From contig CAZLEV010000008.1 of the NCBI GenBank assembly GCA_964558645.1, positions 32,001-96,000 of the forward strand: a stretch of DNA of 64,000 bases, given 5' to 3'. Numbering within the stretch: position 1 is the first letter of the stretch; each line of letters starts with the position of its first letter. This document shows, one piece after another, positions 1-64,000 of the stretch. Below the pieces are notes generated by a model. It was given only the letters and a program-made list of their open reading frames with translations. It was not told where the DNA came from and did no database searches. The stretch is from an uncultured archaeon (GTDB taxonomy: Archaea > Asgardarchaeota > Thorarchaeia > Thorarchaeales > Thorarchaeaceae). A program made the translations under genes and the position numbers.

Positions 1-183
1 GCCCGGCCCCAGCTGGGAGTAGTCCGTGAGGCTGAACCCTATGGCAAATAGTTCAGGAAGAATGATGAATTCCAACGCGGCATTTGTCTTTCGTTCACGT
101 AGCAGCCATCTTGCTCTCGCAAAGTTATGGTCCGGATCACCATCTTTGCAGGGCATCTGAACGAGAGTTGTTGCAAACTCCAT
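1..183 (-). CDS. Carbon-nitrogen hydrolase (nitrilase superfamily), N-terminal part; runs off the window edge
   Basis: Not in the ORF track. Manual translation from the ATG at 183 gives MEFATTLVQMPCKDGDPDHNFARARWLL...FIILPELFAIGF, matching the nitrilase N-terminal Q...GD...N and catalytic hhhPEhF motifs. Confidence 0.8.
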   Translation of the reverse strand, partial: MEFATTLVQMPCKDGDPDHNFARARWLLRERKTNAALEFIILPELFAIGFSLTDYSQLGPG

Positions 184-352
184 GATTACTCCTCGGTTGC
201 GTCGAAGGGAATAATGGGTACTCACTGGCACTTAAGGCTTCATCCAGCACTCGGACACTTCTCAGTGACCTCCTTGATGTGTCAGATGATAATCCTTAAT
301 ATATTCCAAGCGAGGTTCAAGAATCGTAAGGGCTCTTACGGAAGTGTGACTA

Positions 353-658
353 GTGGTCAACGAAGTCGATACTGAGCCGGAAAAAAGGGCTGATATGCCG
401 AAGACTCCCTATTCTAAACCAGTTGAGGGTTCCATGGGGAAGACCGGCAGTTGGCGAACCTTCAATCCTGAGATTGATTATGATGAGTGTAGTCGATGCA
501 GGACCTGTTGGCTCCATTGCCCTGAAGCGGTCATAACACTTGATGAAGACGGAACACCGGACATCGACTTGGAGTACTGCAAGGGCTGCGGTATCTGCGC
601 CCAGGTGTGTCCGAAGAAGTGCATAGCAATGGTTCGACGCAAGCTACTGGAGGACTAG
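353..658 (+). CDS. porD: Pyruvate/2-oxoacid:ferredoxin oxidoreductase delta subunit (2x[4Fe-4S])
   Basis: KTGSWRT motif, CxxCxxCWxxCP and YCKGCGICAQVCP; first gene of the operon. Confidence 0.92.
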   Translation: MVNEVDTEPEKRADMPKTPYSKPVEGSMGKTGSWRTFNPEIDYDECSRCRTCWLHCPEAVITLDEDGTPDIDLEYCKGCGICAQVCPKKCIAMVRRKLLED

Positions 659-660
659 AA

Positions 661-1842
661 GTGCAAACGAAGATAATGAGTGCGAACTATGCGGCTGCGC
701 GGGCAGTAATGTCTGCTCGTGTGGAGGTTGTTGCTGCATACCCCATTACGCCTGCAACCACGATTCCCGAACAGATAGCGTATCTGAATGAGACGGGACA
801 GTGGCCGGGCGAGTTCATCAGGGTGGAGTCTGAGCACTCTGCGATGTTTGCTTGCATTGGTGCTAGCTCCACAGGAGCCAGGGCATTCACGGCAACAGCA
901 TCTAATGGTCTACTGCTCATGGACGAGGCTCTTCACTGGGCAGCGGCTGCCAGACTGCCCATAGTTCTTGCGAACATCAATCGTTCTGTCTCGCCGTCAT
1001 GGAATATCCATGCCACTCATGATGATGCCTTTTCGAAGCGAGATACTGGCTGGATTCAGTTCCATGCAGCGAGTGTTGATGAGTTCTATCACACCATTAT
1101 TCAGGCGTTCAAGCTCGCTGAAGACCCACGGGTACTGATGCCAGTAATGGTGAACGCTGACGCCTTTGTCTTGAGCCACACTCTGGCCCCCTACGATTAC
1201 TTGGAGCCGGAGGAAGTGGACCGATTCCTACCTCCATACAAGCCTTCGGAATGGGTGATGGACCCCGAGAAGCCTGTTTCTCACGGAAACATTGTCTTTC
1301 CTGAATACTTCCAGGAGTTTCGCTATGGAATGCACAAAGCCGATCTTGCAGCCCTCGAAGTCTACAAGGAGGTCGAACGTGACTATAAGAAGTTCTTCGG
1401 TAAGGAGCTTGGAGGAACAATCGACTGTTACAAGTGCGACGATGCTGATGTTGTATTCACAGCGCAGGGGACTATCGGATCTGAGGCTATTGATGCAGTC
1501 AAAGAGCTCCGCGAAGAGGGGTACAAGGTCGGAAATGCCCGAGTCAGAATGGTGCGTCCCTTCCCAATCGATGACGTGAGAGAGCTTGCCAAGAAGGTGA
1601 AGGCCTTTGCTAGTTTCGACAGAGCCGTATCTTACGGGATGGGTGGTCCAGTGGCCAACGATATCCGCGCGTCACTCTACAATACAGACCTGAGGCCAAT
1701 GGTCAAGAGCTACATTGGCGGTCTTGGAGGAAGAGATGTGACAGTGGACGACATCAAAGAGATTATTCTAGACACAGTCGATGCCTTAGAAAAGGGCGAG
1801 ATAGGCCCCGAAGAGACCTGGCACGACCTCATGGAGGAGTAA
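661..1842 (+). CDS. porA: Pyruvate/2-oxoacid:ferredoxin oxidoreductase alpha subunit
   Basis: AYPITPAT, VESEHSA, ATASNGL and GLGGRDV motifs. Likely start is the GTG at 661 (ORF track starts at 607). Confidence 0.93.
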   Translation: MQTKIMSANYAAARAVMSARVEVVAAYPITPATTIPEQIAYLNETGQWPGEFIRVESEHSAMFACIGASSTGARAFTATASNGLLLMDEALHWAAAARLPIVLANINRSVSPSWNIHATHDDAFSKRDTGWIQFHAASVDEFYHTIIQAFKLAEDPRVLMPVMVNADAFVLSHTLAPYDYLEPEEVDRFLPPYKPSEWVMDPEKPVSHGNIVFPEYFQEFRYGMHKADLAALEVYKEVERDYKKFFGKELGGTIDCYKCDDADVVFTAQGTIGSEAIDAVKELREEGYKVGNARVRMVRPFPIDDVRELAKKVKAFASFDRAVSYGMGGPVANDIRASLYNTDLRPMVKSYIGGLGGRDVTVDDIKEIILDTVDALEKGEIGPEETWHDLMEE

Positions 1843-1844
1843 AA

Positions 1845-2750
1845 ATGGTTGCGACAAAAGACATACCACTGAAGGAATACATTCTGAAGGGCAATGCGGC
1901 ATGCGCCGGTTGCCAGGACATGGTCGCCCTGAGACACGCGCATAAAGCGCTTGAGGGTGATGTGATTCAGGTTGTTCCCGCCTGTTGTACAAGTGTAGTC
2001 CAGTCATTATTCCCAAAGTCATGTATGGACTTCCCAGTTCTCAACACCGCTTTCCCTGCAGCTGCGGCGACGGCATCTGGAGTTCGTGCTGCATTACGCG
2101 CAAAAGGCAACGATCACACCACGGTGATGGTCTGGGCTGGAGACGGTGGAACGTTCGATATCGGTATCCAGGCTCTCAGTGGAGCGCTGGAGAGGCGTAC
2201 TGATTTCCTCTACGTCTGCTATAACAATCAGGTATACAGTAATACCGGCACACAGCGTTCCGGTGCAACTCCTCTACATGCACAGACCACTACGACCTGG
2301 TTTGGAAAGACCGAGCCGGAGAAGATGTTGGACCTTGTGGTCGCTGCCCATGAACCTGCCTATCAGGCCACAGCAAACGCTGCATATCCCCGCGATCTCT
2401 ATGAGAAATTCACCAAAGCCCGAGAGATCCAAGGTCCGAAGTTCATTCACGTCTTCATTCCGTGCCCACAAGCTTGGAACTACCCAGTAGAACTGGGTGT
2501 CGAGATGGGCAAACTGGCGGTTGAGACTGGATATTGGATTCAGTGGGAACGTGTCGGTGACAAATTCGAATTGAGCCGCCACAGCAAGCGGTACCAAGAC
2601 CCCGAAAAGCGCAAACCAATTGAGGAGTTCCTGAAACTGCAGGGTCGATTCTCAAAGCTCTTCAAGCCAAAGCGCGACGAGAAGAAGATACAAGAACTTC
2701 AGGACTATGTCCAGCACCGCTGGGATATCATCATGCGAACCTTTACGTAG
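1845..2750 (+). CDS. porB: Pyruvate/2-oxoacid:ferredoxin oxidoreductase beta subunit (TPP-binding)
   Basis: ACAGC, GDGGTFDIG, YNNQVYSNTGTQRS and PCP motifs. Confidence 0.93.
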   Translation: MVATKDIPLKEYILKGNAACAGCQDMVALRHAHKALEGDVIQVVPACCTSVVQSLFPKSCMDFPVLNTAFPAAAATASGVRAALRAKGNDHTTVMVWAGDGGTFDIGIQALSGALERRTDFLYVCYNNQVYSNTGTQRSGATPLHAQTTTTWFGKTEPEKMLDLVVAAHEPAYQATANAAYPRDLYEKFTKAREIQGPKFIHVFIPCPQAWNYPVELGVEMGKLAVETGYWIQWERVGDKFELSRHSKRYQDPEKRKPIEEFLKLQGRFSKLFKPKRDEKKIQELQDYVQHRWDIIMRTFT

Positions 2751-2752
2751 AA

Positions 2753-4306
2753 TCAGTGCCCGGAGACGGGCGCCTTCTCTCTCTTATGGTCCTGCAGTAT
2801 CAAGTAGGCTAGACCCCCCATGTAGGCTGACTTCATTCTCTCTATTTTATTCTCTTCACTAACGACATCATAGATTCCCATCTTGGCGTAGGCATCAACA
2901 GCTTCTTCAGCAATGAATCTTGAAATCCATGGAAGCTCCATCACTTGCCCCCCCAGGTCTAAGAACTCAAGTATCTGAAACGCGGTCTCAGAGAAGATTG
3001 CCTCCGCGAATCTGTCCCTATCCTGTTCCAAGAATGTCTGTTGCTGCTTTATCATTTCAGAAGCAGCTGTGAAGACAAGCTTTAGATCATCAATAAGCGC
3101 CTGCTCGAAACCTGCGGTTCTCGATTTCACCTTGATTTTCATCTCAAGGTTCGCAAGTGAGTCGGTGTATCGTTTCTCAGGTGAGACATAAGGTTTCCAT
3201 CCGCTCTTTGCCTTTTTCTTGATAGTCTGAAGCTCCTCGTAGAGCAGACTCCCTCGATTCTTCTGTTCTGCCAGTCTTACTGCCAGAGACCTTCTGTTTC
3301 CCCTCAATATGTCAATGAAGTTTTTCAAGTCTTCATTGCTCCCTCTTCCCTTTCGTGCACGGAGGGTTTCGTCATAGTGGGTATCTATCTCGTCAAGTAC
3401 ATACATGAACATGTTCACGAGAGAAGGCGGCTCGGAGAGCTTCGCCAACTCCTCTGTCAATAATCTACCAAAGTGAAGATCTTCGATTAGCCTGTACGCT
3501 ATTTCTGCAATTGTAGCCAGATGTCTGCATGCAGTTTCACTTCCGATGAGGGGCCAAGCAAAGGGCTTTCGGGCCCCATACCCGCCAATTGCGTTCTTCA
3601 GGGCAGTCTTCACGTGGTATATGAGTATGTATCCTGTTACTTCTCTCGACAGGTCATCCAGTTTCATGGTGAGGGTTCTGTCAAAATCCACTCTCAATCC
3701 CGTTGCTGTCATCATCAGAAGTGCTATCAGATGTGGAATCCTACCAAGGGTGACTTCATTATCGGTGTCAAAACCTCTTAATGCGTCACTGATTGTGAAG
3801 AGCGGGCAATCCACGTTTCTCAATTGTATCTCGTGTTTGATTCTGGCTTGTAGCCTTAGCCGCGACTCCCTGCTCTCTAACAGGGCCCTGACAAATGGCT
3901 CGATGGGTTGAGCTGGCAGTTCCGATGGTCCCGCAGTCATCGCCACCACGTTCTTTGGCAGCATCATAATCCAAAGCGTGGAAACGGATGCAAGGACTGC
4001 AGCTTCAACTACTTCTTGCCCTCGCATGTTGTCTGATGGAATCCTCGGTTTGAATCCGAGCCAGCCGGGAAGGTTCACTAGGAACTCAACTTGTTCATCA
4101 TCATTCAATGCGCGTGAAAGCAGACTGCTCTTGATATAGTCGTAGAAGCCCACATACTCGGCTTGGTCCTTTGGCTTTCTAAGGAGTTCTTCTCTCTCTG
4201 TTAGGCTTCTCACATCGTCTTCCAGAATCTCCTCTATGACCCTTGTCTTCCAAGAGTATCGCATGTTGTCAACTACAGTGCTAACAACATCATCAATGGG
4301 ATTCAT
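2753..4306 (-). CDS. Hypothetical protein, predicted largely alpha-helical (517 aa)
   Basis: Long ORF with normal composition; overlaps the upstream ORF by 4 nt (ATGA coupling). Confidence 0.8.
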   Translation of the reverse strand: MNPIDDVVSTVVDNMRYSWKTRVIEEILEDDVRSLTEREELLRKPKDQAEYVGFYDYIKSSLLSRALNDDEQVEFLVNLPGWLGFKPRIPSDNMRGQEVVEAAVLASVSTLWIMMLPKNVVAMTAGPSELPAQPIEPFVRALLESRESRLRLQARIKHEIQLRNVDCPLFTISDALRGFDTDNEVTLGRIPHLIALLMMTATGLRVDFDRTLTMKLDDLSREVTGYILIYHVKTALKNAIGGYGARKPFAWPLIGSETACRHLATIAEIAYRLIEDLHFGRLLTEELAKLSEPPSLVNMFMYVLDEIDTHYDETLRARKGRGSNEDLKNFIDILRGNRRSLAVRLAEQKNRGSLLYEELQTIKKKAKSGWKPYVSPEKRYTDSLANLEMKIKVKSRTAGFEQALIDDLKLVFTAASEMIKQQQTFLEQDRDRFAEAIFSETAFQILEFLDLGGQVMELPWISRFIAEEAVDAYAKMGIYDVVSEENKIERMKSAYMGGLAYLILQDHKREKAPVSGH

Positions 4307-5466
4307 TGATCCGCCTCCTGTGAGAAAAGAAGATCAATGATCTCTTCTAGCGACGGCCTGATTCCAATCTCTGATTCCATGAAGCTGTAGGCTTCGAGTA
4401 TCGCCTGTTCGATGTCAACTTCTTCTCCGGTTCCCGATAGCTTAGAGAATGAAAGCCGTCTGAGCTCCAGTCCTAGGTCAATCTCTTCTGGGCATTCGAT
4501 GCCTTTCAAGTCTGTGAGGTCAAGGATGCCCTCAAGACTTCTGTAGCTAAGGTCAACGATGGTGCCCTTAGGATGCTTTCTGTTTCTCAAGTAGATTCTG
4601 AAGACAGGACGCAACCCATTCTTGTCAATATCATCGCAGAGATTCATTATTCGGCCGGCGACGCTAGCTCCCGACACATATGCTCGCTTCAAATCCTCTA
4701 GTTGGACCTTGTCAGCGAGCGTGATAGCAAGGTCTGTTTCATAACTGTAGTCGATTTCTCTTACGGAAGTGGCCCCGATGACAACATCCGTTTCTCTCTC
4801 AACCTCTTGAAGGAGACTGGCCCGGAACTTGCCTAGGGTATCCAGATTCATCTTGACTTTCTGTGGTTCACCATCCGTGTCAACAATGAGGCCCATCTCC
4901 ACATCGAAACTATGTACGTCTTCTGGGCGGAAGCTTGTTAGCGTCATTCCCAGAGCCTCTTGCTGGTCGACCTCTATCAGAACACCGTCTACTGATGTCA
5001 TGTGGCGGGAGCAGTAGAACCGACCCGGCAGAAAAGCATGCAGCTCCGGAGTTTCCGTGTGGGCTTCCATGGATTTCAGGAGTTGGTCCTCTCCTCCGCT
5101 TGCTAATGGCTGCGGCGATGATTCTGTTTTGTCGCAGCCCGAGAGTATTGCGCTATCTTCAGAACATGGAGTAGACACGGACTGAAGTTCGACGGTGTTA
5201 CCATGGGCTTGAGGCTCAAGAATAATACTATCAGTGTGATTTGAGAACTCTATGTCCGAGTCATCGGGAACCTTGCTCATCAGGTCCTCTGTTCCCGCTT
5301 GGAAATAATCTCTGTCAAAAGGGATAGGCATGGAAAAACCGACACCTTGGAAGTAACCGAGGTCGGATATTCCGATGATGTACTCCTCTTCCGGGAGAAC
5401 GCTCTCCTGTATCTCTACCAGTCTCAGAGTCCTCTGCTTCGGTATATACACAGTGCCTTCACCCAC
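4303..5466 (-). CDS. Hypothetical acidic protein (387 aa)
   Basis: Long ORF coupled to the 517-aa ORF; no recognised motif. Confidence 0.75.
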   Translation of the reverse strand: MGEGTVYIPKQRTLRLVEIQESVLPEEEYIIGISDLGYFQGVGFSMPIPFDRDYFQAGTEDLMSKVPDDSDIEFSNHTDSIILEPQAHGNTVELQSVSTPCSEDSAILSGCDKTESSPQPLASGGEDQLLKSMEAHTETPELHAFLPGRFYCSRHMTSVDGVLIEVDQQEALGMTLTSFRPEDVHSFDVEMGLIVDTDGEPQKVKMNLDTLGKFRASLLQEVERETDVVIGATSVREIDYSYETDLAITLADKVQLEDLKRAYVSGASVAGRIMNLCDDIDKNGLRPVFRIYLRNRKHPKGTIVDLSYRSLEGILDLTDLKGIECPEEIDLGLELRRLSFSKLSGTGEEVDIEQAILEAYSFMESEIGIRPSLEEIIDLLFSQEADQ

Positions 5467-5548
5467 GACATCGTTTCGTTAGTGCTTGCGCAAGTGCCTG
5501 AAAGTGTCGAATCAATATATTCGATTCTATGATAGACTTCCGGGCTGC

Positions 5549-7399
5549 TCAGATACCTCTTCTTTTCAGCAAGGCAATCCCGAATATGATTACACAGCCT
5601 GCCGCTCCTGCTGCAACAATCAAAGGGTACCAATGCAGAGTCATTGCCTCAGAGTCTTCTGTGGTGTTTTCCATGGCGATGTCGGACGAGTTGGGGTCTT
5701 GCCCGAGCACAAACTCCTCGAGATTACTGAATCCATCTCCGTCCGGGTCGTCTGCTGCGTCGTCCGTTAGCGGATCGAGCCCATGTTCGATTTCCCACCC
5801 ATCTGGCATATCATCGCTGTCACTATCTGGGTTCTGCGGGTCAGTCCCATGAGTGTACTCCTCGAGGTTAGTCAGCCCGTCATCATCGGGATCCTCCATG
5901 GAGTCGTCCACCAGCGGGTCAAGCCCATTGTAGTACTCCCAACCATCCGGCATGCCGTCATCGTCAGTATCGCTGTTTATCCTGGAAGTCCCGATGAGTT
6001 TCTCAAGTCCGTCACTCAAACCATCATTGTCAAGGTCGAGGCTGAACATGATTGGATCAAACCAGTATTGCTGACTATCTAATACGTCATCACCGTTGAG
6101 GTCGGCGTCGTACCGGATGGACACACTGTAGGAGGTTGAGGTGTCACCTGGGTTGTTGACCATGACTTTATACAACCCCGCGGATTCTGCGGCCCCATTC
6201 AATGCTTCGATCATTTCTGATGTACCATCTATGAAGCATGCTTCATCAACGATAGTGTTGCTAGGGTCGCGGAGAGTGAACTCCAGTTCACCACCGGTCC
6301 AGTTAGAATAGACTGCGACATCTGTCGGTGTGCTGATGGGAACAAGGTAGGCGCGATTCTGGCCGGGTTGCAGTGTTCCGTCGTAGCTCATTTTGCTCAG
6401 CTGAAGCGGAGCGTAGGACATTGTGAAGGCCATGGAGGCACCTATGCATCTGACCGCCTCTGTTGCCACCGTGTAGTTGTATAAGGGATTGTTCCAGACA
6501 TCAGCCGGCTGGTGATATGCATCATCTCTGTCGAAACCACTCTCGAAAAGGAACGAGACCTGATTGTATCCACTTCGTATGAACGAATAATGGTCACTAC
6601 GTTCCCACCCGAAGAACCGAGTGGACGGAGTAGGGTCTACAATGTTGATACCGATATTGTTGCTCAGTGCTTTCATGAGGTATGCATAGTATTTGCTCTC
6701 GTGAAATGGTGCGTAGGTATTGTACACGGCTAGAAACTGTTTATCCGAGGCCCCCTCTGGATCGTCAACCAATAACATGTCTACATTGTAATAATGTAGC
6801 AGTGCAAGATCTCGGTCGTGGAAAATATTTGTGACCTCCCAACTTCCCCAGAGACCTATCTCCTCAGAGTTCCAGAAACAAAAATAGATATCAAGAGCCC
6901 ATCGATACTGTGACATCACACGTGCCAATTCTAATGCTGCAGCAACTCCTGTTCCATCATCATTTGCCCCCGGAGCACCAGGCACCGAGTCGTAGTGGCC
7001 TCCCACCATGAATACTGGTGCGTTGCCAGATGCCCAACCAGGTAGTACTCCAATGACCGACTTGTAATCTCCCAGAATCTCTATCTCGATGCGCCCTTCG
7101 GAGACTCGCTCTAGCTCCTGCACTATCCAGTTACGCGCATGAACATTCGCATCACTGAAAGTGATTCCGTCATCCAGTGATGTCCAGCGAGACCCATTCT
7201 CTGTGAGCTTGATGATATAATTACGATATGAAGCAAGGTCTATCTCTTGGTAGATGTCATACGATAGATCCGCTCCGTACACATCTGAAGAACCAATAGA
7301 CAATCCAAGAGGTGTTGAAGTATAGGAGACCCCATCTGTTCCCGTTGCAGAGGCGAAAAGAATTGTAAACAGCAGACAGGCCACGATGCTTTGCTTCAT
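5549..7399 (-). CDS. Secreted, membrane-anchored M28 family metallopeptidase with Ca-binding DxDxDG (TSP3-like) repeats
   Basis: Signal peptide; GGHYDS, PGANDDGTG, NSEEIGL, NVDM, SDH and YHQPAD motifs; several D-x-D-x-D-G repeats; C-terminal TM helix followed by KRR. Confidence 0.9.
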   Translation of the reverse strand: MKQSIVACLLFTILFASATGTDGVSYTSTPLGLSIGSSDVYGADLSYDIYQEIDLASYRNYIIKLTENGSRWTSLDDGITFSDANVHARNWIVQELERVSEGRIEIEILGDYKSVIGVLPGWASGNAPVFMVGGHYDSVPGAPGANDDGTGVAAALELARVMSQYRWALDIYFCFWNSEEIGLWGSWEVTNIFHDRDLALLHYYNVDMLLVDDPEGASDKQFLAVYNTYAPFHESKYYAYLMKALSNNIGINIVDPTPSTRFFGWERSDHYSFIRSGYNQVSFLFESGFDRDDAYHQPADVWNNPLYNYTVATEAVRCIGASMAFTMSYAPLQLSKMSYDGTLQPGQNRAYLVPISTPTDVAVYSNWTGGELEFTLRDPSNTIVDEACFIDGTSEMIEALNGAAESAGLYKVMVNNPGDTSTSYSVSIRYDADLNGDDVLDSQQYWFDPIMFSLDLDNDGLSDGLEKLIGTSRINSDTDDDGMPDGWEYYNGLDPLVDDSMEDPDDDGLTNLEEYTHGTDPQNPDSDSDDMPDGWEIEHGLDPLTDDAADDPDGDGFSNLEEFVLGQDPNSSDIAMENTTEDSEAMTLHWYPLIVAAGAAGCVIIFGIALLKRRGI

Positions 7400-7529
7400 G
7401 TACGTCGCTTTCTCCTGAGACCTGATGAATCTTCGTTATAATGTAATTATTCGTAAGATTCTTCAACATATTAAGGCAAGTGGAGTTCCTGCGCGATTCG
7501 ATTCCGCTGCTAAGGGTCAGTGACAAAAA

Positions 7530-8795
7530 ATGGCAATCCCAGATTTAGCCTTCTCCATCGAGATAAAGGATCCCCTTCACGGATACATTGGCCTAACCGA
7601 ACTTGAGGAGTCCATCCTGGACTTACGGATGACCCAAAGGTTACGGAGCATTAGGGCCCCGGCTGGAATCCATCAGGTATATCCCGGGGCTGACCAATCT
7701 TTAATGGGGCGGATGATCGGCTTTCTTCATGTCACCGACGTTCTATTCGATAGCCTGAGGGCTGACAAGGAGGACTTGCTTAAGGCCCGACTTGCTTCGA
7801 TGCTTCTCACCATCTCGCGTGGCGCATGGTCGAATGTCATGGACGAGTATCTCGCTGTTAGAGGTCGAGATCGTAGAACCAGAGTAATAATGACACTGGA
7901 AGACTCTCCTGCAACTGAAATCATAGAAGCGAGCACCTTCTCAGTGAAAGAACTAGTTGACGTGTTCGAGAATGGCATCTCCGTGAAAGGAATAGATGTG
8001 GATCTTCTCACTCTGCCCATCAATCCTGAACTCATTGATAGCCTTGAGCGGGATGCGTATTTCGCAGGAGTCGAATATGCACAACTCGAATACCGTCGTC
8101 TCTTTGATGCCACTCGCATTGCGAAAAACAAGATTGCAGTGGAGCGCGGATCTGTCTATACACTGGAATCGTACCTTTCCGCAGGTGCCAACATGTATGA
8201 TGCAGTGTACTATCACAAGACCGTTCGCGCTGCTGAACTCATGCTGCTCCGAATACTTGATGAAGCTGCATCAATGCTGTTCGAGTTTCCTCGAGAGAAT
8301 CCCAAGGAGTTTCTCTCCATTGATGACCTGACTTTCCATGACTTGTTGTTGCATCTGCCGGAGGATTCTACTGAGGAGATGAAGACTGCAGGTAGAATCT
8401 TCGATGCCTTCAAAGACAGATACCTCATCAAACTGGCAAGCTCAAGAGCGATAGCGGATCAGGCATTTCTCAAAAAACTGAGTACACCCGATGGGCTGTT
8501 TGAGGTTGAACGAGAGATTGCAGAGACCGCCGGTATCGATCCAAAGAATGTGTATGTTGACTATCCAAACCGGCCGTCTGTAGAGTTCTACCCCGGGAAG
8601 TACTCTCTTGACGATTTAGTGTTCTTTGAACGTGGTTCTCGAGGTTACGAGTTCTGGGACGTCGCTGATTTGAGTCTCATTGCAAGAAGCTACAAACGGG
8701 ATCTGCGTCCTGTACGCGTCTATACCACTAGGGGATATAGGTCTCGGGTTCGGAAAGCTGGCGATGAACTGCTTGAGAGCATCGATAAGCCATGA
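7530..8795 (+). CDS. HD-domain dNTP triphosphohydrolase (SAMHD1/YdhJ-like) homolog with degenerate catalytic residues
   Basis: Family motifs IKDPLHGYI, QRLRSI, VYPGA and VYYHKTVRAAE are present. The HxRFEHSLG and LLHDIGH motifs are replaced by QSLMGRMIG and MLLTISR. Confidence 0.85.
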   Translation: MAIPDLAFSIEIKDPLHGYIGLTELEESILDLRMTQRLRSIRAPAGIHQVYPGADQSLMGRMIGFLHVTDVLFDSLRADKEDLLKARLASMLLTISRGAWSNVMDEYLAVRGRDRRTRVIMTLEDSPATEIIEASTFSVKELVDVFENGISVKGIDVDLLTLPINPELIDSLERDAYFAGVEYAQLEYRRLFDATRIAKNKIAVERGSVYTLESYLSAGANMYDAVYYHKTVRAAELMLLRILDEAASMLFEFPRENPKEFLSIDDLTFHDLLLHLPEDSTEEMKTAGRIFDAFKDRYLIKLASSRAIADQAFLKKLSTPDGLFEVEREIAETAGIDPKNVYVDYPNRPSVEFYPGKYSLDDLVFFERGSRGYEFWDVADLSLIARSYKRDLRPVRVYTTRGYRSRVRKAGDELLESIDKP

Positions 8796-8849
8796 TACGG
8801 CTGCATAAGATATAATATGCACCTGATTTTTTAATAATTACGTGATAAC

Positions 8850-9350
8850 ATGAGCGATGAAATTTCACCAATAGAGAGTTTCATGAAAGATCCAAACTCT
8901 CTTCTCATAACAATAGGTATGTTAGTATGGATTCTTGGCAGCTACGATAGCATAGTCCGGCCATTTCTCTTCACAGGCGGATTTGTTTTGACCTGTTATG
9001 CTACTGCCGTAACAGCATTGAAGCGACCCGGGACTATGGCTGCACCAGGACTGATTCTGGGTATCATCATCCACCTTATTGGTGGCATTCTCGAGGCAGT
9101 CTGGTTCCTCGGCCCTATCCTTTCACCGATGCTCTACGTTCTGGGCGGTACACTCATACTCTTCTTCGCTGTGCCAATGGCACTACAACTTGGAAATGTC
9201 CCGATTGAACAGATGATCGATCGAGTGAAATCTGTAGCTGAACGGCAGAAGGACGAAGAAGAGGCAGAGGGCGAAGAGACTGAATCTGAGGAGGAAGTCT
9301 CCGACGAGTCCCCCGAGACCGAAAGCGAGTCTACCGCTGGCACTTATTGA
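8850..9350 (+). CDS. Small membrane protein (about 4 TM) with acidic C-terminal tail
   Basis: Hydrophobic segments followed by an E/S/T-rich tail. Confidence 0.75.
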   Translation: MSDEISPIESFMKDPNSLLITIGMLVWILGSYDSIVRPFLFTGGFVLTCYATAVTALKRPGTMAAPGLILGIIIHLIGGILEAVWFLGPILSPMLYVLGGTLILFFAVPMALQLGNVPIEQMIDRVKSVAERQKDEEEAEGEETESEEEVSDESPETESESTAGTY

Positions 9351-9459
9351 ATAGTCTAAATCAAATGGAGACTGGATGGCGCCTCTTGAAGGTGCTTTCC
9401 AAATCCACTCCTATTTTCCGAAAAAGTCTGCAACATCAGCAGGCTATCTCAATGTATGT

Positions 9460-10026
9460 CTATTCTCCAGTCCACTCAACCCTTCGGTTCTCTAGTACAC
9501 CAGCGTGGTATAGAATTCGTTCTACAACCGAGTCGACGAGTTGTTCGATAGTGGATGGTTTGTGCCAGAACGCTGGAGAGGCGGGAATAACTATGGCACC
9601 TGCCTCTGTCACTCTTCCCATGTTCCGTATATGGATAAGGTTGAGCGGGGTTTCTCTTGGCACAATGATGAGCGTACGTTTCTCCTTGAGTGTACAATCA
9701 GCTGCTCGAGATATGAGATTGTCCGCGTAACCGTGTGCAATCCCTGCCAGAGTCTTCATCGTACATGGAACTACCACCATCGCATCGAGATGATAGCTTC
9801 CACTGGCAGGCCCTGCCGTCAGGTCGTCTTCATCATATACCTTTGTAACCCTGTTTTTTAGGTCTTCGGCCGTGAGTCCCGTTTCGTGCTTCAGGGTTTC
9901 GGTACCCCATCTGCTCACGATAAGATGAACCTCATGTCCTAGCTCGACCAGCCTATCGATTGTTCTGACGCCATAGATGGCACCGCTTGCGCCTGTCAGG
10001 CAGACAAGAATCCTTTTCTTAGCCAT
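9460..10026 (-). CDS. ubiX: Flavin prenyltransferase UbiX
   Basis: TGASGAIYG, ASGS, PCTMKTLA, ISRAAD, PRETPL and PAFW motifs. Confidence 0.95.
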   Translation of the reverse strand: MAKKRILVCLTGASGAIYGVRTIDRLVELGHEVHLIVSRWGTETLKHETGLTAEDLKNRVTKVYDEDDLTAGPASGSYHLDAMVVVPCTMKTLAGIAHGYADNLISRAADCTLKEKRTLIIVPRETPLNLIHIRNMGRVTEAGAIVIPASPAFWHKPSTIEQLVDSVVERILYHAGVLENRRVEWTGE

Positions 10027-10147
10027 GTAATCTCACTCCGTTTCAGACGTTCATCTGGGTATGGTGAAGAGCCTGAGGCAGTAACCAACATCTTGCTCAA
10101 CTCGTCTATAAAGTTCATGATTGGTTACATTGCACGATCCAAGATAG

Positions 10148-11992
10148 TTAGATGAGCAGTACTGTGGCGGCCGACAGCAAGAATGTGAGTCCTGCAGCGC
10201 CCAATCCCACTCGCTTTGCTATACGGGCAGCCTCGACAATGTCTTGAGTAAGAATATCAAATGCTTTCTCCCCGAATACTCTCAACTCCTTCGCCTGGCC
10301 GAATGCCATCCCTACCTCTACAGGTCTCAGCTTTTCCCGTGCCTTCGTGGTGGCTGTAATGATTGAATCCAGGATTTCGTCAGGTTTGTGTCTCCCGATG
10401 GGTGGATAGCCGCTGCTTGACAGTGAGATTGCATTGACAACGTGGGTGTCCGTAGTCGTTAGTTCCACTTTCTCGAATCCCTGTTCCTTGATAATGCTGA
10501 TTGCTCTCTCTCTGTAACCCGGCTCCATATTGTTACCGTCGATGAACAACAGGACGGACTCTGTCTCTCCCACTCTCAACACTAGGGCCACTATTCCGCC
10601 AGGGCCCAGACCATCTTTGAGGTCTATGCCATCGGGCGTTACTCTGTATATCCCGGCGCTCACCTCATGATGTGGCCCGTTAAAAGTAGAGAATGCTGCG
10701 CTTGAAACTGCACCAACATATTCATCTGCCTCAGGGTCACCCCTCATGACCGAGACTGCCTCATCATCTATGCAGTTATGTGCGTCCACAATAGAGACCT
10801 GATTGATAGACTGGAGTCTGCTCCTCACCATTTCGGCCGCATCCATTCCCACACTTAGAGAGATATCATCGGTGAACTGTGGAGCGCTGGTGGTGATGCA
10901 CAGGGCGTTATCACCCACAAAGAGTGTCCAGACCTTGAACTTACCAAGATCTGTCCAGTGAGGCCCTGAAACCTTTCCGACTGTCTCAGCCTCTCTCACA
11001 AGTCTGTCAATCTCTGACAGGATGATTGGAATGTCTTCTTTCGTTGTGAGGTTCTGATGATGAGTGCAAGTTCCGTGCATCACAAAGGCAGGAACTCCAT
11101 GATGTTTGCGGATATGAGCAATGATCTCGCTTGGAAGGCCGCTACTGCCGATGTCCCTGAATGGGCCCGGATGTATGTATAAAACTACTCCAACAGCGAA
11201 CAACTTGCCCTCTGACTTCAGAACCATGACCTCCACAGGAACATCCTGTTTGGTGTGGATTTGGGTGAGCGTTCGTTCTAGCGGTTCAGGGTTGCCTATC
11301 AGATAGTCGTATCCGAAGGCTCTCAAGAGGGCCGGACCATCTATACCCAGGTCTCGTTCGAAGGGTCTACTGACAGATCTGAATATCCAATAGACCGAAG
11401 CAGACGCAACCCCGTACATAAGAAGCACTCCCGGAATCCAGAATGCCGGCAGAGATGGGAACGTGTCCGTATAACTCTGAAGAAACAAGGTGAGTGAGAA
11501 CCAGGTAAGTGGGAATACCAATGCCGCGGCTAGGTTGCGGAGTGCATGATGGTCACTCAGACCCGTGACAAGGAATGCGAACATCATGTATCCGAGCGTC
11601 ATGCCAAGAATCAACAATCGTACTGTGAAGTAGTCCATGCCAAGAATCGCATCTATAGACGCTCCGATGACACCGAAACCCAACCACAGTAGGGTGCCGA
11701 ACTGGGTTGCACCAAAGGTCCTGCGCGGATCGAGTGGTGACCCTTCCTTTCTCACAAGGAGATAGAGGATAGCTGAGCTTAGGAAGACGGTCACGCTGAA
11801 GATTGCTGTATTGTGAAAGAAAGAATCGATTAACGTACTACCTGGTACTACTTGGGCCCTGAAGAATGATATGAGAAGACTTGCCAGGACAATCATGCCC
11901 AGAATCCTCACGAGGATCCCCGGGAAGGTTGGAAGTTGCCATACTTTGGAGTAGAGTCCCACTGTTTCCTTGACCTTCGCCTTTTCGCCCAT
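10148..11992 (-). CDS. DUF2070 family membrane protein
   Basis: N-terminal TM helices; IHPGPF, HGTCTH, VDAHN, DGNNM and TTDTH motifs. Likely start is the ATG at 11992 (track 12091). Confidence 0.85.
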   Translation of the reverse strand: MGEKAKVKETVGLYSKVWQLPTFPGILVRILGMIVLASLLISFFRAQVVPGSTLIDSFFHNTAIFSVTVFLSSAILYLLVRKEGSPLDPRRTFGATQFGTLLWLGFGVIGASIDAILGMDYFTVRLLILGMTLGYMMFAFLVTGLSDHHALRNLAAALVFPLTWFSLTLFLQSYTDTFPSLPAFWIPGVLLMYGVASASVYWIFRSVSRPFERDLGIDGPALLRAFGYDYLIGNPEPLERTLTQIHTKQDVPVEVMVLKSEGKLFAVGVVLYIHPGPFRDIGSSGLPSEIIAHIRKHHGVPAFVMHGTCTHHQNLTTKEDIPIILSEIDRLVREAETVGKVSGPHWTDLGKFKVWTLFVGDNALCITTSAPQFTDDISLSVGMDAAEMVRSRLQSINQVSIVDAHNCIDDEAVSVMRGDPEADEYVGAVSSAAFSTFNGPHHEVSAGIYRVTPDGIDLKDGLGPGGIVALVLRVGETESVLLFIDGNNMEPGYRERAISIIKEQGFEKVELTTTDTHVVNAISLSSSGYPPIGRHKPDEILDSIITATTKAREKLRPVEVGMAFGQAKELRVFGEKAFDILTQDIVEAARIAKRVGLGAAGLTFLLSAATVLLI

Positions 11993-12141
11993 TTCTTCTA
12001 TCTCCGATTTCAGACTGCTCGACTCAGCCTGTCTTATAGAGATTCCCGTAATCCTGAAACTGGGCACCGCATCAGCAGCTTTATATCGCATTCGATAATG
12101 AACGCGTCAAGAATTATCGTATTCGATATTATCATGAATGG

Positions 12142-12669
12142 ATGGTTGCGATGTCGCCAGACTGTGAATGCCCTGAGGGAAGATTACCCCATGCTGTACC
12201 GCGGGGATTGCTCAGATTCGTGATTCTGAAGCTGTTGGAGTCACAAGAGCTGTCTGGTACAGGCATTGCGGACATCCTTGAGGAACGTAGTAAGGGTGCG
12301 TGGCGACCAAGCCCCGGCTCTACCTATCACTTGCTGTCGGACCTTCTAGAGCGGGGGCATATTGAGGAAGCCAGGACCGAGGGTCGAACCATCTTCTACC
12401 GCCTATCCAATGCGGGTTCAGATGCACTAGACAACCTGTATGACCAGAAGAAGACACTGGACAAGCGAGCTGCTGTTGGGCCTATGCTCTGGCTCTCGGT
12501 TCTTGATCCAGAAGACAGAGTTCAAGCGCAGCTCCATCACTTGGATGGAGTAACAGAACGGCTGGCAGATACGTTCTCGCACCTCGATGAGGACGAGAGG
12601 GCGGCGCACAGAGATGAACTCAGGACAATCTACAAACGTCTATCCAAGATTATCAAAGACACACAATAA
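12142..12669 (+). CDS. PadR family transcriptional regulator
   Basis: RGLLRFVILKLL...WRPSPGSTY wHTH motif; directly upstream of the ABC exporter genes. Confidence 0.9.
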   Translation: MVAMSPDCECPEGRLPHAVPRGLLRFVILKLLESQELSGTGIADILEERSKGAWRPSPGSTYHLLSDLLERGHIEEARTEGRTIFYRLSNAGSDALDNLYDQKKTLDKRAAVGPMLWLSVLDPEDRVQAQLHHLDGVTERLADTFSHLDEDERAAHRDELRTIYKRLSKIIKDTQ

Positions 12670-12684
12670 CCACGAGGTATCGCC

Positions 12685-14529
12685 ATGACAGAAGACAATA
12701 ATGAACGAAACTCCGCTTTCCGCTACATGCTTGGGGGACTGGCTCGAAATCCTGGAGTCATCATTGGAGCCCTGATTCTCACTGTTATCTCAGCATTCAT
12801 CATGGCTCTGCCAAATGTGCTTCTGGGACAGGCCGTCAACATTGTCACTACCGCAGGTTTCACCGCAGATTTCGTCAACCTTGTCATAGAGATTGCTCTT
12901 CTAGCACTCGTCTACATGGGCATGTACTTCGTGGTCGGATATGCTTGGGCCGTTGTGACCCTGAGATGGGAACGCGATGCACGACAGGACTTCTTTGAGG
13001 CTCTACAAGAGTTCAGCATGACCTTCCATGATGTCATTGATAGCAAGAGATTGCTCTCGGTTGCCATGCAGGATATCAACTGGGTACGCCTCTCACTGAA
13101 TCCTGCTCTCCGCAATCTGGCATATAGTATTGCATCTTTCGGAATAACGGCCCTGTTCTTGATGTCCTATGATCTAACACCGGGACTGGCAGGTCTCCTT
13201 AGCTTGGGCGGAGTTCCTATTCCAGTGTTTACGTTGATTATGGCTATTGGCTCACCACTATATCTGTGGTTTGCCTACCAGTATGCAAACGCCGTTGAGC
13301 CAGTTCGCCGAGCCCGGTCCGAACAGATGGAGAATCTCACTTCAGTGTCGCAGGGTGTATTCCGGGGCATAGAAGTAGTTCGGGCTTTTGGGAAGGAGGC
13401 GAGCGAGAAGGACAAGTTTCAGAGAGTTAGCAATGAATACAAGGAAATGGTGACTCAGGAGGGCAGACTGGCTGCGTTCTATATTCCCGCCTTGGTTCTC
13501 ATCGCAATGACGACCTTATCTTTCTTCTATGGAGGTTACGCAGTGCTGGTCGGTGCGTTGGATGTTGGTACACTCACGTCTGTTCTTGCTCTTCTGCTAT
13601 CTCTTCAGGGTTTCAATTTCATGTTACCTAGGATGTTGCTGATGCTGCGAGGTGGTTACGTGAATGCCCAGAGGATTGTCAAGATTCTCAACTGGGAGGA
13701 TCCAATGGAAGAACCCCAAGAAGAGGCAACTGGTTTGGATTGGGGAAACGATATCATCTTCGATGCTGTGAGTTTCAAGTACACCTCTGATAATGGGAAC
13801 AGTGACCACTATGCATTGAAGGATCTCAACATTACGATTCCCGGCGGTTCAAGAGTGGCTCTTATTGGTGGTCCTGGCGGCGGAAAGAGCACAGTACTCA
13901 AGCTCCTGCTTCGGTTATATGACCCTGACGAGGGTCGTGTTCTCGTCGATGGGGTTGACTTACGAAATGTTAAGACTTCCACAGTTCGTGACCATGTGGG
14001 GCTTGTTGAGCAGGACATCTTCCTTTTCCGGATGACCGTCAAGGAGAATATTGCTTTCGGCAATTCTGAGGCTTCCCAGGAAGTAGTTGTTGAGGCTGCG
14101 AAACGAGCGCAAGCTCATGAGTTCATTGAGCAGCTCCCCAAAGGATACGATTCAATGATTGGTGAACGAGGGATGACATTGAGCGGAGGACAGCGGCAGC
14201 GGTTAGCGATTGCACGGGCCATTATTCAGGATCCCCAGATTCTTCTCCTCGACGACTCTGTGAGTGCAGTAGATGCACAGACCGAGTACAAGCTTAGGCA
14301 AGCTCTGGATGAGGTCATGAGCGGTCGAACCAGCATTACCGTCACACAGCGCCTCAGAACCCTCTTGGAATCTGATCTAGTGATTATGCTTGATAAGGGA
14401 GAACTGGTTGCAGCCGGTCGCCACGAGGAGCTTCTGAGGGCATCAGAAGAATACCGTCTGATATTCGAAAAGCTACCCGGAGCTGAAGCACTTCTCAAAG
14501 GCGTTACCGTTCGCGGAGGTGCCTCATAA
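12685..14529 (+). CDS. ABC exporter half-transporter (TMD+NBD), degenerate subunit
   Basis: GGPGGGKS and LSGGQ; Walker B is LLLDDS and the switch is TQRL (E to D, H to Q). Confidence 0.93.
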   Translation: MTEDNNERNSAFRYMLGGLARNPGVIIGALILTVISAFIMALPNVLLGQAVNIVTTAGFTADFVNLVIEIALLALVYMGMYFVVGYAWAVVTLRWERDARQDFFEALQEFSMTFHDVIDSKRLLSVAMQDINWVRLSLNPALRNLAYSIASFGITALFLMSYDLTPGLAGLLSLGGVPIPVFTLIMAIGSPLYLWFAYQYANAVEPVRRARSEQMENLTSVSQGVFRGIEVVRAFGKEASEKDKFQRVSNEYKEMVTQEGRLAAFYIPALVLIAMTTLSFFYGGYAVLVGALDVGTLTSVLALLLSLQGFNFMLPRMLLMLRGGYVNAQRIVKILNWEDPMEEPQEEATGLDWGNDIIFDAVSFKYTSDNGNSDHYALKDLNITIPGGSRVALIGGPGGGKSTVLKLLLRLYDPDEGRVLVDGVDLRNVKTSTVRDHVGLVEQDIFLFRMTVKENIAFGNSEASQEVVVEAAKRAQAHEFIEQLPKGYDSMIGERGMTLSGGQRQRLAIARAIIQDPQILLLDDSVSAVDAQTEYKLRQALDEVMSGRTSITVTQRLRTLLESDLVIMLDKGELVAAGRHEELLRASEEYRLIFEKLPGAEALLKGVTVRGGAS

Positions 14530-16613
14530 TGTCTCACACAAGGGGTGGCCCGGGCAGATGGACTCGAGAGAAACGCAAACGAAGCCGTTCAGTCGGTCTT
14601 CTGCTCCGGCGAATGCTTGGATACTTGGGGGCCTTCAAGAAGATAGTTGCTATAGCCGCGGTGCTATCACTGATGGGAACCTTCTTTGCTGTCATTGATC
14701 CCTTGGTCTTGAGATGGGCGATAGACGAGGTCTTCAGTGCCACAACGACCATGAATGTCCTAATCTATTTGGTGATGCTCTATCTCGTACTCAAAGTTGT
14801 ATCCTGGATACTCAATAGCAGCAATACGTGGATACTTGCCAGTGCGCAAGCAGGACTAGTTCAAGAGGTGCAGTCCGATCTCTACGCCCATCTTGTCGAG
14901 GCAGACCTTTCCTATCACAAGTCTGAGGAGAGCGGAAACGTGACTTCCAGAGTCACATCCGATACGGATGCTCTTGGTATTGGCATCCAGGCAATCGTCG
15001 ATTTCAGTAGCCAGATCCTGTTGATTGGCGGGACCTTTGTTCTCCTGTGGACCACTTCTCCAACCATAGCATTGACTTCACTAGTTGTGATTCCGGGTGT
15101 TGTCTTCATCGCAGTTCTCTTCGGAACTGTAGGTCAGCGTATCATGCTCGCGTCGCGAAGAGCCTATGGTGCAGTATCCGGAAGGATTGCTGAAGACTTG
15201 AGTGGAGTTCAAATTGCAAAAGCATTCAACCGTGAAGATGAGTTGGCAGAAGAGCTGCAGGAACTTAACGAAGAGGCATATCATCATGGCTTCCGCTTCA
15301 TGATATTGATGAGCGCGATGCAGCCTCTTATGCGGTCAATGGGTCAGATTGGCATAGCTGCTGTCCTCTTTGTGGGTGGATCTATGGTCACCGGTACCAC
15401 ACCGCTTCTCACCGTGGGTGAGCTCTTTCTGGGTGTAATGCTTGTCAATCGGTTCATGTGGCCGATTCTCGGTCTTGCGCTGATGGCAACAGAGGTCCAG
15501 GCATCATTGGCCGCCATGGATCGAATATCTGATGTCCTAGAGTCAAAACGAGCTATTACGGACGAGCCGGATGCCATTCCCCTGAAACCTGAAAGCGATG
15601 GTATCCGATTCGAGGATGTGACCTTCTCCTATGTTGAAGGAGAAGAAGTGTTGAAAAACGTCACATTTGAAATCGAAGCGGGCAAGACTGTCGCTGTGGT
15701 GGGGCATACCGGGGCCGGTAAGACCACAGTTGCAGCACTGATCAATAGGTTCTATGACCCGGAAGCGGGTCGGATACTCATCGGTGACCAAGACCTTCGG
15801 AAAGTGACTCTTGAATCTCTGCATCAGAATGTCTCTCTCATTCCACAGATACCGTATCTCTTCGATGGCACAATAATGGAGAACATCCGTTACGGAAACC
15901 CCGATGCAACAGATGAGCAGATCAAGGAGATATGCAGACTTATCGGAGCAAGTGAGTTCATTGAAGTACTTGCTGATGGTTACAACACACTCGTGATGGA
16001 GAACGGCAAGAACCTAAGTGCTGGTCAAAGGCAGATGATCACCATCGCTCGAACTATGCTTGCAGACCCGAAGATTCTCATTCTGGATGAAGCCACCAGT
16101 CGCCTTGATGCCTACAGTGAGGCTCTGGTGCAGGAAGCTCAAGAGATACTCTTCTCAGACAGGACAACAATGGTCATAGCCCATCGCCTCACCACAATCG
16201 CCCACGCATCCAGGATTCTAGTCTTTGAGGACGGTGAGATTGTGGAGCGGGGAACACACAAGGAGCTGCTCGACCAAGACGGAGTATTTCGTAGACTCTA
16301 TCAAAGCTACTATGCCCATCAGGGTATTGACGAGCTGACAGAGGAGCTTGCCAGGGTCGCTGAGAAAGAGGTCTCCCGATACGGTAGCAAAGAAGGCTCT
16401 CTCATAGCGCATGGAGGTATGAACCCTCAAAAAGGAGGTATGGCTAGCATGTTGAGTGGAACTGGACCCGACGGTGAACGGATTGTCGAGATGAGCGAAA
16501 TGCTGCCCCCAGATTTGATTGAAGAGATTCATGACAGCGATGGTAAGATATCTCCTGACCTCAAAGAGAGAATCAGGAAGGCTCTGGAAGACACTCCAAA
16601 GGAGGCCGAATAA
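14529..16613 (+). CDS. ABC exporter half-transporter (TMD+NBD), consensus subunit
   Basis: GHTGAGKT, LSAGQ, ILDEAT and IAHRL motifs; partner of the preceding gene in a heterodimeric exporter. Confidence 0.93.
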   Translation: MSHTRGGPGRWTREKRKRSRSVGLLLRRMLGYLGAFKKIVAIAAVLSLMGTFFAVIDPLVLRWAIDEVFSATTTMNVLIYLVMLYLVLKVVSWILNSSNTWILASAQAGLVQEVQSDLYAHLVEADLSYHKSEESGNVTSRVTSDTDALGIGIQAIVDFSSQILLIGGTFVLLWTTSPTIALTSLVVIPGVVFIAVLFGTVGQRIMLASRRAYGAVSGRIAEDLSGVQIAKAFNREDELAEELQELNEEAYHHGFRFMILMSAMQPLMRSMGQIGIAAVLFVGGSMVTGTTPLLTVGELFLGVMLVNRFMWPILGLALMATEVQASLAAMDRISDVLESKRAITDEPDAIPLKPESDGIRFEDVTFSYVEGEEVLKNVTFEIEAGKTVAVVGHTGAGKTTVAALINRFYDPEAGRILIGDQDLRKVTLESLHQNVSLIPQIPYLFDGTIMENIRYGNPDATDEQIKEICRLIGASEFIEVLADGYNTLVMENGKNLSAGQRQMITIARTMLADPKILILDEATSRLDAYSEALVQEAQEILFSDRTTMVIAHRLTTIAHASRILVFEDGEIVERGTHKELLDQDGVFRRLYQSYYAHQGIDELTEELARVAEKEVSRYGSKEGSLIAHGGMNPQKGGMASMLSGTGPDGERIVEMSEMLPPDLIEEIHDSDGKISPDLKERIRKALEDTPKEAE

Positions 16614-17390
16614 CTAGTTCGCAACCTCGAGTCTTCCGGCTATACTAATAGAGCCACCCATGAGGATGTATACCTCTGTTGCTATGAGCCTTGAGAGAAT
16701 TGATGTAGGGTCGCTAGAGAGGACACACCACGAGAAATACTGGACGATGAACAGAAGCGACGCAATGAAGGAGAAACCAAACGGAAGAACCAACAATCCA
16801 CTTCTGAATGTCCACAACAGAACAGCAAGGATTCCTACTATCATCAGGATACCAACGCCTACGGGAATACACACTGCAATGTCTATGAGAGTTCTACCCG
16901 GGGAGACGATTGCACCGAATATCTGAGTCAGGAGAACTCCTGAAACTGAAACAAGTGTTATCAGGAGCAGTATGTCTCTCGGTTTCGCTGCAGCTATCGT
17001 GTTCCGGCAGACAATGAGATACCTAGTGGTGCCTATTCCCCATAGAAGAACACCCGGGATGAGGAGGAGGGATATTGTGAAATAGAACTCCTGGCCCCTT
17101 GGCATGCTTGATATGATTGTCGTTCCAATCTCAGCAAGGGTCAGGACGATAAGCCCCAAGGCGAGAAGAAGATTCATCGAGTTGAATCTATCTTCGAGTC
17201 CATAATCGTTTCGTGCAAATCTGATGAGGCCCAGAACTCCCGGTACCAGAGCTGCAATCGGAGCAGAGATGTTCAGAAACATAATTGGGCTACCGACAGA
17301 TTCCGACGAATCCAAGGCAAGGACGATGATGAGCATCGATGCCGCGAGCAGGACGAACACAGACACAACATAGACCATCTCCTTTTTCAA
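16614..17390 (-). CDS. Polytopic membrane protein (about 7-8 TM), unknown function
   Basis: Successive hydrophobic helices. Confidence 0.75.
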   Translation of the reverse strand: MKKEMVYVVSVFVLLAASMLIIVLALDSSESVGSPIMFLNISAPIAALVPGVLGLIRFARNDYGLEDRFNSMNLLLALGLIVLTLAEIGTTIISSMPRGQEFYFTISLLLIPGVLLWGIGTTRYLIVCRNTIAAAKPRDILLLITLVSVSGVLLTQIFGAIVSPGRTLIDIAVCIPVGVGILMIVGILAVLLWTFRSGLLVLPFGFSFIASLLFIVQYFSWCVLSSDPTSILSRLIATEVYILMGGSISIAGRLEVAN

Positions 17391-17469
17391 TATCGTCCCA
17401 TCCTTATCTCTCTGAGCAGAACTGGTTGAATTTGTTTCTTGTGTTCAGCCTCTATCATCTCATAGGTTT

Positions 17470-18672
17470 CTAAGACGGTTGAGCTGTGAGTCTTTCCCAC
17501 TCCACCTCATAATTCAAGGTGGGAAATTGTCTCTCTACATCATCTCTGGTGTGTTCTAGTATCTGATTGATTGGATTCACTCCAGTGTAATCACTTATCC
17601 TCTTTGTGATGAACTGGAGCAATGCTCTGAAGCCCTCACTCAGATATCCGGGAGATAGTTTGTCTCGCATAGTTGCTGATGTCAGAGAGCTCCTTATCTC
17701 CACATCTACTCCCTCTTCGAGGTCTACCAAGTGCAACCAAGAATACTGCCCTGTCAGTTTTCCCCTTGAATCATAGAAGACTTTTTTGGCAATGCCGAAG
17801 CCAAGAATCCTTGCGCAATGTTTCAAGACGGATTGGAGAACCGATGAGTACAGGACCAGCCTGGCCTGTGCGGGAGATACTCTTTCTATTGCCTGTTGTT
17901 CAGCCAATTGAGCAATCTCATCGAGGAAGACTCTCATATCTGCTGTCTTGACACGTTCGGCGGCAATAGAGAGTGGGGTTTCTCCGTCGAGCTGAGAGAC
18001 GGCTTTCTCTGTTTCCCACGAGACTGATGTCGGCCCTCTCTCAGACTTCATCAGGGATGTCGCCTGGTAGATGTCGTCAGGCCTTACCGGCGTCGACAGA
18101 GAGATGGTCTTCTCCCAGAGTGCCTCAGCCACCAGATCCAGTGCAACGTCCAGTGGTATCTCAAGAAACTCTGCCGCCTCTTTCACGCTTATCCTGTCGG
18201 GAAGGAGTTTGAGGAAGGCTGTGACTTCGGGGTCGCTGGTAATCATGTCCCAGTTCAGTTTTGGTCGGATGATTGAGTCGGGGTCTATCTGGTCCCGAAT
18301 CAACTCCTCAATTACGTGCTTCTCAAATCGAGTATACACAGCCAAGTCCATGTCAACCCACCTGAGCAGGCCAAACATATCCTCGAATCTCCTGACAAGT
18401 TTCCGGAGTTTCTCCCTAAGGTCTTCGGAATCACGTCGGACCGAGAGTGCCCCCAGTGCCCATTCACCGAACTCAACAACTATCTTGTAGTCGGTTCCTT
18501 CGAAGGCTCTGGCCTTAGATGTGATAGAGTTTGTGGCCTCATCGAAGAACGAGGTCATGGCTACAATGAACGACGATATGAGGTGTGGATCAAAGATGCC
18601 TTGGGCGAAATCTTTGTGGTACATACAGACGCCCGTTTCGCGTTTCATGATGTACAGGCTCCTTGCATCCAT
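17470..18672 (-). CDS. Longin-domain protein with tandem winged-helix domains (NPRL2/NPRL3-like architecture)
   Basis: The N-terminal LYIMKRETGVCMYHKDF...DPHLISSFIVAMTSFFDE...YKIVVEFG segment fits a longin fold. It is followed by two wHTH-like segments (LLPDRISVKEAAEFLEIPLDVALDLV and SQLDGETPLSIAAERV). Confidence 0.7.
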   Translation of the reverse strand: MDARSLYIMKRETGVCMYHKDFAQGIFDPHLISSFIVAMTSFFDEATNSITSKARAFEGTDYKIVVEFGEWALGALSVRRDSEDLREKLRKLVRRFEDMFGLLRWVDMDLAVYTRFEKHVIEELIRDQIDPDSIIRPKLNWDMITSDPEVTAFLKLLPDRISVKEAAEFLEIPLDVALDLVAEALWEKTISLSTPVRPDDIYQATSLMKSERGPTSVSWETEKAVSQLDGETPLSIAAERVKTADMRVFLDEIAQLAEQQAIERVSPAQARLVLYSSVLQSVLKHCARILGFGIAKKVFYDSRGKLTGQYSWLHLVDLEEGVDVEIRSSLTSATMRDKLSPGYLSEGFRALLQFITKRISDYTGVNPINQILEHTRDDVERQFPTLNYEVEWERLTAQPS

Positions 18673-18834
18673 GTAACTCTCTCCGCTGGATTTGTTTCGT
18701 TATGCGGTCCCGTTCGAAACAACCATGTCCAGCTGTTTCAACTTTGCTGCTTTTGAGTATTCTACTGACGTATGTCAAGAAGAGGATATGTCAAGTTCCC
18801 AAGTGCTATAAGCAGAACTCCAGTTCTGCCCGGT

Positions 18835-19440
18835 ATGTCCGAAGAGCAGAACATCAATTGCCCAATATGCGGAACGGGCAGGCTCACCGTCAGCTCGATG
18901 TTGTATAGTGTTCCTTTCTTCAACGAGCTTGCTATGTTCACGATGAGATGCAACACTTGCAATTTCACACACAATGATGTCTTCTCTGCAGAGGACAGAC
19001 CACCAAGTAGATGGACTCTTCATGTGGGCAATGAGCGGCTTCTTCGGGTTCGCGTTGTACGTTCTAGTTCAGGAACCATCAGGATGCCGGAGTTTGGAAT
19101 CGTCATAGAACCTGGCCCCGGTGCTGATTCTTTCATCTCCAATGTTGAAGGAGTACTCTCCCGGACACGCCCTGTGGTCGAGACCGCTGTTCGATTCGCG
19201 GATAAACCTGAGGAGAAGGCCAGAGGGAGAGAGGTGATCGCTATGATTGACGAGGCGCTCGCGGGCAATCTCGAGTTCACTCTTGTCATCGAGGATCCAG
19301 TGGGCATTAGCGGCATTCTTCCGGAGGATATGTCGCTGGTTAGTTTTGACGAATTGACAGAAGAAGAGGCATCGAAACTCAGAGGGGCTCCTGGTTGGCT
19401 GGATACGGTTCGGGATGAGTATTCGGAGCGTAACGGTTAA
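18835..19440 (+). CDS. ZPR1 zinc-finger domain protein (archaeal single-module type)
   Basis: CPICG...VPFF...CNTCNF, RVVRSSSGTI, IEPGP, SNVEG and IEDPVG motifs. Likely ATG at 18835 (track 18772). Confidence 0.92.
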   Translation: MSEEQNINCPICGTGRLTVSSMLYSVPFFNELAMFTMRCNTCNFTHNDVFSAEDRPPSRWTLHVGNERLLRVRVVRSSSGTIRMPEFGIVIEPGPGADSFISNVEGVLSRTRPVVETAVRFADKPEEKARGREVIAMIDEALAGNLEFTLVIEDPVGISGILPEDMSLVSFDELTEEEASKLRGAPGWLDTVRDEYSERNG

Positions 19441-19472
19441 AAAACAACCCAGAACTGATTCTGAACAGGCGT

Positions 19473-19549
19473 GGGCCGATAGATTAGCTCGGTAGATCGC
19501 TTGGTTTGCATCCAAGAGGTCGCGTGTTCAAATCACGCTCGGTCCACCA
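19473..19549 (+). tRNA. tRNA-Ala (anticodon UGC), CCA encoded, no intron
   Basis: Cloverleaf: acceptor GGGCCGA/TCGGTCC with the G3:U70 alanine identity pair, anticodon arm CTTGG-TTTGCAT-CCAAG, T arm GCGTG-TTCAAAT-CACGC, 3' ACCA. Confidence 0.97.
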
Positions 19550-19757
19550 CTTCTTGTTCATCCCACACTGGGTATTGTGTTTATGTCTATACTGCAGAAA
19601 AGCTGTTCACAGCTTAGAAATCAAAGAAATACTGTGGGAACTAGCTGATGATCAGATTCCTGCATAATTGATTGCTCTCTTCCATGCCCGAAGAGGCGGT
19701 TTAATCCAAAACGATATATAGCGCTACTTTTGGCCTGCAACAAAGAGGCAAAAGCAA

Positions 19758-21887
19758 ATGTCTGAACTGATATTTCTATTAATAGGCATAGTTTCCGGCC
19801 TTCTTGCAATTTTCACTGCCCTATATATGTTCCAAAAAGTCAAGACGTTCGACGAAGGGAACCAAGAAATGAAAGAGGTCAGTGGATTGATTGAGAAAGG
19901 TGCATATGCTTTTCTCAAGATTCAGTATCGTATTCTCTCGGCCTTTACGGCAGTACTAGCAATTCTGCTAGCTCTGGCCTTTGGCCAGCTTGGAATCCCG
20001 ATTGCTGTTTCATATGTGCTTGGCTCAATTGCAAGCATGATTGCAGGTTATGTCGGCATTATTATCGCAACAATTGCTAACAGACGAACAGCTGCAGCTG
20101 CTGCTTCAGGTGGACTGAATCCAGCCTTCAATGTAGCATTCAAGGCAGGCTCTGTTATGGGACTGATGATTGCGGGCATTGCCCTGGCAGGTCTAGGATT
20201 CCTCTATATACTATGGAACTCGCTGCTCGCACTCACACCCGTTCTCATCTGGGAGGTTGTGACCGGTTTCTCATTTGGAGCGAGTACAGTGGCACTCTTC
20301 GCCAAAGCTGGTGGCGGAATCTACACCAAGACTGCAGATCTAGCTGCCGATATAGTGGGAAAGATTGAGCACAATATTCCCGAAGATGATGCTAGAAATC
20401 CCGCCTCGATAGCTGACGCAGTGGGTGATAATGTAGGTGATGTTGCAGGGACTGGTGCAGACATCTATGACAGCAACGTCGCTGCGATACTGGCGGCAGC
20501 CATCATTGGCGCTGCAATTGACGCTACTCTCGCTCCTGCCGTTTCCTTTGGGCTTCTACCTCTGATGATTGCAGGTCTAGGCACTTTTGCATCGGTCATC
20601 GGAGTGTTTCTGGTTCAGCCGAGAGAGGATGAAGACCCTGGCCCCGTCCTGAATAGAGGGACCTACATAACTACCATTCTGTTTGTCATCTTTACGGTAG
20701 TAGTCACTTGGCTCATGGGTATCGATCTGACGATTGCGGCATCCGCCACACTTGGTCTCATCGCAGGTGTCATAATTGGTGTGACCTCCGATGTCTTCAC
20801 AAGTGACAGAGGGATAGGCGGGTTCAAGCCTGTTCCTACCATGGTTGAGTCTTCGACAAAGAGTGCAGCAAATCTCATTCTCTCAGGATACTCCTACGGT
20901 CTGCTGAGTGCTGTCCCGTCAGTAATCGTGATTGCTGGAGCCCTTGTGGGATCCTTCGTTCTTGGCACTTCTGCAACAACCCTCGGACTTGGCACTTGGG
21001 ACGGTGGAATATACGCCGTGGCAATTGCTGCAGTGGGTCTGCTGGCGACAAACGGAATGATCATGAGTTCCGATGCCTATGGTCCCATTGTAGATAACGC
21101 AAGAGGGGTCATTGAGCATGCACATGTGGGCGAACAGGCGCTCATTGACTGCGACAAGCTGGACGCAAGCGGGAATACGGCAAAGGCAATAACCAAAGGC
21201 TTCGCGATTGCCGCATCAGCGATATCAGTACTGGCTCTCTTCTCGGCATTCATTGGCTCAGCAAGGGAGTTACTTGGGTATGAGCTCATTGTAAATTTGG
21301 CAAACCCATTCATTCTAGCCGGTGGTTTCATCGGAGCATTGGTACCTGTTACATTCTCGGCAATCTTGATTCTTGGTGTTGGAAAGAACTCTGAGCGGAT
21401 GATAGCTGAGATACGAAGACAGTTTGCAGACGACCCTGGTATCCTAGAGGGCACATCCCTGCCCGATTATGACAAATGCATCCAGATAGCAACTTCTGGA
21501 GCAATACGAGAGCTTCTTCCAGGTACAGTCATTGCCATAGTAGTGACCATCATCACAGGTTCAATGCTGGGAATAGAAGCAGTGGCAGGGTACTTGGGCG
21601 GTGCAGTCATGGTTGGCATGATAATGGCTTTGCTGATGTCTAACGCGGGTGGGGCCTGGGACAATGCCAAGAAGATAATAGAGTCTCCCGAATCTCCTGT
21701 CCCAGCTGATGATCCGCGCTATGCGGAAGTCCACGCAAACGCTGTGTTGGGTGATATGGTCGGGGATCCGTTCAAAGACACTGCGGGGCCGTCTATCAAT
21801 ACTCTGCTGGTAGTTATCTCATTGACGGCAACACTGTTCTTGCCAGTCATGGTACAGATACATCTTGCGCTACTGGCTCTGTTCTAA
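19758..21887 (+). CDS. hppA: Membrane-integral ion-translocating pyrophosphatase (probably K+-independent H+-PPase)
   Basis: GGGIYTKTADLAAD, IPEDDARNP, DNVGD, DAYGPIVDNA, GNTAKAITKG, GGAWDNAKK and GDPFKDTAGP motifs. Confidence 0.95.
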   Translation: MSELIFLLIGIVSGLLAIFTALYMFQKVKTFDEGNQEMKEVSGLIEKGAYAFLKIQYRILSAFTAVLAILLALAFGQLGIPIAVSYVLGSIASMIAGYVGIIIATIANRRTAAAAASGGLNPAFNVAFKAGSVMGLMIAGIALAGLGFLYILWNSLLALTPVLIWEVVTGFSFGASTVALFAKAGGGIYTKTADLAADIVGKIEHNIPEDDARNPASIADAVGDNVGDVAGTGADIYDSNVAAILAAAIIGAAIDATLAPAVSFGLLPLMIAGLGTFASVIGVFLVQPREDEDPGPVLNRGTYITTILFVIFTVVVTWLMGIDLTIAASATLGLIAGVIIGVTSDVFTSDRGIGGFKPVPTMVESSTKSAANLILSGYSYGLLSAVPSVIVIAGALVGSFVLGTSATTLGLGTWDGGIYAVAIAAVGLLATNGMIMSSDAYGPIVDNARGVIEHAHVGEQALIDCDKLDASGNTAKAITKGFAIAASAISVLALFSAFIGSARELLGYELIVNLANPFILAGGFIGALVPVTFSAILILGVGKNSERMIAEIRRQFADDPGILEGTSLPDYDKCIQIATSGAIRELLPGTVIAIVVTIITGSMLGIEAVAGYLGGAVMVGMIMALLMSNAGGAWDNAKKIIESPESPVPADDPRYAEVHANAVLGDMVGDPFKDTAGPSINTLLVVISLTATLFLPVMVQIHLALLALF

Positions 21888-21895
21888 ATGAACTC

Positions 21896-21950
21896 GGTAT
21901 GGGGGCGGCTCCTCAAGGAATCGCCCTCGTATCTCTTCTTTATTCTTCCT
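21896..21950 (+). terminator. Hairpin plus T-rich tract after hppA
   Basis: GGTATGGGGGCGGCTCC-TCAA-GGAATCGCCCTCGTATC imperfect stem followed by TCTTCTTTATTCTTCCT. Confidence 0.55.
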
Positions 21951-22019
21951 CGTGTCCACGCAAACAGAACACAGTGAATCGCCAAAGGTCTTAACAGACT
22001 ACGAATCTCAGATAGAGGT

Positions 22020-22361
22020 ATGTTCATCGGGGACTATGAATTCGGCAGAATTATCATCAACGGTAAGGCATACACAAACGATGTGATCATAGTGGGCGAT
22101 ACAGTTCATGCGAACTGGTGGCGGAAGAGCGGTCACGAACTGCATATGGATGACCTATCTGAGATCACTGAGGCTGAACCCGATGTGCTTGTGGTCGGAA
22201 CAGGATACCATGGACGAATGAGAGTCCTCGAATCTACCAAGAAGGGGCTTGAGCATATTGGCTGTGAACTCGTAGTCCAGAAGACGAACGAAGCCGTCGA
22301 AACCTACAACGAGCATGAATCCAAGCGAAAGGTGGCGGCTGCTCTTCATCTGAGCTGCTAG
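22020..22361 (+). CDS. Mth938-like domain protein (AAMDC/NDUFAF3 family)
   Basis: YEFGRIIING..Y..DVII, VVGTG..GRM and AAALHLSC motifs. Confidence 0.9.
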   Translation: MFIGDYEFGRIIINGKAYTNDVIIVGDTVHANWWRKSGHELHMDDLSEITEAEPDVLVVGTGYHGRMRVLESTKKGLEHIGCELVVQKTNEAVETYNEHESKRKVAAALHLSC

Positions 22362-22702
22362 GGAAACCAAGAGTGCATCAAAAGCTACAGCAGAGCTGAA
22401 TTGTACTGTATGAACGTTTGGGCAATAAGGGGATATCAATTCTGTTTTTGTGTATCCGGTCGCTGAACTCTCGTCCAGTGTCATCGCAGGACTCAAGGAG
22501 TTCGACCTAGTGCCATTTCTGAGAGCACAACACTCTTTGTTCCAAGACTGTCCAACTTACGATGGATTGTTTGGCATTTCCTCTGAAGAACTGCTTCATG
22601 TTACTCGGATGCGCGTCCGCCCATGCATCTTGCGTTTTCGTACTTGTTCTGACGTTCCCCCAAACGGATAAATATCAAGACAGCTATACATTGAGATGCC
22701 TT

Positions 22703-22976
22703 AGAGGAGAGGAGAAAGTACTCTGTGGCGCACTGGGAGGGGGCGCGCCACGCCAGTAAAAAATCGGACTCAGTCTATTTTTCTGATGATCTCATAACTT
22801 CTTCTGTTCGGAGACAAGCACTCTTGTCTGCACGCTGTATGACATCACTTATGAAATCACGATAGGTGAGTTTCAGAAAGAACAGAGAAGTTGGGTCGGC
22901 CCAGAAGAGAAGAGAAAGTAGGTATATTCGCGTGGTTAGGAGGGGGGAGATTGCGAAGGAGACTAGATCTCCTTCA
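22703..22976. repeat. Two imperfect copies of a purine tract followed by a hairpin with a GGAGGGGG loop (candidate ncRNA or regulatory element)
   Basis: AGAGGAGAGGAGAAAGTA at 22703 and AGAAGAGAAGAGAAAGTA at 22903 (16/18 identical, 200 bp apart). Each is followed by a stem enclosing GGAGGGGG. Confidence 0.5.
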
Positions 22977-23135
22977 TGGTTTTCTTCTGAACCAACCCGT
23001 ATCTGAGATTACGGAGCGTTCCATTTTAAGCATTGAGATAGATGCATATTTAATAAACACGACGCCTATCAAAACTAAGTAGGTACTGCATACTGGAGCG
23101 TGTTTCTACTATTTCTCAACCATATGTCCAAGCTA

Positions 23136-23879
23136 CTAAGTTATGTTTCTGGGACTCTCCCTTCTTCGTGATGTTTCTCTTCGAATATCTCCACGCACAC
23201 CTATCGTGAAGGACTGCAGCGGAATCCGTTTGCCTGACCGGAATATGGCGTCTTGAGTCATCTTCAGGATACCTCTGCAGCATGGAACCTCAAGATGTAG
23301 TACCGTGACGTCTTTGATATCGTTGGCGCTAAGGAGTAGGTATAGCTGTTGTACATTCGTGTCATAGTTCTCGAACTTCGGGCAAAACATCACAACAACT
23401 CTTCCCTTGATGAAGTCATTGTGTATACTGGAATAAGCCAAGCTTGCACAGTCGGCCACGATAAGTAGTCTTGAGCCATCTAGGGCGGGATGCTGTGGGC
23501 TCACAAGTCTGAGTTTTACCGGCCATTGATTGAGATAAGAGGGTGTGTCCCCACTTGGGGGAATTCCGTAGTCAGTTTGGTCTATCTGTTCAGTGCCATA
23601 GACTAAGACTTGCTCTAACTCGTCATCAGCTGGTTTCTTCTGAGTGATATGCTCCATTGCGGCCTCCTCATCAAAAGGAACCGTTTCTCTTTCAACAAGT
23701 GTGAGGGCACCTGTGGGGCAGTGACCAATGCATGCTCCAAGCCCATCACAGAAGCTCTCAGCTACGACACGCGCCTTGCCATCCACCAGTTTCAAGGCAC
23801 CTTCCTCGCAGTTGGGGATGCAGTTTCCACAGCCGTTACACAGGTCTTCATCTATTTTGATCATTGGTCGTCTTACCAT
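23136..23879 (-). CDS. 4Fe-4S dicluster ferredoxin-domain protein with C-terminal Cys-rich domain
   Basis: CNGCGNCIPNC and CDGLGACIGHCP; QWPVKL, ADC, CPK and EVPCC motifs. Likely start at 23879 (track 23966). Confidence 0.9.
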   Translation of the reverse strand: MVRRPMIKIDEDLCNGCGNCIPNCEEGALKLVDGKARVVAESFCDGLGACIGHCPTGALTLVERETVPFDEEAAMEHITQKKPADDELEQVLVYGTEQIDQTDYGIPPSGDTPSYLNQWPVKLRLVSPQHPALDGSRLLIVADCASLAYSSIHNDFIKGRVVVMFCPKFENYDTNVQQLYLLLSANDIKDVTVLHLEVPCCRGILKMTQDAIFRSGKRIPLQSFTIGVRGDIRRETSRRRESPRNIT

Positions 23880-24082
23880 TGCACGCCACAGTTGTACATC
23901 GTTAAGAGATATAATAAAGGTAGTAGTTACCAAATGGGAAGTATAACATTCGTTAAGACTATTCATCTGGCTCCGTTACATGAAGCCGACACAGTAGCAG
24001 TTGGGCCAGGTGACCGGCCTTGGTCAGAGACTCGCAACAAAACATACTGACTAAGTCTGACGAGCTGGGAGCTCAAAGGCTC

Positions 24083-24442
24083 CTAGTAGCCCCATTCCTG
24101 TCCCAAGCGCTGACGGTACCAGCGGGATCCGCGTTTCGTCAAGGAGTACCTGCCTTGTATCTCGCTCAATAGCCCCATGTTGACCATGTTTTGCAGTACT
24201 CCATAGAGTCTGTCCTCTGAGGAGCCAGTCATCTCTGAGAGCTGGGAGAATGAGAGCATTCCCTCTCGCTTCAGGAGTTGAGCCACCTCGAACTTTCCCA
24301 CCGCACGGGTGTCCTTACGGATGATGATGTGTCCGCAGTTCGTGCAGAGGAGATCGCCTTTCTGGTCGTCACGCGCCACTTCTTTGCTTCCACAAATTGG
24401 ACAGGTTGCATTTGAAAACCTGAGTGAGCGTCTATGTGACAT
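24083..24442 (-). CDS. TFIIB-type zinc ribbon plus winged-helix protein
   Basis: CPICGSKEVARDDQKGDLLCTNCG followed by a wHTH ending in YSLTKRG. Confidence 0.8.
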   Translation of the reverse strand: MSHRRSLRFSNATCPICGSKEVARDDQKGDLLCTNCGHIIIRKDTRAVGKFEVAQLLKREGMLSFSQLSEMTGSSEDRLYGVLQNMVNMGLLSEIQGRYSLTKRGSRWYRQRLGQEWGY

Positions 24443-24509
24443 TCTGTTCCGACCATGCCGCCTCGAACCTGAACCTAGATAAAACTAGCGAATACACCAT
24501 GAACTTTTT

Positions 24510-25019
24510 TCATGCTTGATCTGATTGAGAGAGGTTTCTGAAGAATGACTCGTAGTCGATCTCGAATCCCACCCTCTTGCCGGGCCTGACCTTCTTGTTG
24601 TCATCAGAGAACTCGGTATATCCCATCGAATCAAGTTCTCTTAGATCTGCACGGACACCTCTTCGGCTCTTCTTTCTGAACTTCTGTACCCTATCAATGG
24701 AGACCCAGCCCCCTTCCTGATATGCCAGCGTGATCACCACCAGCAGAGTAGATGCAAGCCTATCGGGAAGCGGCGTTTCTTCCAGTGAGTCTTGGGTTCT
24801 TGTACTGGTGTCTAGATAGAATACATGGTCAATCGGATTATGTCTTATCTTCAGACCGAGAGGCTCTAGTTGGTTCTGCAGTGAACCCATCTTCTGGAAT
24901 AACACATGTCTACCAGCATCCTCAGGCAGTGCCAATGCGTCGAGAAGATCAGGCACACCTGCACCAATAGGATTGCCGGTTCTGGTGAGCATTCGGATCA
25001 GGATTGCGTATTCGTTCAT
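24510..25019 (-). CDS. KITE-type tandem winged-helix protein (ScpB/Nse1/MAGE-like SMC accessory subunit)
   Basis: Two wHTH-like halves (LQNQLEPLGLKIRHNPIDHVFYL; LASTLLVVITLAYQEGGWVS...LRELDSMGY); lies downstream of the SMC and kleisin genes; AAGGAGG SD upstream. Confidence 0.7.
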   Translation of the reverse strand: MNEYAILIRMLTRTGNPIGAGVPDLLDALALPEDAGRHVLFQKMGSLQNQLEPLGLKIRHNPIDHVFYLDTSTRTQDSLEETPLPDRLASTLLVVITLAYQEGGWVSIDRVQKFRKKSRRGVRADLRELDSMGYTEFSDDNKKVRPGKRVGFEIDYESFFRNLSQSDQA

Positions 25020-25447
25020 AGTGCTCTACCAAGCCTCCTTTACTGAGTGACCGCGAGTCATGATCCCGATATTCCTTTGCGCCTTGGTCACTTCTTGTGA
25101 CTTCACTTCGTGACTCCCTATTGTGGCTTTGCATTATATACTGATTCCGCACAGCATTGTTTGTGAAGTATCATGGCTCTAGCAACTAATAACCGAACTC
25201 ACTCCGTGAAGACGAACACCATCAGAGGTCAGTCTGCTGAGGCTCTTGCTTATGCCTATCGGACGGTCCTGAGGTGATATTGGATGACTGTTCATTCTCA
25301 ATTACTCTCAGTTAGGAATAGCCGGAGTCGCAGGGCAATATCGACGCAGGCAATCTCAGAGGTATACTTCTCGAGATGAATGCTGTGTGTCCTGATGTGG
25401 TTGATACGTTGAACGATTCCTCACCTGCTAGTCGGGAGATCTCCTGA

Positions 25448-26083
25448 CTATTCTCGCAGAACTATTCTATTATCTGGATTATAGACCAGTCTGCCCCTCG
25501 CTACCAGGATCACGACGAGCAGAAACCTTCGGAGGAACTTCTCGAAGTCCTCATGTTGGACAATGTCGTCGATGGAGATCTCTCTCCCTTTTGGAATACT
25601 CTTGAGAAAATCCTCGAGGTCTCTCATGAATACAGAGTCCTCCGACTGAAACGTGAAGCCATTTGGTAACTCCGTGATCTGAGGGATGGCATCTTCTGGT
25701 GGCTCCTCGGAGAGGGCTTCAATCATATGTAGTACTCTCTCGAAGGCTCGCGAGAGGGGGATGTAACTCAGCGTATTGGTAGTGATCGGGTGATTGTACT
25801 CTATCATCCCTGCCAGGGTTCTGGGTTTCACTCTCTTCAATGCGTTGACGTAGACTTCGGGGGCGGCCAGAATTCGAGCGAGTTCTTGGACCCTTGTGAC
25901 TTTTAGGCCCAATATCTCATTGAGCATCTCATCGACATCGATTCGGCTTCCGATTTCTGCTGCAGATGCCCTCAGTTGCTGAAAAGACTTTGTCAGCTTG
26001 AAATCAAATGGATCCTCTCCCCTCGCACGGATTGCTTCTGCCATTTCGAAGACTTCCTTCGCTAGGTCACCTTCTTCGGTCAT
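25448..26083 (-). CDS. Kleisin (ScpA/Nse4-like)
   Basis: N-terminal GEDPFDFKL (compare ScpA iDPwdIdi) and C-terminal wHTH ISIDDIV...RRFLLVVILVARGRL; directly after the SMC gene. Likely start at 26083 (track 26125). Confidence 0.75.
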   Translation of the reverse strand: MTEEGDLAKEVFEMAEAIRARGEDPFDFKLTKSFQQLRASAAEIGSRIDVDEMLNEILGLKVTRVQELARILAAPEVYVNALKRVKPRTLAGMIEYNHPITTNTLSYIPLSRAFERVLHMIEALSEEPPEDAIPQITELPNGFTFQSEDSVFMRDLEDFLKSIPKGREISIDDIVQHEDFEKFLRRFLLVVILVARGRLVYNPDNRIVLRE

Positions 26084-26096
26084 CACGTTCACCCTA

Positions 26097-29000
26097 CTAT
26101 TGTCCCTCGAATCTGGGGCTCTCAATTATCACGGAGGGTTCAGTACCCTTCGGACTGACTACGCCGATACGTCTGTCAGCATGCTTTAGCAAGTGTGTGC
26201 TCTTGGCGGGTGTGAAGATTATGAACTGACTTCTTCTTGATGAGTCATGAAGTAGCATGCTGACCATCTCAGTGTTAGTGGCGTCGAGAAACGTGTCTAT
26301 CTCATCCAGAGCGTAGACTGGTGCAGGGTTGAAACGCTGAAGAGCTAGGATGAGCCCTATCGCAATCAAGGAGCGTTCGCCTCCCGAGCCTGCGCTTATC
26401 TCCTTGTATTCCTCGCTCTTTATTCTCGATTTGAAGTCTACCCCGTATTCTCCGTCATTCATCGAGAGCTCAAACCTGACTTCTGCTGCGAACTTCACGG
26501 TGCTCAGAATATCATTTACTTCGTCCTCCACCTCTCTCAACGTTTCGTTCATACCGTTGTGATACTGTGTTCTGATATCCCGTACAGCCTCTTCCGCTTC
26601 CTCCAGTTCCTCTCGTATCTCCTCTACCTTCATGGTGAGTTCTACTAGTCGTTGTTTGAGCTTGGACTCATTCTGTGCAAGCACTTCTGATACGTCCTGA
26701 TAGTCGTCTAGTATCGCTCTGACTCGAACAAGTTCTTGACGGACATCTTCTAGAGGCCTTACACCCTCTGGACATTCCTCGCCCTCGAGTGCCTTCCGAG
26801 TTTCATCCAGCTCAATTTCCATGTTGCTCATTTGTCTCTTCAGTTGTAGGACCTGCAGTTGGCTATTCTTTATACTCAGATTGAGTTCGACGAGCTGTTC
26901 AGCGAGTTCTCTGATAACGTCTCGCGAAGTCTGAAGCTCACTGCGAACACTTGTAAGCTCTTCTTCCACCTTTTCCCTGCCTGTCTTCAACGTTTCAATT
27001 GTGTCCAGTATTGTTCTTGCCGATGACTTCGACTTCTTCATTTCCGCACGCAGTTCTTCAAGCCGGTTGCTGAGCATGACAGTATCTTCTTCAATATTCT
27101 TCAGTTCTTGTCTCTTCAGGGCCTCATCTCTCTCGGTAGCGTTGAGGTTCGCCTCTGCCTGTGAGAGATCCTGTTGTAGCCTCTTCTGTTTCATTCTGAT
27201 TGCTCGTTGCTTTCCGACAAGTCTACTTCTCTCGGGTGGCTGAGTGTTATCCAGTGCTCGGAGCTCTCTCTCAGCGATTCCAAACTGTCGTTGGAGATCT
27301 TTAAGCTCATCATCTGTGGCTACTACTCTCTCCTGCAACTCTGGGATCCCTTCCATTAGCTCCTTGCGCTTTTCCCAGGTTCTGCCCCATCTGGTGAAAT
27401 GGCTCAGGAGTTCGACCACCTCTTCTCTCTCCTCCGTGACCTTTTCCAGTTCAGCGATTATCTCTGTGACTCTCTTGGAGGCTACCTTTCGTTGCTTTTC
27501 GAGTTCTTCGAGCCGGGACTGCAGCGGCGCCGTAGAAACCAGACCCGATGGTTCTCTGGCAGGATAGCTCATTGTCCTCGTGTTCTCTGGTACCACGAGA
27601 TGCCCCTCCAAAGAAACAGTAGTGATCCCCTTCTTGCGTGCTAGCCGTGATGCCATACGCGACTCTTCAGCGACAACTATCCTGCCAAAGGCTCTTGACA
27701 ATAGCCTTTCATACAGTTTCTCTAAGGCTACGAGGTTCCAGAGTTCTCCCCGAACATCCTCATCTTCCAGGGAAACCTCATCATGGCCATCTTCATCTAA
27801 TTGGAGGAATATGATGGGGGAGGAGGCGCCCATCTGGTTCCTCAGTCTCTCCAAGAGGGCATATTCAGCTTCATCGGTCACGATAAATGAAAAAGCCAGT
27901 TCATCTCGTAAGACTGCTTCAACTGCTGGTCCGAGGGTGTTATCTGCTTCTACCATCTCTATAACTGGACCGAAGACATTGGTGAGCCCGTGTACCTGAA
28001 GGGTTGCCTTGAGATCTCTCACATTCTTGGGTATCCGTTCTGAGGTCTCTGACAACTGAATCCTCAGGTCTTCGACCTGTTTCTGGAGCTGTGCAGCTCT
28101 AGTGTTCTCTCTGAACCTCTCCTCATTGAGAGTAGCTAGACGGTTTTCAAGGGACGACTTCGTCTTGGCCAAGTCCTTCTGATCGGTGCTCTCCAACGAG
28201 TCCCAGATGTTTCCCCATCGACTCTGGATACTCTCCAATTCGGCCTCGTCGACTTGGAGCCGTTCTCTGAGGCTTCTTAGCATCACATCCTTGCTCTCTA
28301 CCTGTCCTTGAAGGGCTTTGTAGGTGCCATAAGCCTCAGCTCTCTTCGTGTTCCACTCTGAGAAGATAGCCATGGAGTCTTCTAGTTCGTCTTGTTCTTG
28401 TTCAAGCCCTTCGAGTTCAATTTTGAGCCGCTTCAGGCTCTCCATATACTCCTCTTTCGCATTTGACCCTCTCCTCAGGTCGGCTATTATTTTGCTCTTC
28501 TTCCTCTCTTCGTTCTTCATTTCTTGTTCTAGTTTTCGGACTTCGAGACCGGCTTTCTTGCTATCATCCTCAAGTCTGAGTAGTCTGTTCTCCTCTTCCT
28601 TGACTCTCGCATCGATGTTACCTATCTCGCGCTGGAGTTTCTCCATTCTCTCTTCAATGGCTTCTGATTTCTCCTCTTCTTCAGATCGTTTTGCCTCGAG
28701 TTCGGCAGACTCAGCGATGACTTCTCCTAGACCCTCTTCTCTCTCCTCAGTTTCAGAGCGAGTATCCTCGAGCTTCTTCTCCAGAGTCGCTATCGTTGCC
28801 CATTTCAGCTCAAGCTCGAGCTCTTTTTCTGTGGCTTGAAGCTCTCTCTTCCGGAACAGACGCTTCAAGTCCTTCTGAAGGAGTTCAATCTCTTGCTGGA
28901 CTACCTGTGCCTCGGAGACCGCTGATTCTAATCGTCTCTTGTCGTGGGCGACCTGTGTTTCCTGAGAGCTAATCCGGTCTCTGAGAACCCCGAGTCCTGT

Positions 29001-29471
29001 CCCCTCTTCAACAAGTTTTCTTACCTCAATAGGATTCATATCACGAAGTGCATTGATTCTCTCCTGAGGCATGAACACGAGGGGGTTGTCAACATCAATC
29101 CCCAATCTCTCGACGGCGTTGTTGTGCTCTGCCGCTTTGACTCGCTTGCCGTCAATATAGGCGCGAGGTACTCCATCTCTGTCAATCTTTCTGAGTAGTT
29201 TCTGTGTCTGGCCGTCTGAGACCACAGTCAACTCAATCTCTGCGGAGCTGGCTCCGTAACGAATGAAATCACTCCACTTAGAGTATCTCTTCTCTCGCTG
29301 ATTGGAGCCAAGTGCGAATTTCACCGCATGAAAGATGGATGTCTTCCCTGACCCGTTGGGCCCTGTGATAACAGTGAGACCTGGATCGAACTCCACAGTC
29401 CCCTTGTAGAAGGAGAGGAAGTTCTCTAGCCTGACGCTAGCCAGACGAATCTCAGCCTCACTCAATATCAC
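26097..29471 (-). CDS. SMC-family ATPase, SMC5/6-like
   Basis: LENFLSF, GPNGSGKT, Q-loop FMPQ, long coiled coils with a central hinge, SGGERS, Walker B YALDEID and QFIIFTP. Confidence 0.92.
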   Translation of the reverse strand: MILSEAEIRLASVRLENFLSFYKGTVEFDPGLTVITGPNGSGKTSIFHAVKFALGSNQREKRYSKWSDFIRYGASSAEIELTVVSDGQTQKLLRKIDRDGVPRAYIDGKRVKAAEHNNAVERLGIDVDNPLVFMPQERINALRDMNPIEVRKLVEEGTGLGVLRDRISSQETQVAHDKRRLESAVSEAQVVQQEIELLQKDLKRLFRKRELQATEKELELELKWATIATLEKKLEDTRSETEEREEGLGEVIAESAELEAKRSEEEEKSEAIEERMEKLQREIGNIDARVKEEENRLLRLEDDSKKAGLEVRKLEQEMKNEERKKSKIIADLRRGSNAKEEYMESLKRLKIELEGLEQEQDELEDSMAIFSEWNTKRAEAYGTYKALQGQVESKDVMLRSLRERLQVDEAELESIQSRWGNIWDSLESTDQKDLAKTKSSLENRLATLNEERFRENTRAAQLQKQVEDLRIQLSETSERIPKNVRDLKATLQVHGLTNVFGPVIEMVEADNTLGPAVEAVLRDELAFSFIVTDEAEYALLERLRNQMGASSPIIFLQLDEDGHDEVSLEDEDVRGELWNLVALEKLYERLLSRAFGRIVVAEESRMASRLARKKGITTVSLEGHLVVPENTRTMSYPAREPSGLVSTAPLQSRLEELEKQRKVASKRVTEIIAELEKVTEEREEVVELLSHFTRWGRTWEKRKELMEGIPELQERVVATDDELKDLQRQFGIAERELRALDNTQPPERSRLVGKQRAIRMKQKRLQQDLSQAEANLNATERDEALKRQELKNIEEDTVMLSNRLEELRAEMKKSKSSARTILDTIETLKTGREKVEEELTSVRSELQTSRDVIRELAEQLVELNLSIKNSQLQVLQLKRQMSNMEIELDETRKALEGEECPEGVRPLEDVRQELVRVRAILDDYQDVSEVLAQNESKLKQRLVELTMKVEEIREELEEAEEAVRDIRTQYHNGMNETLREVEDEVNDILSTVKFAAEVRFELSMNDGEYGVDFKSRIKSEEYKEISAGSGGERSLIAIGLILALQRFNPAPVYALDEIDTFLDATNTEMVSMLLHDSSRRSQFIIFTPAKSTHLLKHADRRIGVVSPKGTEPSVIIESPRFEGQ

Positions 29472-29480
29472 ATACTACTC

Positions 29481-30551
29481 CTATCTTCCCATTATCCTTG
29501 CTAGTCGGTCGTGAGTCTTCTTTGCCCTCAGCAATCGTGTAAGCCTTTCTTCTGAATCTCCCTGAAGAAGGAACGGATATCTGTTCAGTATATCCAAGTC
29601 GTCGTTAGATAGAGGCAGGTTTGAATTCAGGGTTTCGATGACACCCTGGGTCTTGTGATACTCTTCTCCCACAGCCAACAGATAGAGCTGATCCAGGAAG
29701 TCATCTGGATACAGAGCCTGGGTCCGGTCAATCTCTTGTCGGGGTCGAGTCTCTACTTTTCGCGAGAGTCGCTTCAAATCTGAAACATTGCCGACCGGCT
29801 GGATGCCCGTAGTTTCTAGAAGGTTCTCTAACTTCTCCAATGTCATATGATTCGTTTCTGCGGGCGGATTGAGTAGCAGGCCTACCGCCAGGTGTTTCAA
29901 ATCTGCAAAGCTCCAGCCCTTGGTCGCATCTGTTACGATTGCCAAATCGATATCCTCTCTGTCTTTGAAGAATTGCTCGAAGAACCTAGTCCGATCTTCG
30001 GCATTGGGCTCCTCCAACATAATCGTCCTGTCAAACTGCAGTGCAAGTTCGGGAGGTAGTTCTTTGGGGCGGGTCACGGCAGCAACCACAAGGGTCTCAT
30101 CTCCATCCCATGTGGTCTCTTCCAGCTCACTTCTCAGTATTGATATGACATCATCGTTTCGTCTGAGTACTGACTCAAAGTGTCGGATATAAAGAATGAC
30201 TGGTGCATTTCTTCTTGCATACTCGAATACTGCCCTAATCGACTGGACTGCTTCACCTACGTCGGCTGATAGTAAGGCAAGTGAAACAGTAGCGAGTTTC
30301 AGGGGGATTTCTTTTGCTAGATGAAATGCATATGCACCGAAGTCTGTCCCTGGGGGGCCTACCAGAAGGATTCTTCCTCCAAAGAGTAACCCCATCGCAT
30401 CAAGTTGTTCCGTCATCATCGAGTAGTTGTCTATGACTGTCCTCATCAGTTCCGCCTGTCTAACGACACTGAACTGGCTGTGGCGCTGGGTCGGCAATTC
30501 CTCTGGATTCTTTATCTCGATGAGTTCGGAATAGGAAGTTTCTGAGCCCAA
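29481..30551 (-). CDS. CDC48/PAN-clade AAA+ domain protein, catalytically degenerate
   Basis: Classic AAA layout (RILLVGPPGT, VGEA...IRAVFEYARRNAP, VVAAVTRP, FDRTI, TKGWSFADL). Walker A GKT is replaced by DFG and Walker B DE by RH. Confidence 0.8.
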   Translation of the reverse strand: MGSETSYSELIEIKNPEELPTQRHSQFSVVRQAELMRTVIDNYSMMTEQLDAMGLLFGGRILLVGPPGTDFGAYAFHLAKEIPLKLATVSLALLSADVGEAVQSIRAVFEYARRNAPVILYIRHFESVLRRNDDVISILRSELEETTWDGDETLVVAAVTRPKELPPELALQFDRTIMLEEPNAEDRTRFFEQFFKDREDIDLAIVTDATKGWSFADLKHLAVGLLLNPPAETNHMTLEKLENLLETTGIQPVGNVSDLKRLSRKVETRPRQEIDRTQALYPDDFLDQLYLLAVGEEYHKTQGVIETLNSNLPLSNDDLDILNRYPFLLQGDSEERLTRLLRAKKTHDRLARIMGR

Positions 30552-30729
30552 TTCTGATGCCCCATTTAGTATCTTCTATGCTCACCTAATATCCCCATAT
30601 TACATCTTCGGAGCTAACATAATTCCGCGCCTTCCGAGAAATGATTCGGAAGGTTTCTTTCATGGTCTGACCATAGTATCAATAAGCAGAACTAAGAGAT
30701 GAAACTCATTACGGTGAGAGTGACACTAT

Positions 30730-32436
30730 ATGGCCAGTCGAAATGAGCTTCTCAGAGAGAAGGTCTGGAACGTAATCGGAACGGTGGAGAGCAGAGGGCT
30801 TTTCGTACACTCAGAAGACCTGCCGATACGGTACAATCCATCTGGAGGAGCCTCTACCAAGAAGTCTAGCCTTCCTCTGATCGTTGGCGCATGCGTGTTG
30901 AATTCGCTGGTGCCTAGGTCTGCTATGTTACTTGTCGGCGGCCATGGTGGCGGGAAGACTACTCTCATCAAGCTGCTGGGTCGGATGATGACAGGAAGCA
31001 GCATAGACCAGATCGAAGAGGGTATTCTTCACGGGCATCCTCAGCTCACTGAGGAGAAGATGGTAGCTACTCTCAAACCGGGCCCTCTCATGAAGGAGGG
31101 CAAAGAGGTTGTTGTGTGGCGAAGGTTTGTGACAGGTTTCTGGAAGATTCTGGATGAGATCAACCGACTGACACCACACGCTCAGAACATCCTGCTCTCT
31201 ATGCTTGCGGAGGGAGAACTGAAGTACTATGATGAGGTCAAGAGATGTGAGGAGTATTGCCTTTACGCAACCATGAATCCATCTGATTCCGGAACTTTCG
31301 ACTTGGCACCTCCCTTCTTGGACAGGTTTGGCATCGCCGTTCCCATAACAATGCCTTCAGTTGACGACTTGGAGTTGATTCTTGCTTCTCGCGACGAGAA
31401 GCTCTTCGGATACGATGAGCTCTGGCAAGTTCCTGCAATCCTCGAAGTTGAAGACCTCTTGACAATCTGGAATCTTGCCGACAAGATGCCTGTGGTCTCT
31501 GAGGCATCAGAATTCATGAGGGCTCTAGTGAGAGAGTTCGGCGCATGCATTCGTGTGGACAAGAGCCAAGTCCAAGATCCCAACATCGATTCCGGATTAT
31601 GCGATGGCTGTCACTTCAATACTGCCAAGAGTGTCTGCAACAAAGTACTGATACCTCTCTCAGTTCGAGCTGCCAAAGATCTGAATCGCTACTCAAAGGC
31701 GGCAGCCTGGCTTTTTGGAGCAAGTGAGGTGAACGTCGAGATTGTGAAATCCATAGCTCCCCTCGTCTTCTGGCACAGGACCAGCTTCAGTCGTGAGGAG
31801 ATTGCAAAGCCACCCTTCTACGGCAATCAGTTCCAATTCACACAACATCTTGTGGAACTCGCGTCCGCTCGTTTTGCCAAGAGAGCGGCTGCTTTCGCAT
31901 TGATTGAGAAGTTCAAGCACGGGAAGGCTTCAAAGAAAGACCTCGACGAACTGCGAGAGATGTCAAAGAGCGACTTGCTCGTGAAACTCGACTACGTCCG
32001 ATTCGCCAAGGAGTTGACAAGGTCTGCCTACGTGAAGATGGTTCGACGCATTGAAGAAAGCATTGATGATGAAGACATTGAAGATCTGACTGAGATTCAC
32101 GAGGTATTGATGAGAGACGCAGATTTTCCCAACAGGAGTATGCTGCTTGGCAAAGTATCAGATGCCCTTCACCGTCTAACTCTTTCGCAGTTCAATCTCA
32201 CATTCGAAGATTGGCAGGACTTGTGGACGATGATTAGCCTGCAGTACCCGAAGATGACTTCTGTTCTGAAGGAAACACTCAGTCCTCCTAGGAGGAAAGT
32301 AATCAGGACAAATCAACTCACATTGGTAGTATATGTGACTGGGGACTCTCCAGATTCATCAGTCTTTCTTGAGGTTTCGGGCGGTTCAAAGGCTGTAGAG
32401 CTTCGTCAGATGATTCAGGACACACTCGGTGACTAG
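30730..32436 (+). CDS. MoxR-family AAA+ ATPase with Cys-rich insert and C-terminal extension
   Basis: GGHGGGKTT, ILDEINRL, QNILLSML, ATMNP, FLDRF and LSVRA motifs. Confidence 0.85.
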   Translation: MASRNELLREKVWNVIGTVESRGLFVHSEDLPIRYNPSGGASTKKSSLPLIVGACVLNSLVPRSAMLLVGGHGGGKTTLIKLLGRMMTGSSIDQIEEGILHGHPQLTEEKMVATLKPGPLMKEGKEVVVWRRFVTGFWKILDEINRLTPHAQNILLSMLAEGELKYYDEVKRCEEYCLYATMNPSDSGTFDLAPPFLDRFGIAVPITMPSVDDLELILASRDEKLFGYDELWQVPAILEVEDLLTIWNLADKMPVVSEASEFMRALVREFGACIRVDKSQVQDPNIDSGLCDGCHFNTAKSVCNKVLIPLSVRAAKDLNRYSKAAAWLFGASEVNVEIVKSIAPLVFWHRTSFSREEIAKPPFYGNQFQFTQHLVELASARFAKRAAAFALIEKFKHGKASKKDLDELREMSKSDLLVKLDYVRFAKELTRSAYVKMVRRIEESIDDEDIEDLTEIHEVLMRDADFPNRSMLLGKVSDALHRLTLSQFNLTFEDWQDLWTMISLQYPKMTSVLKETLSPPRRKVIRTNQLTLVVYVTGDSPDSSVFLEVSGGSKAVELRQMIQDTLGD

Positions 32437-32447
32437 GATGTGACGCC

Positions 32448-34163
32448 ATGAGTTCGAAGAAGGCATTGACACCGACAGTACTACTCGAACTGGCAAGCGG
32501 TGCCTGGGCTCAAGCAAGTGCAGATTTCTATCACCCACCGCTCCCCGATCCAGTGATTGAGCATAATCAAGATGTAAGCAGCTACTTTTACATCGACTCA
32601 TCAACATGGACCGTGCATCTCAATGTGGCCGGAATTCCATCAGAGATGGACTCTGGATCTGCGGTACAGCATCTCAGGTCTCTTAGTCACCACGAGATCG
32701 AGCATTATCTCTTGTGTCCCTATGATGGTGTTACCAACGGCATGATGTTCGCAGCGGCTCGGAAGCATGTGAATGATGCAACCGCGATGTTTGCATGCAA
32801 CCTCTTTGCTGACTTGGTTGTAGACTCTACGCTTCTGCGTCGATATCCCATGCTCACGCGGCGAAGGATTGCGAAATCAATATCCCATGCCGCAGATCGA
32901 GTTTCAGAGCATTCTTCTCTCTGGCTATTGATAATCGCCTGTTACAAAGAGAAATGGCTTTTCGAAATACCCTCACAAGCTGATATTGATGAGGGAACTC
33001 TCACTGCTGCAAAAGAAGTCGTGAGAGTGGCGGACCGATATATCTCAAGAGAGCGGCGTTGGCCTTTCGCTGTTGGGAAGATTGCCAAGATTATCTCGGA
33101 ATGGATGCCTCGAGAAGATGAACAACTCGCAGGGTGTGGTCATCCTGTTGATGGCCAGAAAGACAGCAATGATGGACTGCTACTGCCGTTTGATGTTGAC
33201 ATCATGATGGGCAACCCCTTAGAGGTCAGAAACGGGGATCTGGCTCGCAGATGTATGGACCGAGATGAATCTCCTCAGATAGAGGACGAGATGGAGCGTC
33301 TGGCACTTGAGGTTGTCGAGCGGGATGGCAATCTCAATGACCTTCATATTGTATTCCAACTTGCTGGAATCGGAGTCAAGGGACGTAAGTGGCTTCGATT
33401 CTGGTACCGTGCGAATGTCAGAACGGGGCTCAGGATTGAGGTCTTTGAGAAGAGAAGCTCGGGGCTGACACCTCTGACTCCGCAGGTCTGGCGTCTTGGT
33501 GACCCTGTAGAAGAGCTTGATATTGTCCAGTCATTGCAGGCCTTTCCGGTGCTGATTCCAAATATGTCCACGCGGCGATGGCTGCACTCTGAGGGGCAAG
33601 GCATGGAGGAGTCCATCAAGGTGCCAGATCTGCTGATTGTTATTGATTCGAGCGGTTCCATGACGTGGTCTACCACAAAGAAGAAGGCATCAGGGCCTTA
33701 TCATTCGGCATTGCTGGCTGCATTTGCCGCAATCGACTACATCATGAGGAGAGGTCAACAGATAGCGGTGATCAATTTCTCTGACGATACCCGAAGCTGC
33801 ACTTGGACCCGTGATAGGAGAACTGTGGAAGACATTTTACTGTCATATCAGGGCGGAGGTACTGTTGCACCAATCGGAGATATCGAGTCGCTCTGCGCCG
33901 AGGCTGATAATCCCGTCTTGGTGTTCATGATTACTGACGCCGAGATTGCGAACTGGCAGAATCTCATGGAAATGACCCAAACACTAAGCAAACAGGGGCA
34001 CCATCTCTACTTGTTCCATGTTGGAGCGGGAAGCACTAGGCGTCAGGATCCGGTCAGAGTTGAATTGGAGAAGGCCGGTGCTTCTGTCTTTGCTATCAGT
34101 TCTCCTGACGACCTTGTGGGACTAGTAGTCCGAGAGGTTAGAACTGCCTACGGTGTCGGGTGA
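32448..34163 (+). CDS. VWA-domain protein with N-terminal HExxH putative metallopeptidase domain
   Basis: HHEIEH motif; MIDAS DSSGSM...GGGT...ITDAE; immediately downstream of MoxR. Confidence 0.85.
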   Translation: MSSKKALTPTVLLELASGAWAQASADFYHPPLPDPVIEHNQDVSSYFYIDSSTWTVHLNVAGIPSEMDSGSAVQHLRSLSHHEIEHYLLCPYDGVTNGMMFAAARKHVNDATAMFACNLFADLVVDSTLLRRYPMLTRRRIAKSISHAADRVSEHSSLWLLIIACYKEKWLFEIPSQADIDEGTLTAAKEVVRVADRYISRERRWPFAVGKIAKIISEWMPREDEQLAGCGHPVDGQKDSNDGLLLPFDVDIMMGNPLEVRNGDLARRCMDRDESPQIEDEMERLALEVVERDGNLNDLHIVFQLAGIGVKGRKWLRFWYRANVRTGLRIEVFEKRSSGLTPLTPQVWRLGDPVEELDIVQSLQAFPVLIPNMSTRRWLHSEGQGMEESIKVPDLLIVIDSSGSMTWSTTKKKASGPYHSALLAAFAAIDYIMRRGQQIAVINFSDDTRSCTWTRDRRTVEDILLSYQGGGTVAPIGDIESLCAEADNPVLVFMITDAEIANWQNLMEMTQTLSKQGHHLYLFHVGAGSTRRQDPVRVELEKAGASVFAISSPDDLVGLVVREVRTAYGVG

Positions 34164-34298
34164 CCGGGGAGAAACACATTTGTGTGGGTTATTTTTTGGC
34201 AAGCGAATTACAACCCAAACTCTTATCACTTCCACAAAGACGCTTCGCAAAGAGGACAAGGTTCTCTTCATGGACGCATCTTACGAGGCAGTCACAAA

Positions 34299-35144
34299 AT
34301 GCCCTACCAAATCAAATCCAAACAGGTTCTTAATCCCGTCATAAAGCTCATGGTTATCCACGCCCCGGATATTGCTGCTGTATGCAAGCCTGGCCAGTTT
34401 GTCATCTTGCGGGTGAACGAAACTGGCGAGAGGTTCCCGCTCACCATCGCTGATTTTGACAGAGAAGAGGGAGATATCACCATAGTCTTTCAGGAAGTTG
34501 GTAAGTCAACCAAGTTGCTTGGTTCTCTGGAACCGGGAGATGAGATACTCGACTTCGTTGGTCCTCTCGGCCGGCCTAGTCCTACAGACAAGCATTACGG
34601 AACGGTGGTGGCAATCGGGGGTGGCTGTGGGAGTGCAATCTGCTATCCCGTTGCGCGGGCATTCAAAGAGGCTGGGAACTACCTCATCACAATCAATGGT
34701 GCACGGAGCATGGGCCTCCTCTTGTTCCGAGAGGAGATGGAGGCGATCAGCGACGAATCCTACGAAACAACTGACGATGGGTCGTGTGGAGTACACGGAT
34801 TCGTGACCACGGTTCTAGGGGATCTGATCCAGAAGGGGAGGAAGATCGATTTGGTGTTTGCAGTTGGGCCAGTTCCTATGATGAAGTTTGTCAGCAGGAC
34901 CACCAAACCAGCAGGAATCAAGACTCTGGTTTCATTGAACAGCATAATGGTTGATGGCACCGGGATGTGTGGTGCCTGCCGTGTGACTGTCGACGGCCAG
35001 ATGAAGTTTACTTGTGTTGACGGGCCCGAGTTTGATGGACATGGAGTGGACTATGACGAGCTCATGGGACGCCTCAATGCCTACCTGGATCAAGAGGCTG
35101 TTGCGATGGAACGCCTGAACAAGGAAACAGGAGGAACAGAATAA
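34299..35144 (+). CDS. nfnA: NfnA/SudB: electron-bifurcating transhydrogenase small subunit (FAD, 2Fe-2S)
   Basis: PGQFVILR..GERFPLTI, GPLG and MVDGTGMCGACRV...CVDGPEF motifs. Likely start at 34299 (track 34182). Confidence 0.9.
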   Translation: MPYQIKSKQVLNPVIKLMVIHAPDIAAVCKPGQFVILRVNETGERFPLTIADFDREEGDITIVFQEVGKSTKLLGSLEPGDEILDFVGPLGRPSPTDKHYGTVVAIGGGCGSAICYPVARAFKEAGNYLITINGARSMGLLLFREEMEAISDESYETTDDGSCGVHGFVTTVLGDLIQKGRKIDLVFAVGPVPMMKFVSRTTKPAGIKTLVSLNSIMVDGTGMCGACRVTVDGQMKFTCVDGPEFDGHGVDYDELMGRLNAYLDQEAVAMERLNKETGGTE

Positions 35145-36604
35145 TGGCCGACGACAAGAAGAAGCGTGAGCGCAAGCCTCCCACCCGAAAGGTGCCGATG
35201 CCCGAACAGGATCCCAGTGCAAGAGTACAGAACTTCAACGAGGTTGCCCTGGGCTATACTCCTGAACAGGCGATGGAGGAGGCCAAGAAATGTATCCAAT
35301 GTCGTAATCCACGATGCGTCAGCGGCTGCCCTGTTGAAGTCCCTATTCGCGAGTTTGTGAACCTTATCAGAGAGGGCAAATTCATGGAAGCGGCGGCCAA
35401 GATAAAAGAGACCAACAGTCTGCCAGCTGTCTGTGGTCGAGTATGTCCGCAAGAGACTCAGTGCGAACAGAGCTGTATCTACGGTATACGCAATGAACCA
35501 ATAGCCATTGGACGACTCGAACGTTTTGTTTCGGACTATGCCATGGAAAAGGGCGAGCCGATTCCAGACATAACTAAGAAGATAGGGAAGAAGGTTGCAG
35601 TTGTGGGAGCTGGTCCTGCTGGACTAACATGTGCAGGTGACTTGGTGAAACTCGGGTATGATGTCCATGTGTTTGAGGCGTTTCACAAACCTGGTGGAGT
35701 ATTGATGTACGGCATCCCTGAGTTCAGACTTCCGAAGGACACAGTTGAAGCCGAGGTTGAATACCTGGAGAAGATGGGTGTCAAGTTCAGGTACAACTAT
35801 GTTGTTGGTAAGATTCGAACGGTTGATCAACTCATGGAAGAGGACGGATTCGCTGCAGTCTTCATCGGAACAGGTGCAGGGGCACCCAACTTCCTCAGGA
35901 TAGAGGGGATGAACTTCATTGATGTATTCTCTGCAAATGAGATTCTCACACGTGTGAACCTAATGCGTGGCTACAAGTTTCCTGAATACGACACTCCTGT
36001 AAGAGTTGGGAACAAAGTCGCAGTCATCGGGGGTGGCAATGTCGCAATGGACGCTGCTAGAACAGCCCTGAGATTGGGAGCTGGAGAAGTCTACATTGTC
36101 TACCGACGGGCTCGTGAGCAGATGCCGGCTCGAGCTGAAGAAATCCATCATGCCGAGGAGGAAGGAATCCAACTCAAACTCCTCCTGAATCCCACTGAGA
36201 TCCATGGGGATGACCAGAATCATGTAATCGGCATGAGTTGTGTGCGTATGGAGTTGGGGGAGCCCGATGCCTCGGGAAGAAAGCGCCCGGTCCCCATACC
36301 CAATTCAGAGTTCGTTCTTGATGTTGATACCGTGATCGTTGCAATCGGCAACTCTCCCAATCCAATCGTTCCTGAGAGCATTCCGGGCTTAGAACTCACT
36401 AAATGGGGCACAATCGTTGTGGATGAAGAAACTGGGATGTCTAGCCGTGAAGGCATCTTCGCTGGCGGTGATATTGTCACAGGTGCTGCAACAGTCATAA
36501 GTGCTATGGGTGCGGGGAAGAAGGCTGCTCGAGGTATTCACAGATATCTGTCCGGCGATGGGGCTGGGCAAGAAGCAGACGATGGTGTTCTGGTAAAGGA
36601 TTGA
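35144..36604 (+). CDS. nfnB: NfnB/SudA: NADH-dependent reduced ferredoxin:NADP+ oxidoreductase large subunit (GltD-like)
   Basis: CIQC...CVSGCPV, CGRVCPQETQCE, GAGPAGL, YGIPEFRLPK and GGGNVAMDAAR motifs; coupled to nfnA. Confidence 0.9.
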   Translation: MADDKKKRERKPPTRKVPMPEQDPSARVQNFNEVALGYTPEQAMEEAKKCIQCRNPRCVSGCPVEVPIREFVNLIREGKFMEAAAKIKETNSLPAVCGRVCPQETQCEQSCIYGIRNEPIAIGRLERFVSDYAMEKGEPIPDITKKIGKKVAVVGAGPAGLTCAGDLVKLGYDVHVFEAFHKPGGVLMYGIPEFRLPKDTVEAEVEYLEKMGVKFRYNYVVGKIRTVDQLMEEDGFAAVFIGTGAGAPNFLRIEGMNFIDVFSANEILTRVNLMRGYKFPEYDTPVRVGNKVAVIGGGNVAMDAARTALRLGAGEVYIVYRRAREQMPARAEEIHHAEEEGIQLKLLLNPTEIHGDDQNHVIGMSCVRMELGEPDASGRKRPVPIPNSEFVLDVDTVIVAIGNSPNPIVPESIPGLELTKWGTIVVDEETGMSSREGIFAGGDIVTGAATVISAMGAGKKAARGIHRYLSGDGAGQEADDGVLVKD

Positions 36605-36739
36605 GTTGATTCGAAAGACGAGAACAGGACTGGAAAGCTCGAGTGGACCTTGACTGGTCTCTCTTGTTCTCTTCAGGAAGGCTTTCCTCTGGCTCAAAAG
36701 AGTTCTTTAGTAACATCTGTTTGTCTGGTTGTGCCGAGG

Positions 36740-38263
36740 ATGATATGGATGCAAAGCAAAGCCATGACCACCGATGAGATGCGTGTGCTCGAACTGAATG
36801 CAGAATACTTGGGGATAAAACTTGGCACACTAATGCAGCAAGCGGGGCGCGAAGTAGCTCACGTTATTGAAACTCGCGAAGACGTAAAAGAAAAGCGAGT
36901 TCTCATACTCGCTGGACTCGGAGGAAATGGTGGCGACGGGATGGTTGCTGCTCGTCACCTGGCTGAGGCCGGAGCCAAAGTTGAGATTTGTCTTATTGGC
37001 GACGAACAACGCATTGCAAGCCCCGACACAGCGGAGAACTGGGCCATCTTGAAGAATCTCCATACCGTTGAATTGAGAATTCTCAACTCCGAGTCCGATA
37101 TCAAAGCGTACAAAGCCATTTCAAAGGCTGACATAATCATCGATGCGATGCTTGGGTTCGGACTGACATCACCTGTGCGCCAGCCCATGTTGACTGCAGT
37201 TAAACGAGTGAACAAGATCTCAGCAAAGAAGTACTCGGTGGACATACCAACCGGTATCAATAGCGATACCGGAGAAGTCCTAGGGGATGCAGTCAAGGCT
37301 GACGTTACGATCACCATGCACGCTCCGAAGACTGGTCTTCTGAACTCAGCAGCATATGCTGGGGAGGTCATTCCTGTTGCCATCGGCATACCTCAAGAAG
37401 CTCACACAATATGTGGACTTGGTGACCTATGGCTGTTCGCTCAGGGTCGAGATTCAAGGTCAAAGAAAGGCGATTTCGGAAGAATACTAGTAGTCGGCGG
37501 CAGCGATGTATACTCCGGAGCCCCTGCTTTATCCGGATTGGCTGCATTGCGGACGGGGGCGGATTTGGTGAGCGTCATCGCACCAGAGCCGGTCGTGGGT
37601 GCCATTCGGTCCTACAGTCCCAATCTCATGGTATTGGGGATGGGCACTTCAGTCTTCTGCATGGAATCTATGCCTGGGACGTTACAGGCGGCACAGAGTA
37701 GTGATGTAGTTGCAATTGGTCCCGGATTGGGACTAGATGAATCTACCAATGCTGCGGTGCGGGGGCTTGTCGAGAATCTGCATGACCAAGGAACCAAGAT
37801 GGTGATTGATGCAGATGGGCTCAAACACTTGGCCCGTTCTGATATCTCTCTTAACCCGCTTGATGATATCCTCACTCCCCACTGGGGCGAGCTCCAGATT
37901 CTGTTGGGCCAGAAGATCGGTGACTCCGGCGATTCCGACAATCGGGTCAAGCGAGCACTTGATGCTGCAACCACGTACAACGCGACAGTCCTACTGAAGG
38001 GACCCACTGATGTGATTGCGTTACCAGATGGATCCTACAAGCTGAATAAGACCGGCGTGCCAGCAATGACAGTCGGAGGCACAGGTGATGTGCTAACAGG
38101 GATATGTGCGACTCTCCTTTCTAGGGGAAAAGGTGCCTTCAATGCGGCAGCTGCAGCAGCATTTGTTTCCGGGAGGTCCGGAGAAATCGCATATGAAGAA
38201 CTCGGCAATCACCTCATGGCAACAGACTGCATTGAAGCGATCCCATCTGCAATGAAACTGTGA
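36740..38263 (+). CDS. nnr: Bifunctional NAD(P)H-hydrate epimerase/dehydratase
   Basis: YjeF_N motifs GGNGGDG and VDIPTG; kinase-like KGDFGRILVVGGS..YSGAP, IDADG, TPHWGE and GGTGDVL. Confidence 0.93.
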   Translation: MIWMQSKAMTTDEMRVLELNAEYLGIKLGTLMQQAGREVAHVIETREDVKEKRVLILAGLGGNGGDGMVAARHLAEAGAKVEICLIGDEQRIASPDTAENWAILKNLHTVELRILNSESDIKAYKAISKADIIIDAMLGFGLTSPVRQPMLTAVKRVNKISAKKYSVDIPTGINSDTGEVLGDAVKADVTITMHAPKTGLLNSAAYAGEVIPVAIGIPQEAHTICGLGDLWLFAQGRDSRSKKGDFGRILVVGGSDVYSGAPALSGLAALRTGADLVSVIAPEPVVGAIRSYSPNLMVLGMGTSVFCMESMPGTLQAAQSSDVVAIGPGLGLDESTNAAVRGLVENLHDQGTKMVIDADGLKHLARSDISLNPLDDILTPHWGELQILLGQKIGDSGDSDNRVKRALDAATTYNATVLLKGPTDVIALPDGSYKLNKTGVPAMTVGGTGDVLTGICATLLSRGKGAFNAAAAAAFVSGRSGEIAYEELGNHLMATDCIEAIPSAMKL

Positions 38264-38265
38264 GA

Positions 38266-39273
38266 TCATACGATGACCGGCATCTGTTCTAGTAGCTGAC
38301 GAGCTAGGTTCTGATTCTCTGAGTTAACCGGTACCCAGACGACTCCTTCATTAGGCTGTCCGTATAACACCGCGGCGTCCATGGGTGCCAGCAGAACGGC
38401 TGGAAATCCGAGCAAGTCCTCTTCGCCGTCAACAGTTATTATCGACTTGCGGTCGTCATGTATAGCCGTATCAATGGTAGACCACGCCTCGGGGTATATC
38501 ACTTCCCGAGGATTGTAGATCAGATACTCACGGTCGGAATGAAACTCTCGGTCAAACTGCCCTCGTTTCGTGGCTCCGTCTACTATACAGACATTGGGCT
38601 GATATCCCTCATCGATCAGCGTTGCGCTTGTGACGTCACCAACAGCTATGACAAGCGGGGGGGATTCTTCTTTGATTCGCTTGATAACTGCTTTCTCCGG
38701 TGCTCCTTCGGTTACTCTATAGAGCTGGCCTTTTGGAGTCTTGAGCTGCCTTCTAGAATCATATTCAAGTCGCCTTGGCGGTTCCGAGGTCCCTCTTAGC
38801 TTCCGCCCCTCTCGGTCAACCTCGCCCAGACGGATTCTCGCTGAAGAGAGCTTGTCACCATCATGAGCCCGTACGGGCTTGAGAAATTCGAGATTATCGC
38901 TGATGCCCAGTGTTTCCTTCCTCAGGGTCAGTCCCCTTGCTTCAAGCTCGACACAGCAGGGGCCTTGGTACATCATGAATGTTGTTGGTCCCTCGATCTC
39001 AAGCAACTCTCGGAAGCTGGTCAGGTACTTGACATCTATAGTCTCGTCAAGGTCAATTGACTTGAGATATTCATTCAGTCGTCTTATTCTGAGCTCGGGT
39101 GGCTGGATCAACGGAGCAAGCTCTAGGTCTTCTCCCATAAGCTCTCCACCTGTCACTGCAGCAACTGGCTCAGGCATATCTTGAAGCCGGTCAACCAACA
39201 CCTGGTGCCCTAGATGCATCCTGTCAAATAGATTCAGAGCCCATGTTCCGGCCATAGGATTCCACATCAACAC
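38266..39273 (-). CDS. Fusion of phosphopantetheine adenylyltransferase and DUF359 GTP-dependent dephospho-CoA kinase
   Basis: FDRMHLGH (HxGH) and KLSSARIRLGEVDREG in the N-terminal half; VGDVTS, IVDGATKR, VDGEEDLL and YGQPNEG in the C-terminal half. Confidence 0.85.
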   Translation of the reverse strand: MLMWNPMAGTWALNLFDRMHLGHQVLVDRLQDMPEPVAAVTGGELMGEDLELAPLIQPPELRIRRLNEYLKSIDLDETIDVKYLTSFRELLEIEGPTTFMMYQGPCCVELEARGLTLRKETLGISDNLEFLKPVRAHDGDKLSSARIRLGEVDREGRKLRGTSEPPRRLEYDSRRQLKTPKGQLYRVTEGAPEKAVIKRIKEESPPLVIAVGDVTSATLIDEGYQPNVCIVDGATKRGQFDREFHSDREYLIYNPREVIYPEAWSTIDTAIHDDRKSIITVDGEEDLLGFPAVLLAPMDAAVLYGQPNEGVVWVPVNSENQNLARQLLEQMPVIV

Positions 39274-39341
39274 TCTCAGATAGAACTTTTAATACCTGTC
39301 CCCATGCTGTCTTATCCATCATAAGAGAGTGGGCCAGCGAT

Positions 39342-40031
39342 ATGAGGATCCTTGCGGTTGCAGATGTGCATTCTCCTCGGTTTCTGACTGAATTTAGGAC
39401 CTCCTTGGATGAACTGGATTCTCCTGACCTGTTGCTTATGGCCGGCGATATGATAAATCGGGGCGATGCGGAAGAATACACGAATGTGATTGATGCCCTT
39501 GAAGAAACAATTGGAACAGGATTCCCGATAGTTGCGTGCTTTGGCAATGAGGAGTATCCCGAAACACGCGATCGAGTTCTTTCACTGGTCGGTGAGCGCA
39601 TTCTCTTTCTCGACGAGAAATCAATTATTCTTCGAATGGACAAGAAACACATCGGTATAGTTGGGACGCAGGGTTCTCTTGACACTCCAACCAGTTGGCA
39701 GAGGAGGAACATTCCTCGAATAAGGCAGATCTATGAGCGAAGGGCGGAACGTGCTGAGAATCTGCTTCGAAAGGTATCTGAGAAGTCAGACATCCGTATT
39801 CTGCTCATGCACTACAGCCCTTGCATCGAGACCTGTGAGGGCGAGCAGACCCGTTCATTCCGTTGGCTGGGCAGTCGCAAGTTCTACAATGTGATTAGTT
39901 CGGAACAGCCGGATGTAGTGATTCACGGGCACGTACACAATGCCACTGTTCACAAGGCCTTCCTTCGACCGACAACTGTCTGGAATGTAGCTTTTCCTGC
40001 CGTCCGACAAGTTACAGAGATCATCTTGTGA
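39342..40031 (+). CDS. Calcineurin-like metallophosphoesterase
   Basis: ADVH, AGD, FGNEE, MHYSP and HGHVH motifs. Confidence 0.9.
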   Translation: MRILAVADVHSPRFLTEFRTSLDELDSPDLLLMAGDMINRGDAEEYTNVIDALEETIGTGFPIVACFGNEEYPETRDRVLSLVGERILFLDEKSIILRMDKKHIGIVGTQGSLDTPTSWQRRNIPRIRQIYERRAERAENLLRKVSEKSDIRILLMHYSPCIETCEGEQTRSFRWLGSRKFYNVISSEQPDVVIHGHVHNATVHKAFLRPTTVWNVAFPAVRQVTEIIL

Positions 40032-40037
40032 TTGGTT

Positions 40038-40460
40038 TCAATCGTGACCCGTCACTGACATGGTTGGCTCGAACTTGTAGCCATAGACAATGATTCCGTC
40101 TTCGCCGTATTGTGTTATCTTTCGGAAACAGACGCGGACGCGCATGCCGATCTTGACATCCTCAGGGTCAATATTCACAATTTGTGCTGTCAGCCTCGGT
40201 CCTTCGTCGAGCTCCACCTGTGCAACTGCATATGGCACCTGGCGTTTGAAGTCTTCTGGTGCCTGTCGCACGATTGAGAAAGTATGGATCTTCCCGAGGC
40301 CCTTGTATTTGTACTCCTCAAGCTCCGCCTTTCTTCTACATGTCGGGCAAACAAGTCTTGGTGGGAAATAATATGCATCACAGGTCTTACAGTGTGTCCC
40401 AATAAGATTGTAGATCACTTCAAATCTTCGCCAGGCTTGTGCTACTCCTTTCTCTGCCAT
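40038..40460 (-). CDS. DUF35 Zn-ribbon/OB-fold scaffold protein of the thiolase-HMGCS complex
   Basis: CKTC..YFPPR..CPTC, PYAVA.VEL.EG..LTAQI and YGYKF motifs; operonic with thiolase and HMGCS. Confidence 0.92.
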   Translation of the reverse strand: MAEKGVAQAWRRFEVIYNLIGTHCKTCDAYYFPPRLVCPTCRRKAELEEYKYKGLGKIHTFSIVRQAPEDFKRQVPYAVAQVELDEGPRLTAQIVNIDPEDVKIGMRVRVCFRKITQYGEDGIIVYGYKFEPTMSVTGHD

Positions 40461-40465
40461 TATCT

Positions 40466-41626
40466 TCACCTTCCAAGAATGTGTACTATTGATGTTGCTC
40501 CCGTACCCCCGATATTCACAGCCATAGCTTTCTCTGCTCCCTCTACCTGCCTCTTCTCTGCATCTCCTCTCAGCTGAAGGACGAGCTCAACTATCTGAGC
40601 AACTCCGGTCGCGCCAATGGGATGTCCTCGTGCCTTCAAGCCGCCTGATGTGTTCACTGGAAACTCGCCTTTGAGTTCTGTGACACCATCATCGAGCAGC
40701 TTGCCACCTTCACCCTTCTTGGCCAACCCCACGTCTTCTGTGAGCACTATCTCGCTTATAGTGAAACTGTCATGAAGCTCGAAGACATCTATGTCTTTGA
40801 TGGAGAGGTCTGCTTGCTTTAGAGCGCGTCTACTGGACAGAACAACAGAGGCCATGGTACAGATATCCTCCCTGTCATGGAGGGCTAGGCTGTCAGTTGC
40901 CTGTGTCGACGCTTCAACGAAGACCGGATTATCTGTGAACTCACTGGCTCGTTCCTCACTGCACATCACAAGACCGGCTGCACCATCTGTGATTGGTGAC
41001 GAATGCAGTACTCGAATGGGATCTGCTAGCATTCCGGAGTTCATTACTACCTTGAGGGGCAGAGATCGCTGAAACTGAGCCCAGGGATTGTACTGTGCGT
41101 TGTAATGGTTCTTCACTGCCACCTTCCCAAGTTGTTCGTCAGTTGTTCCGTACTCCATCATATGACGTCTCGCTATGAACCCATAGAGTGCAGGAAATGT
41201 AGCTCCGAACATTCCTTCCCAGTCCATGTCGCTTGCAACGCTGATTGTGTTCATCGCCTCGCTCTGGCTTACATCGCTCATCTTTTCACAACCCAGAACG
41301 AGCATCACATCATGTTCGCCCGATTTGATTGACATGTATGCTTGTCTGACGGCTGCTCCACCGCTTGCACATGCCGCTTCAACACTGTATGCCGGGATGT
41401 TGCCAAGACCTCCCATGTCTACAGCGAGAGCACCTAGATGCTCTTGTCCGGTAAAACGCCCTGCGCTCATATTGCCGATGGCGATTGCTTCAATCTCCTT
41501 TCCCTGAACACCAGCATCGAAGATTGCGTACATTCCACCTTCTAATGTTATCTCTCGCAGGCTTTTGCCCCAGAGCTCTCCAAACTTGCTCATTCCTACT
41601 CCGACTATAGCCACTCTGTTACTCAT
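40466..41626 (-). CDS. Acetoacetyl-CoA thiolase (archaeal type)
   Basis: EAACASG, ELHDSF and NTSGGLKARGHPIGATG motifs. Confidence 0.95.
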   Translation of the reverse strand: MSNRVAIVGVGMSKFGELWGKSLREITLEGGMYAIFDAGVQGKEIEAIAIGNMSAGRFTGQEHLGALAVDMGGLGNIPAYSVEAACASGGAAVRQAYMSIKSGEHDVMLVLGCEKMSDVSQSEAMNTISVASDMDWEGMFGATFPALYGFIARRHMMEYGTTDEQLGKVAVKNHYNAQYNPWAQFQRSLPLKVVMNSGMLADPIRVLHSSPITDGAAGLVMCSEERASEFTDNPVFVEASTQATDSLALHDREDICTMASVVLSSRRALKQADLSIKDIDVFELHDSFTISEIVLTEDVGLAKKGEGGKLLDDGVTELKGEFPVNTSGGLKARGHPIGATGVAQIVELVLQLRGDAEKRQVEGAEKAMAVNIGGTGATSIVHILGR

Positions 41627-41638
41627 CTTCTCTCCTCC

Positions 41639-42688
41639 TCACCCGAGTGCTTTGATTTTCCGTCTGTACTTCGCGTATATTGAGTAGTTCACGTAGGTCT
41701 TCCTCTCAACGTAGTCATCGACTGTGGGAACTTCTCCCCGTCGGCCTTCAATCTCGTCTTCGACAATAATCGAGAAGGCATCGCTACCTGCCCCTGAACC
41801 ATAGGACACCATGAAAATTCTTGAACCGGGATCTGCAATGTCGAGTATTCGTGCGAGTCCCATCATAGCCGAGGCCGAGTATGTGTTTCCGATTCTCTTC
41901 ACCACAAGGCTATCTTCCAGTTTCTCGGCTGGAACCCCAAGAGTCTTAGCTACAGCCATGGGGAACTTCCCATTGGGCTGATGGAACACAAAGTAGTCGT
42001 AATCATCAATGGTCGTCCCCGTCTTGTTCATCAATGCCTTGGCACCTGCCTCAACGTGCCGGAAATAAGCTGGTTCCCCTGTAAATCTGGCGCCGTGACT
42101 CGGGAAGGGCTGCCCTTCCCTTCGCCAGAAGTCCGGTGTGTCTGTAGTGAATGAGGTTGTCTTTTCGATGGTCGCGACTGGGTTGTCCTTTCCAATCAGG
42201 ATCGCAACTCCACCTGCAGCAGCAGAGTACTCCAGCGCATCACCCGGCCGACTCTGAGCCGTATCTGAACCTATAGCCAGACCGACGTCAATCATATCAG
42301 ATTTTACGAGACCCATGCAGGTCTGTATTGCAGCCGTACCGGCTTTGCATGCAAATTCGAAGTCAGCACATGTCATGTCTGCGGAACAGCCAATTGCCTC
42401 AGACACTATGGTGCCCGTTGGTTTGACCGCATAGGGATGCGATTCCGATCCAACATATACCGCCCCAATTCTCTTGGGATCTATGCCTGCATACTTCACT
42501 GCATTTCTTGCAGCCTCTGTAGATATAGTCACTACGTCCTCGTCGGGACCGGGAACTGATTTCTCGAATACCAGCAGGCCGTGGGCCATGGCTTCGCCAT
42601 CATCGCCCCAGACATCCGCAATGTCCTCAGTCTTTATCCTGTAGCGTGGTATGTATACTCCGTAACCAACTATGCCAACCATGACCAC
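41639..42688 (-). CDS. Hydroxymethylglutaryl-CoA synthase (archaeal)
   Basis: [34 protein letters not shown] and SYGSGAGSD motifs. Confidence 0.95.
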
Positions 42689-42927
42689 TTACTCCATGTA
42701 ATTCGGTAAATGCCGAATTGAGTTACGTCACTTGACTGCGTTCGGAAGTTGTCCCTCTTATCAAGGTTGCTGTGTGTCAATCCGTTTCGACCGACTTTCA
42801 CCGAAAGCATAACCCCTTTATCGCAGCATGACGACAGCTCAGAAAATCGTTTCCTGATATATATGACTAGCGAAATGATAATCGTGTCGATATGAAAATA
42901 GCTGCATGAACGAATAGAAGACTGGAA

Positions 42928-44436
42928 CTACAAGCGTTTCTTGAAGTCATGAACTGCTCTCAGATTGATTGTCAGGTTGGTATCGTGTCCTATCGGGTGC
43001 CCTAGCATTCCGATCTGCGCTGCAATCTCACTCAGAACAAGATCAATGCTCTGATATACTTCTCTCTTCGTAGAATGAGCAAGCTCCGCAACATTACATC
43101 TCATCGATTCGGTCAAGAGCTTGGCCGAACCAGAGCTGTACTGTGTGGCCTTCTTTTCTCTGTTTGCAAGCATAGGGTCAAGTCCCATCTCGGCCGCTAA
43201 CTCCCTGAATATCACTTTCCTCTCTGGCGGGTCATCGGGATGGACTTTGTAACTTGCAGGGATCTGCATCGCTAGTTGAATGAAGCTGCTACTGAGATAT
43301 GGGCAGAAGAGGTCACATCCGCCAAAGGCAACGGCAAGTTCGTCGCGTTCTATATTCTTGTCGTGAGTGGATGATATGTCCTTCCATAGTCTCTGCTCCA
43401 AGGCCTTTTCACCCGCTCTTCTGAAGATGTTCACATATCTCGAGTAGCCTGCGAATAGCTCGTCAGGGCCTTGGCCGGAGATGATGAGTTTCAGGCCGTC
43501 CTTCCTCGCCTGCTTTGAAGCCAGGAGAAATGGTGTCGCTATTTCAATATCCATTCTGTTGGCCCTTTCAATCGCATACACCACCTCTGGAAGAGTCTTC
43601 CAGATCAGCTCTTCGTTCATCTCTATGAATGTGATCGGGCATTCCAGAACTTCTGCAGCTTCTTGAGCAGCATTGTGATCCCTCGCTTCCGATGCGCATG
43701 CCGTATAGAGAGTGACCCTTGAGAATCTCTTCTTTGCCAAGAATGCTACCAGTGAGCTGTCAACACCCCCAGAGAAGAGCACTCCCACCTCACTCCCCGT
43801 GATCTTGTTGAATGATTGTGTTAACTCCCTTCTGAGTTGTCCCTTGTATACAACTGGTTCTCTTGAGTGGTCAACAGGTGGTTGTAGGTCAGGGATTCTC
43901 CATGCCAGGGATATTTCTCCCTCCCAGGTCACGTTCAGAAACTGGCCTGGCTGAATGGTCACGGGTTCGGCTACTCCAAGACTCCAGAGGGCTTTTCGTT
44001 CGGTGGAGAAGAGGATGTTGTTACCCTGTAGCTGATAGTGTATCGGCTTGAATGACAGTCTTGACCGAAGGATGTTCAGGCCCAGAGAATCAAACTTCAG
44101 TACAAGGAGGTCACCAATGTCCGCGAGATGCAATGAGAGTCCCTGGACGCTGCGATCATGAACCTGTGATGGATCAAGTCCCTCTCTGAGAATCTTCAGG
44201 CTGCCCTCCATCGTGTCCCAGCCATCTGCTATCCAAAATCCGCTTGTGCTCTCTCTGACCTCTCCTCTGTGATCTTGAAGCATCTGCAGAGCAATAACGG
44301 CAGTCCTGTCGTGCGGTCCATCCACCCGCATCATCTTGGCTGGTCCACGATGTGAGAGGATACTCTCCACGGAGCCAATCGGAATCTCGTCATCTTCATC
44401 TCGCCCGAGAGGAAAGGCTCCAGTGATGCACACCAT
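42928..44436 (-). CDS. Asparagine synthetase-like protein (AsnB C-terminal synthetase domain, divergent Ntn domain)
   Basis: LFSGGVDSS PP-loop, SGQGPDELFAGY and REKKATQYSSG motifs. Confidence 0.85.
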   Translation of the reverse strand: MVCITGAFPLGRDEDDEIPIGSVESILSHRGPAKMMRVDGPHDRTAVIALQMLQDHRGEVRESTSGFWIADGWDTMEGSLKILREGLDPSQVHDRSVQGLSLHLADIGDLLVLKFDSLGLNILRSRLSFKPIHYQLQGNNILFSTERKALWSLGVAEPVTIQPGQFLNVTWEGEISLAWRIPDLQPPVDHSREPVVYKGQLRRELTQSFNKITGSEVGVLFSGGVDSSLVAFLAKKRFSRVTLYTACASEARDHNAAQEAAEVLECPITFIEMNEELIWKTLPEVVYAIERANRMDIEIATPFLLASKQARKDGLKLIISGQGPDELFAGYSRYVNIFRRAGEKALEQRLWKDISSTHDKNIERDELAVAFGGCDLFCPYLSSSFIQLAMQIPASYKVHPDDPPERKVIFRELAAEMGLDPMLANREKKATQYSSGSAKLLTESMRCNVAELAHSTKREVYQSIDLVLSEIAAQIGMLGHPIGHDTNLTINLRAVHDFKKRL

Positions 44437-44528
44437 TCTCTGTATCGTCCTCTAGTCCTCATAGAAAGGAACGTATAGATCCTTGCTAGCAGACTGTCAT
44501 TCTTGACAAGCTGATAAATGAATCGGGA

Positions 44529-44948
44529 TTACCCAGAAACAGGCACATCGCGAAGGACAACCTTCTGAACTCCCGTTATCCCTTTCATCTTTTCCCTAAG
44601 CTTCTCAAGATCCATCTCCAGCTGCTGAGGTGTGAAATAGCATTCATAGTAGCACTGACTTGCTGATTGACATATCCCGCTCGTGAAGAGGATGTCCTCG
44701 AGTCCAGCACCTTCGAAAATCAGTGTCAGCTCCTCGAGAAAGCTCTTGCTCAGTTTGTCTATCTCGAGTTTGAGGTAGAGTACCTTGTCACTGTCAACGG
44801 GATATAACTTGACGTTCTTGTCCTTCATGACCAGGATGGCAAGACCGTATGGTTGACCAATCCCCTCTACGAAATCCGCGGGCAGCGTGATTGCGTTTCC
44901 CTTTTCTATTTTCATAACCCTTGCTTGTGTCATATCTGCCTTGGTCAT
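44529..44948 (-). CDS. Small protein with AbrB-like N-terminus and ACT-like C-terminus
   Basis: KIEKGNAITLP swapped-hairpin-like start; ferredoxin-like C-terminal half (LKLEI...ILFTSGIC...ITGVQKV). Confidence 0.55.
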   Translation of the reverse strand: MTKADMTQARVMKIEKGNAITLPADFVEGIGQPYGLAILVMKDKNVKLYPVDSDKVLYLKLEIDKLSKSFLEELTLIFEGAGLEDILFTSGICQSASQCYYECYFTPQQLEMDLEKLREKMKGITGVQKVVLRDVPVSG

Positions 44949-45027
44949 CTTGTTCCTTCTCCAGACTGAGGATAAACGTCATTGTCCTGTGATGATTATA
45001 TTTCTTGTGGGCAACTGGTTTGGCTAG

Positions 45028-46572
45028 TTATGACTTCCTTCTGAACCAACCCATTATCTCTCCTATCACGCCCCTATCCGGTTTTCTGAGTGTATGAAGC
45101 CTCCACTTATGTTTGTCAGGTTCGTAATACTCAAGAAAAGCACAGCCATCATCATCCTTCATTCTCTCCATCTCTTGGAGGCGTCCCATCAACCAAGCCT
45201 TTCTTGTTATCGGAACGTTGGAAGTGGTCATGTCGAAGAGATGCGGGTGTAAATCGAATACCAGGGCTCTTTCACTCATATACTCAAGTACACCCTGCGT
45301 GAGTGCCTCACTGATTGTCTCCCGATTTGTGTAGAATGATGCCGCCACTGACATGTTTGGGTGTTTCTCAGGAATATTCAGAGCGAACTTAAAAGAGCGA
45401 TTGAACTTTGAGAGGTGTGTTGCAGCATCGATAAAGAGAATGGTCTCGGGCTTCCCCTCGAATTCATCTTCTAATACTTCTGTTTCTACTCCTGTCAAAC
45501 GATCTTGGTCTTCTCTTTCTAACTCTCCATGGATGTCGCCAATCTCATCGTCCTCGATTACATCATCTCCGCGAGAATCTTTCTTTACTTCTGCTTCAGC
45601 GGCTGTTGGAGCCTTTCTCCTTCTCAGGTGAGGCGGTACATAGCCTACCTCTTCAACAAGATGCTGCAATATTAATGGTAGAAAGAGATCATAGAGTGTC
45701 CCTCTGGTTTCTGTGATCAGTAAGACAGGTTTGAAGGTCTCAACTGCCTCCTGAATTCCGGACTTGTATTTCGAGTCCTCGTCAAAGAATTTTCTCAGGT
45801 TCTCAACAGAGTAGCCCTCCTGTACCCGTGTCTCCCACTCCTCATATACTTCCTTCACTTCTTGCTTTCTTCGGTCCTTGAGGAGTCCCATGAACTTGCC
45901 GAGATACTTGACGCCTCTCGATACGGCAACTGTCGGACTGATGAATACAGTCATGAGGCCTACTGCCTCTCCTGCATATTCGCTGGCCTCAGTGCTTCTT
46001 ATCTTTCCCATGACTTCCTCTGTTAGAGAAGGAGGACCAAGCTTTTCGACCAGAACCTCATGCATTCCCTCAAAGTTCTCAAAGGACGCATCTGCAGGGC
46101 CTATGTCTTCCCCGACCGGGGATGCATCTGACAACACTTCGGCAAACACATTAGGTCGTTTTATCAACCATGCAAGAGGTATCCTGAAAGTCTGGTATCT
46201 GTGCAACCATTCGCGGTCTGAGTCCTTCGGTCCGAAATAGAACTTTTCAGCGTCAGGAAATGAATCGTCAAAGAGCTCCATGAACTGGTGGAATCCTTTT
46301 GGGGTGCTAAGCCCCATCTCAGCACTCTCTAACGAGTCCACCACGAAGACAAGTCCTGATTCTTTCTTCTTTGTGATCGAGGCCATAGTAAGCATGACCT
46401 GTTTGGGTGAGAGGTATAATAGATCGCTCTCTGCATAGGGTGCATCATAGAATGAAAATATCCCCAATCTCTTCCAAGGTCTATCCCGAAGCTTCTCGTG
46501 TGCCAAGTACGAGAACCACTCGTATCCACGCTTGTATCTGGGTATACTCATATCGATTTCAGACTCAGTCAT
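45028..46572 (-). CDS. Hypothetical protein (514 aa), possibly a degenerate HerA/FtsK-like P-loop protein
   Basis: Long ORF with a Walker-B-like PETILFIDAATHL and no intact Walker A. Confidence 0.7.
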   Translation of the reverse strand: MTESEIDMSIPRYKRGYEWFSYLAHEKLRDRPWKRLGIFSFYDAPYAESDLLYLSPKQVMLTMASITKKKESGLVFVVDSLESAEMGLSTPKGFHQFMELFDDSFPDAEKFYFGPKDSDREWLHRYQTFRIPLAWLIKRPNVFAEVLSDASPVGEDIGPADASFENFEGMHEVLVEKLGPPSLTEEVMGKIRSTEASEYAGEAVGLMTVFISPTVAVSRGVKYLGKFMGLLKDRRKQEVKEVYEEWETRVQEGYSVENLRKFFDEDSKYKSGIQEAVETFKPVLLITETRGTLYDLFLPLILQHLVEEVGYVPPHLRRRKAPTAAEAEVKKDSRGDDVIEDDEIGDIHGELEREDQDRLTGVETEVLEDEFEGKPETILFIDAATHLSKFNRSFKFALNIPEKHPNMSVAASFYTNRETISEALTQGVLEYMSERALVFDLHPHLFDMTTSNVPITRKAWLMGRLQEMERMKDDDGCAFLEYYEPDKHKWRLHTLRKPDRGVIGEIMGWFRRKS

Positions 46573-46680
46573 CTAATAGCCTCTCAATGTCATACACTTG
46601 GGTAGTGACTCAATCAACGCCACGTTGAGCGATTGTCCATATGAATCTTGGCCACATACTGAGTGGTTCTGAAACGGTCC

Positions 46681-47916
46681 TCAATCCATCTTTACAGACA
46701 GAACGGCAACGACAAGCACCCCAACAATAAGGGCCGCGACTAGCACGACACGCCAGTCTATCAGGACTGGTGCTGGATTGTTTGGGTCTTCAACAGCAAG
46801 CAGCACATTGGGATTCTGTCCGAGCAGTTTCAGAGACCAAATTGCTGGACCGATGTTCACCGTGTTCCCAACTTCCCGTCCGGGAGTGAAACCCCAGCTC
46901 CCGTCGGCCGATTGGCAATCGAGTATGAAATCGACTGCAATGGACTTGTTCACTTGACTGTCTACCGCATCTAGAGCATCAAGGGCAAGCAGTGCATAGT
47001 AGGTGCTCATGATGTTTGTATCGTTCGTGTTGACTCCCTCGGTGAAGCCTCCAATGTACTGGTTGCTTAGAGGCGTCTGTACCTGTAGGTCTCCAATCCA
47101 GTTTACAATATCCTGAATATCGTCTGAAATCTGAGGCAGCGCATTGAGGATCTCCAGAGAAAGAAGGGCTGATGCTGTTGCTGTAACCCCGCTTACCTTG
47201 CTTTCCGGGGTTGGCTTGAACGCGTCGCCTTCTCGGCAGCTCAGAATCCAGTCCACTGTTGCTGTAGCATTCGGCAACCATACATCCCATGTCTGTTCTG
47301 GTGAATCTTCGCTGATTGCTTCAAGAATATCTCTCATTGTTGCAAGAGCGTGATAAGTTGCAAGCATCGTCGAGTCTTCGCCCTCACTTGATCCGAAGCC
47401 GCCATTTTCATTGTGCGTCTTGTTGACATATACTAGTGTAGCTGTCAGATTGAGTGAAACCGCCTTCATCCCTGGAATATCATCGTGTTGACTCAGAATG
47501 AACCATGTCTGAATACCAGTGAATGTCGAATGGATGTCATATGAACCCGCGATGAAGCTTGCCATGCTTCCATACTGGTCATCGGTTTCATCCAGTGCAC
47601 GTATCCACTGAAGCTTCTGTGTGAAGTTCTTCATCCTCACAAGGTCAAATGCTGGGGGCCTTGCGGCAAAGTAGCCCATTTCGTTTAGTGCCAGTGCGGC
47701 TGAATATGTTGGTTCATTGCGGGATAATGTTTCGCCCACTCTTCTGAAAGCCCGCTCACCTTTCTCGTCGTATCTGTCAACGAGGAATGCATAGAGTGAT
47801 TCCAGTCGGGTTCCGGGATTGGCCGCTGCGGGTTGAACTGCCAGCGCCATCACAACCAGAGCTATTGCTACAGTGATGCCTGCTATTCGTGCCTTCTTCA
47901 TATGGACTACCTTCAC
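46681..47916 (-). CDS. Secreted, membrane-anchored prenyltransferase/squalene-cyclase repeat (alpha/alpha toroid) protein
   Basis: Signal peptide; repeats NENGGFG..TYHAL, GGF..STYYAL and QSADGSWG; C-terminal TM helix. Confidence 0.85.
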   Translation of the reverse strand: MKVVHMKKARIAGITVAIALVVMALAVQPAAANPGTRLESLYAFLVDRYDEKGERAFRRVGETLSRNEPTYSAALALNEMGYFAARPPAFDLVRMKNFTQKLQWIRALDETDDQYGSMASFIAGSYDIHSTFTGIQTWFILSQHDDIPGMKAVSLNLTATLVYVNKTHNENGGFGSSEGEDSTMLATYHALATMRDILEAISEDSPEQTWDVWLPNATATVDWILSCREGDAFKPTPESKVSGVTATASALLSLEILNALPQISDDIQDIVNWIGDLQVQTPLSNQYIGGFTEGVNTNDTNIMSTYYALLALDALDAVDSQVNKSIAVDFILDCQSADGSWGFTPGREVGNTVNIGPAIWSLKLLGQNPNVLLAVEDPNNPAPVLIDWRVVLVAALIVGVLVVAVLSVKMD

Positions 47917-47988
47917 TCAAAGCTCTACGTTTTCAGCCTCGGACAGGGGCACGGTTATTAACGTTTCCCCAAGAGAAGAAACGTACGA

Positions 47989-48951
47989 CTACGCATAGCC
48001 ACGAGGAGAGTCATCAAGACAGTACCTCTTTATGTATGTATACGCTGAGTCCGCTGCGATTGCACCTGTACCGGTGGCAACAACAATCTGCTTCATGGAT
48101 TCTATGACATCTCCCGCAGCAAAGACACCTGCTATGTTTGTGGCTTGTTTGTCGTCAACTAGGATCTCTCCTCTCTTGTTAGTCTTAACTCCAATATCTC
48201 GTGCAAGCTTGCTCTCAGGATTGGAGCCGAGTGCCACGAATGCACCATCCACCCGCAGTTCTCGTGTTTCCTCGGTCTTTACATTTTGGAGGACAATCGT
48301 GTCAAGAACATCAGCACCCCTGAACTCCTTGGCGATGGTGTCCCAGAGGATTTCAACGTCACTGTTGAAGATAATTTCTTGGAGGGCGGAGTCAGCTCTA
48401 AGCTCATTACGTCTGTGAATGAGATAGGTTGTCTGTGTCAAGTCCGCCAGATAGACTGCCTCGGTCACAGCTGTATTTCCGCCACCAATGACTGCTACAG
48501 TCTTGTCACGGAAGAGTGGGCCATCACAAGTTGCACAATATGATACCCCTCTACCTGTGAGCTCGGCCTCACCAGGGATATTGAGTTTCCGATGTCCTCC
48601 CCCGGTGGCGATGATGATTGCCTTCGCATGGTAGTTCCCTCTGCGAGTCTCAAGAATGAAGTCCTCTCCGACCTCCTCAGGTGCTATTATCTTCTTGACT
48701 TCGGTTATCTCTCTGATTCCGGCGCCGCACTTCTTCACCTGCTCCTTCATTCTGTTGGCCAGTTCTATTCCGGTGATGAAATTGAAACCGGGGTAGTTCT
48801 CGATTCCCGGACTCGTTGCCTGCGCTCCACCAAGTACTTTCTCTTCCACAAGCAGAGTCTTGAGACCGTATCTCGCTCCGTAGATGGCGGATGTCATCCC
48901 TGCTGGTCCACCACCGACAACAATCAATTCCCAATTCAGGTCTTCAGTCAT
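47989..48951 (-). CDS. trxB: Thioredoxin-disulfide reductase
   Basis: GGGPAG, ENYPG, GVSYCATCDG, GGGNTA, HRR and FAAGD motifs. Confidence 0.95.
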   Translation of the reverse strand: MTEDLNWELIVVGGGPAGMTSAIYGARYGLKTLLVEEKVLGGAQATSPGIENYPGFNFITGIELANRMKEQVKKCGAGIREITEVKKIIAPEEVGEDFILETRRGNYHAKAIIIATGGGHRKLNIPGEAELTGRGVSYCATCDGPLFRDKTVAVIGGGNTAVTEAVYLADLTQTTYLIHRRNELRADSALQEIIFNSDVEILWDTIAKEFRGADVLDTIVLQNVKTEETRELRVDGAFVALGSNPESKLARDIGVKTNKRGEILVDDKQATNIAGVFAAGDVIESMKQIVVATGTGAIAADSAYTYIKRYCLDDSPRGYA

Positions 48952-49006
48952 GCTTGGTCCTCCGATGCGCTATCCATCTTTAAACTACTCTACTCATTTC
49001 TTTCGG

Positions 49007-49858
49007 TCATGGGGTGAACACTTCTTCAATGTCCGAGTCGGACAGTCCCACTTCGGGTTTAAGTTCGTACCGCTTCTCCGGTAGGAGGAGGTCGGCAATC
49101 CTAGAAAAAGTGACCTCACGAATTGGGGCATTACCACGGTGGGTGAGAAAGGCTGCCTTTCTGATCTTCTCAGGATTATAGATAAACATCTGACCGGGTC
49201 CTACAGCAAATACCTTGTCAACACGGCCCAGTCCCTCCCACGGCCATACTGAATCATTGAAAGACTCGATGACGACCGTGTCCGAAATCTTCTCAATTGC
49301 CGCGAAAGACGCATTGACGGTGTCCTCAAAGAGCTCTCTCTCGATATCTTGTGCTCTCTCGAGACTCGCGACAGGAAGACAGTCCTCGCCATCAACAAGG
49401 TGTTTCGTTTCAGCATGGGTCAGCAGTATAGACTGGTTGTCGATGAGCTGTTTCGCCACCAGGAAGATTGAATCAAGCTCACCATTGTCAGGTCTTGTGA
49501 AGCGTTGGATACCGAAGAAAGCGTCCCATCCTGCCAGGCCGAGCGTACTGAAGTATGTCCTACCGGGTCGTTCGATGTTGGATGGTACCCAGAGGGTATG
49601 GACGGGGTTGGCAACCTGTATTGGGACGCGTGAGTCGATTTCCTGTCTTGTTCTCACAGCGTCGTAAGATACGAGTTGTCTTTCCTGGATGCAGTCTTTG
49701 GTATGCTCATATCGGTACCAGTAATTGTGGCCACTTACCGGTTTGAAGTACTCGACTTCTCGGCCCTTACCTCTCAAAGCCCCGCACAGCTGTATGGCCA
49801 GCTTGGTCTTACCTGAGTCGAATGTGTTGATCCCCAGTATCAGGATTCTTGTTACCAA
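49007..49858 (-). CDS. Archaeal predicted P-loop ATPase/GTPase (COG4028-like)
   Basis: FDSGKT, FKPVSGHNYW, NPVH and IESFND motifs. Confidence 0.75.
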   Translation of the reverse strand: MVTRILILGINTFDSGKTKLAIQLCGALRGKGREVEYFKPVSGHNYWYRYEHTKDCIQERQLVSYDAVRTRQEIDSRVPIQVANPVHTLWVPSNIERPGRTYFSTLGLAGWDAFFGIQRFTRPDNGELDSIFLVAKQLIDNQSILLTHAETKHLVDGEDCLPVASLERAQDIERELFEDTVNASFAAIEKISDTVVIESFNDSVWPWEGLGRVDKVFAVGPGQMFIYNPEKIRKAAFLTHRGNAPIREVTFSRIADLLLPEKRYELKPEVGLSDSDIEEVFTP

Positions 49859-49872
49859 AAGCTATACCTCTG

Positions 49873-49907
49873 AGAAAAAGAAGTGAGTGGGAGCCTAGAG
49901 AGGCTCC
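49873..49907 (-). terminator. Hairpin plus T-tract after the thermosome gene
   Basis: On the minus strand, GGAGCCT-CTCT-AGGCTCC followed by CACTCACTTCTTTTTCT. Confidence 0.6.
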
Positions 49908-49924
49908 GCTGTTTGTATTTGGTA

Positions 49925-51598
49925 TTACATCATGCCGGGCATGCCGCCCATGCCACCCATACCGCCCATACCACCCATGCCACCTGGACCGCCTGCACCT
50001 GGCGGAGGTCCTGAGGTTGCCTTAGCTGCGATGACATCATCAATCCTGAGAATCATCTGTGCGGCCTCAGCAGCTGAGCGAATCGCCTGCTGCTTAACAC
50101 GTGCGGGTTCGATAACGCCCTCTTTCATCATGTCCTTGGTCTTGCCTTGGAGGACTTCGACGCCGTACCAGAGCCCGGTCTCTTTGGCGTGTTCTTTGTT
50201 GAGCTCGGCAATGATGTCGATTGGATCATGCCCGCCATTCTCTGCAAGTGTCTTGGGTACAACACGAAGGGCCTCTGCAAATGCTTCTATGGCCAGCTGT
50301 TCGCGACCTTCGACCTTATCTGCGAATCTCTCCAAACGTCTTGCAATCTCGGCTTCAACAGATCCCCCACCGCCAACGTAAGTGGCATCTTCGACGACAT
50401 TCCGTACAACGCAGAGTGCATCATGGATTGCTCTCTCTGCCTCATCGACGACATGTTCAGTTCCACCACGAATGACTATTGACACCGCTTTCGGGTCTGC
50501 ACATTCTCTCACATAGACAAGCTTATCGTCGCCAATTCTGACCTCTTCAACAATCCCTGCTTCACCGAGGATATCAGCGTCGAGTTCATCGAGGCTTGAG
50601 GCTATCTTGCCGCCTGTGGCCTTTGCTAGCTTCTCAAGTGTGCTCTTCTTGGCTCGTCGGATGGTGAGAACGCCTGCCTTGGCCAAGAAATGCTGGGCAA
50701 CGTCATCAACGCCCTTCTGGCATATGAGAACGTTGGCTCCAATATTGACGATATCGTCAACCATCTTCTTCAGCATTCGCTCTTCTTGGTCAAGGAATGC
50801 CTGAATCTGGTCCGGATTGTCAATCTTGATCTCCGCGTCAAACTCGGTCTTTTCGACCTCAATAGCAGAATTGATCAGAGCAATCTTCGCATCTGCGACC
50901 TTTCTGGGCATTGAGGCATGAACTATCTCTTTGTCAATGACCATTCCATTGACGAGTTCTGTTTCTCGAAGGCTCTTGCCCTGCTTCTTGATGACTTCAA
51001 TCATATCAATATCTGCCTCAGTCCTGCCATCGATTTCTTCAGCAATCTGCAGAACTGCCTCAACAGCGATATCGGCAAAGTGGTCTTTCTCGCCCACAAT
51101 CGACTTGCTGTTCATTGATGTTGACGCTATCTCTTTCAAGATCTTCTTGTCCATGCCTTCCATGGAAACTGAGATTTCGTTGAGAATCCTTGTTGCCTCT
51201 TCAGCAGCTTTCTGGTAGCCACCCACTAGAATTGTGGGATGAATCTTCTTCTCTAACAATGACTGTGCTCTCTTGAGCAGCTCTCCTGCGATTACCACTG
51301 AAGTTGTAGTTCCGTCACCAGTTTCCTGGTCTTGGCTCTTGGCAACTTCAACAAGCATCTTGGCTGCTGGATGCTGAACATCGATCTCCTTCAGTATTGA
51401 CGCACCATCGTTGGTGATTGTGACATCACCGAGTGAGTCAACAAGCATCTTATCCATTCCTCGGGGTCCGAGGGTGGATTTGACAGCATCAGAGATTACT
51501 ATGCCAGCCATTATGTTATTCTCTTGTGCGGACTTTCCGCGGGAACGCTGAGTCCCCTCTTTCAATATTAGAATCGGTTGTCCTGACATTTGTGCCAT
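49925..51598 (-). CDS. ths: Thermosome subunit (group II chaperonin)
   Basis: [21 protein letters not shown] and ILRIDD motifs; C-terminal GGM repeats. Confidence 0.97.
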
Positions 51599-52007
51599 TT
51601 GTTTTTCCCCTTTTGTTTCTTCAATTCTTTCTGCGACCTCAAGGCCATCTCACGATGGATTAGGCCGCGGGATTTGTGTTAAAACTGTACATGGACTTCG
51701 GTGGTTTCGCACTTAAAGCTTGTCCTAGCTGAACGCGATTCGGTGAGCATAAATAGTTTGTGAACTGACAGTTGACAGATAGGCGGCAGGGACCTCACTC
51801 AGCTTCATAAGCTCATCTAACAAGAACTGAGGATGACGAGACTTGGCTGTGTCGTACGATGAAGAGTAAGACATGAATCATGCGAACCAGCCAGTCTGGT
51901 CACATATCCTTGTATTACTCTCCTCGACTTTTCACACAGAGCCCCTATACTCGAAGAACTTAAAAGATGTGACTGGCATTTACGCTTAGTTGATGGTATG
52001 GAGATGA

Positions 52008-53198
52008 TTGAGGATGAGAAAGCATCATCTACTTCTTAGTATAGTTGTAACTATGATTACGATATCAGGACTCCTTACTCGCGGGTCGGTGAGTAACTCA
52101 CCGTCTGATGTTATCCTTCGTAACCATGATTCTGATCTCACGAACGGCGAAATCCTGAATCTAGCCGATTTCTGCTCGAGGAACCAAAAGGCCGTAATAG
52201 TAAGTAGGAATACATACTCGATTCGAAATATTCCCTTAGTGCATTATGAGAATTCCTTAGACCTTCGATCTGGGGAACACACAGTTAAATCAGGGTCAAC
52301 TGAATCTCTTACGATGTATAACTACAAGTATGTAGTTATTCTGCCTAATGACACAATCAGAGAAAGAGAGTTCTACCTCAACTCTTCAGACAGCACACAA
52401 CTCAATCTAGCAATCAGGGCAGAAGTCGCTGCATTGAAGAACGCAGTTTGGTCAGTAAGTAAGAAACTCGCCTTAGCACAGATCATCGGTGATAGCGGCG
52501 GAATAGTGGCCCATTACAGTTGGCATCGCTTTGTCACATATTATGTAACTGGGTGGGAACGCGACGGCGACTATACCGTAGAGGTGAGTGCTTGGAGAGA
52601 TATATACAAGTGCGAATTAGACATTAGTGGAAATAGATACTGGGAATCCGAATGGCGACTCTTGTCATCTGTTGATCCGGATGATTATGAGGAATCCTAC
52701 ACTTTGGGGGTAGGACCCTACGTTACTGTTAGAGGCATGGATTATGATGAAGACAATCTGGTGCTCAATAAGTATGGACCTACAGGAACTGTCCATACTT
52801 ATTCATATGGATGGAACACACAAATACAAATCGGGCCCAGTGGCCCCGTATACCAAGTTGGTTTGTCACAATCATCAGGCCATTCTGATGTGGAAACTTG
52901 GGACTGGACATCAGCCGCTAATTCTCATTGCACATGGAATGAGGTCTTTTCAGAGCCTGATTACTCGATATGGCCATATATGATCCCTCCCCCCAATGTG
53001 GCTCATAGTACGTATACCTCATATCAAGGCGCAGAGTTCTTTGGTGGTTCCGGCGCATCTATGTCTGGCACACAACTGTACGTTGTGGAGTTCCGAAAGG
53101 ATTACAACTTCAGAATCGTGAATTTCTTCTGGTTGCAGTGGGACAGCTCGTATATCCAGCCATACTTCGAAGACGACATACCTCCATACTCATCGTGA
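52008..53198 (+). CDS. Secreted hypothetical protein with a Y/W/S/T-rich beta-strand C-terminal domain
   Basis: N-terminal signal or anchor sequence; visibly more AT-rich codon usage than neighbouring genes. Confidence 0.75.
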   Translation: MRMRKHHLLLSIVVTMITISGLLTRGSVSNSPSDVILRNHDSDLTNGEILNLADFCSRNQKAVIVSRNTYSIRNIPLVHYENSLDLRSGEHTVKSGSTESLTMYNYKYVVILPNDTIREREFYLNSSDSTQLNLAIRAEVAALKNAVWSVSKKLALAQIIGDSGGIVAHYSWHRFVTYYVTGWERDGDYTVEVSAWRDIYKCELDISGNRYWESEWRLLSSVDPDDYEESYTLGVGPYVTVRGMDYDEDNLVLNKYGPTGTVHTYSYGWNTQIQIGPSGPVYQVGLSQSSGHSDVETWDWTSAANSHCTWNEVFSEPDYSIWPYMIPPPNVAHSTYTSYQGAEFFGGSGASMSGTQLYVVEFRKDYNFRIVNFFWLQWDSSYIQPYFEDDIPPYSS

Positions 53199-53714
53199 GA
53201 GCGGAGAAGTGTCGACCCTGTCGGTATATCCCTCAGGGCGGCCTCTTACTCTATCCTTGATGTGTGAAAGGGTTTGCCTCTCGCCAGAACGGGCCATCTT
53301 CTAGTATAGAAGATAGTACGGAGTAGAGTATCAGGATAATGCACTGACTTGTTGTGGCCAGATGTCCTTTTGCCCTCCCTCAACTCTCTAGAACTGTACC
53401 ACTCATCTGGCTTCTAAGATACAAGCTATATGGTACCGATGGTAGATTCAGCACAATTCGTTCCAAAATGAAAAGCAAGAAAGGAAGGAGGTAGGGAGTT
53501 CAAGACCAGTAGTCAGTGGATGGGTTCTTGCTGGGACAAGCGATATGTGTAAGTACAGGTTCGATTTCGTCCGGGCAAGGTATTCAAGTGGAAAGTCATT
53601 TGAGAAACGGGCAAACACTTGGGAGTCCAATTCAATCAGATTCTGATGATTTCTGAAACCCAACGAAAACATTAAATGATTGCCTCTTAGTGATATCGTG
53701 TAACGGGCATCAGG

Positions 53715-54437
53715 ATGATTATGCTTCAGGAAACTACCCAAGGCGGAACCACATTGGTTCCATTCATATTCATTCCCTTCCTTGTTCTTGTAGTTTCGCT
53801 GCTGATATACAAACTGTGGAAAGCCGTGAAGGCCCGAATCGATAGGTCAGAAGACCCATTCGAACAAGCAGAGAGAACAGAAGAGGTCACGCATCTACTG
53901 AGAGTGAGTTCACGCAAGACCAGACTTATTGCTGCCCTCATCATCATGTCAGTAGCGGTAGCAGGAATCGTCGTGGTTGGCCGGCAACCCGTTCACAGGA
54001 CAGACATAGAACACACTGACACACTGGGAGATGTCATTGATGCGGACATCGATATCATAGGAATCAGATCATACCTGAACGGCACAGAATTGTATCTACA
54101 AATGACTGTAGCAGGTAGAATTGTGACAGATACCACTCGGTATCAATACGAGATGCTAGTCATTGCAAAGAGTCTTGATGGTGGCGATCACATCATCACA
54201 AATGGCAGTAGCGGCCATATCTATGCACTCTTTGCATACATGAATGGATCGGTAGCTCCGTCGCTATACTCACCTCGTAGTCATGCAGATGGCTCAACCT
54301 TGACCATTGCTGTTTCGCTGTCAATGTTCTCTTCTGGAAGCTACATGATAGGCCTTGAGGGCATAGCGAAGAACGGATTGGAACAGGACTACACTCCAGA
54401 GGACCGAGATAGCGAGATTCCCCGTCTGCTCTTTTAG
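53715..54437 (+). CDS. Membrane protein (2 TM) with extracellular beta-rich domain
   Basis: Two hydrophobic helices followed by a DIDI...LYLQMTVAG beta-sandwich-like domain. Confidence 0.75.
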   Translation: MIMLQETTQGGTTLVPFIFIPFLVLVVSLLIYKLWKAVKARIDRSEDPFEQAERTEEVTHLLRVSSRKTRLIAALIIMSVAVAGIVVVGRQPVHRTDIEHTDTLGDVIDADIDIIGIRSYLNGTELYLQMTVAGRIVTDTTRYQYEMLVIAKSLDGGDHIITNGSSGHIYALFAYMNGSVAPSLYSPRSHADGSTLTIAVSLSMFSSGSYMIGLEGIAKNGLEQDYTPEDRDSEIPRLLF

Positions 54438-54479
54438 GATGGACGTTTGCCTGAGAACTCTTCTACCAACCGCTGATTC

Positions 54480-55800
54480 CAAGGAAATTCACGCCGGATA
54501 TCGGTCATCCCCCTTGTCACCAAGAAACCGAATTGTTAGGAGAACTAGACAGTGGGGCAATCGAATTCGAAAGATTGACGAGGTGCATTGAAAACCTCTA
54601 CTCTTTAAACAAGACCAAGCTACGGGTCTACTGTTCCAATTTCGCACCAGTCCACCATCAGAAAGAAATCAGAAACTTGGAGGAGTTTCTCAAGACACAT
54701 CAAGAGGCCATCGCAAAACGATTACGAACTGACTCGCATTGGAGGACCAAGAGTTTCCTGTGCTGAAGATCCCAACCAAGGAAACAGCTCCGTAGGCAAG
54801 GATTCGGGCATAAGACTCGACCTGTGAAACCCAATCTCTCCAATATCGCTATACAGCATCGCGGGGTCGAGATAGTCTTACCAGACAGAGTCGCCGGCCT
54901 TCACAGCCGTGTAAAGTGACTCGTCCTGTGCGTCGGCCGTGCTGTTGTCCATGAACAGGACGTCGAAGGCGGCGGCCAGTCGTTTGTCCAAGAGTGTGTC
55001 CATCCTAGGGGAGAGCGACAAGAAGAGCTCCGTTCATCCTTGGGATAGAGGTAGACCACGCATTCATCATGCCCTCACGCATGTTGTCGCGAATCTACAT
55101 GGAGAAACGGTTTCAACCATTCCTATCAGGAATACTGATGACATTGACCTGACCAACGCGGTCAATATCAGTGGATCTGCCTATCCCGGATAGGACATCC
55201 TGAATGTCACTCAGTTGTTCTGCACTCCCATATCGCTGGGGTCTGAGCGGCTGGACATGGTGGAGGACGGCTCCTTGTTCTATGTTGCGGACAGGAACCT
55301 TGGCGATGCAGACATCACCGTCACCTATCTGTAGGCCAATCGGACCTAGTCCCCTCCTCCATTCCGGTTTCCGGACTCAGTGGGGTATTAGGCTCAGGCG
55401 AGCTGTTCTACTGAACCATGATATGTACCCCCAAAGCAGGGAGAGTCTTGCCCCACCGGCGCACGTGATTGACTCCATGAAGTACTGGTACTACTGGGTC
55501 TGCATGAAAGGCGAGAGGCTGTTTCCCCTTCAAGAGGGTGAACTGGTGGTGACTACCGACTTCAGGAATGTGATTGTTGTGCATCTCGCCGGGGCCTATG
55601 CCAACTTCTTTGCAGCTCATCCCATTGAGATGTGTCTGCCTCTAGGACAGATTGCTGAATACAGGATACTGAGCTTCGCAATGAGTTCATCTAGGTTGCG
55701 GTTTCTTAGCGTGCTTCCACATAAGAGAAGACAGGGAAATGCCCTTGAGGAGCGAACGCATATCATTCAGAGAGTTAGAGGATTCTACCAGCTTGAATAG
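54480..55800. pseudogene. Probable decayed gene fragments
   Basis: Protein-like stretches broken by stops, for example ...NAVNISGSAYPG*DILNVTQLF...DITVTYL* on the plus strand, and a GC-rich minus-strand fragment MDTLLDKRLAAAFDVLFMD. Confidence 0.4.
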
Positions 55801-56009
55801 CTTTAGAGCGAGAAATCTGCTGCCCTGACATGTATGAAAAACGTTGCCTTGAAGCAACAGAAGAATACGGTGCGCGACATCCAGTCTGCGAAATACCGAC
55901 TATAAGAAGCTTTGTGAACGGGAAGTTACAGAATCGGGGCACCAAAGAGGTTAAGACCCAGCATTTTCTAGGAGTTCACAGCCTAACTCTTTCAGGTCGG
56001 GACGAATCA

Positions 56010-57716
56010 ATGGACATATCATTCAACATAGGTGGCGAGGCTGGCCAGGGAATCGACACGATCGGTGACCTTTTGGCTCAGGTTTTTGTGAAGGCCGGAT
56101 TCTATACCTTCACAATAAAGGACTACCGCTCACGGGTTCGCGGTGGATACAACTTTACTCAGATTCGAGTTTCGGATAGACCCGTGCATGTTCACCGCGA
56201 AGAGATTGATGTGATGATTGCCCTGACAGAAGAGGCGGTGGCTATGCGTCGCGATCACCTCAGTGAGAAGGGGGTCATCATCTTCGACAAATCCACAGAT
56301 GTAGATGAACCCGACGAGTGCCATTTCCGGGTACCATTGGAGGAGATTGCTAGAGAGGTAGGTGGCAGCGACAGGATGACGAATGTCGCAGCTCTCGGTG
56401 CGCTTCTGTCCATTCTCAATTTCCCTCTGCATCTTGCTGGAGAGGTGATATCCGACATCTTCATGAAGAAAGGCAAAGACATCGTGAAGTCCAACTTGGA
56501 TGTCGCCCAAGCAGCATACGACTATACCAAGGACTACTTCGACAGAGAATGCACTGAGAATCTTGAGGAACTGCAGAGGGGGCCCTCAGAAGACCGACTG
56601 CTTATTACAGGGAATCAGGGTGTCGCATTGGGTGCATTAGCTGCGAACCTGAAGTGGATATCTTCCTATCCCATGAGCCCCTCGACCTCCGTCTTCGTGG
56701 AGATTTTGAAGCATTCGCGGCGCCTCAAAGTGGCCGCAATGCAGACAGAGGATGAGATTGCGGGCCTCTGTATGGCCATTGGAGCCTCATTCGTAGGAGC
56801 AAGATCCATGGTCACGACATCGGGAGGGGGATTCTCTCTGATGGTGGAGTCTCTCGGTCTGTCCGCAATGAGCGAGACCCCCGTGGTCATCTATAACGCT
56901 CAGAGACCCGGTCCGAGTACTGGATTACCGACGCGCACGGAGCAGGGCGATCTTCTCTTCGTGACCTTTGCAAGCCAGGGAGAGTTTCCGCGAATAATCC
57001 TAGCTCCCAGAGACCCGACCGAGGCCTTCTACATCACTGCTCGCGCATTCAATCTGGCAGACAGGTTTCAGGTTCCGGTCATGATTCTGGGCGATCAACA
57101 TCTGGCCGATTCCGTCAAGAATGTGGGACGACTGAATGTATCTGAGACATCAATCGATAGAGGGAAGCTGGCTGAGTCTACCGGAAACGATTACAGGCGT
57201 CATGCGTTCACCGATGATGGCATATCTCCCAGAGCCTTTCCGGGTCAACAGGGAATCACTGTCGTATCGACAGGCAACACGCATGACGAGGGCGGCCATA
57301 TCAGTGAAGACCCTGAAACTCGCAACAAGATGGTGGAGAAACGGCTGGAGAAGATTCCGGGCATTCTCGAGGCCTTGCATCCTCCTGTCTACTTCGGTCC
57401 ATCTAGTGCACAGGTGACGCTCCTCTCTTGGGGGAGCACATGGGGGGCAGTCAGAGAGGTTGTAGAAACACAGAGTGGGTCGAAGTATCGACAGCTGCAC
57501 TTCAGCGACATATATCCACTCAGAACCGAGGAGCTGAGGTCTGTTTTTGAAGACTCGGAGGTAGTAATATCAGTCGAGCAGAATGCGACAGGGCAGTTTG
57601 CAAAACTGGTGAAGATGGAAACAGGTTTGTCTGTTGATCAAAAGGTCACCAAGTATGATGGGAGGCCCATGTCACCGGGCTGGCTACGCTCGGCTTTGAA
57701 GGAGGTTGGTTTCTGA
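56010..57716 (+). CDS. korA: 2-oxoacid:ferredoxin oxidoreductase alpha subunit (gamma-alpha fused, KorA-type)
   Basis: GGEAGQGI, SRVRGG, YPMSPS, EDEIA, TSGGGFSLM and RPGPSTGLPT motifs. Likely start at 56010 (track 55830). Confidence 0.92.
   Translation: MDISFNIGGEAGQGIDTIGDLLAQVFVKAGFYTFTIKDYRSRVRGGYNFTQIRVSDRPVHVHREEIDVMIALTEEAVAMRRDHLSEKGVIIFDKSTDVDEPDECHFRVPLEEIAREVGGSDRMTNVAALGALLSILNFPLHLAGEVISDIFMKKGKDIVKSNLDVAQAAYDYTKDYFDRECTENLEELQRGPSEDRLLITGNQGVALGALAANLKWISSYPMSPSTSVFVEILKHSRRLKVAAMQTEDEIAGLCMAIGASFVGARSMVTTSGGGFSLMVESLGLSAMSETPVVIYNAQRPGPSTGLPTRTEQGDLLFVTFASQGEFPRIILAPRDPTEAFYITARAFNLADRFQVPVMILGDQHLADSVKNVGRLNVSETSIDRGKLAESTGNDYRRHAFTDDGISPRAFPGQQGITVVSTGNTHDEGGHISEDPETRNKMVEKRLEKIPGILEALHPPVYFGPSSAQVTLLSWGSTWGAVREVVETQSGSKYRQLHFSDIYPLRTEELRSVFEDSEVVISVEQNATGQFAKLVKMETGLSVDQKVTKYDGRPMSPGWLRSALKEVGF

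Positions 57717-64000: not shown

What the first reader, a model, noticed from the sequence alone, without database searches (positions are those of the whole stretch)
17470..18672. Longin plus tandem winged-helix protein resembling GATOR1 subunits NPRL2/NPRL3
Seen: an N-terminal longin-like domain of about 120 aa, then two repeats of the pattern short strand - helix - (L/I)DG-type turn - HTH - strand (FLKLLPDRISVKEAAEFLEIPLDVALDLVAEALWEKTISL...DDIYQAT and AVSQLDGETPLSIAAERV...LAEQQAIERV), then an unassigned helical C-terminal domain. Established: NPRL2/3 are longin proteins with C-terminal winged helices that act as the Rag GTPase GAP upstream of TORC1, and Asgard archaea encode longin/roadblock proteins and Rag-like GTPases. 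Inference: this may be an archaeal relative of that architecture. I do not see an obvious counterpart of the NPRL2 arginine finger.
Basis: partly seen in the sequence, partly recalled or inferred. Interest (0 to 1): 0.72.

Follow-up and report, generated by a model that had tools for sequence, protein, structure and literature searches.

The report
Asgard NPRL2-like longin–winged-helix protein
This Thorarchaeota gene encodes a protein whose fold resembles the eukaryotic nutrient-signalling subunits NPRL2/NPRL3 (a longin domain followed by two winged helices); the resemblance is real, but the family was already described in 2020 and its function is still untested.

Summary
The 400-aa ORF at 17470..18672 (-) is a real, strongly conserved gene. 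About 205 homologues were found, almost all from Thorarchaeota.

When the post-longin region is folded alone (pLDDT 93), 14 of its 15 best PDB matches are NPRL2/Npr2/NPRL3 chains of GATOR1/SEACIT. Generic transcription-factor winged helices match only one WH, and less well. Both WHs are acidic, so DNA binding is unlikely.

There is no sequence-level match to the NPR2/NPR3 families. I found no arginine at the position I take to correspond to the NPRL2 finger, no GP motif in this subfamily, no DEPDC5 homologue and no Rag-type GTPase.

Liu et al. [quoted passage not shown]

Three points are new here:
- Two paralogous subfamilies co-occur in nearly every genome of the taxonomic family.
- This subfamily is followed by a 7-8-TM membrane-protein gene in 36 of 37 genomes.
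- The other subfamily sits inside two-component-system gene clusters.

GTPase regulation is inferred, not shown.

The parts
17470..18672 (-). Whole ORF, 400 aa plus stop (P0001). It is the subfamily-A member of the Asgard NPRL2-like longin/winged-helix family.
18283..18672 (-). Longin domain, residues 1-130. G14, R55 (subfamily A only), E67, G69, W71 and R86 are invariant or nearly so.
18061..18273 (-). Winged helix 1, residues 134-204. Net charge is -6 and the recognition helix is -3.
17881..18018 (-). Winged helix 2, residues 219-264, containing the invariant D229-G230 turn. Net charge is -5.
17473..17874 (-). C-terminal helical domain with a beta-hairpin, residues 267-400. It is shared by subfamilies A and B (W312 conserved) and has no assigned fold.
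16614..17390 (-). Co-directional downstream gene, 79 bp after the stop. It encodes a 258-aa protein with 7-8 predicted TM segments and no known family. It accompanies subfamily A in 36 of 37 genomes of the taxonomic family.
18772..19440 (+). Divergently transcribed ZPR1 zinc-finger homologue. It is the conserved upstream neighbour at all subfamily-A loci examined. This is context only; no functional link is shown.

Best explanation
The gene encodes a cytosolic, acidic protein that most likely does not bind DNA. It belongs to the Asgard 'NPRL2-like' family, which is centred on Thorarchaeota. The protein has a longin domain, two tandem winged helices arranged as in the post-longin part of the eukaryotic GATOR1 subunits NPRL2/NPRL3, and a lineage-specific helical domain.

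SHOWN: the folds, the domain order, the strong conservation, the acidic winged helices, a second paralogous subfamily (B) in nearly every genome that has this one, the tight pairing of this gene with a downstream polytopic membrane-protein gene, and the embedding of subfamily B in PAS-histidine-kinase/response-regulator clusters.

INFERRED: like other longin and roadblock proteins, it serves as a dimeric platform that binds and regulates a small Ras-superfamily GTPase. Whether it would act as a GAP, a GEF or a scaffold is open. The winged helices and the helical domain would act as protein-protein interfaces. The module would work at the membrane together with the co-encoded 7-8-TM protein, and possibly with the subfamily-B paralogue and two-component kinases.

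It is an architectural relative of NPRL2/3. It is not a demonstrated GATOR1 equivalent.

For: Tandem WH: the model has pLDDT 93. GATOR1/SEACIT chains fill Foldseek ranks 1-11 for the post-longin region, and they are the three best hits for the full-length model at E 1.3e-4 to 3.2e-4. All VIA alignments of 130 or more residues are to these chains. NPR2 and NPRL3 clusters are among the nearest ESM-Atlas shapes.

Literature: NPRL2/3 are a longin domain plus two or more wHTH repeats (PMC3747258). A family with this organisation occurs in most Thor and a few Loki MAGs (bioRxiv 10.1101/2020.10.19.343400). The taxonomic spread seen here is the same.

Charge: WH1 is -6, WH2 is -5 and the whole protein is -15.

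Paralogue: P0298 on G000:C1. In the window's taxonomic family, 42 of 43 genomes carry the family, mostly one A-type and one B-type match each.

Gene pair with the membrane protein: adjacent in 36 of 37 genomes across 16 genera, plus one genome from another family. The pair persists while other neighbours change.

Subfamily B lies beside PAS-HK/RR genes at 4 of 4 loci examined, with Arf/Ras GTPases nearby at 2 of them.

The genome encodes many Ras/Arf-like GTPases and roadblock proteins that could be partners.
Against: There is no sequence-level relationship to NPR2, NPR3 or HTH_NPRL3. The best PDB profile score to NPRL3 is E=1.4.

Subfamily A has no GP motif (it reads G14-V-C-M), and there is no Arg in the beta4-beta5 turn.

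No GTPase gene lies near the target, either in the window or at the three orthologous loci.

No Rag-type GTPase (G domain plus roadblock CTD) was seen among the Gtr1_RagA matches.

GTPase binding, dimerisation and membrane association are all untested.
Confidence: 0.6

Rival explanations
1. The architecture is convergent. The longin domain and the winged helices were joined by the extensive domain shuffling seen in Asgard archaea. The tandem-WH resemblance to NPRL2/3 would then reflect a common way of packing two WHs, not common descent. The protein would be a lineage-specific signalling adaptor with no special relation to GATOR1.
Against: The domain order is the same as in NPRL2/3. GATOR1/SEACIT chains from yeast and human rank first whether or not the longin domain is included. 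NPR2 and NPRL3 clusters are also found in a separate library of predicted structures. Liu et al. made the same assignment independently.
Confidence: 0.28
2. It is a wHTH transcription factor. The longin-like N-terminal domain would sense a ligand or partner, and the winged helices would bind DNA.
For: It has two wHTH domains. Faint HTH_45, HTH_47 and TrmB-type hits occur in a few relatives. Levine et al. noted that wHTH repeats might bind DNA.
Confidence: 0.07
3. The post-longin region is a PATAN/DUF4388-like output module, as in bacterial PatA-type regulators. PATAN genes are regularly found near MglA/MglB genes. On this reading the protein is the archaeal version of a prokaryotic roadblock-plus-PATAN polarity or signalling module, not a GATOR1 precursor.
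For: ESM-Atlas shape search: DUF4388/PatA_N clusters at TM 0.50/0.51 over 182 residues. Language-model neighbours of residues 129-400 are PatA_N clusters, score 0.81. PATAN is a protein-protein output domain linked to two-component systems and to MglA/MglB neighbourhoods (bioRxiv 10.1101/2021.06.11.447907). That parallels the context of subfamily B.
Against: The scores are at the level of a lead only: 0.81 is reached by a third of shuffled proteins. PatA_N is carried by only 11-27% of the members of three of the four clusters hit. The PatA_N HMM finds nothing in family members or in the genome at E<=1. No solved PATAN structure appeared among the PDB matches.
Confidence: 0.1

Closest known systems
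NPRL2 / NPRL3 (yeast Npr2 / Npr3), the longin subunits of GATOR1/SEACIT
   Same: An N-terminal longin domain is followed by tandem winged helices in the same order, and these chains are the best structural matches for both WHs together. Both occur as two paralogues per genome. The C-lobe is acidic and non-DNA-binding; the SEA-complex paper (PMC9646525) notes a negatively charged patch on the Npr3 C-lobe.
   Different: There is no detectable sequence similarity. The archaeal protein has an extra helical C-terminal domain of about 130 aa. No GP motif is present in this subfamily and there is no Arg in the beta4-beta5 turn. No DEPDC5/Iml1 homologue, no Rag-type GTPase and, according to Liu et al., no TOR kinase were found. 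The gene is paired with a polytopic membrane-protein gene.
Asgard 'NPRL2-like' protein family (asCOG annotation; Liu et al., bioRxiv 10.1101/2020.10.19.343400, Fig. 5c)
   Same: The domain organisation matches (longin plus an NPRL2-type C-terminal region). [quoted passage not shown] This is very probably the same family.
   Different: Identity could not be confirmed by accession, because the supplement is not held. The paper, as read here, does not mention the A/B split, the membrane-gene pairing or the acidic WHs.
FLCN-FNIP and C9orf72-SMCR8 longin GAP complexes, and their Heimdall-type 'FLCN/SMCR8 longin' relatives (PMC12290439)
   Same: All have a longin domain at the N-terminus of a multidomain GTPase regulator that works as a pair of paralogues.
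   Different: Those carry a DENN module after the longin domain, not winged helices. Their defining GP motif and arginine finger are not present in subfamily A. Subfamily B has G-x-A-P in 19 of 21 sequences.
Bacterial MglB (roadblock) / MglA and PATAN-domain regulators
   Different: The topology here is longin, not roadblock. There is no PatA_N sequence signal. No GTPase gene is adjacent to the target.

Membership tests
NPRL2/NPRL3 (GATOR1/SEACIT longin subunits) | N-terminal longin domain | tested here: met
NPRL2/NPRL3 (GATOR1/SEACIT longin subunits) | Two or more winged HTH repeats after the longin domain (PMC3747258), packed as in the solved complexes | tested here: met
NPRL2/NPRL3 (GATOR1/SEACIT longin subunits) | Match to the family's sequence profiles (Pfam NPR2 PF06218, NPR3 PF03666, HTH_NPRL3 PF24064) | tested here: not met
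   No hit at E<=1 for the target or for 35 relatives. NPR2 and NPR3 HMMs find nothing in the genome, although the controls were silent too. The profile against PDB gives NPRL3 at E=1.4. A profile-profile comparison (HHpred) could not be run.
NPRL2/NPRL3 (GATOR1/SEACIT longin subunits) | Catalytic arginine finger on a longin loop (NPRL2 Arg78 / Npr2 Arg84) | tested here: inconclusive
   The beta4-beta5 turn reads E-F-G-E-W with no Arg in 29 of 29 sequences. R55 is invariant in subfamily A (Lys in B), and R86 is conserved in 49 of 50 sequences, but both lie elsewhere. The structural equivalence to Arg78 rests on my reading of the topology, not on a superposition. Residues 44-60 of the model have low confidence.
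NPRL2/NPRL3 (GATOR1/SEACIT longin subunits) | GP motif just before beta2 of the catalytic longin domain (PMC12290439) | tested here: not met
   Subfamily A reads T-G14-V-C-[ML]-Y, so the Gly is invariant but no Pro follows. Subfamily B reads G-x-A-P-Y in 19 of 21 sequences.
NPRL2/NPRL3 (GATOR1/SEACIT longin subunits) | Heterodimer with a paralogue through the longin domains and C-lobes | not testable with these tools
   A paralogue exists (P0298) and co-occurs in nearly all genomes of the taxonomic family. Binding itself was not established.
NPRL2/NPRL3 (GATOR1/SEACIT longin subunits) | Third subunit DEPDC5/Iml1 and a Rag-type GTPase substrate (G domain plus C-terminal roadblock) | tested here: inconclusive
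   The IML1 HMM finds nothing in the genome, but it rang in no control either. All Gtr1_RagA matches are Ras-type GTPases of 171-201 aa or multidomain Arf/Roc proteins without a recognised roadblock CTD. The genome is 92.8% complete.
Asgard NPRL2-like family (Liu et al.) | [quoted passage not shown] | tested here: met
   Architecture. Hits are named Thorarchaeota, with a few named Lokiarchaeota, Sifarchaeia or Hermodarchaeota. 42 of 43 genomes of the window's family carry it, against only shorter relatives elsewhere in the phylum. Identity by accession was not testable.
DNA-binding wHTH transcription factors (MarR/TrmB/PadR-like) | Basic recognition helix or wing; match to an HTH family profile | tested here: not met
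   The recognition helices carry -3 and -2 and the WH domains -6 and -5. No HTH family passes threshold, and only single faint hits occur among 35 relatives.
PATAN / DUF4388 (PatA_N) | Match to PF14332; PATAN fold | tested here: inconclusive
   There is no HMM match at E<=1 in the relatives or in the genome. Shape and language-model neighbours exist only at the level of a lead: TM 0.50, score 0.81.

The most novel reading that the evidence does not exclude
The two paralogues (A, encoded next to a 7-8-TM membrane protein, and B, encoded among PAS histidine kinases and response regulators) form a membrane-associated heterodimeric longin platform. This platform would switch a Ras/Arf-like GTPase in response to a sensed signal. 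It would be an archaeal forerunner of the GATOR1-type longin regulators, wired into two-component signalling instead of TOR and using catalytic chemistry other than the NPRL2 arginine finger.
Probability: 0.12. Interest if true: 0.85.

Novelty: already known. Interest (0 to 1): 0.42.

Why it matters
If the family really regulates small GTPases, it would be a tractable prokaryotic model for how the eukaryotic longin-based GTPase regulators (GATOR1, folliculin, C9orf72-SMCR8) arose. It would also show what they did before TOR and lysosomes existed.

The family and its NPRL2-like reading are already published, so the value here is in sharpening the hypothesis. This work defines two co-occurring paralogues, a candidate membrane partner, candidate upstream kinases and a short list of invariant residues (G14, R55, E67/G69/W71, R86) to mutate. 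It also shows that the canonical GAP signatures are missing from this subfamily. Function should therefore not be transferred from GATOR1 by annotation.

Tried and rejected
- Pfam and NCBIfam scans of the target gave no family.
- Sequence and profile searches of PDB gave nothing significant. The profile hits were to ankyrin repeats and a designed HTH repeat, caused by the 'LDGETPLSIAAE' and HTH motifs, and I read them as motif-level chance.
- Co-folding of the target with its subfamily-B paralogue (complex prediction, alignments A5 and A4) returned no verdict (score 0.02, mark 0.32, controls not run). It counts neither for nor against binding.
- Expression: no RNA holder was listed for window 16600-18800.
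- The search for longer fused forms (701-2000 aa) scored nothing at E<=1e-3, which the tool itself rates as weak evidence.
- NPR2, NPR3 and IML1 HMMs found no match in the own genome, but they rang in no control genome either, so this is uninformative.
- The PatA_N HMM found no match in the own genome at E<=1.
- The supplement of Liu et al. is not held, and the Nature version is not held. I therefore could not tie the family to an asCOG number.
- Model coordinates are not exposed to scripts, so I could not measure whether G14, R55 and the E67-W71 turn cluster in space. My statement that they lie at the same end of the sheet is topological inference.
- A profile-profile comparison with NPR2/NPR3 was not possible, because no eukaryotic NPRL sequences were obtainable through the tools.

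Full report
**The object.** An ATG-to-stop ORF of 400 codons occupies 17470..18672 on the minus strand. It has no Pfam or NCBIfam family and no sequence match in PDB. It is clearly a gene. The word-indexed search found 205 homologues, all about 400 aa. The best 120 are 51-98% identical, and those that carry a name are called Thorarchaeota, with single ones labelled Sifarchaeia, Hermodarchaeota or Promethearchaeota. A 28-sequence alignment has 68% mean column identity and 70 invariant columns. The window lies on contig C8 of a 3.63-Mb, 92.8%-complete genome.

**Checking the observation.** A full-length AlphaFold2 model (pLDDT 72.5) gave three parts: an N-terminal alpha/beta domain, a well-predicted winged helix, and a helical C-terminus. 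Residues 196-265 were poor. The exhaustive profile search added a second set of full-length relatives at 20-26% identity. Using these, I refolded residues 129-400 alone from a 55-sequence alignment. This model has pLDDT 93.0 and pTM 0.83. It shows two winged helices (protein residues 134-204 and 219-264) followed by a helical domain with a small hairpin (267-400).

**Is it NPRL2/3-like?**
- For the full-length model, the three best Foldseek PDB hits are 8adl_S (SEA complex), 9h4q_T (SEAC wing) and 9o5a_H (KICSTOR-GATOR1). They score E 1.3e-4 to 3.2e-4 over 327-352 columns, with low TM because the domains are oriented differently.
- The decisive test removes the longin domain. For residues 129-400 alone, ranks 1-11 and 14 of the top 15 are GATOR1/SEACIT chains (E 2.8e-3 to 0.23, probability 0.90-1.00). 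FAM91A1 is the only other family among them. Everything below is at E above 1 with probability 0.1 or less.
- On chain identity: one search identifies 8fw5_C and 6ces_M as NPRL3. I take the 362-370-residue chains to be NPRL2 from their size.
- The ESM-Atlas shape search lists NPR2 and NPRL3 clusters at TM 0.42-0.51.
- Levine et al. define NPRL2/3 as a longin domain plus two or more wHTH repeats (PMC3747258). The SEA-complex paper describes a longin N-lobe and a C-lobe that both heterodimerise (PMC9646525).

**Already in the literature.** Liu et al. [quoted passage not shown] They add that NPRL2-like longin domains are often fused to two-component-system domains, and that no TOR kinase homologue exists in Asgard archaea. 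"NPRL2-like longin domain" is used as an asCOG category in later work (PMC9834061). The taxonomic pattern I find is the same. I could not confirm identity by accession.

**What is missing relative to GATOR1.** A 2025 survey defines the GAP-type longins by a GP motif before beta2 and a neighbouring arginine finger (PMC12290439).
- In this subfamily the loop reads T-G14-V-C-[ML]-Y. The Gly is invariant but no Pro follows.
- The paralogous subfamily reads G-x-A-P-Y in 19 of 21 sequences.
- The beta4-beta5 turn is E-F-G-E-W with no arginine.
- R55 is invariant in subfamily A (Lys in B), and R86 is conserved in 49 of 50 sequences, but both lie elsewhere.
- From the strand order I infer that G14, the segment before beta3 (which contains R55) and the E67-W71 turn all lie at the same end of the sheet. 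That is the end where GAP longins have their pocket. Without coordinates this is inference only.
- The IML1/DEPDC5 profile finds nothing, but its controls were silent too.
- All nine Gtr1_RagA matches in the genome are Ras-type GTPases of 171-201 aa or multidomain Arf/Roc proteins. None has the Rag layout.

**New context.**

(i) *Two paralogues.* The genome has a second full-length member on contig C1 (P0298, 430 aa). It belongs to a subfamily (B) that shares all four domains with ours (A) at about 25% identity. In a 201-genome sample of the phylum, 42 of 43 genomes of the window's taxonomic family carry the family. Most have one A-type and one B-type match. Elsewhere only shorter relatives of about 290-310 aa appear, and these lack the C-terminal domain.

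(ii) *A membrane partner gene.* Subfamily A is followed on the same strand, about 100-210 bp downstream, by a gene for a protein of about 230-260 aa with no known family. Hydropathy gives 7-8 TM segments for the window's copy. Comparing the coordinates, the two genes are adjacent in 36 of the 37 genomes of the family where both were located, spanning 16 genera. G134 is the exception. They are also adjacent in G048, which belongs to another family. The membrane protein is only 27-29% identical between loci where the target is 54-57% identical. The pair persists where other neighbours differ. The membrane protein was not found in the other 157 sampled genomes of the phylum apart from G048. Relatedness among these genomes inflates such counts, and adjacency does not prove interaction.

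(iii) *Subfamily B context.* B lies beside PAS histidine kinases and response regulators at 4 of 4 loci examined. Arf/Ras-type GTPases lie within about 2-3 kb at two of them.

(iv) *Acidic winged helices.* Both WHs and their recognition helices are net acidic, and the protein as a whole carries -15. This argues against a DNA-binding role and fits protein-protein WHs.

**Mechanism.** The best-supported reading is a non-DNA-binding longin platform with protein-interaction winged helices, acting in a membrane-proximal signalling module.
- Shown: the folds, conservation, paralogy, synteny and charge.
- Inferred from what longin and roadblock domains do elsewhere (PMC3747258): binding and regulation of a small GTPase, and dimerisation, possibly A with B.
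- Whether it would be a GAP, a GEF or a scaffold is open. The canonical GAP signature is absent from A and only half-present in B.

**Rivals.**
- Convergent domain shuffling: no sequence signal, a generic longin domain, an extra domain, and varied partners in relatives.
- A wHTH transcription factor: disfavoured by charge.
- A PATAN-like output module: lead-level shape and language-model neighbours, with no HMM support.

**Verdict.** The family is already described, so novelty is low. Interest is moderate, because the family is experimentally untouched and this analysis supplies concrete partners and residues to test.

Noticed in passing
G000:C17:55221-56677 (loci L004/L006), with a roadblock gene at G000:C17:53676-53942: The same genome has two adjacent genes of about 290 aa, each matching the longin+WH part of the family profile (E 2e-12 and 9e-8). 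A Robl_LC7 gene lies about 1.3 kb away. This is a tandem pair of short longin-WH paralogues and could form another heterodimeric platform.
   Followed up: partly
L035:5001-6631 (GCA_054388075.1 contig JBQSKY010000023.1): A 370-aa distant longin-WH relative (P0179) is followed after 2 bp by a TRAPP/Bet3-family gene (PF04051). Other relatives (P0185, P0213) fuse longin-WH to a V4R domain. This suggests that part of the superfamily works with TRAPP-like partners.
   Followed up: partly
P0187 (714 aa) and P0215 (1128 aa): The family's longin domain also occurs fused upstream of a KaiC-type ATPase domain. Many other proteins of 700-750 aa carry it at their C-terminus with no recognisable Pfam domain.
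   Followed up: partly
window 17950-18010 (-), protein residues 222-241: The WH2 turn 'LDGETPLSIAAE' mimics the ankyrin-repeat consensus. The family profile therefore hits latrotoxin and ankyrin chains in PDB (E 0.009 to 1.7), and an 1878-aa protein with 12 matched stretches (P0192). I read this as motif-level coincidence, because the model shows a winged helix here.
   Followed up: yes
G081, G098, G161, G176, G197 (same taxonomic family as the window): These genomes have one or two subfamily-B matches but neither a subfamily-A match nor the membrane-protein gene. G098 is 96% complete. The A/membrane pair may have been lost as a unit, or one contig may be missing.
   Followed up: no
window 12142-16613 (+) and 10148-12091 (-): A PadR regulator, two ABC_membrane/ABC_tran exporter genes and a DUF2070 membrane protein lie on the other side of the membrane-protein gene. 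This block is syntenic at two of the three orthologous loci and absent from the third.
   Followed up: partly
window 2753-5466 (-) and 44529-46572 (-): Four sizeable ORFs (517, 387, 139 and 514 aa) have no Pfam family at the thresholds used.
   Followed up: no
window 18772-19440 (+): A ZPR1 zinc-finger homologue (TIGR00310, E 6e-47) is divergently transcribed from the target. The shared intergenic region is 99 bp, and this arrangement is kept at all orthologous loci examined. ZPR1 is otherwise a family shared by eukaryotes and archaea.
   Followed up: partly

What the first reader, a model, noticed from the sequence alone, without database searches (positions are those of the whole stretch)
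17470..18672. Longin plus tandem winged-helix protein resembling GATOR1 subunits NPRL2/NPRL3
Seen: an N-terminal longin-like domain of about 120 aa, then two repeats of the pattern short strand - helix - (L/I)DG-type turn - HTH - strand (FLKLLPDRISVKEAAEFLEIPLDVALDLVAEALWEKTISL...DDIYQAT and AVSQLDGETPLSIAAERV...LAEQQAIERV), then an unassigned helical C-terminal domain. Established: NPRL2/3 are longin proteins with C-terminal winged helices that act as the Rag GTPase GAP upstream of TORC1, and Asgard archaea encode longin/roadblock proteins and Rag-like GTPases. Inference: this may be an archaeal relative of that architecture. I do not see an obvious counterpart of the NPRL2 arginine finger.
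Basis: partly seen in the sequence, partly recalled or inferred. Interest (0 to 1): 0.72.

Follow-up and report, generated by a model that had tools for sequence, protein, structure and literature searches.

The report
Asgard longin-winged-helix relative of NPRL2/3
This Thorarchaeal gene encodes a distant relative of two subunits of the eukaryotic nutrient-sensing complex GATOR1; it shares their longin-plus-winged-helix scaffold but lacks the catalytic residues, so it is most likely an adaptor for small GTPases, and similar Asgard proteins were already reported in 2020.

Summary
The 400-aa ORF is real and conserved across Thorarchaeia. A confident model (pLDDT 84.5) shows a longin domain (1-128), two winged helices (130-196, 197-266) and a helical C-terminal domain. 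Both full-length and longin-free models retrieve NPRL2/NPRL3/Npr2 ahead of everything else in Foldseek. A profile of the Asgard-wide longin-WH-WH family it belongs to finds human NPRL2 first in the PDB (E 1.6e-6), ahead of transcription-factor wHTHs. It is not an NPRL2 orthologue: no GP motif, no arginine in the Arg78-equivalent hairpin, no third winged helix, and an extra helical domain. It sits in a long-branch Thor-specific clade with one paralogue. Best reading: a non-catalytic longin platform for a small GTPase whose acidic winged helices bind proteins rather than DNA. A paralogue carrying the same module fused to an Arf-like GTPase is conserved in Thorarchaeia. The gene's own neighbours include no GTPase. 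NPRL2-like proteins in Thorarchaeota were described by Liu et al. (bioRxiv 2020.10.19.343400), so this is a variant of a known kind. Other paralogues in the same genome resemble NPRL2 more closely.

The parts
17470..18672 (-). Gene for the 400-aa longin-WH-WH-helical-domain protein (subfamily A)
   Evidence: ORF; 205 homologues, named ones mostly Thorarchaeota; model pLDDT 84.5
18289..18672 (-). Longin domain, residues 1-128; no GP motif; invariant R55, R86, R115
   Evidence: Secondary structure; Z 12-13 to Sec22b, Fuzzy, VAMP7, MglB; motif counts; relatives hit Fuz_longin_1 and Sybindin weakly
18460..18468 (-). Tight G69-E70-W71 turn between longin strands 4 and 5, where NPRL2 has the loop carrying Arg78 (equivalence inferred from topology)
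   Evidence: Strands 63-68 and 72-78 in the model; 0 of 73 orthologues have Arg at 66-74; NPRL2 segment with Arg78 printed
18085..18285 (-). Winged helix 1, residues 130-196; acidic; conserved W186, which lines up with the Trp of NPRL3's first WH
   Evidence: Thor WH profile to NPRL3 278-346, E 0.63, weak; family profile to NPRL2 170-272, E 1.6e-6; charge
17875..18084 (-). Winged helix 2, residues 197-266, opening with the D199-D200-I201 linker strand and containing L228-D229-G230
   Evidence: Z 8.1-8.7 to HTH_47 (3k9t), Rv2067c and GdmN winged helices
17485..17874 (-). Helical C-terminal domain, residues 267-396, built of two helix-Gly-helix units; weak likeness to the N-terminal helical subdomain of H-NOX
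   Evidence: Internal repeat P 90.8%; 6mx5 residues 1-81, Z 6.0, rmsd 3.4, 78 aligned, within the range of chance arrangements; no Pfam family
16614..17390 (-). Co-directional downstream gene for a Thor-specific protein with about 7 predicted membrane helices; probable operon partner
   Evidence: Adjacent and same strand in 15 of 15 orthologous loci, gaps -4 to 121 bp; 7 hydrophobic segments; no Pfam family; few homologues, those named mostly Thor
18772..19440 (+). Divergent upstream ZPR1 zinc-finger gene; conserved neighbour
   Evidence: Pfam jr-ZPR1 and Zn_ribbon_ZPR1; 15 of 15 loci

Best explanation
The protein is a Thorarchaeia-specific, derived member of an Asgard-wide family built as longin-WH-WH. 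The family's first winged helix and linker share ancestry with the winged-helix tandem of eukaryotic NPRL2/NPRL3 (shown at family level). It most likely works as a non-catalytic adaptor. Step 1: the longin domain pairs with another longin or roadblock domain, its own copy or a paralogue (inferred from how longin domains work in NPRL2-NPRL3, MON1-CCZ1 and MglB). Step 2: this pair forms a docking surface for a small GTPase and modulates it as a platform or GEF-type cofactor, not by supplying an arginine finger (absence of the finger shown; GTPase binding inferred from the conserved fusion in a paralogue). Step 3: the acidic winged helices and the helical C-terminal domain recruit further proteins rather than DNA (inferred from charge and from RRE/HTH_47-type structural neighbours). 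A candidate upstream input is the co-encoded 7-helix membrane protein (speculative). I put the homology at about 0.8 and the functional mechanism at about 0.5.
For: Foldseek, full model: ranks 1-12 are all GATOR1/SEAC chains, E 3.3e-7 to 3.6e-4, 338-501 columns. Without the longin: ranks 1-13 again, then FAM91A1. VIA-align: Npr2 236-608 Z 8.7, rmsd 4.4, 157 aligned; NPRL2 Z 8.3; NPRL3 252-408 Z 8.3 over model residues 1-142; transcription-factor wHTHs Z 6.3 or less over about 50 residues. Profile of 30 diverse Asgard members: NPRL2 30.5 bits, E 1.6e-6, best transcription factor 20.1 bits. A profile with no Thor sequences also ranks NPRL2 first, E 2e-4, and aligns with the query family colinearly over 270 columns, P 99.8. 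A three-WH relative hits Pfam HTH_NPRL3 at its C-terminus, E 4.5e-5. GTPase link: the same module is fused to an Arf-like GTPase in this genome and in at least 15 of 18 related genomes. Non-catalytic: GP motif 0/73, hairpin Arg 0/73; both motifs mark GAP longins (PMC12290439). The WH1 HTH region has mean net charge -4.1.
Against: The query alone has no Pfam or PDB sequence match. With the four-domain profile, MarR (E 0.008) beats NPRL2 (E 0.74). Foldseek E-values for the WH part alone are only 1.4e-3 or weaker, and whole-chain TM-scores are 0.24-0.28. Single winged helices tie with NPRL2 in Z. The longin's closest structural neighbours are generic (Sec22b, Fuzzy, VAMP7, MglB). None of 15 orthologous loci has a GTPase gene nearby. 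The GTPase fusion belongs to a different branch of the family tree. The sister paralogue lies near histidine kinase or receiver genes instead.
Confidence: 0.55

Rival explanations
1. It is an adaptor in two-component or membrane-sensor signalling, with no GTPase partner. The longin and WH modules bind receiver domains, histidine kinases or the neighbouring 7-helix membrane protein.
For: The sister paralogue B has a histidine kinase or receiver gene within its locus in 14 of 24 cases, against 6.6% of random 13-kb windows in this genome (related genomes are not independent). Liu et al. note many fusions of NPRL2-like longins to two-component domains. The query is linked to a membrane protein in 15 of 15 loci.
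Against: The query's own 15 loci contain no kinase or receiver genes. Longin and roadblock domains are GTPase platforms in characterised systems (PMC3747258). The module is fused to a GTPase in a conserved paralogue. This rival does not exclude the best explanation.
Confidence: 0.2
2. It is a true GAP subunit, the functional counterpart of NPRL2. It would use a different conserved arginine (R55, R86 or R115), or stabilise an intrinsic arginine of the GTPase as MglB does for MglA.
For: R55, R86 and R115 are invariant in 73 orthologues. MglB, a GAP, is among the closest structures, Z 12.4-12.7. Most Thor Rab paralogues lack the intrinsic arginine and may need GAPs (PMC10933270).
Against: No GP motif and no Arg in the equivalent hairpin. 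R55 is not conserved across the wider family, and R86 lies in a helix in the model. Relatives' longins hit GEF-type families (Fuz_longin_1, Sybindin). Separate GP-motif longins exist in this genome and are the better GAP candidates.
Confidence: 0.13
3. It is a DNA-binding regulator with a longin input domain and two wHTHs. The likeness to NPRL2/3 is convergent or reflects only the generic wHTH fold.
For: Relatives hit TrmB, MarR and IclR-type HTH families weakly. One profile ranks MarR above NPRL2. The gene is divergent from ZPR1, as regulators often are.
Against: The HTH regions are acidic or neutral. Transcription-factor wHTHs score at least 2 Z units below NPRL2/Npr2 and cover only one repeat. 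Three of five profiles put NPRL2 ahead of all natural proteins.
Confidence: 0.1

Closest known systems
Eukaryotic NPRL2/Npr2 (GATOR1/SEACIT catalytic subunit)
   Same: N-terminal longin followed by tandem winged helices in the same order; family-level sequence similarity over NPRL2 170-272; top structural hit.
   Different: No GP motif, no Arg78 equivalent, no third C-terminal WH; extra helical C-terminal domain; the longin-to-WH arrangement does not superimpose rigidly (TM 0.24-0.28).
Eukaryotic NPRL3 (non-catalytic GATOR1 subunit)
   Same: Longin without GP motif; tandem WH (Z 8.3 to NPRL3 252-408); Trp at the end of the WH1 recognition helix.
   Different: The longin joins WH1 directly, without NPRL3's intermediate region; different C-terminus. 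The Trp is confined to the Thor branch and may be convergent.
Asgard 'NPRL2-like' proteins of Liu et al. (bioRxiv 10.1101/2020.10.19.343400)
   Same: [quoted passage not shown]
   Different: [quoted passage not shown] The gene pair at G000:C7:62854-65133 fits that wording at least as well. The supplement was not available, so identity with the query's family could not be checked.
Asgard GP-motif longins (FLCN/SMCR8 type; PMC12290439)
   Same: Asgard longin proteins proposed as ancestors of eukaryotic longin GAPs.
   Different: [quoted passage not shown]
FAM91A1 N-terminal domain
   Same: Tandem winged helices, next-best structural match (Z 6.8-6.9, about 118 aligned); weak profile hit (E 0.011).
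   Different: No longin match; weaker similarity.
MglB/roadblock and GEF-type longins (Fuzzy, TRAPP, MON1)
   Same: Closest structures to the N-terminal domain (Z 12-13).
   Different: No tandem winged helices of this kind.

Membership tests
NPRL2/Npr2 (GATOR1 catalytic subunit) | N-terminal longin domain | tested here: met
NPRL2/Npr2 (GATOR1 catalytic subunit) | Longin specifically of the NPRL2 type | tested here: inconclusive
   Best structural rows are other longins and roadblocks; longin-only profile gave no informative PDB hit
NPRL2/Npr2 (GATOR1 catalytic subunit) | Tandem winged helices after the longin, related to those of NPRL2/3 | tested here: met
   family-level profile E 1.6e-6; profile-dependent
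NPRL2/Npr2 (GATOR1 catalytic subunit) | Arginine finger (Arg78) in the longin loop | tested here: not met
   Three-residue turn, 0/73 with Arg; position mapped by topology, not by a residue-level superposition
NPRL2/Npr2 (GATOR1 catalytic subunit) | GP motif before longin strand 2 | tested here: not met
   0/73 orthologues, 0/34 paralogues; motif defined in PMC12290439
NPRL2/Npr2 (GATOR1 catalytic subunit) | Third, C-terminal winged helix (HTH_NPRL3-like) | tested here: not met
   The model has a helical bundle after WH2; relatives P0181 and C7:64219 do hit HTH_NPRL3
NPRL2/Npr2 (GATOR1 catalytic subunit) | Match to Pfam NPR2 (PF06218) above cut-off | tested here: inconclusive
   No hit for the query or in 121 Asgard genomes, but that search had no positive control
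NPRL3 (non-catalytic GATOR1 subunit) | Longin lacking the GP motif, plus tandem WH | tested here: met
NPRL3 (non-catalytic GATOR1 subunit) | Heterodimer with an NPRL2-type partner through the longin domains | not testable with these tools
   Needs biochemistry; no NPRL2-type partner with Arg finger and WH tandem was identified in this genome
GATOR1 system | DEPDC5/Iml1 third subunit | not tested
   Not searched
GATOR1 system | GAP activity on a Rag GTPase | not testable with these tools
   Gtr1_RagA matches exist in the genome but cover only part of the model, and the control genomes also rang
Asgard NPRL2-like family of Liu et al. | Present in most Thor MAGs | tested here: met
   71 of 76 other genomes of the same family have an A- or B-type hit at E below 1e-60
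Asgard NPRL2-like family of Liu et al. | [quoted passage not shown] | not testable with these tools
   No supplement held; published version not held
DNA-binding wHTH transcription factors | Basic recognition helix and wing; best match to a transcription-factor family | tested here: not met
   Mean net charge -4.1 (WH1 HTH) and -0.7 (WH2 HTH); Z 6.3 or less

The most novel reading that the evidence does not exclude
The Asgard-wide longin-WH-WH(-WH) family is the direct source of the NPRL2/NPRL3 scaffold, and the catalytic GP/Arg-finger longin of NPRL2 came from a separate Asgard longin lineage. The query and its paralogue would then be an independently duplicated Thor pair that forms a GATOR1-like longin dimer and links a membrane sensor or two-component input to an Arf-like GTPase. 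That would be a testable pre-eukaryotic form of nutrient signalling to a small GTPase.
Probability: 0.2. Interest if true: 0.78.

Novelty: new variant of a known kind. Interest (0 to 1): 0.5.

Why it matters
The origin of the GATOR1-Rag-TORC1 pathway is open. Earlier work traced the catalytic motifs to GP-type Asgard longins (PMC12290439) and reported NPRL2-like organisation in Thorarchaeota (bioRxiv 2020.10.19.343400). The evidence here ties the winged-helix half of NPRL2/3 to a large Asgard family whose longins lack the catalytic motifs, so scaffold and catalysis may have separate histories. It names concrete proteins for biochemistry: the GTPase fusion, the conserved gene pairs and the three-WH Helarchaeal proteins. 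The flagged gene itself is a long-branch, lineage-specific variant and is not the best proxy for the eukaryotic ancestor.

Tried and rejected
Complex prediction of the query with paralogue B (C1:257663-258955): no verdict, score 0.29 against a mark of 0.32, controls not folded; this is no evidence either way. RNA runs: none was listed. Pfam and PDB sequence searches with the query alone found nothing. The alpha-latrocrustotoxin and P0182 hits are ankyrin-repeat artefacts of the DGxTPL word. The designed CAP repeat 8vd6 is a non-natural HTH repeat and was ignored. Pfam NPR2 found nothing in 121 Asgard genomes, without a positive control. No GATOR1 chain is listed among the top 50 VIA-align rows for the full model; absence from the list does not exclude a match. 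The longin-only profile and the GP-longin query gave only noise against the PDB. The C-terminal domain had no Pfam, PDB-sequence or Atlas match; the H-NOX likeness (Z 6.0) is too weak to infer haem or ligand binding. The promoter and terminator scan was at chance level. The JGI name 'regulator of replication initiation timing' on a paralogue had no support and was set aside. Liu et al.'s supplement and published version were not held. A structure-based survey of Asgard proteins (10.1101/2024.07.03.601958) does not mention NPRL or GATOR in its main text.

Full report
Observation. The ORF lies at 17470-18672 on the minus strand and encodes 400 aa; the quoted peptides are all there. It has 205 homologues, and the named ones are almost all from Candidatus Thorarchaeota, so the window is most likely Thorarchaeal (inferred). 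The query alone matches no Pfam family and no PDB sequence. An AlphaFold2 model from 108 sequences (pLDDT 84.5, pTM 0.67) shows a longin fold at 1-128, winged helices at about 130-196 and 197-266, and a helical domain at 267-396. One detail of the finding needs correcting: only the second repeat has the LDG turn. The first has P158-D159, where the wider family has D/N-G.

Structural test. For the full model, Foldseek ranks twelve GATOR1/SEAC chains first (E 3.3e-7 to 3.6e-4, 338-501 columns, TM 0.24-0.28), ahead of stand-alone roadblock and longin proteins. I refolded residues 126-400 without the longin (pLDDT 88.8). The top thirteen rows are again Npr2, NPRL2 and NPRL3 chains (E 1.4e-3 to 0.24), followed by FAM91A1. 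In an exhaustive alignment against 48,161 representatives, Npr2 (Z 8.7, rmsd 4.4, 157 aligned) and NPRL2 (Z 8.3) lead. They are tied within one unit with single winged helices of a peptidase (3k9t), Rv2067c and GdmN. Transcription-factor wHTHs reach at most Z 6.3 over about 50 residues. Among the listed rows, NPRL2/3, Npr2 and FAM91A1 give the best matches that span both repeats. The longin by itself is closest to Sec22b, Fuzzy, VAMP7, TRAPP subunits and MglB (Z 12-13).

Family and sequence test. The query belongs to a large Asgard family. Relatives include longin-WH-WH, longin-WH-WH-WH, longin-WH-WH-V4R and the same four-domain form, spread over many Asgard families. A profile of 30 diverse members finds human NPRL2 first among PDB sequences (30.5 bits, E 1.6e-6, residues 170-272); the best transcription factor scores 20.1 bits. 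A profile of three-WH proteins (mostly Helarchaeal) without any Thor sequence also ranks NPRL2 first (E 2e-4) and aligns to the query family colinearly over 270 columns (P 99.8). One three-WH protein matches Pfam HTH_NPRL3 at its C-terminus (E 4.5e-5), a second independent region. Against this, a profile of four-domain proteins ranks MarR above NPRL2, and the Thor-only WH profile reaches NPRL3 only at E 0.63. I chose the profile members from search hits, so the E-values are not blind. A tree explains the weak direct signal: the query's subfamily A and its paralogue B form a Thor clade (100/100) on a long branch. Their duplication is thus probably independent of the NPRL2/NPRL3 split (inference; no eukaryotic sequence was in the tree).

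Catalytic features. Arg78 in the NPRL2 longin is the arginine finger (PMC8534245; PMC7464330), and GAP longins share a GP motif (PMC12290439). The query has a three-residue G-E-W turn at the topologically equivalent hairpin. None of 73 orthologues has an arginine there, and none has the GP motif. It also lacks the third winged helix. It is therefore not an NPRL2 orthologue and in these respects resembles the non-catalytic NPRL3. Its relatives' longins match GEF-type families weakly (Fuz_longin_1, Sybindin). GP-motif longins exist elsewhere in the genome, one fused to TackOD1. The winged helices are acidic or neutral, which argues against DNA binding.

Context. An A- or B-type gene is found in 71 of 76 related genomes at E below 1e-60. 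The query's neighbourhood is identical in 15 of 15 loci: DUF2070, PadR, two ABC transporters, a co-directional protein with about seven membrane helices, the query, and a divergent ZPR1. No GTPase, kinase or receiver gene was detected there. Paralogue B has a kinase or receiver gene nearby in 14 of 24 loci, against a 6.6% background in this genome. The strongest link to GTPases is indirect: a 657-aa protein fuses an Arf-like GTPase to the same longin-WH-WH module and is conserved in at least 15 of 18 related genomes. Three other family gene pairs lie adjacent in this genome (C3, C7, C17), which suggests that these proteins work as heterodimers (inference).

Mechanism. The most likely role is a non-catalytic adaptor. 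The longin dimerises and docks a small GTPase, and the winged helices and C-terminal domain recruit partners. Shown: fold, architecture, family-level relationship to NPRL2/3, absence of the catalytic motifs, the fusion in a paralogue. Inferred: dimerisation, GTPase binding, the role of the membrane neighbour. Rivals are an adaptor in two-component signalling (0.2), a GAP using another arginine or an MglB-like mechanism (0.13), and a DNA-binding regulator (0.1).

Prior art and verdict. Liu et al. reported a family with NPRL2 domain organisation in most Thor and a few Loki genomes, and many NPRL2-like longin fusions. Levine et al. described the longin-plus-WH architecture of NPRL2/3. Whether Liu's family is this one cannot be checked here. 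The C7 pair, present in 22 of 26 Thor genomes and ending in an HTH_NPRL3-like domain, fits their wording at least as well. The finding is real and correctly recognised, but it is a derived variant of a reported kind. Interest 0.5; its value lies in pointing to a wider family that makes the origin of the GATOR1 scaffold testable.

Noticed in passing
G000:C3:126548-130346 (L029:6549-10347): Adjacent genes, both ending in longin-WH-WH; the second (657 aa) also carries an Arf-like GTPase after an N-terminal longin-like region. The fusion is conserved across Thorarchaeia.
   Followed up: partly
G000:C7:62854-65133 (L030:5855-8134): Conserved gene pair of longin-WH proteins (the 428-aa one with an apparent extra roadblock-like domain, by eye) ending in an NPRL2/3-like terminal winged helix (HTH_NPRL3 E 0.002). 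Found in 22 of 26 Thor genomes, with a relative in 18 of 19 genomes of family f12. A better NPRL2/3-like heterodimer candidate than the flagged gene.
   Followed up: partly
G000:C7:67803-68738 (L030:10804-11739) and G000:C14:45282-46448: Two proteins with GP-motif longin-like N-termini; the first is fused to TackOD1 and lies 2.7 kb from the C7 pair.
   Followed up: partly
P0201, P0181, P0185 (the first two named Helarchaeota; L037, L038): Longin plus three winged helices, 343-360 aa: the same domain count as NPRL2, and the closest architectural match seen.
   Followed up: partly
G000:C1:257663-258955 (L028): Paralogue B, found in 33 of 41 genomes of the class, often among PAS histidine kinases and receiver genes.
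   Followed up: partly
G000:C17:55032-56776 and C11:59107-60015: Further stand-alone longin-WH-WH genes, two of them in tandem.
   Followed up: no
window 24510-30551 (-): SMC protein (1124 aa, SMC_N and hinge) followed by 225-aa and 169-aa ORFs without Pfam matches, kleisin- and kite-like by position only, and preceded by an AAA ATPase.
   Followed up: no
window 16614-17390 (-): Fast-evolving Thor membrane protein with about seven helices and a conserved E-D-R-F motif, always next to the query; no family assigned.
   Followed up: partly
PDB 8jj9 (human FAM91A1): The FAM91A1 N-terminal tandem winged helix recurs as the next-best structural and profile match, hinting at a second eukaryotic descendant of this module.
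   Followed up: no
P0218, P0224: Longin-WH-WH fused to a V4R (TRAPPC3-like) domain.
   Followed up: no
window 19758-21887 (+): Membrane H+-pyrophosphatase gene, a frequent neighbour beyond ZPR1.
   Followed up: no

What the first reader, a model, noticed from the sequence alone, without database searches (positions are those of the whole stretch)
17470..18672. Longin plus tandem winged-helix protein resembling GATOR1 subunits NPRL2/NPRL3
Seen: an N-terminal longin-like domain of about 120 aa, then two repeats of the pattern short strand - helix - (L/I)DG-type turn - HTH - strand (FLKLLPDRISVKEAAEFLEIPLDVALDLVAEALWEKTISL...DDIYQAT and AVSQLDGETPLSIAAERV...LAEQQAIERV), then an unassigned helical C-terminal domain. 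Established: NPRL2/3 are longin proteins with C-terminal winged helices that act as the Rag GTPase GAP upstream of TORC1, and Asgard archaea encode longin/roadblock proteins and Rag-like GTPases. Inference: this may be an archaeal relative of that architecture. I do not see an obvious counterpart of the NPRL2 arginine finger.
Basis: partly seen in the sequence, partly recalled or inferred. Interest (0 to 1): 0.72.

Follow-up and report, generated by a model that had tools for sequence, protein, structure and literature searches.

The report
Thorarchaeal NPRL2/NPRL3-like longin–winged-helix protein
This gene of an Asgard (Thor) archaeon encodes a 400-residue protein whose predicted structure follows, end to end, the layout of the eukaryotic nutrient-signalling proteins NPRL2/NPRL3. 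A 2020/21 survey had already noted such a family in Thorarchaeota. It lacks their catalytic motifs and is almost always followed by an unstudied membrane-protein gene.

Summary
Window 17470-18672 (-) is a real, conserved gene (P0001, 400 aa). Its predicted layout is:
- a longin domain (residues 1-128)
- two winged helices (about 134-204 and 219-265)
- a helical C-terminal domain (267-395)

The best PDB matches are NPRL2/NPRL3 subunits of GATOR1/SEACIT, both for the whole model and for the C-terminal 272 residues alone. Generic wHTH proteins match only one winged helix at a time.

HMMER-level searches find no relationship to Pfam NPR2, NPR3 or HTH_NPRL3. The GP motif is absent. No arginine sits where I place the NPRL2 finger. 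No Iml1/DEPDC5 or canonical Rag GTPase was found in the genome.

The idea is not new. Liu et al. (bioRxiv 2020) reported a family with NPRL2 domain organisation "in most Thor MAGs".

What I add:
- The genome carries a second full-length paralog (28% identity). Both types occur in at least 45 of 77 sampled genomes of this family.
- The gene is followed on the same strand by a ~250-aa, 7-8 TM protein in 59 of the 63 genomes where that membrane protein was found.

The function is inferred: a membrane-linked longin scaffold without an arginine finger, probably regulating a small GTPase.

The parts
17470..18672 (-). Gene for the A-type NPRL2/NPRL3-like protein (P0001, 400 aa). It is cytosolic and acidic (net charge -15).
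   Evidence: ORF and translation. 205 homolog clusters. AF2 model with pLDDT 86.8. The 12 best Foldseek PDB hits are GATOR1/SEACIT NPRL2/3 chains, E 5.7e-7 to 2.4e-4. Net charge.
18289..18672 (-). Longin domain, residues 1-128 (beta-beta-alpha-beta-beta-beta-alpha-alpha). It is the most conserved part of the protein. The beta1-beta2 loop reads K-R-[ED]-T-G-V with G14 invariant. The beta4-beta5 loop reads E67-F-G69-E-W71.
   Evidence: Z 13.2 to Sec22b and VAMP7 longin domains; Z 12-12.7 to MglB and LAMTOR. 20 of the 24 columns that are at least 90% conserved lie here. Loop motifs.
18061..18273 (-). Winged helix 1, residues 134-204. The recognition-position helix (174-186) is acidic.
   Evidence: Secondary structure. 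Single-domain matches to MetAP2-insert, TFE, MarR and Z-alpha type wHTHs at Z 6-7.7. Net charge -6 for the domain and -3 for the helix.
17878..18018 (-). Winged helix 2, residues 219-265, with the conserved 'LDG' turn (G230).
   Evidence: Best single-domain match is 3k9t, the circularly permuted wHTH that founded Pfam HTH_47 (Z 9.0, 65 residues aligned, rmsd 2.1). RRE/PqqD-like domains also match.
17488..17874 (-). Helical C-terminal domain, residues 267-395. It has six helices (267-290, 292-306, 311-315, 328-335, 341-363, 365-382) and a small beta-hairpin at 316-326.
   Evidence: Models. Part of it is included in the alignment to NPRL2 residues 169-375 (Z 7.7-8.2, 138-156 residues aligned). 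It is the least conserved domain: 15% identity to B-type paralogs.
16614..17390 (-). Downstream gene on the same strand (P0002). It encodes a 250-258-aa protein with 7-8 predicted TM segments, of no known family. The start codon is uncertain: TTG 17390, ATG 17378 or GTG 17366. It is the conserved partner gene of the A-type protein.
   Evidence: Hydrophobic segments. No Pfam or NCBIfam hit. Adjacent and co-directional with the A-type gene in 59 of 63 family-f1 genomes where it was found (coordinates compared by hand). The pair also occurs in a distant family, in G048. The 79-nt spacer has no oligo-T run.
18772..19440 (+). Divergently transcribed ZPR1 zinc-finger homolog (P0003). It is a conserved neighbour, probably by synteny only.
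   Evidence: TIGR00310 at E 5.6e-47 and Pfam jr-ZPR1/Zn_ribbon_ZPR1. Adjacent and divergent in nearly all sampled f1 genomes. It was not duplicated with the A-M pair in G242.

Best explanation
P0001 is a soluble Thorarchaeota protein with four parts: a longin domain, two protein-binding winged helices, and a helical C-terminal domain. They occur in the same order, and the protein is about the same size, as the eukaryotic GATOR1 subunits NPRL2/NPRL3. It is most likely a distant relative of those proteins.

Shown here:
- the gene is real
- the fold and its colinearity with NPRL2/3
- a second full-length paralog (B-type, P0236) elsewhere in the genome
- an almost invariant arrangement with a 7-8 TM membrane-protein gene immediately downstream on the same strand
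- strongest conservation in the longin domain, including the beta1-beta2 and beta4-beta5 loops

Inferred mechanism:
- The protein works by protein-protein contacts, not by binding DNA.
- Its longin domain serves as a platform for a partner, most probably one of the genome's many small GTPases. The partner would bind the loop face that forms the catalytic pocket in NPRL2, FLCN and SMCR8.
- The winged helices and C-terminal domain would mediate assembly, for example dimerisation or docking to the co-encoded membrane protein. That would place the complex at the membrane.
- It has neither the GP motif nor an arginine at the finger position. It would therefore act either as the non-catalytic NPRL3-like subunit, or as a finger-less regulator in the way of MglB or the longin GEFs.
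For: Fold and colinearity:
- Full model: the 12 best Foldseek PDB hits are all NPRL2/NPRL3/SEACIT chains, E 5.7e-7 to 2.4e-4, over 340-471 columns.
- C-terminal model alone: the same 12 lead the list. VIA-wide ranks them 2 and 3 of 48,161 chains. The residue ranges are colinear. The ESM Atlas returns eukaryotic NPR2/NPR3 clusters.
- Longin domain: Z 13.2.

Literature:
- NPRL2/3 are described as a longin domain plus two or more C-terminal wHTH domains (PMC5681675).
- Their longin domains and their C-terminal domains both dimerise (PMC8534245).
- A family with NPRL2 organisation occurs 'in most Thor MAGs', and NPRL2-like longins are fused to signalling domains (bioRxiv 10.1101/2020.10.19.343400).
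- I saw the same longin type fused to KaiC-like ATPase and V4R domains.

Paralog:
- E 3e-41, 28% identity over 373 residues.
- Both types occur in at least 45 of 77 f1 genomes.
- The A and B types each fall on one side of a branch, SH-aLRT 99 and 94.

Membrane partner:
- 59 of 63 genomes have it adjacent.
- The pair is duplicated as a unit in G242.
- The pair is kept in the distant G048 lineage.
- The membrane family is otherwise confined to f1.

Against DNA binding: the winged helices and their recognition helices are acidic across the family.

Conservation hot spot: G14, Y18, E67, G69 and W71 lie in the loops that, by topology, sit on the same end of the sheet.
Against: - No sequence-profile link to NPR2, NPR3 or HTH_NPRL3 exists for this protein, its 50 aligned relatives or the genome. 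PDB profile searches give NPRL3 only at E about 2.
- Structural scores are moderate: Z about 8 and TM 0.26-0.51. Global superposition is poor (rmsd 12-15 A for the full model), so the domain orientations differ.
- FAM91A1, bacterial DUF4388/PatA_N clusters and a Thermoplasmatota cluster match the C-terminal part about as well.
- No Iml1/DEPDC5 was found.
- No Rag-type GTPase with a C-terminal roadblock domain was found. Only G-domain matches appeared, none of them on this contig.
- No GTPase gene is linked to the locus.
- ZPR1 is as constantly adjacent as the membrane gene. Part of the synteny may therefore simply reflect slow rearrangement within one family.
- No binding has been shown for any partner.
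Confidence: 0.55

Rival explanations
1. It is a regulatory or adaptor subunit of the co-encoded membrane protein, with no GTPase involved. The longin domain would act as a small-molecule or partner sensor. It would control, or report on, a transporter- or sensor-like 7-8 TM protein, possibly feeding into two-component signalling.
For: - The A-to-membrane-gene pair is the best conserved context feature.
- The membrane protein keeps polar and charged residues in or near its TM segments: R60, D67, N73, E87, R166, E239.
- Its nearest named Atlas clusters are membrane sensor modules (MASE3, MASE4, HisKA_7TM), but only at a score of 0.81-0.82.
- This longin type is fused to KaiC-like ATPase and V4R domains in relatives.
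- The B paralog lies among PAS histidine kinases and response regulators in this genome and one other.
- Liu et al. propose that such longins plug into two-component systems.
Against: - The Atlas leads are below the level the tool calls reliable.
- B-paralog neighbourhoods are not conserved.
- Characterised longin and roadblock platforms mostly act on small GTPases (PMC8534245), and this genome encodes at least 11 small GTPases.
Confidence: 0.2
2. The likeness to NPRL2/3 is convergent or generic. The protein would be one of many Asgard longin-plus-wHTH combinations produced by domain shuffling, and not specifically related to GATOR1 subunits.
For: - No HMMER-level similarity.
- Z about 8 is within the range the tool calls common.
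- The longin domain is no closer to NPRL2/3 than to SNARE, TRAPP or MglB domains.
- Each winged helix alone matches cpwHTH/RRE domains as well or better.
- Many Asgard proteins combine this longin type with varying numbers of wHTH domains.
- Liu et al. stress extensive domain shuffling in Asgard archaea.
Against: - The only PDB matches that span both winged helices, and for NPRL2 also part of the C-terminal domain, are NPRL2/NPRL3/SEACIT and, more weakly, FAM91A1.
- They lead two independent searches.
- The ESM Atlas independently returns eukaryotic NPR2/NPR3 clusters.
- A distant homolog, P0183, has a near-threshold Pfam HTH_NPRL3 match (E 4.5e-5, 23.7 bits against a cut-off of 27.2).
- Order, size and the paralog-pair pattern all parallel NPRL2/NPRL3.
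Confidence: 0.2
3. It is a one-component transcription regulator: a longin sensor domain fused to DNA-binding winged helices.
For: - There are two wHTH domains.
- Single-domain matches include MarR, ArsR and TFE type DNA binders at Z about 6.
- Weak TrmB and HTH_20 Pfam hits occur in shorter relatives.
Against: - Both winged helices are net acidic: -6 and -5 in P0001, and family means of -4.1 and -2.5.
- The recognition-position helices carry net negative or zero charge.
- The closest single-domain matches are protein- or peptide-binding wHTHs: the MetAP2 insert, CA_C2195 and RRE/PqqD.
- Conservation is concentrated in the longin domain, not in the HTH helices.
Confidence: 0.05

Closest known systems
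Human NPRL2 / yeast Npr2 (catalytic subunit of GATOR1/SEACIT; Pfam NPR2 PF06218)
   Same: - N-terminal longin domain.
- The post-longin region is colinear: P0001 129-396 aligns with NPRL2 169-375 at Z 7.7-8.2 over 138-156 residues.
- Top Foldseek matches for both the whole protein and the C-terminal part.
- Similar overall length.
- A paralogous partner exists in the same genome.
   Different: - No Pfam NPR2 match.
- No GP motif: G14 is followed by V.
- No arginine in the beta4-beta5 loop, which is where I place Arg78. That placement is from my own recall. The held literature says only 'a loop of the longin domain', next to the GP motif.
- No Iml1/DEPDC5.
- No canonical Rag GTPase.
- It is coupled to a membrane-protein gene.
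Human NPRL3 / yeast Npr3 (non-catalytic GATOR1 subunit; Pfam NPR3 PF03666, HTH_NPRL3 PF24064)
   Same: - A longin domain followed by tandem winged helices. P0001 129-267 aligns with NPRL3 255-408 at Z 8.5 over 132 residues.
- Like NPRL3, it lacks the GP motif and the arginine finger (PMC12290439).
- A distant relative, P0183, nearly reaches the HTH_NPRL3 threshold.
   Different: - NPRL3 is larger and carries insertions.
- There is no HMM-level match for P0001 itself.
- NPRL3's partners (NPRL2, DEPDC5, GATOR2) have no detected counterparts here, other than the B paralog.
Asgard 'NPRL2-like' family of Liu et al. (bioRxiv 10.1101/2020.10.19.343400; asCOG category 'NPRL2-like longin domain', also used in PMC9834061)
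   Same: [quoted passage not shown]
- P0001's family is in 74 of 76 sampled genomes of its Thor family and has that organisation.
- Fusions of this longin type to signalling domains are seen in both that study and here.
   Different: - I could not confirm that the published family is this one. The supplementary tables are not held.
- The held text does not mention the A/B paralog pair, the missing GP and arginine motifs, or the downstream membrane gene.
Asgard FLCN/SMCR8-type longins with GP motif and arginine finger (PMC12290439)
   Same: They are Asgard longin proteins proposed as relatives of the eukaryotic longin GAPs.
   Different: - Those proteins keep both the GP motif and the arginine finger, and are highlighted in Heimdallarchaeia.
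- P0001's family has 'T-G-V' and 'E-F-G-E-W' at the corresponding loops.
- P0001 also carries winged helices rather than a DENN module.
MglB / LAMTOR roadblock platforms
   Same: - A closely similar alpha/beta core: Z 12-12.7 over about 100 residues.
- They regulate small GTPases as dimers. MglB does so without supplying an arginine finger (my own knowledge).
   Different: - They have roadblock topology with an N-terminal helix, whereas P0001 starts with beta1 and ends with two helices (longin).
- They have no winged helices and no C-terminal domain.
Circularly permuted wHTH / RRE-type peptide-binding winged helices (Pfam HTH_47, CA_C2195 = PDB 3k9t; PqqD, NisB, MccB)
   Same: - WH2 matches 3k9t at Z 9.0 and rmsd 2.1 over 65 residues. 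RRE domains match at Z 5-6.
- Shorter Asgard relatives carry Pfam HTH_47 hits.
   Different: These are single domains in unrelated enzymes. They explain the kind of winged helix present, not the architecture of the whole protein.

Membership tests
GATOR1 NPRL2/NPRL3 (Pfam NPR2 PF06218, NPR3 PF03666) | N-terminal longin domain | tested here: met
   The model folds as beta-beta-alpha-beta-beta-beta-alpha-alpha over residues 3-128. Z 13.2 to Sec22b and VAMP7 longin domains.
GATOR1 NPRL2/NPRL3 (Pfam NPR2 PF06218, NPR3 PF03666) | Post-longin region with two or more winged helices and a C-terminal domain, colinear with NPRL2/3 | tested here: met
   Foldseek places NPRL2/3 chains at the top for the C-terminal model (E 3e-3 to 6.5e-2). 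VIA gives Z 7.5-8.5 over 132-156 residues with colinear ranges. The ESM Atlas returns NPR2/NPR3 clusters at TM 0.43-0.51. The scores are moderate.
GATOR1 NPRL2/NPRL3 (Pfam NPR2 PF06218, NPR3 PF03666) | Match to the family HMMs above the gathering threshold | tested here: not met
   P0001 has no Pfam hit at E up to 10. None of the 51 aligned relatives hits NPR2, NPR3 or HTH_NPRL3 at E up to 1. Six-frame genome searches with PF06218 and PF24064 find nothing above the cut-off. PF03666 was not searched against the genome.
GATOR1 NPRL2/NPRL3 (Pfam NPR2 PF06218, NPR3 PF03666) | Catalytic arginine finger on a longin loop (NPRL2 Arg78) | tested here: inconclusive
   The beta4-beta5 loop is an invariant E-F-G-E-W with no arginine in either paralog type. 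Mapping Arg78 to that loop rests on my recall and on secondary-structure order, not on a residue-level superposition. Conserved basic residues R11 and R55 lie, by topology, at the same end of the sheet and cannot be excluded.
GATOR1 NPRL2/NPRL3 (Pfam NPR2 PF06218, NPR3 PF03666) | GP motif just before or at the start of longin strand beta2 (a feature of the catalytic subunits, per PMC12290439) | tested here: not met
   The A-type reads T-G14-V/I in all 18 A-type rows, with no proline. The B-type reads T-G-[LMV]-A-P, with the proline three residues after the glycine. NPRL3 also lacks the GP motif.
GATOR1 NPRL2/NPRL3 (Pfam NPR2 PF06218, NPR3 PF03666) | A paralogous partner subunit that forms a heterodimer | tested here: inconclusive
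   A full-length paralog exists (P0236, 28% identity). It co-occurs with the A-type in at least 45 of 77 genomes. Whether the two bind each other was not established.
GATOR1 NPRL2/NPRL3 (Pfam NPR2 PF06218, NPR3 PF03666) | Third subunit Iml1/DEPDC5 | tested here: not met
   A PF12257 search of the genome (92.8% complete) gives only a 12-bit match at E 0.125, no better than the weak matches the tool reports in 4 of its 14 control genomes.
GATOR1 NPRL2/NPRL3 (Pfam NPR2 PF06218, NPR3 PF03666) | Rag/Gtr GTPase substrate (G domain plus C-terminal roadblock domain) | tested here: inconclusive
   PF04670 matches 11 loci, but mainly over the N-terminal G-domain part of the model (the longest match ends at position 151 of 232). 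Most are ORFs of 175-233 aa. The same model also matches in 5 of 14 control genomes. Divergent Rag-like proteins were not excluded.
Asgard NPRL2-like family of Liu et al. 2020/21 | Longin plus NPRL2-type C-terminal domain, present in most Thor genomes | tested here: met
   Architecture. Present in 74 of 76 genomes of family f1.
Asgard NPRL2-like family of Liu et al. 2020/21 | Listed in that study's asCOG tables | not testable with these tools
   No supplementary files are held for the preprint.
DNA-binding wHTH transcription regulators (MarR/ArsR/TrmB type) | Basic recognition helix or wing suited to DNA contact | tested here: not met
   The recognition-position helices have net charge -3 (WH1) and -2 (WH2). 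The domains are net -6 and -5. The family means are also negative.
Roadblock/LC7 (MglB, LAMTOR) | alpha-beta-beta-alpha-beta-beta-beta topology with an N-terminal helix | tested here: not met
   The model starts with strand 3-10 and ends with helices 83-103 and 111-128, which is longin order. The core still superposes on MglB and LAMTOR at Z 12.

The most novel reading that the evidence does not exclude
The A-type protein and its co-encoded 7-8 TM partner form a membrane-anchored longin module in an archaeon, possibly together with the B paralog as an NPRL2/NPRL3-like heterodimer. This module would regulate an Asgard small GTPase without a canonical arginine finger. It might use the invariant E67/G69/W71 loop, or R11/R55. 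The membrane protein would act as a transporter-like sensor. That would make it a prokaryotic forerunner of the lysosome-anchored nutrient-sensing longin complexes (GATOR1, FLCN-FNIP, C9orf72-SMCR8).
Probability: 0.12. Interest if true: 0.8.

Novelty: already known. Interest (0 to 1): 0.42.

Why it matters
NPRL2/NPRL3, FLCN and SMCR8 are the longin-domain GAPs that link nutrient status to TORC1 and lysosome function. When this machinery arose is an open question in eukaryogenesis. This locus confirms, with independent structure predictions, the earlier sequence-based claim that Thorarchaeota carry proteins with the NPRL2/3 layout.

It also adds three concrete points:
- Two conserved paralogs exist, so a heterodimer can be tested.
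- The catalytic motifs of the eukaryotic GAP subunits are missing.
- A membrane-protein gene travels with the A-type gene.

Together these define a small set of genes that could be expressed and assayed to learn what an archaeal NPRL-like protein does. The family is still annotated 'hypothetical protein' and has no Pfam model.

Tried and rejected
- Sequence searches that gave no named relative: Pfam and NCBIfam on P0001; phmmer and profile searches of PDB sequences. The only 'significant' PDB hit was a designed repeat protein, 8vd6, which matches the HTH by composition. NPRL3 appeared at E about 2, which is not significant.
- Pfam scan of all 51 aligned relatives: no NPR2, NPR3 or HTH_NPRL3 hit.
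- Complex prediction of P0001 with its paralog P0236, using alignments A3 and A4: no answer, score 0.01 against a mark of 0.32. This is neither support for nor evidence against binding.
- RNA evidence for co-transcription: no RNA holder is listed among public runs. The DNA is held by marine sediment metagenomes.
- Conserved neighbours of the B paralog: none. Contexts differ between loci.
- Membrane protein P0002: no Pfam or NCBIfam hit, no PDB-sequence relative, and only 'hypothetical' Thorarchaeota homologs. The Atlas feature search gave only sub-threshold sensor-domain leads.
- Supplementary tables of Liu et al. are not held. Shen et al. 2019 (PMC6393612), on the position of Arg78, is not held.
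- The full-length ESM Atlas shape search returned only Asgard hypothetical clusters.
- The careful phylogeny did not finish in the time allowed, so only the quick tree is reported.
- Shadow ORFs on the + strand over the gene have no support and were set aside.
Full report
**1. The gene is real**

Window 17470-18672 on the minus strand is an uninterrupted ORF of 400 codons with an ATG start. It has 205 homologous 90%-identity clusters of 380-412 residues. All are annotated 'hypothetical protein', and almost all are labelled Candidatus Thorarchaeota. A six-frame survey of 301 genomes of the phylum found a match in 74 of the 76 sampled genomes of the window's own GTDB family (f1). In most of these the ortholog scored E < 1e-120. 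Public marine-sediment metagenomes hold the same DNA. Neither Pfam nor NCBIfam recognises the protein.

**2. Anatomy**

An AlphaFold2 model was built from a 51-sequence alignment (A1). It has mean pLDDT 86.8 and pTM 0.70. The C-terminal 272 residues modelled alone reach pLDDT 91.9 and pTM 0.82.

- Residues 3-128 fold as beta-beta-alpha-beta-beta-beta-alpha-alpha, which is the longin order. VIA-align gives Z 13.2 to the Sec22b and VAMP7 longin domains (114-119 residues, rmsd 2.6-2.7). MglB, LAMTOR, TRAPP and Fuzzy domains score Z 12-13.
- Two winged helices follow, at about 134-204 and 219-265.
- A helical C-terminal domain follows at 267-395.

**3. What the post-longin region resembles**

- With the whole model, the 12 best Foldseek matches in the PDB are all GATOR1/SEACIT subunits: human NPRL2, human NPRL3 and a yeast SEACIT chain. 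E-values run from 5.7e-7 to 2.4e-4 over 340-471 alignment columns. TM is only about 0.26 and rmsd 12-15 A, so the relative domain orientations differ.
- The longin domain could have driven that result, so I searched with residues 129-400 alone. The same 12 chains again lead the list (E 3.3e-3 to 6.5e-2; 155-175 columns at rmsd about 5 A for NPRL2-type chains). They are followed by the FAM91A1 N-terminal domain and then by noise. The first generic winged helix is at rank 43 with E 2.6.
- A search that does not depend on Foldseek (48,161 chain representatives) ranks the yeast SEACIT chain 8adl_S second (Z 8.2, 137 residues) and human NPRL2 (8fw5_B) third (Z 8.0, 155 residues). MarR, ArsR, TFE, Z-alpha and ESCRT-II winged helices cover only one domain of about 50-60 residues, at Z about 6.
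- A second look gives the residue ranges. P0001 129-267 aligns with NPRL3 255-408 (Z 8.5). P0001 129-396 aligns with NPRL2 169-375 (Z 7.7-8.2).
- In the ESM Atlas, five of the ten nearest cluster types are eukaryotic clusters carrying Pfam NPR2 or NPR3/HTH_NPRL3 (TM 0.43-0.51).
- The literature describes NPRL2/3 as a longin domain plus two or more C-terminal wHTH domains (PMC5681675). Their longin domains heterodimerise and their C-terminal domains also contact each other (PMC8534245).

**4. Limits of the resemblance**

- Z of about 8 is at the level the tool calls common.
- Each winged helix alone matches protein- or peptide-binding winged helices as well or better. Examples are 3k9t, the founder of Pfam HTH_47 (Z 9.0), MetAP2-type inserts, and RRE/PqqD domains.
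- Bacterial DUF4388/PatA_N clusters and a Thermoplasmatota cluster match the C-terminal part about as well as the NPR2 clusters do.
- The longin domain alone shows no preference for NPRL2/3.
- At HMMER level there is no link. There are no Pfam hits in P0001 or in any of its 50 aligned relatives. Six-frame genome searches with PF06218 and PF24064 find nothing above the cut-off. NPRL3 appears only at E about 2 in a PDB profile search.
- The single sequence-level hint is a near-threshold HTH_NPRL3 hit (E 4.5e-5, 23.7 bits against 27.2) in the distant homolog P0183.

**5. Catalytic motifs**

PMC12290439 defines a GP motif just before or at the start of longin strand beta2. It is specific to the catalytic longins NPRL2, FLCN, SMCR8 and C9orf72, and it lies next to the arginine finger.

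- In the A-type family this loop reads K-R-[ED]-T-G-V. G14 is invariant and there is no proline.
- In the B-type the loop reads T-G-[LMV]-A-P.
- I take the beta4-beta5 loop to be the position of NPRL2 Arg78. This rests on my recall and on strand order, and was not verified by superposition. In both types that loop is a nearly invariant E-x-G-[ED]-W, with no arginine.
- Conserved basic residues R11 (R/K) and R55 (invariant R in the A-type, mostly K in the B-type) should lie at the same end of the sheet by topology. A non-homologous finger therefore cannot be excluded.
- Twenty of the 24 columns that are at least 90% conserved across both types lie in the longin domain.

**6. Partners in the genome**

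- The genome (3.63 Mb, 92.8% complete) holds one further full-length paralog, P0236 (430 aa, 28% identity, E 3e-41). It lies on another contig.
- From the rows printed, at least 45 of the 77 f1 genomes (the 76 sampled plus the window's own) carry both an A-type ortholog and one to three B-type paralogs.
- In a quick maximum-likelihood tree, the A and B types each fall on one side of a branch (SH-aLRT 99 and 94). A third, long-branched lineage (G048 and P0169) stands apart.
- No Iml1/DEPDC5 was found.
- The Gtr1/RagA model matches only the G domains of about 11 small GTPases, none of them on the window's contig.

**7. Gene neighbourhood**

- The gene is followed 79 nt downstream, on the same strand, by a gene for a 250-258-aa protein with 7-8 hydrophobic segments and no known family (P0002). 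The spacer has no oligo-T run.
- I compared the coordinates by hand. The membrane gene lies directly downstream of the A-type gene, co-directional and 80-180 bp away, in 59 of the 63 f1 genomes where it was found.
- The four exceptions are G134 (9 kb apart, with another ORF in between), one fragmented assembly, and two genomes in which no A-type gene was found.
- G242 carries two copies of the pair.
- In a different family, G048, a 24%-identical full-length homolog is followed 104 bp downstream by a 270-aa multi-TM protein. That protein shares the 'ED[RK]F...ALG...AEI' motif.
- The membrane family was otherwise not found outside f1.
- Caution is needed, because the divergently transcribed ZPR1 homolog upstream is just as constantly adjacent within f1. 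Block synteny therefore explains part of the pattern. The outer flanks do vary: H+-PPase or a glycosidase on one side, and PadR with two ABC transporter genes, or DUF2070, on the other.
- B-type paralogs have no conserved neighbours.

**8. Interpretation**

The winged helices are acidic, including their recognition-position helices. Their closest single-domain relatives bind proteins or peptides. A transcription-factor role is therefore unlikely.

The best-supported reading is a cytosolic, NPRL2/3-like longin scaffold. It would use its conserved loop face to engage a partner, most plausibly a small GTPase. It would use its winged helices and C-terminal domain for assembly and for docking to the co-encoded membrane protein. 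It lacks GP and the finger arginine, so it resembles the non-catalytic NPRL3, or finger-less regulators such as MglB and the longin GEFs, more than it resembles NPRL2. Everything beyond fold, conservation and gene order is inference.

**9. Novelty**

Liu et al. [quoted passage not shown] They also wrote that NPRL2-like longins are fused to signalling domains. The asCOG label 'NPRL2-like longin domain' is used elsewhere too.

I could not check the accession lists. The texts I could search do not mention the A/B paralog pair, the absence of the catalytic motifs, or the link to a membrane gene. These modest additions make the family experimentally approachable.

Noticed in passing
window 16614-17390 (-), and across genomes: A ~250-aa, 7-8 TM protein of no known family lies directly downstream of the A-type gene, on the same strand, in 59 of the 63 family-f1 genomes where it was found. 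The pair is duplicated as a unit in G242. It also occurs in a distant lineage (G048:C5:31-2188 = L031). Conserved polar residues are R60, D67, N73, E87, R166 and E239.
   Followed up: yes
window 18772-19440 (+): A ZPR1 zinc-finger homolog (TIGR00310, E 5.6e-47) is divergently transcribed from the target and adjacent to it throughout family f1. It was not duplicated with the A-M pair in G242, so this is probably synteny rather than a functional link.
   Followed up: partly
L002:1405-2697 (+) = G000:C1, outside the window; context in L010: This is the full-length B-type paralog P0236 (430 aa). It is flanked by PAS histidine kinases, a response regulator and a hybrid kinase. A similar two-component neighbour occurs next to P0133 (L028), but not next to P0128 or P0137.
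   Followed up: partly
L006 (G000:C8:24127-27402, just upstream of the window): An ORF of about 1,879 aa contains the same longin type (matching P0001 residues 11-100). In a separate search, a 1,878-aa protein (P0184) matched the WH1-WH2 stretch of P0001 (residues 186-259) in nine places. I did not check whether the two are the same protein. Either way it looks like a giant multi-winged-helix relative.
   Followed up: no
L003/L004 (G000:C17:55224-56740): Two adjacent ORFs of about 290 aa each match the longin plus first winged helix of P0001 (E 3e-5 and 2e-4). They belong to a shorter longin-wHTH class. The nearest Atlas cluster of that size (291 aa) has Pfam HTH_47 on only 11% of its members.
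   Followed up: no
residues 129-400 of P0001 (window 17470-18288): In the ESM Atlas shape search, bacterial DUF4388/PatA_N (PATAN) clusters, some also carrying PadR, and a Thermoplasmatota cluster match the post-longin region about as well as the eukaryotic NPR2/NPR3 clusters do (TM 0.45-0.52). From my own recollection, PATAN domains have been linked to MglA/MglB. A deeper relationship was not examined.
   Followed up: no
homologs P0185, P0191, P0196, P0220: The same longin type occurs N-terminal to KaiC-like ATPase domains in P0185, P0191 and P0196. In P0220 a V4R domain lies at the C-terminus. This agrees with the report by Liu et al. of NPRL2-like longins fused to signalling modules.
   Followed up: partly
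G155:C4:172308-173502: In this genome the A-type ortholog appears as two pieces, with one in-frame TGA in one piece and one in-frame TAG in the other. It may be a broken gene or an assembly error.
   Followed up: no
window 9460-16613 and 19758-21887: The surrounding genes are housekeeping or transport genes with no evident link to the target. They are a flavoprotein, DUF2070, PadR with two ABC exporter genes, and an H+-pyrophosphatase. Further along the window lie SMC, AAA ATPases and a 2-oxoacid:ferredoxin oxidoreductase.
   Followed up: partly
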